Translations under genes and position numbers: made by a program
DNA from: an uncultured bacterium
Lineage (GTDB): Bacteria; Schekmanbacteria; GWA2-38-11; J061
DNA length: 17,598 nucleotides
Direction of reading: 5' to 3'
Assembly (NCBI GenBank): GCA_964549305.1
Contig: CAZJVM010000049.1
Location: 1 to 17,598 of the forward strand
Shown here: positions 1 through 17,598 of the stretch, one piece after another
How positions within the stretch are numbered: position 1 is the first letter of the stretch
Layout of the letters: each line of letters starts with the position of its first letter
Notes under the pieces: generated by a model
What the model was told of the DNA's origin: nothing
The model's input: the letters and a program-made list of their open reading frames with translations, nothing else
The model's database searches: none

Positions 1-919
1 GCAGGAACGAAGGAAGCATAGTCCCGAGAAGGCTTAAAAGCCAGGCAACCTGCTGAGACTTTGCAAAGGCAGAAATCATCACTCCCACAGAAAGAGAAAG
101 AATGATGAAGAGCATACAGGCAAAAATGAACTCAAAGATGTTTCCCCTGAACGGCATCCTGAATACGACAAAAGATACTGCTATGACTGTGAAAAGATTA
201 ATAACTGCGATGGCGCAGAATGGGAGAGTTTTACCGAGGATTATTTCATTCCTTTTAAGGGGTGAAGCCATCAATCCTTCAATGGTCCCTACTTCCCGCT
301 CTTTTACGAGTGTGACTGATGTAAGCATTGCCGTTCCCACAAGAAGAATAATGGCAATCAGGCCCGGGACGAAAAAATATCTGCTGTCCAGGGATTGGTT
401 GTAGAATATCCTTGATTCATTCTTAACAGGATTAATATCAGATATTTTCAATACTGTATTTCTGCGGATATATCTGCCGAGATGTTCTGAAGAAAATTCG
501 TTCACAATTTTATTTGCATAACCCCTAACCTGATTTGCCGTATTATTGTCTGCGCCGTCTATTATCATAGCGACATCAGCAGGCTCTCCCCGCCTGAGGT
601 TACGGGAAAAATTTTCTTTTATTACAATCAGCATGCTTATATCCCCGCGCTTGAGCATTCTTTCCGCATTCTGCAAGTTCACTGCATCAATGTGCGGGTT
701 GAAATAACCTGATTTTTCAAATGATGTAATCAGGCGAGCCGAAGTTTGACTTCTGTCAAAATCGAATACAGAGAAATTCACGTTATCCACATCAAACTTC
801 AGGGCAAAGGCAAAAAGGATTAGAATGAATGCCGGATTTACTATTGCGATAAAAAGTGTGCGAAAGTCACGGATAATGTGAATAAACTCTTTTCGCGCAA
901 CGGGTAGAATATTTTTCAT
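1..919 (-). CDS. ABC-2 type transporter permease (YbhS/YbhR-like), truncated by the window edge
   Basis: Not in the ORF track. ATG at 919-917 overlaps the ATPase stop (ATGA). Manual translation gives MKNILPVARKEFIHIIRDFRTLFIAIVNPAFILILFAFALKFDVDNV..., the typical KE..RD.R / D N-terminus of YbhS/R permeases. It later reads YFFVPGLIAIILLVGTAMLTSVTLVKEREVGTIEGLMASP (ERE.GT.E motif). Confidence 0.92.
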   Translation of the reverse strand, partial: MKNILPVARKEFIHIIRDFRTLFIAIVNPAFILILFAFALKFDVDNVNFSVFDFDRSQTSARLITSFEKSGYFNPHIDAVNLQNAERMLKRGDISMLIVIKENFSRNLRRGEPADVAMIIDGADNNTANQVRGYANKIVNEFSSEHLGRYIRRNTVLKISDINPVKNESRIFYNQSLDSRYFFVPGLIAIILLVGTAMLTSVTLVKEREVGTIEGLMASPLKRNEIILGKTLPFCAIAVINLFTVIAVSFVVFRMPFRGNIFEFIFACMLFIILSLSVGVMISAFAKSQQVAWLLSLLGTMLPSFL

Positions 920-1833
920 TTTGTAAGATAAACAAAAATATCTTCAATAGACGGTGATATTTCCTCAATATTTCTGACAGTTATACCATATTTCATCAAT
1001 TTATTCTTTAAGTTATCAACTGCCTCGTCGCCGTCTTCGACGATGATGTGCACCCGGTCTCCGTAAATATTCGCGTCTCTTATCCCTGAGATATTTTTTA
1101 CGGCAGAAAACGTTTTTGATAATGAATCGGTCTTAATTGCCATAATCCTGTATGGCAATGATTCCTTTTTTAAATCATCGGGACTTCCGCAGGCAAGGAG
1201 CTTTCCGTTGCTGATAAATCCTATCCTTGAACACCGTTCCGCTTCTTCCATATAATGAGTTGTCACAAAAAGGGTCGTTCCCGCGCTGTTAATATCATAA
1301 AGATAGTCCCATATGATTCGCCTTGAAACGGGGTCAACTCCCGCAGTGGGTTCATCGAGATAAAGAAGCGAAGGATTATGGACAACCGAGCAGGTAAGAG
1401 CAAGGCGCTGTTTCCACCCTCCCGACAGATTTCCCGCAAGCGTATTGCGATAGGGGTCAAATCCGAACTGCCTGATTATTTTTTCACTGTTTTCAAGGGC
1501 CTGTTTTCTTGATGAGAGATAGATATTGGCATAAAAATTAACATTCTCATAGACTGTGAGGTCGTCATAAAGACCGAACTTCTGCGACATATATCCTATA
1601 CTGCTCTTAATCCTCTCTCTTTCTTTTTTCAGATTAAATCCGAGAATCTCCCCCTCTCCTGATGTGGGATTGACAATACCGCAGAGCATTTTTATCGTCG
1701 TGCTTTTGCCTGCTCCGTTTGGTCCCAGAAGACCGAAAATTTCCCCTTTCAGGATTGAAATGGAAAGTGAGTCGACGGCAACAATATCTTTTCCGTAAAC
1801 CTTGGTAAGCTCTGTTGTTTTAATAACAGGCAT
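916..1833 (-). CDS. ABC transporter ATP-binding protein (YbhF-like, single NBD)
   Basis: Walker A GPNGAGKST, signature LSGGWKQR, Walker B LLYLDEPT, H-loop TTHYMEEAE. Lies between the adaptor and permease genes. Confidence 0.96.
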   Translation of the reverse strand: MPVIKTTELTKVYGKDIVAVDSLSISILKGEIFGLLGPNGAGKSTTIKMLCGIVNPTSGEGEILGFNLKKERERIKSSIGYMSQKFGLYDDLTVYENVNFYANIYLSSRKQALENSEKIIRQFGFDPYRNTLAGNLSGGWKQRLALTCSVVHNPSLLYLDEPTAGVDPVSRRIIWDYLYDINSAGTTLFVTTHYMEEAERCSRIGFISNGKLLACGSPDDLKKESLPYRIMAIKTDSLSKTFSAVKNISGIRDANIYGDRVHIIVEDGDEAVDNLKNKLMKYGITVRNIEEISPSIEDIFVYLTK

Positions 1834-1844
1834 AAGTGACCTGC

Positions 1845-2852
1845 CTATTTATTAACATCGATAAAAGCATCAGCAATCATTCCGGGCTTGAATATTCTTT
1901 CGCTGTTGTCAAGAGTTACCCTGACTTCATAAACAAGCTTGACCCTGTCGCTTTTAGTCTGAATGTTTTTTGGAGTGAACTCCGTCTCAGGCGATATAAA
2001 TGATATAATACCGGAAAATTCCTTTTCAGGAAATGTATCAATGCTCACTTTTGCTTCCTGTCCCTGTTTCACAGCGCCTATGTCAGTCTCAGATATGTAG
2101 ATTGTAAGCCACGTATCACTCAAATCAGTGATAAGGGCAACAGGCATACCTTCCCTTATAAACTCGCCTTTTTCAGCAACTTTCTCAGTGATTGTCCCGT
2201 TGATTGGCGCCTTGATTTCTGCATCCTTCAATTTCTTTTTAATCAGGTCGATTTCAGCTTCTGCCTGCTTTACGGCGGCAAGTGCCGATTGTATATCCTC
2301 TTTGCGATACCCTTCCCGCAGAAGCGACAACTGCGATTTTGACTCGTCGAGTTGTTTTCTTATAACATTCATCTCGGTTTCCGCCCTGTCATATTCCCTG
2401 CTCGAAGCAAATCCTTTTTCAAAGAGGTCCTTTACGCGTCTGAAATTGCTATCCGCCTCTTTCAGGCGGTCTTCGCGCTCTTTTACAATCGCTTCCTGAC
2501 TCTTCACGTCATATTCCCTGTACCCGCTTTTAAGGAGTTTGTATCTGTTTAAAAGTTCGGAATGTCTTGCTTCCCATTTCCTCAGATTGATTTCATTTTC
2601 CTCGGTATCAAGAACACAGAGAATGTCACCTTCTTTTGCTATGTCACCCTCTTTAAACATCAGTTCCTCAATTGTGCCGGAAACTTTCGAACGCACTTCA
2701 ACTTCTGTAGATTCTATAGTGCCTGTAGCTTCAACGATATTTTTGCTTTTATCATCCTTTCCACAGGACACAGTGAGAGTGAAAAAAAGAAGGATACAAA
2801 GAACTGCTGTTAAAATACTTCCTTTAATATAATCAGAATAATATGTTTTCAT
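1845..2852 (-). CDS. HlyD/YbhG-family efflux membrane fusion (periplasmic adaptor) protein, possible lipoprotein
   Basis: N-terminal hydrophobic stretch ending TVSC-GK (imperfect lipobox); lipoyl half-motifs V.SKVSGTI..L...EGD and IKAPINGTI; long coiled coil; C-terminal EFTPKNIQT...R.KLVY and FKPGMIAD typical of YbhG-like proteins. Confidence 0.93.
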   Translation of the reverse strand: MKTYYSDYIKGSILTAVLCILLFFTLTVSCGKDDKSKNIVEATGTIESTEVEVRSKVSGTIEELMFKEGDIAKEGDILCVLDTEENEINLRKWEARHSELLNRYKLLKSGYREYDVKSQEAIVKEREDRLKEADSNFRRVKDLFEKGFASSREYDRAETEMNVIRKQLDESKSQLSLLREGYRKEDIQSALAAVKQAEAEIDLIKKKLKDAEIKAPINGTITEKVAEKGEFIREGMPVALITDLSDTWLTIYISETDIGAVKQGQEAKVSIDTFPEKEFSGIISFISPETEFTPKNIQTKSDRVKLVYEVRVTLDNSERIFKPGMIADAFIDVNK

Positions 2853-2860
2853 TTGTTCAA

Positions 2861-2888
2861 ACTATAAAATTTCTGTAAATCATAACAA
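2861..2888 (-). promoter_or_regulatory. Possible sigma70 promoter for the efflux operon (TTGTTA-N16-TATAGT)
   Basis: Minus-strand hexamers at 2888-2883 and 2866-2861. The -10 lies 8 nt before the ATG at 2852 and no SD is visible. Confidence 0.35.
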
Positions 2889-2922
2889 TTTTAATATATA
2901 GAGTCTATTCAAAGAGTTTAAA

Positions 2923-2941
2923 TAATCAGATTTTCTGATTA
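2923..2941. promoter_or_regulatory. Perfect inverted repeat TAATCAGA-TTT-TCTGATTA, candidate operator
   Basis: 8-bp perfect arms with a 3-nt spacer in the 110-bp divergent intergenic region between the efflux operon and hisC. Confidence 0.5.
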
Positions 2942-2962
2942 GTCTTAAGAAATAAAATAACA

Positions 2963-4033
2963 ATGACCAGAAAAATTGTAAGAAAAGAGATTCTTTCTCT
3001 AAAGCCATACAAAGCGCAGGAAAGAGATTTCCCTGTTGTCCTTGATGCCAACGAAAGTCCCTTTACACTGCCCGACGGGATTAAAAAGGAAATTGTCGAA
3101 AATATAGATTCCATCGCGTTCAATCGTTATCCCGACCCTGAAGGAAAACTCCTCAAGACATCTCTCGCCGCTTTTCACGGTGTAAAACCTGAAAACATCG
3201 TTCTTGGCAACGGTTCCGACGAACTTATTCTATACCTTATATCAGCGTTTTCAAAAAGAGGATTCAGCACACTTTATCCTGTGCCCACATTCTCTATGTA
3301 CGGGATTATTTCCCAGTGTTTAGGCCAGAATAAAAAGGAAGTGCCTCTTGACTCAAATTTTGACATAGACATAGATACCTTTCTCGAGGCAGTGGAAAAA
3401 ATGAAGATATCGCTCATCTTTTTAAGCTATCCCAACAATCCCACAGGCAACTGTTTTTCAAAGAATAAAATAGTCAAAATTCTCAAATCATTCGAAGGCA
3501 TCGCGGTAGTTGACGAAGCATACGGCGATTTCTCCGGAAAAACATTCCTTCCTCTTCTGAAAAAATATAAAAACCTCATCATCACAAGAACATTTTCAAA
3601 AATCGGTTTGAGCAGTCTTCGCCTCGGATACCTTATTGCAAATCCTGAGGTGTGCGAAATCGTCGAAAAGGTCAGACTTCCTTTCAATGTTAATTCATTC
3701 TCTCAGGGATGCGGAGAGATTTTTCTCAAACAGAGGAAGAGCATCGATAAGCTCATAAACAAAATAGTTGAAGGAAGGGAATATCTCTATTCAGAGTTAA
3801 AAAAAATTAAGGAAATAACTCCCTTTGCTTCTGAGGCAAATTTCATACTCTTCAGAGTGCCGAAGAAATGCGGGTTTGTTCACGAAGAGCTGAAGAAAAA
3901 AGGAATACTTATAAGGAATTTAAACACTCCCGGATTGCTAAGGGATTGCCTGCGTGTAACTGTGGGGACTTCTTCAGAAAATCAGAGATTTATAAAAGCA
4001 ATAAAAGATATCATTTCGCAAATTCAGGTTTAA
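2963..4033 (+). CDS. hisC: Histidinol-phosphate aminotransferase (PLP class I/II)
   Basis: LDANESP, NRYPD, GNGSDELI, PTFSMY, PNNPTG, VVDEAY, RTFSK (PLP lysine), LRLGY, ANFIL, LRVTVG motifs. Confidence 0.92.
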   Translation: MTRKIVRKEILSLKPYKAQERDFPVVLDANESPFTLPDGIKKEIVENIDSIAFNRYPDPEGKLLKTSLAAFHGVKPENIVLGNGSDELILYLISAFSKRGFSTLYPVPTFSMYGIISQCLGQNKKEVPLDSNFDIDIDTFLEAVEKMKISLIFLSYPNNPTGNCFSKNKIVKILKSFEGIAVVDEAYGDFSGKTFLPLLKKYKNLIITRTFSKIGLSSLRLGYLIANPEVCEIVEKVRLPFNVNSFSQGCGEIFLKQRKSIDKLINKIVEGREYLYSELKKIKEITPFASEANFILFRVPKKCGFVHEELKKKGILIRNLNTPGLLRDCLRVTVGTSSENQRFIKAIKDIISQIQV

Positions 4034-4099
4034 ACAACTATCACTGCTGTCCAAAACAGATTTTTCATACTGTTATCGTCACATCTCTCCATCCCGCTT

Positions 4100-5509
4100 T
4101 TATTCCCCTATCCTGTGAAGCTTCATGAAATTCGTTTTTCCGCGTTTGGATAAGGGCGTGCTTGCAGTGATTACAATCCTGTCTCCCTTCTTAACTATTC
4201 TCTTTTTAAGAAGCATTTTATCAACTTCCTTTATCATCCTGTCGGTATCAGTTATTGCAGGCATATAAAGCGGGACGACTCCCCAGAATAGCGGAAGTCT
4301 TCTTAAGACGTCATTATCAGGCGTGAACACTACAATCGGGGACTGCGGTCTGAACTTTGATACAAGCCGTGCAGTAAATCCCGACTGGCTGAAAGCAACT
4401 ATGGCTTTCGCGCCTATATCCTCCCCTGCCCTGCACGCCGCATCTGCAACTGCCTCAGAATCCGATTGTCCGCGGATATAAGATGTGGCGCTTTTCCTGC
4501 TTTCCTCTGTTCTGGAAATAATTCTGGCCATTGTCTTAACCGCTTCAACAGGATACTTTCCTGCAGAAGTTTCCCCTGAAAGCATCAGCCCATCGCTAGA
4601 ATCGAGTACCGCATTTGCAACATCCGCCGCTTCCGCTCTTGTGGGACGGGAATGTTCAGTCATAGATTCAAGCATCTGCGTTGCGGTTATGACGATTTTC
4701 CCCATATTGTTTGCCTTCTCTATGAGCATCTTCTGAATAATCGGGACTTCCTCCTGCGCAACTTCAACTCCAAGGTCGCCGCGCGCAATCATTATGCCGT
4801 CGGAAACTCCAATAATTTCATCTATATTTTCAAGTGCTGAAGGTTTTTCTATTTTTGCTATCACGGGAATATTTTTCCCTCTTCTTTCAATTTCCTGTTT
4901 AACCACTGTTACATCGGAAGCGCGCATTACAAAGGACACAGCAACATAATCGACATTCATCCCGATTCCGAAATCAAGATCCTTTTTGTCCTTCGGGGTA
5001 AATGATTTAACTGATATTTTCATTCCCGGAAAATTCACACCTTTCCTGTCGCTTATCACCCCTCCTTCAACAACTTTCGCCTTCAATTCCTTTTTAGATT
5101 TTCCCGTAACCTTAAGAATAATCATCCCGTCATCAAGAAGTATCTTCTCACCGAGCGCCGCGTCTTTTAACAACCGGGGATATGAAAGATAGAGTTTTGT
5201 TTCGTCGCCGACCCCTTCGCCTGCAATCAGTGACAGGGTGCTTCCTTTTTTAAGATACGCTTTGCCGTCTCTGATAAGTCCTGTGCGAATTTTGATGCCC
5301 TGAAGATCCTGCAATATGGAAACTGTCTTCTTAAGCTTCTCAGACTGCTGTCTTACAAGCTCAATCATCTTTTTATGAAATTCATAGGTCCCGTGAGAAA
5401 AATTAAGACGGGCAACATCCATACCGCCTTTTATCATAAGGGAAACTATTTTTGGTGTTGATGATACAGGGCCAAGCGTGCAGATGATTTTCGCTTTCCT
5501 CTTATCCAT
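4100..5509 (-). CDS. pyk: Pyruvate kinase (Lys117-type, predicted K+-independent)
   Basis: KIICTLGP, ARLNFSHG, DLQGIKIRTG, IAKIE, MIARGDLGVE, TATQMLESM, RPTRAE, MLSGETS motifs. Confidence 0.98.
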   Translation of the reverse strand: MDKRKAKIICTLGPVSSTPKIVSLMIKGGMDVARLNFSHGTYEFHKKMIELVRQQSEKLKKTVSILQDLQGIKIRTGLIRDGKAYLKKGSTLSLIAGEGVGDETKLYLSYPRLLKDAALGEKILLDDGMIILKVTGKSKKELKAKVVEGGVISDRKGVNFPGMKISVKSFTPKDKKDLDFGIGMNVDYVAVSFVMRASDVTVVKQEIERRGKNIPVIAKIEKPSALENIDEIIGVSDGIMIARGDLGVEVAQEEVPIIQKMLIEKANNMGKIVITATQMLESMTEHSRPTRAEAADVANAVLDSSDGLMLSGETSAGKYPVEAVKTMARIISRTEESRKSATSYIRGQSDSEAVADAACRAGEDIGAKAIVAFSQSGFTARLVSKFRPQSPIVVFTPDNDVLRRLPLFWGVVPLYMPAITDTDRMIKEVDKMLLKKRIVKKGDRIVITASTPLSKRGKTNFMKLHRIGE

Positions 5510-5518
5510 AAATAATAC

Positions 5519-7012
5519 CTAAAAGATTGTCTGAAAAAATGTATATGCCATAACTGCTATAAGGATTATTCCTATAACATCGAGTACAGCGCCATACCGA
5601 ATCATCTTTCTTATTGGGACATAACCCGAACCATAGACAATTGCGTTAGGCGGTGTCGAGACAGGAAGCATAAACGCGAGACTTGTGGCAAAACAGGCGG
5701 CAAGGGCGGGCACTACGGGATTTATCCCCAGATTCTGCGATACTGCAATCGCCACGGGAATTATCATATTTGCCGATGCAGTATTAGATGTCGTTTCTGT
5801 AAGGATAACTGCCACAATGCAGAACAACACAGACACGCCAAGAAGACTCTTTACCTGCGTCGCCGAAATAAGATAATTCCCGAATGAAGACGCAAGCCCG
5901 GTCTTGAACATTATATTGCCGAGCGAAAGACCCCCTCCAAAAAGAAGAATAGTTCCCCAGTCAATCTTTGCCGCATCTTCCCACTTAAGGGTAAACTCCC
6001 TCTTCTTCCAGTTCACGGGCAGGAAAAAGAGAAGCGAAGTACCTATGAGCGCGGCAACCGCCTCCGGCATCACTGCCACAAGAAACCGCGCGAGGGGATG
6101 CGTCTTGCCAAGTATAACAACTGTTATTCCCGGAAAAATCCATAGAAACACAGTGACTAAAAAAGATATAAGAACATTCTTTTGAGCCTTTGTAAGCGAA
6201 TTCTTTCCGGAAAAACTGACGCCTATGGCATTGTCAATTGTGTTAAAACTTATACTACCCGATGAAATCCCGCGTTTCATGACAAAAAACAGAGCAATAA
6301 AAATAAGGATGGAAAGTGGAAGCGCCATATACATCCACTGGAAGAAATAAATTCTTATATCAAGATATTTTTCAATCATTCCAAGGGCTATCAGATTAGG
6401 AGGGGTCCCTATAGGAGTACTTATTCCACCTATTGAAGCGCTGAATGCCATCATTAACATAAGCGAATAGGCAAACTTTTTCTTTTCTGAAGAATTTTCA
6501 TCCATCGAAGTTATTATGCTTAACGCAATCGGCACCATCATCGCAGTTGTAGCCGTATTGCTGAGCCACATTGATAAAAACCAGACAACAAATCCGAATG
6601 CGAATAGCAGGCGTGCTTTTGATGAACCTACCCATCTGTTCCTTAAAATCACCGACGCGATTACTCGGTCAACACCCCGAACAGACATTGCCCGCGCGAT
6701 TATGAATGTCCCCATCATCAAAAAAATTATCGGATGGGCAAATGGCGCGAAAATCTCCTTCATTGAACCGACTGCAAGTATCACGCAAAGTGTAGGGCCG
6801 AGAAGCGCCGCGACAGGAATAGGGATTGCCTCGGTGACCCAGAATATTACTACTAAAACAACAACTGCGGCAAGACGACCCTGAATGGAATTACCCTGAA
6901 GATAATTTAAAATAATAATCAGAAAAAAAAGGAGAGGGCCTGCAATAAACCCGGAAAGCTTTCTTACTTTCTCGAATTTCTCTTCACCTTCAGATATTTT
7001 TGTTTCAGTCAT
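5519..7012 (-). CDS. DASS/SLC13 family sodium:dicarboxylate (or sulfate) symporter
   Basis: Many TM segments; WVTEAIP; two SNT motifs (MWLSNTATT, ETTSNTAS); GTPPN and STPPNAIVY. Confidence 0.93.
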   Translation of the reverse strand: MTETKISEGEEKFEKVRKLSGFIAGPLLFFLIIILNYLQGNSIQGRLAAVVVLVVIFWVTEAIPIPVAALLGPTLCVILAVGSMKEIFAPFAHPIIFLMMGTFIIARAMSVRGVDRVIASVILRNRWVGSSKARLLFAFGFVVWFLSMWLSNTATTAMMVPIALSIITSMDENSSEKKKFAYSLMLMMAFSASIGGISTPIGTPPNLIALGMIEKYLDIRIYFFQWMYMALPLSILIFIALFFVMKRGISSGSISFNTIDNAIGVSFSGKNSLTKAQKNVLISFLVTVFLWIFPGITVVILGKTHPLARFLVAVMPEAVAALIGTSLLFFLPVNWKKREFTLKWEDAAKIDWGTILLFGGGLSLGNIMFKTGLASSFGNYLISATQVKSLLGVSVLFCIVAVILTETTSNTASANMIIPVAIAVSQNLGINPVVPALAACFATSLAFMLPVSTPPNAIVYGSGYVPIRKMIRYGAVLDVIGIILIAVMAYTFFQTIF

Positions 7013-7015
7013 ATT

Positions 7016-9175
7016 TTAAACAAGCTCTCCTTCGAATTTTCCGGAATTTCTCACGAGTACCACACTGCCGAATCCCTCTGTCAATTTTTCAATGTGGCGC
7101 GCATATTCCATCTCCTCACCTGCCTCGGGAAGCATCAATCCAAGGAAAACCACATCGGCATCCGCTGATTCCTCCTTCATTGTTTCCTCGATGGATTTGT
7201 CCTTTTCACGCAAAATCACTTTTGCCTCGGCGGGAATTCTTGTTGAGGGGATAAGCTCTCCGAGACTCTTACTCATTTCTTTTTCCGACATCTCGCTTGT
7301 TACAATACTTTTCACTGTAATCGTGGAGCGCCTCCACTCCGAATTCAGCGAAAGCAGATAGGCAAGCAGAAGCATCATATCCCCGTTGTGCTGTTTACCC
7401 CGCCACCAGATATCAATTTTTTTATTCTTTTTTCCTATTTCGAGGTCTGATATGTCGGCAATGATAACTGATTTATCCATAGTGCTGACTCTTCGCATAA
7501 TCCTGAGATAAGAGGCAAGCCTTTCCGTGTAGTTGCTCCATCCGAACATGAGAGTGTTTGAAGCCAATCCCGCAATCCCCTGTGTCTGCATCATTGCTAT
7601 GATTCCTTCCTCAAAGTGCTCGACAACGTTGACCTCGCTGAATGCAATCAACTCTCCCCTGTCAAGAGTCTCGTCAATGACCGCTTCTTCCTTGTCGATT
7701 TTTTCCGCGGCATCATCGATTTTCCCCTCTATGATATTGCACACCGTAAGAATTCCCCTGTTGTGATTCAGCCACGAAGCGAAACGCACAAGACCTATCC
7801 GCTTTTTCACATCGCCCGCAAAGAGAAGGATGTGAGGCCTCCAGTTTCGGGGGTTTTCAGGCAATTCATTAAGGTTGATGAGAGAATATCTGGCGAGTGA
7901 AAGCCAAAGTCCCCTTCTCATATCGCCCCAGGTCGCCCTCATCTCCTTTCTTCTGAGCATTGCCCATACGGCGGTTTCAAAGATAATCGCAGTAAAGCAG
8001 GCAGTTTTGCTGATGAGAAACATTACCCAGAAGCAGGCGACTGCGCCGGCAATGGAAAGAAGCGAAGGAATATTAATTCTTGGCCTGTAGTAAGGGTCTG
8101 CGGCAAGTTTTTCAAGCCCTGCCACAAGATTTATCATCCCGTATGTCGTAAGGAAAAATATTGTCACAAAAGGTGCGACAGCATTCAAATCTCCCAGAAG
8201 CACGGAAGCGAGAGCTATAGATGAGGACAATATTATGGCAGGAATGGATTCTCCGCCTTTAAGCTGATATTTTGAAAAAAAAGAGGGAACGACTCTGTCG
8301 TTCGCAAGTGCCTGAAGAGTCCGGGGTGCGGCAAGTATGCTGCCGACGGCGGAAGAAAAAATTGCTCCCCACAAACCGGGCAGAACCAGAAAAGGCACGA
8401 TGGCAACCTTTGTCCACACCAGACTGTCTTCGAGAAGAGTTGTCTTATCGGCGCTGAAAGCAAGCGCCACCGGAACTGCCAAATAAAAAATGAATCCCGT
8501 AATCACGGCAAGAAGAGTACCCGCGGGGATGGACTTCTGAGGATTTTTCAAATCTCCCGACATGCTTACGCCCGCGAGAATTCCCGTAACTGCAGGAAAA
8601 AAAACGGCAAATACCGTCCAAAAATCAATTCCCGTTTCATAACCTCCCCACAGCACAGCACTTCCTACCTCAAAATTAGCTCCCGCGAAAAGGGATATAA
8701 AAGAGAGCGCAATGAAAACCATAACGGGTATCTGCATCTTCAGAGAAAGTTCTGCGCCCTTTACCGAAATAAGAGTGACGGCAAGGACAACTATTGCCGC
8801 AACGATTTCAATGGGCAATTCCGGAAATAATATCCTCAAAGATTCCGCGAATCCGAAAGAGTAGAGCGTAACGGATAACACCTGAGACAGATAAAGGGGA
8901 ATACCTATGGCGCCGCCTATTTCAAGCCCGAGACTCCTTGAAACGATGTAATACGCCCCTCCCACTCCCACTGACATATTTGTCGACACCGCGGAAACTG
9001 AAAGCGCCGTAACGAGGGATATTATATTTGCAAGCCCGATTATCGCCAGTGCCGGAAGAAGTCCTGCATTCCCCACAACCCATCCTACACGCAGATAGAG
9101 TATGACTCCCAGAATGGTAAGAATAGAAGGAGTGAAGACGCCGAGAAAAGTATTTAATTTCGGGGAAGAATTCAT
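7016..9175 (-). CDS. Prokaryotic cation-chloride cotransporter (SLC12/CCC family, APC superfamily)
   Basis: TM1 GVFTPSILTILGVILYLR, GGAYYIVSRSLGLEIGGAIG, TM6 FFPAVTGILAGVSMSGDLK, TM10 FFLTTY; soluble C-terminal domain with NWRPHIL and IDIWW motifs as in NKCC/KCC. Confidence 0.92.
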   Translation of the reverse strand: MNSSPKLNTFLGVFTPSILTILGVILYLRVGWVVGNAGLLPALAIIGLANIISLVTALSVSAVSTNMSVGVGGAYYIVSRSLGLEIGGAIGIPLYLSQVLSVTLYSFGFAESLRILFPELPIEIVAAIVVLAVTLISVKGAELSLKMQIPVMVFIALSFISLFAGANFEVGSAVLWGGYETGIDFWTVFAVFFPAVTGILAGVSMSGDLKNPQKSIPAGTLLAVITGFIFYLAVPVALAFSADKTTLLEDSLVWTKVAIVPFLVLPGLWGAIFSSAVGSILAAPRTLQALANDRVVPSFFSKYQLKGGESIPAIILSSSIALASVLLGDLNAVAPFVTIFFLTTYGMINLVAGLEKLAADPYYRPRINIPSLLSIAGAVACFWVMFLISKTACFTAIIFETAVWAMLRRKEMRATWGDMRRGLWLSLARYSLINLNELPENPRNWRPHILLFAGDVKKRIGLVRFASWLNHNRGILTVCNIIEGKIDDAAEKIDKEEAVIDETLDRGELIAFSEVNVVEHFEEGIIAMMQTQGIAGLASNTLMFGWSNYTERLASYLRIMRRVSTMDKSVIIADISDLEIGKKNKKIDIWWRGKQHNGDMMLLLAYLLSLNSEWRRSTITVKSIVTSEMSEKEMSKSLGELIPSTRIPAEAKVILREKDKSIEETMKEESADADVVFLGLMLPEAGEEMEYARHIEKLTEGFGSVVLVRNSGKFEGELV

Positions 9176-9204
9176 TTTAGCATCCTGAAGTCCGGGGAAA
9201 ATGC

Positions 9205-11418
9205 CTATTTATTATTTTCACCCAAAAAACTCTTTAACAGAGAAAGTATTTCACCGTGAGTCTGTACATTAAAATTCGCGTTTGACTGAACAATTCCAAC
9301 TCTGACGGAATTACCTGATCTCGGCATTACCTTAAAAAGCTCTTCATCGGTCCAGTTATCGCCTGTGGAAAAAATAAAATCATAGTCTTTATCTTTTATC
9401 CAGTGAAGGCAGGCAGTTCCTTTGTTAACACCGGAATTTATTACCGCTATGACCTTATACCCCCTGATTACCTGCACATCGAGGTTTGCCGTAAACTCCA
9501 CAAGATCGTCGAGAAGCTCTTTTGCCCGTATGAGACTCAGCTCGGTATCCGCTTTTCTGTAATAAAGAGACGCTGAATATTCTTTTTCTTCCACAAAGGA
9601 ACCCGGAAGCCTTCCTCCATAGGTTTTAAGAATAGGCACAATCTGTTTTTTCCAGTCGTTTGTAAGCGGTTTTATGACTCTCCACTCGCCGTCAAGTCCC
9701 TTTATCCACGAACCGTTTTCGGCAACAAGGGCTATTTTAAGCTTACCGAACCACTTTTCCAGAAATCGCCTCTCACTGCCGCTTAAAATGACAACCATAT
9801 TCCTGTCATCTTTAACGAGTTTTTTAATCATTTTCAAAAGCGCCCGGGAAGGTTCGACCTTCTGAGGATGACCCGGAAAAGGAACGAGAGTTCCCTCATA
9901 ATCGAGTATAAGCAAACGTCTTTTCGCTTTCCTGTATTTTGAAATGAGACTCTTCTCCGCTCTTGAATTGAGCAGGCGGGCATTGAATTGCCTTTGTTCG
10001 CTTTTAAGGAGAAGTAACTGCTGCATAAAATCTTCCGCCCACCTCATTACGTTATAACGCTTTATTCTTTCCTGCATAACACTGTTTGCCTCAATCTGCT
10101 CTTCAAGGGGCATCTCAAGCGCGGTTTTCACCGCGTCGGCAATCTCTTCAATGTTATTGGGATTGATGATTACAGCCTCACCAAGCTCTTTTGCGGTACC
10201 TGCCATTTCACTTAGGATCAGGACTCCGTCCCCCTTCTTTCTCGACGCGATATATTCCTTGGCAATCAGATTCATTCCGTCCCGCAAAGGCGTTATCATA
10301 GCCACGTCACTTACGCTGTAAAGGGCAACGAGCGAATCAAAGGGCAGTGACCTGTACTGATAAACTATTGGAATCCAGTTCATTCTACCGAACCTTCCGT
10401 TGATTTTTCCCACCATTTCATCTATCTGTTTTTTCATCTGTCTGTACTGGTCAACCCCCGTTCTCGAAGGAACTACAATTATTACAAGGACTACTTTTCT
10501 GTGCCACTGTGGATTATCAACAAGAAATTTCTCGTAGGCAAGAAGGCGATTGATGATTCCCTTTGTATAATCGAGACGGTCAATGGAAAGAACAACTTTC
10601 TGCTTGAAAAGCATTTTATTCAGTTTCTGCCTGCCCTCTTTCACGCTTTTTTCAGACAGGGCATTGTGATACTTGTCATAATCGATTCCCATGGGGAATG
10701 TTTCCGCTTTTATAATCCTGTTGCCATACACAATTTTTCCCATATTGTTCTCGTGGCCCAAAAGACGAAGGACGCATCTCAAAAAGTACTGCGTATAATC
10801 GTGAATATGAAAACCGATAATATCCGCGCCGAGAAGTCCCTCGAGAATCTCCTGCCTCCATTTTCCCGGAAGCAGGCGGAATATTTCAAATGCGGGAAAA
10901 GGAATATGAAGAAAGAAACCGATACTCAATCCGGGAAACTTCTTCCTGAGCATATTCGGCAGAAGCATTAAATGATAATCGTGTATCCAAACTATATCGT
11001 CAGGTTTGATTACCTCCGCCACTGAATCATAGAAAAGCTTATTGACAAGTTTGTAATGTTCCCAGTATTCCTTGTCAAATACCGTATAAGACGGAAAGTA
11101 GTGAAAAAGCGGCCATATGGTATTATTGCAGAAACCGTAATAATATTTATCCATCGACTCTTCGGGAATAAAAACGGGATAAGCGTTTAGCTTGGGAAGT
11201 TCTTTCGTTTTAAGGAGTTTCTTAGTTTTTGCATCGGGCTCTATATCGGGCCAGCCTATCCAAAGATATTCGGGGCCTTTTTTACCTGAACCTTTTATGG
11301 AATCAAGATAAGCGGTAAGCCCCGAAACAAGACCTCCCGGACTCATCCTGAGGTTGAGCTTGTCATCTTTTTTTTCAACTATTACGGGCAACCTGTTTGA
11401 AACAACTATCAGCCTCAT
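9205..11418 (-). CDS. Fused trehalose-6-phosphate synthase (GT20) / trehalose-6-phosphate phosphatase (HAD-IIB) protein; phosphatase motifs degenerate
   Basis: GT20 motifs VSNRLP, GGL, WPLFHY, HDYHL, FLHIPFP, DRLDYTKG, PSR, DGMNL.AKE, LSE. The C-terminal ~240 aa HAD domain has DYEGTL, SGS, AENG, NKG, GDNWTDE. AAGGA lies 10 nt upstream of the ATG. Confidence 0.95.
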   Translation of the reverse strand: MRLIVVSNRLPVIVEKKDDKLNLRMSPGGLVSGLTAYLDSIKGSGKKGPEYLWIGWPDIEPDAKTKKLLKTKELPKLNAYPVFIPEESMDKYYYGFCNNTIWPLFHYFPSYTVFDKEYWEHYKLVNKLFYDSVAEVIKPDDIVWIHDYHLMLLPNMLRKKFPGLSIGFFLHIPFPAFEIFRLLPGKWRQEILEGLLGADIIGFHIHDYTQYFLRCVLRLLGHENNMGKIVYGNRIIKAETFPMGIDYDKYHNALSEKSVKEGRQKLNKMLFKQKVVLSIDRLDYTKGIINRLLAYEKFLVDNPQWHRKVVLVIIVVPSRTGVDQYRQMKKQIDEMVGKINGRFGRMNWIPIVYQYRSLPFDSLVALYSVSDVAMITPLRDGMNLIAKEYIASRKKGDGVLILSEMAGTAKELGEAVIINPNNIEEIADAVKTALEMPLEEQIEANSVMQERIKRYNVMRWAEDFMQQLLLLKSEQRQFNARLLNSRAEKSLISKYRKAKRRLLILDYEGTLVPFPGHPQKVEPSRALLKMIKKLVKDDRNMVVILSGSERRFLEKWFGKLKIALVAENGSWIKGLDGEWRVIKPLTNDWKKQIVPILKTYGGRLPGSFVEEKEYSASLYYRKADTELSLIRAKELLDDLVEFTANLDVQVIRGYKVIAVINSGVNKGTACLHWIKDKDYDFIFSTGDNWTDEELFKVMPRSGNSVRVGIVQSNANFNVQTHGEILSLLKSFLGENNK

Positions 11419-11521
11419 CTTTCACAAATCCTTTTTTTTCTCTCACCAAAGTATTCTGCGTAATGATTACAGGCGGAATATTAACTGATAACAGATAAAT
11501 AAAGCAGTAAAAATATTTTTT

Positions 11522-11551
11522 ATTATACCGATTTTTTGCCTTTCAGGTCAA
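11522..11551 (-). promoter_or_regulatory. sigma70-type promoter of the TPSP-CCC-DASS-pyk operon (TTGACC-N18-TATAAT)
   Basis: Minus strand: TTGACC at 11551-11546 and perfect TATAAT at 11527-11522, about 100 nt upstream of the TPSP start. Confidence 0.7.
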
Positions 11552-11622
11552 AGAATTGTAGGCAATGACCTTTTTAGATTTGTTTATCATCCTTTCCCTT
11601 TCAAATCATCCTTCACTCATAA

Positions 11623-11643
11623 GCGAAAAAAATATTTTTTCGC
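11623..11643. promoter_or_regulatory. Inverted repeat GCGAAAAAA-ATA-TTTTTTCGC, candidate TF site
   Basis: 9-bp perfect arms with a 3-nt spacer between the two divergent promoters, 28 nt upstream of the tldD -35. Confidence 0.45.
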
Positions 11644-11671
11644 ATTATATTCATAACAGGTTACAGATGAG

Positions 11672-11700
11672 TTGACAGAAAAATATCTAACGAATAATAT
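11672..11700 (+). promoter_or_regulatory. sigma70-type promoter of the TldD-like gene (TTGACA-N17-TAATAT)
   Basis: Perfect -35 at 11672-11677, 17-nt spacer, -10 TAATAT at 11695-11700. GGAG SD at 11729-11732 is 8 nt before ATG 11741. Confidence 0.75.
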
Positions 11701-11740
11701 CTATGGACTTAACTTATCAGAAATTAACGGAGAATGAAAA

Positions 11741-13501
11741 ATGAAAAGAAGCATCAAAAAGCTGTCAACAGCCATTATACTGATTAGCATTTCTCTTTTT
11801 ACGGGAGGATGGTTTCAGGCATTGGAAGAAAAAAAGCCGGAAAAGTTAATTAATATAATGAAAGATGAGCTAAACCGTTCTATGGAAGAGCTCAAACTTC
11901 CGGATTTCGAATCACCCTATTTCATCAGCTATCTGCTCAGGGAATCAAAACTTTTTTCAATATCGGCTAAAAACGGAGCGCTCTATTCTAATAATAGCAG
12001 AACCGCGCGCTCCATATACTGCGAAACCCGCGTGGGCGATTACAGTTTTGACAGTTCAAATATTGGAGCACCGGATTACGGATTCACAAACAAATATTCA
12101 TACGGAGGCGGATATGGTTTGATTGCCGCACCGATTGAAGACAACGAAACAGCCCTAAAAACATCTCTCTGGCTGCTCACAGACAGCAAATACAAGCGCG
12201 CTCTTTCTTCCTATCTCAAGAAGAAAAGCGAAAAGATATTCAAGGTTGATGACAAGGACGAAGAAGAACTTGACGATTTCTCAAAGGAAGATCCTGACAT
12301 ATTCATATCAGAAAAAAAAGAACTGTCCTACAATGAGAAAAAGATTGCGAACAACCTTCGTAAGGCAAGCAAAATATTCAACGGCTTTCCCGAAATAAGA
12401 AGCAGTGGTGTCGAGGCGGAAGGCAGAGTGCTTTCCCGCTACTATATAAACTCGGAAGGGCAAAAGGTTTTCACATCCTATCCTCTTTATATGTCCAGCG
12501 TATCAGCGAGTATGATTACGGAAAAAGGGGAAGGGATTTCCAATGCCGACGTCCACTACGATACTGACTCTGACAGCATCTTTGACAGTAAAACACTTGA
12601 AAAAAGCATCTCCAGGGTAGTAGATGAACTCAAAATGCTCAGCGGTGCGAGCAAGATGGACCCCTATGCGGGACCTGCGATACTTTCGCCTAAAGTGACC
12701 GGAGTTTTTTTCCACGAAGCGATAGGACACCGCTTAGAGGGTGAAAGGCAGAGGACGGAAAATGAGGGACAGACATTCAAGGGGAAGACAGGCAAAAAAA
12801 TAATTCCTGATTTTTTATCCGTTGAAGATGACCCTACTTTGAAAAGCTTTCAGGGAATTAACCTTAACGGATTCTATGAATTTGATGATGAAGGCGTACG
12901 CGCCCAAAGAGTTGAACTCATAAAAGGCGGAATATTGAAGAATTTTCTCCTTTCACGCACTCCAATCAAGGGCTTCAACAACTCAAACGGGCACGGCAGG
13001 TCAAGCGCTCAGAGAAAACCGATGGGGCGAATGGCAAATCTAATCGTTAAATCCTCAAAAGAATATTCTGAAGAAGAACTTAAAAAAATGCTCATAGCGG
13101 AAGCAAAGAAGAAGGGAAAAAAATTCGGACTGATAATAAAGGATATAGAAGGCGGAGGCGAAACGAATACGGGAAGACGCTCATTTCAGGCATTCAGAAG
13201 TACACCCAAGTTCGTCTATAAGGTCGATGTGGAAACGGGCAAGGAAGAACTTGTAAGAGGCGTGGAAATTGTGGGTACTCCCATAATCAGCATAAACAGA
13301 ATTATCGCCACGGGAAATGATTATAAAATATTCAACGGTTACTGCGGTGCGGAATCAGGTTCCGTACCTGTGTCAACTGTTGCGCCAAGCGTACTCATAG
13401 AAGAAATAGAGCTTCAGAGAAAACCGATGAAAAAGACGCGTCCGCCGATAATAGGGAAACCGTCAGCGTCGGAAAATATCAATATGGGGAAAAAGGATTA
13501 A
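11741..13501 (+). CDS. TldD/PmbA family zinc metalloprotease (TldD-like catalytic subunit) with N-terminal signal peptide
   Basis: FFHEAIGHRLE (HExxxH, residues 325-330), DDPTL, FDDEGV, SNGHGR, RM.NL, and C-terminal YCGAESG (Cys535). N-terminus MKRSIKKLSTAIILISISLFTGGWFQA resembles a Sec signal. Confidence 0.9.
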   Translation: MKRSIKKLSTAIILISISLFTGGWFQALEEKKPEKLINIMKDELNRSMEELKLPDFESPYFISYLLRESKLFSISAKNGALYSNNSRTARSIYCETRVGDYSFDSSNIGAPDYGFTNKYSYGGGYGLIAAPIEDNETALKTSLWLLTDSKYKRALSSYLKKKSEKIFKVDDKDEEELDDFSKEDPDIFISEKKELSYNEKKIANNLRKASKIFNGFPEIRSSGVEAEGRVLSRYYINSEGQKVFTSYPLYMSSVSASMITEKGEGISNADVHYDTDSDSIFDSKTLEKSISRVVDELKMLSGASKMDPYAGPAILSPKVTGVFFHEAIGHRLEGERQRTENEGQTFKGKTGKKIIPDFLSVEDDPTLKSFQGINLNGFYEFDDEGVRAQRVELIKGGILKNFLLSRTPIKGFNNSNGHGRSSAQRKPMGRMANLIVKSSKEYSEEELKKMLIAEAKKKGKKFGLIIKDIEGGGETNTGRRSFQAFRSTPKFVYKVDVETGKEELVRGVEIVGTPIISINRIIATGNDYKIFNGYCGAESGSVPVSTVAPSVLIEEIELQRKPMKKTRPPIIGKPSASENINMGKKD

Positions 13502-13516
13502 GGAACATTTTTCTCA

Positions 13517-13738
13517 TTATGTATTTACCATAAATTCAACAATAGTATTTTTTTTAAGAAGAGAAGTTATTTTTGAAAGGTCGTCTTCATAAACCTTTAA
13601 TGCTACGCCGCACCTTGATTCGACACCTTTCGGTTTCGGGACAATCATATTTGAAATCTTGTTTTTTTTGAGAAGATCCTCAGCTTTCATAGTGAGGTGA
13701 GTGGAGTCAAAAACAAGAAGTAAAGTTTTTCTTACCAC
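13517..13738 (-). CDS. DUF3343 family small protein (putative Se/S carrier-like)
   Basis: 73 aa with F.STH...KAE..LK...I....P.P......CG.AL pattern typical of DUF3343. GTG start overlaps the upstream stop (GTGGTAA). Confidence 0.8.
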   Translation of the reverse strand: MVRKTLLLVFDSTHLTMKAEDLLKKNKISNMIVPKPKGVESRCGVALKVYEDDLSKITSLLKKNTIVEFMVNT

Positions 13739-15027
13739 AACTTTCTCTCTCTTGCTTCTTTTTCAAGTTCTTCTTTAAAGTCGGGATGAGAAATGTCAAT
13801 AAGGTCTTTTGCCCTTTGCTTCATACTTTTACCGTGAAGATTGACCGTTCCGAATTCCGTCGCGACCCAGTGCACGTCACCTCTCGAGGTTACAACTCCC
13901 GCGCCGGGATCGAGTTTGGGAACTATCCTCGAGACTTTACCTTTCCTTGCAGTTGACGGAAGAGCAATAATGGCTTTACCGTTTTCCGAGCGAGCCGCGC
14001 CCCTTATAAAATCAACCTGCCCGCCTATTCCGCTAAACTGCATCGTTCCCATACTGTCAGCGCAAACCTGCCCCGTAATATCCACCTGTATCGCAGAATT
14101 AATCGCAACCATCTTTTCGTTTTGCGCTATTATAAAAGGGTCATTCGTGTAATCTGAAGGATGAAGCTCGATTAACGGATTGTTGTCCACAAACTTATAT
14201 AGTTTTTCGCTTCCCATAAGAAAACTTGAAACTATTTTTCCCTGATGTATGGATTTCTTTTCGTTATTGATTACTCCGCACTCAACAAGTTCCACTACGC
14301 CGTCTGAAAACATCTCCGTGTGCACGCCAAGATCTTTTTTACCTGTCAGATTAGCGAGAGTCGCGTTAGGTATGCCGCCGATTCCCATCTGAAGAGTAGA
14401 ACCGTCTTCGATAAGCGCGGCAACATTCTTGCCTATTTTTTTGCTTACATCATCCATCCCCGGTTCAGGAAGGGTAAGAAGGGGCGCGGAAGACTCAACC
14501 ACCGCCGCAAGCTTGCTCACGTGGATGAAGCTGTTTCCCAAAGTTCTCGGCACCCTGTCATTCACTTCCGCGATTACAACCGCAGCATTCTCCGCCGCCG
14601 GCTTGACTATGTCAACAGATACGCCGAAGGAGCAGAATCCGTGCGAATCGGGCGGTGATACCTGTATTAGCGCCACATCTATGGGAAGAGCGCCATTTTT
14701 GAAAAGGCGTGGTATTTCAGATAAAAATATAGGCGTAAATTCCGCCCTTCCATCATTGACCGCTTCTCTTACATTTGCGCCCACAAAGAAAGCATTGTGC
14801 CTGAACGCCCCTTCATATTTCGAATCAGTATAATCGGCAATACCCAATGTGAGAAGACTAACGATTTCAACATTTTTAAGGTCTCCCGCGACGACATTGA
14901 GCGCTTTCACCAGTTCCTGCGGTTCGGCACATCCGGAGCCTATTATTATTCTGCTGTTTGATTTAATTAAGCTGACCGCTTTTTCCGGTGTAGTTATTTT
15001 TTCGCGATAGATTACAGGCCATTCCAT
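13732..15027 (-). CDS. Family I CoA-transferase (acetyl-CoA hydrolase/transferase family, 4-hydroxybutyrate CoA-transferase Cat2/AbfT-like)
   Basis: VSPPD.HG.CSFGVS, TLQMGIGGIPNA, LGVHTEMFSDG (catalytic Glu), INSAIQVD.TGQV.ADS, SGIGGQVDF.RGA, SRIVP.L, VATEFG, I.HPDF. Confidence 0.93.
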   Translation of the reverse strand: MEWPVIYREKITTPEKAVSLIKSNSRIIIGSGCAEPQELVKALNVVAGDLKNVEIVSLLTLGIADYTDSKYEGAFRHNAFFVGANVREAVNDGRAEFTPIFLSEIPRLFKNGALPIDVALIQVSPPDSHGFCSFGVSVDIVKPAAENAAVVIAEVNDRVPRTLGNSFIHVSKLAAVVESSAPLLTLPEPGMDDVSKKIGKNVAALIEDGSTLQMGIGGIPNATLANLTGKKDLGVHTEMFSDGVVELVECGVINNEKKSIHQGKIVSSFLMGSEKLYKFVDNNPLIELHPSDYTNDPFIIAQNEKMVAINSAIQVDITGQVCADSMGTMQFSGIGGQVDFIRGAARSENGKAIIALPSTARKGKVSRIVPKLDPGAGVVTSRGDVHWVATEFGTVNLHGKSMKQRAKDLIDISHPDFKEELEKEARERKLW

Positions 15028-16139
15028 TATTTGCCTGCCTCGATTGGGGAATATTCACGGTTAAAAAGTTCGGCGAGAACCTTCATGGTTATTCTTCCCC
15101 TATGTGTATAAGTGCCACCGCCAAGAGACGGCATTTCTTTCAGATACCCTTCTCCCCTTTTCCCAACATCTATAAGATAAGGAAAAAGAGCGTGGCTCAA
15201 TGCCTGCGATGATGCCTTTGCCGCAAGTGAAGGAACATTAGGTACACAGTAATGAATGACTCCCGAATGTTCGAATACGGGATTGCTGAGTGTTGTGGGT
15301 CTGCTTGTTTCCACACATCCTCCCTGGTCGATAGATAAATCAATTGCCACAGAACCCTTCCTCATCGATTTTATCATCTCCTCCGAAACCACAACGGGAC
15401 TCTTCGCGCCTTTAAGATAGACTGCGCCTATGACAACATCAGCATTTTTTATCCACCCGGCAATTGCGTGTGAGCTTGAAAAACCCGTTGCAACCTGTTT
15501 TCCCACTGCCTCCTCCACGAGGCGGAGTTTTTCCACATTCCTGTCAATTATGAGCACTCGCGCTCCCATTGCCGATGCCGTGCGCGCGGCGCTTCTTCCC
15601 ACGCTTCCCGCACCTATGATGAGGAGATTAGCCGGTTCGATTCCCGGCGCGCCTCCAAGCAAAATTCCGCGACCTCCCCTGTTTGTCTGAAGATAGTTTG
15701 CCGCAATCTGCACGCTGAGAGCGCCTGCGATTTCACCTGTTGCCGCCTCGATTATCAGCTCTCCTCTATCGTCTGAAATAACTTCAAAACCGATTGTGGT
15801 TATTTCCCGCTCTATAAGAAGGTCGAGATATTTTTCGCTTGCAACAGCAAGATGCTGAAAGGACATTATGGTGGCTTTTCTTTTTATCATTGAAAGCGCT
15901 TCAAGGGGAACAGGTGTCACAGAAACAATTATTTCCCCGCGTTTGTATATCTCTTCTTCGGTATAGGCAATCTTCGCTCCCTTCAGCTCATAATCCCTGT
16001 CACTGAATCCGCTTGCGATGCCCGCGCCTTTGAGGAAATAAACATCATTGCCTTCTGATACAATGCTCGATACCGCACCGGGAGTAAGGGGAACTCTCAG
16101 GTCTTCGCTTTTTTTGTCATATACAATTGATATATCCAT
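15027..16139 (-). CDS. Alanine dehydrogenase-like protein (AlaDh/PNT family), divergent substrate site
   Basis: RVPLTP, GAG..SGFSD.DY, HLA, EIAG, GGRGILLGG.PG, Rossmann GAGSVG, DLSIDQGGCVETSRPTT, HYCVPN. The canonical KVKEP is replaced by SVTPV. Stop overlaps the next start (TAATG). Confidence 0.88.
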   Translation of the reverse strand: MDISIVYDKKSEDLRVPLTPGAVSSIVSEGNDVYFLKGAGIASGFSDRDYELKGAKIAYTEEEIYKRGEIIVSVTPVPLEALSMIKRKATIMSFQHLAVASEKYLDLLIEREITTIGFEVISDDRGELIIEAATGEIAGALSVQIAANYLQTNRGGRGILLGGAPGIEPANLLIIGAGSVGRSAARTASAMGARVLIIDRNVEKLRLVEEAVGKQVATGFSSSHAIAGWIKNADVVIGAVYLKGAKSPVVVSEEMIKSMRKGSVAIDLSIDQGGCVETSRPTTLSNPVFEHSGVIHYCVPNVPSLAAKASSQALSHALFPYLIDVGKRGEGYLKEMPSLGGGTYTHRGRITMKVLAELFNREYSPIEAGK

Positions 16140-16147
16140 AAGAAAGG

Positions 16148-16176
16148 ATTATAAATGCGGACAACTTTATGGTCAA
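16148..16176 (-). promoter_or_regulatory. sigma70-type promoter of the ald-like operon (TTGACC-N17-TATAAT), probably leaderless
   Basis: TTGACC at 16176-16171, TATAAT at 16153-16148, then only 8 nt (CCTTTCTT) before ATG 16139; no SD. Confidence 0.75.
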
Positions 16177-16412
16177 CAAAAACTAAATTTTTTTTACTGC
16201 CATAAAAGCTATTTTCCCTGAAGCTCACGAAAACAATGAAGAAGTAAAAAAGCGATTACTTCTTTATTTCAAGCATGAATAATTATTTCGTGTTGAAGTA
16301 ATTTTAAAAATACTCTAAACCACTTCTGTTCAAGATATTTTAAAAACAGCTTTTCACCGGGAAGTTCATGAATAACATAAAGTTAATATAAAAAAATAAG
16401 GAGATAGTATAA

Positions 16413-17474
16413 ATGGAATACAGACGTCTCGGACGCACGGGGCTTGAAGTTTCGGCAATTTCTTTCGGCGGACTCCCAACCACATTTATGCCTAAGGAAG
16501 AAGTTATTCCCCTCATAAACGCTGCCATCGATTCAGGGATAAACTACTTTGACCTTGACGAGGGACCTGCACAGTTCAGTGATGAAAATGCTTACAGGGA
16601 CAGCGCGGCGAAGATGGGAGAAGTTCTGAAGGAAAGAAGAGATGAAGTTTATGTCGGCGTCAAGACAATGAAGAAAAAAAAATCTGAAGTCCTTGAAGAT
16701 ATAGACAAGGCGCTCAACCTCATATTCAAGGGAACTTCAAGAGAGGTGATAGATATATTTCATCTTGCCTTCGTGGATTATGATGAAAGTCTTAATGAAA
16801 TTTCGGGACCTGACGGCGGTATCGCCGCATTGGAGGAAGCGAAGAAGCAGGGACTCATAGACTACACCCTTGTGGCGGGACATAACTATCCCGTGCTTGT
16901 AAAGGCAATCGAAACAGGCGCATTTGATGCCGTTGAATTTCCCTTTAATATAATTGAGTGCGATGTTGAGGAAAAGCTGATTCCCCTTGCCCAAAAACTT
17001 GATATTGGCACAATTGTTATGAAACCATTCGGAGGCGGACAATTCGGTGAAATTGCCACGGCACAAATGAAATGGCTTTATTCAAAACCGGTATCCTGCA
17101 TAATTCCCGGCACAAAGAATGTAGAAGAGTTGAAAAAGAATATTGCCGTTGCCCAATCGGGAGAAGCACTTACAGATGAGGAAAACTCAAAGCTTCTTGA
17201 ATTCAAGGAAAGAATGGGAAACCGCTACTGCCACAGATGCGGTTACTGCCTGCCCTGCCCTCAGGGACTGCGAATTTTCGGGCTTTTGGATATTCTCAAT
17301 GCCGGTGTACTGAGCTATGATAAGAAAAAAATCGCCTATCTTCAGGCAATCGATAAGGGAACTCTCGAGCCAGCGTCAAACTGCGTTGCCTGCAAGGAAT
17401 GCGAATCCCGATGTCCCTATGACCTCCCTATTGCAGATATGATGAAGGAAATGGTGGAGAAGTTCGGAGTTTAG
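16413..17474 (+). CDS. Aldo/keto reductase family protein with C-terminal 2x[4Fe-4S] domain (COG1453-like)
   Basis: YRRLGRTGLEVSAISFGG, GINYFD, MKPFGGG, IPG. Cys motifs CHRCGYCLPCP and CVACKECESRCP. AAGGAG SD at 16398-16403. Confidence 0.92.
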   Translation: MEYRRLGRTGLEVSAISFGGLPTTFMPKEEVIPLINAAIDSGINYFDLDEGPAQFSDENAYRDSAAKMGEVLKERRDEVYVGVKTMKKKKSEVLEDIDKALNLIFKGTSREVIDIFHLAFVDYDESLNEISGPDGGIAALEEAKKQGLIDYTLVAGHNYPVLVKAIETGAFDAVEFPFNIIECDVEEKLIPLAQKLDIGTIVMKPFGGGQFGEIATAQMKWLYSKPVSCIIPGTKNVEELKKNIAVAQSGEALTDEENSKLLEFKERMGNRYCHRCGYCLPCPQGLRIFGLLDILNAGVLSYDKKKIAYLQAIDKGTLEPASNCVACKECESRCPYDLPIADMMKEMVEKFGV

Positions 17475-17541
17475 TTTAATTATTTAATATATACGTATGT
17501 TCATTCTTTTGCTTGTCCATATTATTTCTACTTTTCCCTGC

Positions 17542-17572
17542 TGTCATTGTCCGGCACTGACCGGACAATCCA
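17542..17572. repeat. REP-like palindrome TGTC-ATTGTCCGG-CACTGA-CCGGACAAT-CCA (CGTC/TGTC-type REP); may also act as a terminator hairpin
   Basis: 9-bp perfect stem (17546-17554 / 17561-17569), 6-nt loop, flanked by TGTC and CCA. This is the architecture of GTCATT...AATCCA repeats (Neisseria dRS3-like, Rickettsia RPE-like). Lies 67 nt after the AKR stop. Confidence 0.7.
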
Positions 17573-17598
17573 TTTGTTAATGTTTCTGAGTAAAGGGG

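Follow-up and report, generated by a model that had tools for sequence, protein, structure and literature searches.

Plant class I TPS1 is a sugar-phosphate synthase fused to a HAD-IIB phosphatase-like domain, and trehalose-6-phosphate (T6P) is a signal in plants. Two precedents come closest to the locus reported here: the msc-gt-tpsp operon of Thermoproteus tenax and the SPS of Synechocystis, whose SPP domain is dead. In the T. tenax operon, a trehalose-6-phosphate synthase/phosphatase fusion (TPSP) is described as sharing its transcript with a membrane protein that serves osmotic homeostasis, and in the available sections of that paper the arrangement is given as confined to Thermoproteus and Pyrobaculum and interpreted as a unit for stress response (PMC3634074). 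The SPS-SPP of Synechocystis PCC 6803 is reported to be bidomainal, with an SPP domain that is enzymatically dead yet retained, and plant TPP-like proteins are reported in the same work to have lost key catalytic residues and to retain the HAD-IIB domain (preprint 10.64898/2026.09.11.751015).

The present locus lies in a window of 17.6 kb (17,598 nucleotides, the whole stretch of DNA that was analysed) from an uncultured bacterium, for which the nearest relative in the databases carries the label Candidatus Schekmanbacteria. Four genes are arranged on the minus strand as TPSP (9205-11418, ORF of 737 aa), the cation-chloride cotransporter or CCC (7016-9175, 719 aa), a DASS carrier (5519-7012, 497 aa) and pyk for pyruvate kinase or Pyk (4100-5509, 469 aa), and the gaps of 29, 3 and 9 nt at the TPSP-CCC, CCC-DASS and DASS-pyk junctions, respectively, which had been read from the sequence alone, were confirmed by the ORF coordinates. 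An AGGA is placed 8 nt upstream of the CCC ATG and the GAAGGAG ribosome-binding site of DASS lies within the end of the CCC gene, so that each of the two has its ribosome-binding site inside or beside the gene before it. Such sites, together with the short gaps, suggest that coupled expression has been selected for. As in an operon, the genes share one strand, short gaps and one promoter, with no terminator in the gaps, and the simplest reading of genes, gaps and promoter is that all four would be co-transcribed. With a probability of about 0.55, the genes are regarded here as a real transcription unit of a narrow lineage, for which co-expression in salt or osmotic adaptation is the most likely role. 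The sequence-only reading, by which the genes formed a salt/osmotic-stress module coupling ion uptake, carboxylate uptake and PEP flux, is supported in part.

The sigma-70-type promoter-like site (11522-11551, minus strand) is composed of TTGACC at 11551-11546, an 18-nt spacer and TATAAT at 11527-11522. Its near-consensus character, as first noticed, was borne out by the promoter scan, in which it matched 11 of 12 consensus positions and had the top score in the region. With both strands counted, the window has only two sites of this quality, each directly upstream of a minus-strand gene group, the second being at 16176 upstream of an alanine dehydrogenase gene. By 5000 Markov-1 simulations, a site of at least 11/12 would arise in the 322-nt intergenic region with a probability of about 0.012. 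Promoter and terminator scans recorded consensus matches only, and in 3800-11900 neither promoter-like sites (19 versus 14.7 +/- 3.7 in shuffles) nor terminator-like sites (13 versus 8.4 +/- 2.8) were in excess. Counting against the proposed unit, a terminator-like hairpin with a T-run was found within the CCC gene (8303-8287), and a 10/12 promoter-like site within the TPSP gene (10322-10295). None of the three gaps contained a terminator-like site in the terminator scan, and the TPSP-CCC junction folded no better than shuffles (z +0.68), in agreement with the earlier statement that no hairpin is apparent between the genes; the gaps are also too short to hold such signals.

The 5' leader (11419-11521, minus strand), predicted to be about 100 nt long, carries a ribosome-binding site, AAGGA, at 12 nt from the ATG and was folded at -20 kcal/mol (z -2.5; 3 of 200 shuffles were equally stable). 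A riboswitch or other known RNA, in the leader or elsewhere, was ruled out by the result of 0 Rfam matches at E<=1 over the whole window, leader included. Downstream, the convergent pyk and hisC are separated by a spacer of 66 nt (4034-4099) without a canonical intrinsic terminator, and the region 3990-4110 was folded at z -1.78 (9 of 200 shuffles were as good). Genes on the opposite strand were ruled out, the seven antisense ORFs (83-156 aa) opposite the operon having no Pfam match at E<=0.01, and no regulator gene was found in the 17.6 kb window.

By profile search, TPSP was assigned to NF011071 (bifunctional TPS/TPP) with 967 bits against a cut-off of 634. Its GT20 trehalose-6-phosphate synthase domain (10009-11418, minus strand; about aa 1-470) is apparently intact, with 519 bits to PF00982 and 568.4 bits to TIGR02400 (cut-off 564.85), and matches over full length the structures of Tps1 from fungi, with 424 bits, and of OtsA from E. 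coli, with 282 bits. R9, D147, H171, R281, K286, D380 and E388, which we take to correspond to the catalytic residues of E. coli OtsA, are invariant in an alignment of 25 sequences including this TPSP.

The HAD-IIB TPP-like domain (9205-9936, minus strand; about aa 495-737) was aligned to the Tps2 phosphatase structures 5DXL, 5DX9 and 5DXI and is remodelled. It retains the nucleophile D506, S546, K666, D687 and D691, which make up the phosphoryl-transfer core, and carries the substitutions D508E (at Asp+2), R548S, H568N, W618L, H619Y, E658A, D688N and Y703N. Motif I accordingly reads LDYEGTL, in which the Asp+2 general acid/base of DxDxT is replaced, and the T6PP signatures outside the four HAD motifs, SGR, AEHG, WHYR, ExR and GDDxTDE, are changed to SGS, AENG, LYYR, AxI and GDNwTDE, respectively; SGR, AEHG, WHYR and ExR do not vary within the family or in Tps2 of fungi, and the altered residues presumably contact T6P. 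Among the 120 sequences compared, motif I was DYDGT in 115, DYEGT in 3, DYYGT in 1 and DYNGT in 1, the DYEGT form being confined to this TPSP and two close relatives. Conservation of each of the eight columns reaches at least 95% among 117 homologues, and their replacement, seen in all three members, is peculiar to this clade. The earlier remark on an apparently inactive TPP domain has a basis, in that the Asp+2 of motif I and seven other family-invariant residues are altered in this clade alone. Constraint on the domain is normal, the identity within the clade (0.78-0.82) falling within 0.80 +/- 0.034 as obtained from 145 canonical pairs at equal synthase-domain divergence, and the stem branch of the clade (0.665) is the longest of the 238 in the TPP-domain tree. 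As judged from these alignments and the tree, the remodelling of the phosphatase half took place once, on the stem branch, and the half has been conserved thereafter. Its phosphatase activity may be reduced, and inactivity predicted from sequence is described as unreliable in the HAD superfamily (preprint 10.64898/2026.09.11.751015, available in part).

The CCC is composed of AA_permease, SLC12 and the prokaryotic CCC C-terminal domain, with Pfam scores of 170 bits for PF00324, 64 bits for PF03522 and 20.4 bits for PF21554, the last being under the cut-off of 27. Solved KCC and NKCC structures were matched with 243-299 bits, higher for KCCs (298 bits) than for NKCC1 (243 bits). The Na+ site of NKCC1 is given as A610, S613 and S614, and its K+ site as a Tyr in TM3 and a Pro/Thr in TM6, in the part of PMC7889885 that was available. 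A271, S274 and S275 align without gaps to A610, S613 and S614 in TM8 of hNKCC1, and this A/S/S is invariant in an alignment of 20 prokaryotic CCCs; the K+ site residues Y75 (TM3), P194 and T197 (TM6), aligned to KCC3, are invariant in the alignment of prokaryotic CCCs as well. With the residues of both sites kept, the CCC is NKCC-like, which supports the assignment made from the letters alone, and the protein is predicted to be an NKCC-like Na+/K+/Cl- cotransporter in which transport would proceed inwards. It shares its domain plan and Na+/K+ site residues with NKCC1 (SLC12A2) and with the Methanosarcina acetivorans CCC, for which a C-terminal domain structure is known; unlike eukaryotic NKCC1 it has no N-terminal regulatory region, and its identity to animal CCCs is about 40% or less. 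No transport measurement for a prokaryotic CCC was found in the literature searched.

DASS was assigned to TIGR00785 with 290 bits (cut-off 198.6). Both SNT hairpin-tip motifs, presumably involved in Na+ and substrate binding, are kept and aligned with those of VcINDY (4F35, 199 bits), and the protein is predicted to be an INDY-type Na+-coupled symporter of carboxylates or other anions, probably working in the direction of uptake.

Pyk was assigned to TIGR01064 with 551 bits (cut-off 306) and consists of a PK barrel and a C-domain without an extra C-terminal domain; its best solved match was MtbPYK 5WRP (426 bits). Lys117 and Leu113/Gln114 are described, in the available parts of PMC8835810, PMC4284704 and PMC5501398, as the signature of K+-independent pyruvate kinases. 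All three residues are present (motif LQGIKIRT), which places the enzyme in the K+-independent branch, and position 120 is Thr, not Leu, Ile or Val. The idea that K+ taken up by the CCC feeds a K+-dependent Pyk was ruled out by this signature. MtbPYK and V. cholerae PykII, which are K+-independent and activated by AMP or sugar monophosphates, have in common with this Pyk the K+-independent signature and the effector phosphate-binding loop (F-S-Q-S-G-x-T). In contrast to MtbPYK, the G6P-site arginines R382 and R385 are replaced by Leu and Lys, respectively, the G6P-loop residues also differ, and W398 of the adenine pocket is replaced by Asp; the MtbPYK G6P site, not being conserved, was ruled out as a T6P pocket. 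It is unusual for pyk to stand last in an operon of transporters.

Linkage in other genomes was estimated by a survey of 80 CCC loci from many phyla (1.13 Mb of flanks, with at least 2.3 kb upstream in 66 of 80 and at least 3 kb downstream in 62 of 80). TPSP and pyk were near CCC at none of the 80 loci, and DASS at one (L058, divergent). The neighbourhood of CCC was not conserved in general, the largest shared neighbour family being present at 7 of 78 loci (the 80 without L016 and L024, in which no intact CCC ORF was obtained by ORF calling). A conserved module, as the sequence-only reading had proposed, was thus not recovered: such a gene-neighbourhood survey had been suggested as its check, and loss of adjacency in relatives named as evidence against it; adjacency is not kept in distant relatives, which at this depth tells against it. 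Without TPSP or pyk, with DASS at 1 of 80 loci and with CCC neighbours unconserved, comparative genomics does not support a shared function outside the immediate clade. In both of two relatives of about 80% identity, TPSP and CCC are found on contigs of the same sizes (18944 nt and 20196 nt), a linkage read from matching contig sizes and not from gene order. A Pyk relative is on the same-sized contig in one of the two (20196 nt), and for the 18944-nt contig none of at least 59% identity was present among the matches listed. No further same-sized contigs were seen by eye between the best 120 TPSP and the best 120 CCC homologues. The remodelled TPP-like domain occurs only in proteins that apparently share a contig with CCC (3 of 3). 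Since the grouping is seen only in very close relatives, it is taken as an arrangement of local extent, not as a new system of wide distribution.

According to the main reading, one sigma-70-type promoter would drive all four genes. TPSP, with an intact synthase half and a remodelled phosphatase half, would form T6P or trehalose, the NKCC-like CCC would take up K+ and Cl- and the INDY-type DASS organic anions, both on the Na+ gradient, and this uptake of ions and anions would accompany T6P/trehalose synthesis under salt or osmotic stress, with the ordinary K+-independent Pyk adjusting the lower end of glycolysis. The stress role of the operon, inferred here, is consistent with the proposal that NKCC genes aid K+/Cl- accumulation in Salinibacter (PMC2412884, available in part).

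It is possible, though doubtful, that unrelated housekeeping and transport genes were packed together by chance, co-oriented and co-transcribed in a compact genome, with no integrated osmotic function and with pyk and DASS as passengers. The survey of 80 CCC loci, the unconserved CCC neighbourhood and the failure to find further same-sized contigs by eye between the best-120 lists are all in keeping with such packing, as are the canonical sequences of Pyk, CCC and the TPS domain, in which 14 of 193, 5 of 176 and 11 of 150 conserved columns deviate, respectively (mostly conservatively in the last). Against it stand the very short gaps with ribosome-binding sites embedded in upstream genes, the apparent presence of TPSP and CCC on one contig in both of the relatives of about 80% identity, and the restriction of the remodelled TPP-like domain to the three proteins that apparently share a contig with CCC.

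The other alternatives concern the phosphatase-like half. An unlikely one, though well above those that follow, is that this half has become slower or re-specialised, for another sugar phosphate or for protein, in an operon that would still make trehalose; the kept core (D506, S546, K666, D687, D691) and the clustering of changes in SGR, AEHG, WHYR and ExR would agree with this, and changes in the HAD cap and active site are reported to shift specificity, SPP-like_7942 having gained 3-PGA activity (preprint 10.64898/2026.09.11.751015, available in part). The synthase half, however, is unchanged at invariant residues, so T6P should still be a product that needs a phosphatase. A T6P signalling module is highly unlikely: if the phosphatase half were dead, TPSP would release T6P, which might be an allosteric signal for Pyk or for the CCC cytosolic domain, or T6P might be sensed by the TPP-like domain. 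The replacement of Asp+2 and of seven further residues at least 95% conserved, in this clade only (117 homologues), points in that direction, as does the burst of change on the stem that came before normal constraint. In Brugia T6PP, for which Table 1 of PMC4081830 gives a kcat of 24 per s, the change of Asp+2 to Ala leaves about 0.0004 per s, Pyk members of the Lys117 branch are described as activated by AMP, R5P and G6P (PMC5501398 for R5P, PMC5719368 for G6P/AMP, both available in part), and catalytically dead plant TPP-like proteins are presented as T6P sensors (preprint 10.64898/2026.09.11.751015, available in part). On the other side, Glu is a conservative replacement that may still serve as general acid; the domain retains its nucleophile Asp, both the Ser and the Lys motif, and the Asps that bind Mg; the related HAD-IIB protein SPP-like_7942 is reported to dephosphorylate S6P without key substrate-binding residues (same preprint); T6P build-up is described as toxic in M. 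tuberculosis (PMC11046441, available in part); the MtbPYK arginines and G6P loop are not matched in this Pyk; and a separate otsB may exist in the genome outside the 17.6 kb visible. Least probable of all is a bacterial counterpart of plant-style T6P signalling, in which a non-hydrolysing half would bind T6P or hold a phosphoryl group and T6P or the domain would tune CCC and a sugar-phosphate-sensitive Pyk, so that carbon flux would be tied to the uptake of ions during salt stress; any T6P signalling to Pyk or CCC is speculation.

The importance of the locus is limited, as the cluster does not occur widely, its bacterium is uncultured and all functional statements are ones that we infer. Its value lies in a CCC linked by a promoter to trehalose-phosphate synthesis, which gives a concrete hypothesis of salt-induced K+/Cl- uptake for one small lineage only, and in a bacterial TPSP fusion whose phosphatase half appears to have been rebuilt in one burst and then conserved. 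Should the TPP-like domain be inactive, the organism must tolerate or use T6P.

Compared with the known systems, the locus resembles msc-gt-tpsp of T. tenax in that a clade-restricted operon joins TPSP to an osmoregulatory membrane protein. In T. tenax the TPSP is partnered by a mechanosensitive channel and an activator of the glycosyltransferase type, whereas the partners here are an NKCC-like CCC, a DASS carrier and pyruvate kinase, and no GT activator or MscS-type channel was found by family profiles among the window's 12 proteins. Of the two halves of the T. tenax TPSP it is the phosphatase that is active, and the phosphatase-like half is the remodelled one here. With the Synechocystis SPS-SPP the window's TPSP shares the fusion of a sugar-phosphate synthase to an altered, retained HAD-IIB domain, and the case has parallels in the cyanobacterial SPS, with its dead SPP domain, and in TPS and TPP-like proteins of plants. 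It is milder than the Synechocystis and plant cases, with Asp+2 changed to Glu, the nucleophile kept and a putative inactivity confined to a bacterial clade of three sequences.

Four minus-strand genes were recovered by six-frame ORF listing, encoding a trehalose-phosphate synthase/phosphatase fusion (TPSP, 9205-11418, 737 aa), a cation-chloride cotransporter (CCC, 7016-9175, 719 aa), an INDY-type sodium-coupled anion symporter (DASS, 5519-7012, 497 aa) and a pyruvate kinase (Pyk, 4100-5509, 469 aa), respectively, with intergenic gaps of 29, 3 and 9 nt. This confirmed the arrangement proposed in the sequence-only reading, and the same gene names were returned by Pfam and NCBIfam: TPSP matched NF011071 (967 bits against a cut-off of 634), CCC carried AA_permease, SLC12 and prokaryotic CCC C-terminal domains, DASS matched TIGR00785 (290 bits against a cut-off of 198.6) and Pyk matched TIGR01064 (551 bits). 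The near-consensus promoter claimed ahead of TPSP (TTGACC-N18-TATAAT, 11551..11522, minus strand) was present as one of two 11/12 consensus matches on both strands of the whole window, and a site of at least 11/12 arose by chance in the 322-nt intergenic region at a frequency of 0.012 (5000 Markov-1 simulations). The claimed lack of hairpins between the genes also held, with the TPSP-CCC junction folding no better than shuffles (z +0.68) and no terminator-like site found by consensus scan in the three gaps. Ribosome-binding sites preceded all four starts (that of pyk being weak), and those of CCC (AGGA) and DASS (GAAGGAG) lay within or adjoining the preceding gene. The predicted 5' leader (11419-11520, minus strand) folded into a single long imperfect hairpin (-20 kcal/mol, z -2.5, equalled by 3 of 200 shuffles), which extended to the ribosome-binding region and was without Rfam match; the Rfam search of the whole window gave no match at E<=1, and the seven antisense ORFs along the operon had no Pfam match.

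One clean transcript is argued against by a terminator-like hairpin in the CCC coding sequence (8303-8287, minus strand; 7-bp stem with 4 G-C pairs, 3-nt loop, then CCTCTTTTTT) and by a 10/12 promoter-like site within the TPSP gene (10322-10295). Two weaker terminator-like hairpins were located at 8602-8619 and 8162-8180, and all three lay in T-rich membrane-coding DNA. Neither the terminator-like sites (13 in total vs 8.4 +/- 2.8 in shuffles) nor the promoter-like sites (19 vs 14.7 +/- 3.7) were in excess.

The second 11/12 promoter match (TTGACC-N17-TATAAT, 16141-16176, minus strand) was directly upstream of an alanine dehydrogenase gene (15027-16139, minus strand), the stop of which overlapped the start of a butyryl-CoA:acetate CoA-transferase-like gene (13732-15027, minus strand); this pair, 2.3 kb upstream of the operon, probably constitutes a second operon. 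Divergent from the four genes was a 586-aa protein (11741-13501, plus strand), in which the PmbA/TldD metallopeptidase fold was matched over its C-terminal third alone (PF19289), with NCBIfam TldD scores far under the cut-offs; a 10/12 promoter-like site was located at 11672-11700 and a hairpin GCGAAAAAAATATTTTTTCGC at 11623-11643. The 353-aa protein encoded at 16413-17474 (plus strand) joins an aldo/keto reductase domain to a 4Fe-4S dicluster domain at its C-terminal end.

CCC matched KCC structures best overall (about 298 bits), followed by NKCC1 (243 bits), and in the TM8 segment NKCC1 was the best solved match, with a gapless alignment. A271, S274 and S275 of CCC aligned with A610, S613 and S614, named as Na+ site residues of hNKCC1 (PMC7889885), and at the K+ site the Tyr of TM3 and the Pro/Thr of TM6 were kept. 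Since residues of both sites are retained, the label Na-K-Cl cotransporter is reasonable. The nearest solved relative of DASS was VcINDY (199 bits), with both SNT motifs retained, and that of Pyk was M. tuberculosis PYK (426 bits). The Pyk motif LQGIKIRT gave Lys117, Leu113 and Gln114, described as the signature of K+-independent pyruvate kinases (PMC8835810, PMC4284704, PMC5501398). This class assignment rules out K+ uptake in the service of Pyk.

Prokaryotic CCC homologues number thousands, with at least 7983 of 8000 scored candidates at E<=0.001. An alignment of 20 of them was used to scan genome contigs, yielding 601 matched stretches, 579 of which encoded a relative, and the neighbourhoods of the best 80 of these 579 loci (39-53% identical; Acidobacteriota, Actinomycetota, Myxococcota, Desulfobacterota, Bacteroidota, Cyanobacteria, Gemmatimonadota and others) were surveyed with the window's proteins by tblastn at E<=1e-3 across 1.126 Mb of surrounding sequence. 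Upstream coverage reached 2.3 kb or more in 66 loci and downstream coverage 3 kb or more in 62, with 48 loci having at least 3 kb in each direction. TPSP and Pyk were each found at 0/80 loci and DASS at one, a Gemmatimonadota MAG in which a DASS 37% identical to the window's (L058, 8340-9677, minus strand) was divergently oriented about 320 nt from CCC (10001-12106, plus strand); two further Gemmatimonadota CCC loci were without this neighbour. When 499 ORFs (up to four genes per side) from 78 loci were clustered, two loci without an intact CCC ORF being excluded, the largest common family occurred at 7/78 loci in mixed positions. Prokaryotic CCC genes are therefore without conserved context and the operon is no widespread module, contrary to the expectation of conserved adjacency. 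In an Acidimicrobiia MAG, CCC (L033, 10001-12148, plus strand) was divergent from an alanine dehydrogenase (42%) and CoA-transferase (52%) pair (6141-8518, minus strand), a resemblance to the window's pair that, at 1/80 loci, could be chance.

The synthase half of TPSP matched fungal Tps1 (424 bits) and E. coli OtsA (282 bits) at full length, and looks normal, with only 11 of the 150 columns showing at least 95% conservation across 117 homologues deviating, mostly conservatively. HAD motif I of the phosphatase half was DYDGT in 115 of 120 sequences compared and DYEGT in the window's TPSP and two close relatives (P0122 and P0123), together termed the clade. Fourteen of 61 conserved columns deviated in at least one clade member (phosphatase vs synthase half, Fisher's test p = 0.0037; for comparison, Pyk 14/193 and CCC 5/176), and eight were changed in all three (D508E, R548S, H568N, W618L, H619Y, E658A, D688N and Y703N/T); the R660 position, Arg in 96 of 117 homologues, was Ile or Thr. 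By alignment with fungal Tps2 phosphatase structures, the changed residues mapped to SGR, AEHG, WHYR, ExR and GDDxTDE, and the nucleophile D506, S546, K666, D687, D691 and E692 were retained. Phosphatase-half identity within the clade (0.78-0.82) equalled that of 145 canonical pairs of the same synthase-domain divergence (0.80 +/- 0.034), so the domain is not decaying. With FastTree and midpoint rooting, the clade was monophyletic in trees of both halves (support 1.0), its stem being the longest of 238 branches for the phosphatase half (0.665) and exceeded by 10 branches for the synthase half (0.261). The pattern in these sequences is of a single burst of change, then normal constraint. Asp+2, the second Asp of motif I, was independently lost in two other homologues (P0221, DYYGT; P0234, DYNGT), and since these losses are independent, degenerate phosphatase halves may recur among bacterial TPSPs.

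HAD phosphatases use Asp+2 as their general acid/base, and the D215A change in Brugia T6PP is given as lowering kcat from 24 to about 0.0004 per s (PMC4081830); for this reason the earlier description of the phosphatase domain as apparently inactive is upheld as a lead. Calling it inactive calls for caution, however, as Glu is a conservative replacement and a cyanobacterial SPP-like protein without substrate-binding residues is described as still dephosphorylating S6P (bioRxiv 10.64898/2026.09.11.751015). That this half was re-specialised or slowed, a separate sub-question, would suit the retained nucleophile; it is regarded as rather unlikely. Trehalose-6-phosphate (T6P) as a signal, as had been suggested, is a long shot. 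Pyk keeps the effector phosphate loop F-S-Q-S-G-x-T and Gly457, and its effector is likely a phosphorylated compound; R382/R385 of the MtbPYK G6P site are Leu/Lys in Pyk, and H345/R348/T349 are Arg/Ser/Asp. Mycobacterial OtsA is reportedly regulated allosterically by 2-oxoglutarate and 2-phosphoglycerate, a tie of trehalose-phosphate synthesis to lower glycolysis that may be relevant to the pairing with pyk.

A real operon with a stress role, belonging to a small lineage, is favoured at a probability of roughly 0.55. Osmoadaptation has two classical phases, ion uptake and then compatible solute, which the TPSP-CCC pairing matches. As CCC and DASS both belong to Na+-coupled transporter types, one Na+ gradient could plausibly drive the two, and DASS with pyk might provide carbon, since C4-dicarboxylates brought into the cell need a PEP-to-pyruvate route. 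The main rival, fortuitous packing of the four genes, agrees with the neighbourhood survey, and against it stand the short gaps, the ribosome-binding sites in or next to upstream genes and two close relatives. The closest CCC matches (P0002, 81%; P0003, 80%, annotated as a Na-K-Cl cotransporter of Candidatus Schekmanbacteria bacterium) and the closest TPSP matches (P0123 and P0122, each 82%) were on contigs of equal sizes, 20196 and 18944 nt; the closest Pyk match (P0242, 86%) was likewise on a contig of 20196 nt, and no Pyk at least 59% identical was on the 18944-nt contig among the matches listed. These relatives, their linkage being read from equal contig sizes, are the sole sign of the grouping's conservation, and fortuitous packing is judged a doubtful though serious second.

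Among open-access papers and preprints, none was found tying TPSP to CCC or trehalose to Schekmanbacteria genes of such kind. On prokaryotic CCC, the papers found offer only a Methanosarcina C-terminal domain structure and a comment calling the prokaryotic role unknown (PMC4301019, PMC2412884); the operon offers a handle on that role, and the remodelled phosphatase domain is intriguing. The finding is limited to three sequences from uncultured organisms, with functional statements resting on sequence. It varies two known kinds: trehalose stress operons limited to one clade, and synthases fused to a phosphatase-like domain that has degenerated. A precedent for the TPSP-CCC pairing is the msc-gt-tpsp operon of T. 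tenax, which is also clade-restricted, to two genera (PMC3634074).

What the first reader, a model, noticed from the sequence alone, without database searches (positions are those of the whole stretch)
9205..9960. TPS-TPP fusion whose phosphatase domain looks catalytically dead while the synthase is intact
Seen in the TPP domain: motif I DYE508GT (consensus DYDGT; the general acid/base Asp is Glu, GAG at 9897-9895), motif II SGS548 (consensus SGR), AEN568G (AEHG), LY619YR (WHYR), VIA658V (VIEV) and motif IV GDN688WTDE (GDDxTDE). The nucleophile D506 and the NKG lysine remain, and the frame is open and full length. Each substituted codon (GAG, AGT, AAC, TAT, GCG, AAC) is one nucleotide from a codon for the consensus residue. 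The OtsA-type G6P/UDP-Glc contact motifs (SNR, WPLFH, HDYH, HIP, DRLDYTKG, PSR, DGMNL, KE) are all intact. Established: the DxD second Asp and the cap His/Glu residues are needed for T6P hydrolysis; plant class I TPS proteins carry inactive TPP-like domains; T6P is a signalling metabolite in yeast and plants. Inference: a bacterial pseudophosphatase fusion that makes T6P without hydrolysing it, either as a signal or as substrate for another enzyme, with the HAD domain kept for structure or regulation.
Basis: partly seen in the sequence, partly recalled or inferred. Interest (0 to 1): 0.85.

Follow-up and report, generated by a model that had tools for sequence, protein, structure and literature searches.

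The report
Trehalose synthase with altered phosphatase domain
A bacterial trehalose-phosphate synthase carries a fused phosphatase-like domain whose family-invariant catalytic and substrate residues were swapped in one small lineage that also keeps a separate normal phosphatase, much like the inactive phosphatase domains on plant, yeast and cyanobacterial sugar synthases.

Summary
ORF 9205..11418(-) encodes a 737-aa GT20 synthase fused to a TPP-type HAD domain carrying DYE508GT, SGS548, AEN568G, L618-Y619-YR, VIA658V and GDN688WTDE.

The combination is confined to one genus-level clade: 3 of 120 fusion homologues, 0 of 78 fusions from other species genomes, 0 of 150 representatives. It is not an assembly error. 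Three assemblies share it, and public contigs cover all seven codons without difference.

The domain is not decaying. Synonymous sites are saturated while pN is 0.135. Its stem branch is twice that of the synthase part. All 14 active-site positions are fixed within the clade.

The genome holds a second, canonical standalone TPP. Eight genomes with canonical fusions have none.

"Dead" is not shown. The nucleophile and the Mg/phosphate residues remain, and Glu at D+2 is natural in enolase-phosphatases.

Most likely the fusion makes T6P, the standalone TPP hydrolyses it, and the altered domain is kept for a non-canonical role. It is a new variant of a known kind, of moderate interest.

The parts
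9205..11418 (-). Whole gene: 737-aa GT20 trehalose-6-phosphate synthase fused to a TPP-like HAD-IIB domain (P0001)
   Evidence: NCBIfam NF011071 bifunctional TPS/TPP scores 967 bits against a cutoff of 634.
10015..11415 (-). GT20 synthase domain, the only GT20 in the genome. All substrate and catalytic motifs are intact.
   Evidence: Y93, D147, H171, R281, K286, R319, D380 and E388 are invariant columns of alignment A1.
9286..9909 (-). TPP-like HAD domain. It scores 135.9 bits on PF02358, against 152-189 bits for canonical fused TPP domains.
9895..9903 (-). Motif I, D506-Y-E508. The nucleophile Asp is kept (GAT). The D+2 general acid/base Asp is replaced by Glu (GAG).
9775..9783 (-). Motif II, S546-G-S548. 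The phosphate-binding Ser is kept. The TPP-invariant Arg is replaced by Ser (AGT here, AGC in the sister species).
9715..9717 (-). N568, replacing the TPP-invariant His of (A/G)xHG at the core-to-cap hinge
9562..9567 (-). L618-Y619, replacing W-H of WHYR in the cap. The His is TPP-invariant. The Trp is not conserved outside the fusions.
9445..9447 (-). A658, replacing the near-invariant Glu of VxE(V/I) at the cap-to-core hinge (GCG here, GCT in the sister species)
9421..9423 (-). K666, the motif III lysine, kept
9346..9360 (-). Motif IV, D687-N688-W-T-D691. Both general HAD acids are kept. The TPP-family-invariant middle Asp is replaced by Asn.
7016..9175 (-). Next gene downstream after a 29-base gap: 719-aa SLC12-type cation-chloride cotransporter homologue. 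This neighbour is conserved in the sister species.
4100..7012 (-). Further same-strand, tightly spaced genes: a DASS/CitMHS-type transporter (5519-7012) and pyruvate kinase (4100-5509)

Best explanation
The gene encodes a working UDP-glucose:glucose-6-phosphate trehalose-6-phosphate synthase. In the ancestor of one genus-level lineage, its fused C-terminal TPP domain lost the canonical machinery for recognising and hydrolysing trehalose-6-phosphate.

Proposed mechanism:
- The fusion releases T6P.
- The genome's separate, fully canonical 271-aa TPP removes the phosphate. That gene sits in a TPP-DUF5752-TreT-like cluster that, in related genomes, also contains its own GT20 synthase.
- The altered HAD domain keeps an intact Mg2+/phosphoryl-binding core and is held under purifying selection. 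It serves a non-canonical role needed by the synthase: structural support, regulation, or binding and hand-over of T6P. This role has been proposed for the inactive phosphatase domain of Synechocystis sucrose-phosphate synthase.

Shown: the substitutions, their confinement to the clade, the selection pattern, the second TPP, and the gene-cluster comparison. Inferred: loss of T6P phosphatase activity, division of labour with the standalone TPP, and the non-catalytic role.
For: (1) Six positions invariant or nearly so in TPPs are changed together: D+2, the SGR Arg, two His, the hinge Glu and the motif-IV middle Asp. They read E/S/N/Y/A/N in only 3 of 120 fusion homologues. None of 78 fusions from other species genomes has them; 80 loci were fetched and 2 gave no usable ORF. 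None of 150 50%-identity representatives has E508, Y619 or A658. All 8 fusions in sampled relatives are canonical, with one Y at position 568.

(2) In an alignment of 47 mixed standalone and fused TPPs, the D+2 Asp, the SGR Arg, both His and the middle Asp are invariant.

(3) In Brugia TPP the D+2 Ala variant drops kcat from 24 to about 0.0004 s-1 (PMC4081830, passages). Loss of the motif-2 Arg was taken by Avonce et al. 2006 as a sign of a non-phosphatase (PMC1769515, passages).

(4) The genome has a second PF02358 hit, a 271-aa ORF with DYDGT, SGR, GNHG, FHYR, VIEIRP and GDDKTDE. It scores 176 bits on TIGR00685 against a cutoff of 68. The sister species has the same pair of loci in synteny. 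The 8 sampled genomes with canonical fusions have no second TPP.

(5) In G003 (same order) and G011, that standalone TPP's homologue lies in GT20-TPP-DUF5752-TreT-like clusters. It is therefore a bona fide partner of a GT20 synthase, and G000 has lost that GT20; the fusion is the only GT20 left.

(6) The domain is constrained, not decaying:
- pS is 0.81-0.85 (saturated), against pN 0.108 for the synthase part and 0.135 for the TPP-like part.
- Within the clade, TPP-part identity is 0.79-0.83 against 0.78 expected from the synthase part.
- S548 and A658 differ synonymously between species.
- The change came as a burst on the stem: 0.552 against 0.273 substitutions per site, with medians of 0.067 and 0.064. 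The identity residual is -0.074, the lowest of 105 sequences.

(7) T. tenax TPSP needs its fused TPP domain for GT-mediated activation of the synthase, so a TPP domain can matter to TPS apart from catalysis (PMC3634074, abstract).
Against: No activity was measured.

The nucleophile and all general HAD phosphate and Mg residues are kept (D506, T510, S546, K666, D687, D691). All 14 active-site positions are invariant among the three clade members, while 171 of 232 domain columns are (P about 0.012). A purely structural scaffold would not need that.

D+2 is Glu, still an acid, and 4 of 4 above-cutoff enolase-phosphatase (TIGR01691) genes found in 201 genomes read DIEGT. Cap residues E610, K612 and R621, invariant in the family, are also kept.

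The link between the second TPP and the degenerate fusion rests on one evolutionary event, two sister genomes.

The specific T6P contacts of R548, H568, H619, E658 and D688 could not be checked. The two structure papers with ligand complexes are not held.
Confidence: 0.55

Rival explanations
1. Retooled enzyme. The HAD domain is still a Mg-dependent phosphotransferase or phosphatase, using D506 as nucleophile and E508 as acid/base. Its leaving-group pocket has been rebuilt, so it acts on a substrate other than T6P, or on T6P in a different and perhaps regulated mode.
For: The changes spare every general HAD phosphoryl and Mg residue. They hit five of six TPP-specific positions plus a conservative D-to-E. 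By hand calculation on a post-hoc split of 13 sites, that is about 0.025 by chance.

The same replacement residues are fixed in all three clade members, with synonymous codon differences at two of them. All 14 active-site positions are invariant in the clade.

There was a burst on the stem followed by normal constraint. DxEGT is the native motif I of enolase-phosphatases.
Against: No candidate substrate or partner pathway was found. No GH65, GH37 trehalase or TreS is present in the genome.

R-to-S, E-to-A and H-to-N remove charge and hydrogen-bonding capacity rather than replacing it with new polar groups.

Only three sequences at about 80% identity are available, so conservation of the new residues has low statistical power.
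Confidence: 0.25
2. Ordinary bifunctional TPSP. Despite the substitutions the domain still hydrolyses T6P well enough, and the standalone TPP is merely a second copy belonging to the other cluster.
For: By sequence scores it is a family member: NF011071 at 967 bits against a cutoff of 634, and TIGR00685 at 102 bits against a cutoff of 68. The nucleophile, motifs II-IV and cap residues E610, K612 and R621 are kept. Glu can act as an acid/base in a HAD enzyme. In Brugia TPP no single cap residue was critical for binding (PMC4081830, passages).
Against: Six positions that do not vary in 117 of 120, 78 of 78 and about 140 of 150 relatives are all changed at once. The TPP part of the stem branch is twice as long as the synthase part. 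The D+2 mutation costs about 60,000-fold in Brugia TPP.
Confidence: 0.15
3. Artefact or decay. The substitutions are assembly or binning errors, or the domain is a dying remnant.
For: The source is a draft metagenome-type assembly of 169 contigs. Read support is thin, with contig depths of 2-4.
Against: Three separate assemblies carry the same seven residues. Contigs from runs of two different samples match the window without difference over 9575-9960, 9205-9523 and 9492-9693, which covers all seven codons. The frame is open. pN/pS is far below 1, and domain identity between species is 79%. That is higher than the 59% for the canonical standalone TPP.
Confidence: 0.03

Closest known systems
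Prokaryotic bifunctional TPSP (Cytophaga hutchinsonii ChTPSP, Thermoproteus tenax TPSP; NCBIfam NF011071 / PRK14501)
   Same: Same architecture and clear homology over the full length: 967 bits, and 50-62% identity to many bacterial and archaeal TPSPs. The synthase residues are intact. In the TPS tree the clade is nested among canonical TPSPs.
   Different: The characterised members keep the TPP motifs (PMC3634074 section 23). Here D+2, the SGR Arg, two His, the hinge Glu and the middle Asp of motif IV are replaced, and a separate TPP is encoded elsewhere.
Synechocystis PCC 6803 bidomainal sucrose-phosphate synthase, with its non-functional SPP-like (PHD) domain plus a separately encoded SPP
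   Same: A bacterial sugar-phosphate synthase fused to a HAD phosphatase-like domain that lacks conserved catalytic residues, with the real phosphatase encoded by another gene. The domain's function is unknown; binding and channelling of the sugar phosphate has been proposed (PMC9971976, passages).
   Different: It belongs to a different glycosyltransferase family and a different HAD subfamily, in the sucrose pathway. The SPS domain has lost the nucleophile Asp itself, whereas here the nucleophile and the whole phosphoryl/Mg core are kept.
Plant class I TPS (AtTPS1-4) and yeast/fungal Tps3/Tsl1 regulatory subunits
   Same: GT20 plus a TPP-like domain that lacks the HAD active-site residues yet is under purifying selection (PMC1769515, passages). 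The solved fungal 'trehalose synthase regulatory protein' 5hus_A even shares AENG in place of AEHG.
   Different: These are eukaryotic and far more degenerate, with motif I lost. Tps3/Tsl1 also lack synthase activity. Here the event is recent, genus-level and selective for TPP-specific residues.
HAD enolase-phosphatase E1 (MtnC, TIGR01691)
   Same: Motif I reads D-x-E-G-T, with Glu at D+2, in 4 of 4 above-cutoff genes examined.
   Different: It is a different HAD subfamily, cap type and substrate. The resemblance is limited to motif I. That the family is an active phosphatase is recalled, not tested here.

Membership tests
Bifunctional TPS/TPP fusion (TPSP; NF011071) | Full-length homology above the curated cutoff | tested here: met
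   967.4 bits against a cutoff of 634. Pfam GT20 plus Trehalose_PPase.
Bifunctional TPS/TPP fusion (TPSP; NF011071) | GT20 synthase residues for UDP-Glc and G6P | tested here: met
   All motifs are present. Y93, D147, H171, R281, K286, R319, D380 and E388 are invariant columns of A1. They correspond by motif position to CaTps1 Y89, D143, H171, R280, K285, R318, D379 and E387 (PMC5527307, passages). This mapping was inferred; no residue-level alignment was printed.
Bifunctional TPS/TPP fusion (TPSP; NF011071) | HAD motif I DxDx(T/V), with Asp at D+2 | tested here: not met
   DYE508GT. Among homologues, 117 of 120 and 78 of 78 have Asp.
Bifunctional TPS/TPP fusion (TPSP; NF011071) | TPP-family invariant residues: SGR Arg, xHG His, HYR His, hinge Glu, GDD middle Asp | tested here: not met
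   All five are replaced, by S548, N568, Y619, A658 and N688.
Bifunctional TPS/TPP fusion (TPSP; NF011071) | T6P phosphatase activity, with trehalose as the product of the single protein | not testable with these tools
   Needs an enzyme assay or complementation.
Non-catalytic (pseudo)phosphatase HAD domain on a sugar-phosphate synthase (SPS6803 PHD, plant class I TPS, Tsl1/Tps3) | Loss of residues required for catalysis | tested here: inconclusive
   D+2 Asp is replaced by Glu and five family-invariant residues are lost. However, the nucleophile D506, S546, K666, D687 and D691 are kept, and DxE is native to an active HAD family.
Non-catalytic (pseudo)phosphatase HAD domain on a sugar-phosphate synthase (SPS6803 PHD, plant class I TPS, Tsl1/Tps3) | A separate active phosphatase for the same sugar phosphate is encoded in the genome | tested here: met
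   A canonical 271-aa TPP lies at G000:C8, and likewise in the sister genome. Its activity is inferred from sequence.
Non-catalytic (pseudo)phosphatase HAD domain on a sugar-phosphate synthase (SPS6803 PHD, plant class I TPS, Tsl1/Tps3) | Domain retained under purifying selection | tested here: met
   pN 0.135 with saturated pS of 0.81. Within-clade identity is at or above expectation.

The most novel reading that the evidence does not exclude
The HAD domain is not dead but re-engineered. It keeps the Asp nucleophile and the Mg/phosphate core, uses a DxE motif I like enolase-phosphatases, and has a rebuilt leaving-group pocket. It therefore works either as a phosphatase for a different phospho-metabolite or as a T6P/phosphate-sensing module that gates the fused synthase. 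That would uncouple T6P synthesis from hydrolysis and give a bacterium a regulated T6P pool.
Probability: 0.25. Interest if true: 0.65.

Novelty: new variant of a known kind. Interest (0 to 1): 0.45.

Why it matters
Inactive phosphatase-like domains on sugar-phosphate synthases are textbook in plants, yeast and some cyanobacteria, but why they are kept is still open. This is a young, clean bacterial case in the trehalose pathway:
- one lineage;
- six family-invariant residues flipped in one burst;
- the phosphoryl core spared;
- the domain still constrained;
- a canonical TPP and the remnants of an older TPS/TPP operon in the same genome.

Because canonical relatives at 50-62% identity are available, the ancestral and derived states can be compared and interconverted by a handful of point mutations. 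That makes the question of what such a domain does testable.

There is also a practical point. Family models, and the public annotation of the sister protein, call these proteins 'bifunctional synthase/phosphatase', which probably overstates their function.

Tried and rejected
- Complex prediction of the altered domain (residues 485-737) with the standalone TPP gave no answer: score 0.00 against a mark of 0.32. It says nothing either way.

- The look-up of sequencing runs listed no RNA holder, so there is no information on expression.

- The papers with TPP-ligand structures (Miao 2016 PNAS; Harvey 2020 Biochemistry) are not held. The reviews and papers I could read gave no residue-level T6P contacts for the changed positions. 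The contact roles of R548, H568, H619, E658 and D688 therefore rest on family invariance, not on a structure.

- Literature searches for the enolase-phosphatase DxE motif failed (the second was badly worded). I replaced them with a direct genome look-up.

- A search for 'DUF5752' found no paper. A search for pseudophosphatase plus trehalose-6-phosphate found nothing on bacterial TPSPs, as did the TPSP search. 'Not in print' rests on these searches only. Supplementary alignments of PMC1769515 and PMC3634074 could not be seen and might show such a case.

- The AlphaFold2 model of the whole protein has mean pLDDT 88.4, with the HAD part mostly 85-94. It was built on an alignment dominated by canonical relatives, and no coordinates were available, so it was not used to argue for or against activity. 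No fold search was run.

- dN/dS proper could not be computed because synonymous sites are saturated.

- Considered and rejected: a changed synthase acceptor. G58 to D/E in the GWPG motif and R444 to A/S are the only non-conservative clade changes among 131 invariant synthase columns, and none is a known substrate residue.
Full report
**What is there.** The window is contig C49 of a 2.94-Mb, 169-contig draft genome of an uncultured bacterium. The ORF 9205..11418 on the minus strand encodes 737 aa. It has a GT20 synthase domain at residues 2-468 (E 1.4e-155) and a Trehalose_PPase HAD domain at 504-711 (E 1.6e-38). It scores 967 bits on NCBIfam's bifunctional TPS/TPP model, against a cutoff of 634.

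D506 and K666 are kept. The OtsA-type motifs are all present.

**How unusual it is.** I aligned the 120 best full-length-range homologues of the HAD part.
- 117 carry D, R, H, W, H, E, D at these seven positions.
- Exactly three carry E, S, N, L, Y, A, N: the window's protein and two relatives about 80% identical to it. One of them corresponds to the same-genus genome G001.

An independent sample came from other species' genomes. Of 80 loci fetched, 78 gave a usable ORF.
- D508, R548, H619 and D688 appear in 78 of 78.
- H568 and E658 appear in 77 of 78.

Among the 150 best representatives of a 1.84-billion-protein library, none has E at 508, Y at 619 or A at 658. The few multi-site degenerate entries there are a 241-aa protein and three ~945-aa proteins. 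I take the latter, from recall and unchecked, to be plant class-I-like.

In a mixed alignment of 47 standalone and fused TPPs, the D+2 Asp, the SGR Arg, both His and the middle Asp of GDD are invariant, and the hinge Glu is at least 90% conserved.

By contrast, of 131 near-invariant synthase columns only six differ in the clade. Four of these are conservative: F92Y, L374M, A408T and L452I. The other two are G58D/E and R444A/S.

**Not an artefact.**
- Three assemblies share the seven residues.
- Public contigs from runs of two different samples match the window without any difference over 9575-9960 (X1), 9205-9523 (X2) and 9492-9693 (X4). Together these cover all seven codons.
- Depths are low, and one run may be the window's own source, so this is modest support on top of the three assemblies.

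**Selection.** Between the window and the sister species, synonymous sites are saturated (pS 0.85 and 0.81). pN is 0.108 in the synthase part and 0.135 in the HAD part. Amino-acid identity is 83% and 79% respectively.

The HAD part of the clade is 0.074 less identical to 104 canonical fusions than its synthase identity predicts. That is the lowest residual of all 105 sequences; the per-sequence SD is 0.018. Inside the clade it is as similar as predicted or more so, 0.79-0.83 against 0.78.

In LG+gamma trees the clade's stem is 0.273 substitutions per site for the synthase part and 0.552 for the HAD part. Median branches are 0.064 and 0.067. In the synthase tree the clade is nested among canonical fusions under midpoint rooting.

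S548 (AGT/AGC) and A658 (GCG/GCT) differ synonymously between the species. All 14 active-site positions, seven old and seven new, are invariant in the three clade members, while 171 of 232 domain columns are (chance about 0.012).

So the picture is a burst of change on the stem, followed by ordinary purifying selection. This is a shift of function, not decay.

**Genome context.** The fusion is the only GT20 gene in the genome, but there is a second TPP. It is a 271-aa ORF on contig C8 with DYDGT, SGR, GNHG, FHYR, VIEIRP and GDDKTDE. It scores 176 bits on TIGR00685 against a cutoff of 68.

It lies in the order CBS protein, Na+/H+ exchanger, TPP, DUF5752, TreT-like GT4. Both loci are syntenic in the sister genome.

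In G003 (same order) and G011, the homologous cluster reads GT20 (864 aa with an N-terminal extension), TPP, DUF5752, TreT-like. The standalone TPP is therefore the phosphatase of an older TPS/TPP operon whose own synthase gene is missing in the window's genus.

The eight sampled genomes with canonical fusions have no second PF02358 hit. The two genomes with the altered fusion both do. This is one evolutionary event, so it counts as consistency rather than statistics.

No GH65, GH37 trehalase or TreS was found in the genome, which is 100% complete by marker genes.

In the window, the fusion is followed on the same strand by an SLC12-type cation-chloride transporter homologue, a DASS/CitMHS transporter and pyruvate kinase. 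The first of these neighbours is conserved in the sister species. This setting fits osmotic adaptation, which is an inference.

**How dead is the domain?** Points for loss of T6P phosphatase activity:
- The D+2 Asp is the general acid/base. Its Ala variant in Brugia TPP drops kcat from 24 to about 0.0004 s-1 (PMC4081830, passages).
- The motif-2 Arg has been treated as catalytically implicated (PMC1769515, passages).
- Five more residues that never vary in TPPs are gone.

Points against calling it dead:
- D506, T510, S546, K666, D687 and D691 are all kept, along with the family-invariant cap residues E610, K612 and R621.
- The D+2 replacement is Glu. In 201 genomes, all 4 genes scoring above the cutoff for the HAD enolase-phosphatase family read DIEGT. 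That this family is an active phosphatase is recalled.
- W618L is irrelevant, because active TPPs have L, F, V or I there.
- The changes hit five of six TPP-specific positions but only one of seven general HAD positions, and that one conservatively. By hand calculation on a post-hoc split of 13 sites, this is about 0.025 by chance.

**Most likely mechanism (confidence 0.55).** The fusion makes T6P and the standalone TPP makes trehalose. The altered domain no longer handles T6P in the canonical way. It is retained because the synthase needs it, for stability or regulation, or for binding and handing over T6P.

Two precedents support this:
- T. tenax TPSP, where GT-dependent synthase activity needs the fused TPP domain (PMC3634074, abstract and sections 22-23).
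- Synechocystis SPS, whose inactive phosphatase-like domain coexists with a separate SPP and has been proposed to channel the sugar phosphate (PMC9971976, passages).

**Rivals.**
- A retooled, still active phosphatase or sensor (0.25).
- A still ordinary bifunctional enzyme (0.15).
- Artefact or decay (0.03).

**Comparison and novelty.** By homology this is a TPSP. By the family's catalytic signature it fails motif I and five TPP-specific residues, so it should not be filed as a bifunctional enzyme without an assay.

Functionally it most resembles the non-catalytic HAD domains of Synechocystis SPS, plant class I TPS and fungal Tps3/Tsl1; 5hus_A even shares AENG. It differs in keeping the nucleophile and the whole phosphoryl core, and in being a recent, genus-level event.

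My searches found no report of such a prokaryotic TPSP. Supplementary alignments of the two evolutionary papers could not be seen. I rate it a new variant of a known kind, of moderate interest. Its main value is as a tractable pair of ancestral and derived states for asking what these domains do, and as a caution for automatic annotation.

Noticed in passing
L033 (G000:C8:36000-52000) 5635-9976; L126 (G003) 8037-13337; L127 (G011): A conserved cluster of TPP, DUF5752 and a TreT-like GT4 (PF21269 E 4e-55; 378 bits on the TreT equivalog model, below its 775 cutoff). In G003 and G011 it is preceded by a GT20 synthase. In G000 and G001 it is preceded instead by a Na+/H+ exchanger and a CBS protein. 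DUF5752 appears in no paper of the searched library, and its role next to two trehalose-type glycosyltransferases is unexplained.
   Followed up: partly
L033 7507-8322 (-) versus L029 1468-2259 (+): The canonical standalone TPP is only 59% identical between the two sister species. Its neighbours are 85-90% identical, and the altered fused domain is 79% identical. The 'real' phosphatase is evolving faster than the altered one.
   Followed up: no
L126 10743-13337 (-): The GT20 synthase of the G003 cluster is 864 aa. Its roughly 390-aa N-terminal extension gives only sub-threshold hits to sensor-type domains (CHASE8, Cache, CBS). It may be a sensor-fused TPS.
   Followed up: no
window 11245-11247 (G58 codon) and 10087-10089 (R444 codon): In the synthase half the clade has D/E in place of the Gly of the GWPG motif, which is invariant in 104 of 104 homologues. 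It also has A/S in place of an Arg conserved in 112 of 117. The significance is unknown, and neither is among the substrate-contact residues read from PMC5527307.
   Followed up: partly
window 7016-9175 (-): A 719-aa prokaryotic SLC12-type cation-chloride cotransporter homologue lies directly downstream of the synthase gene: AA_permease plus SLC12, and a sub-threshold match to the prokaryotic CCC C-terminal domain. The neighbour is conserved in the sister species.
   Followed up: no
PDB 5hus_A: The solved fungal 'trehalose synthase regulatory protein' aligns to the altered domain and also reads AENG where TPPs read AEHG. This is a parallel His-to-Asn change in a known non-catalytic paralogue.
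   Followed up: no
window 11741-13501 (+): A divergently transcribed 586-aa PmbA/TldD-type metallopeptidase homologue with a hydrophobic N-terminus. It is conserved next to the synthase gene in the sister species at 71% identity.
   Followed up: no
P0181, P0191, P0219: Three ~945-aa representatives carry N at D+2, T/L/N at the SGR Arg and S at the first His. From recall their length fits plant class I TPS, but I did not check this. They are the only other multi-site degenerate fusions among the 150 representatives.
   Followed up: no
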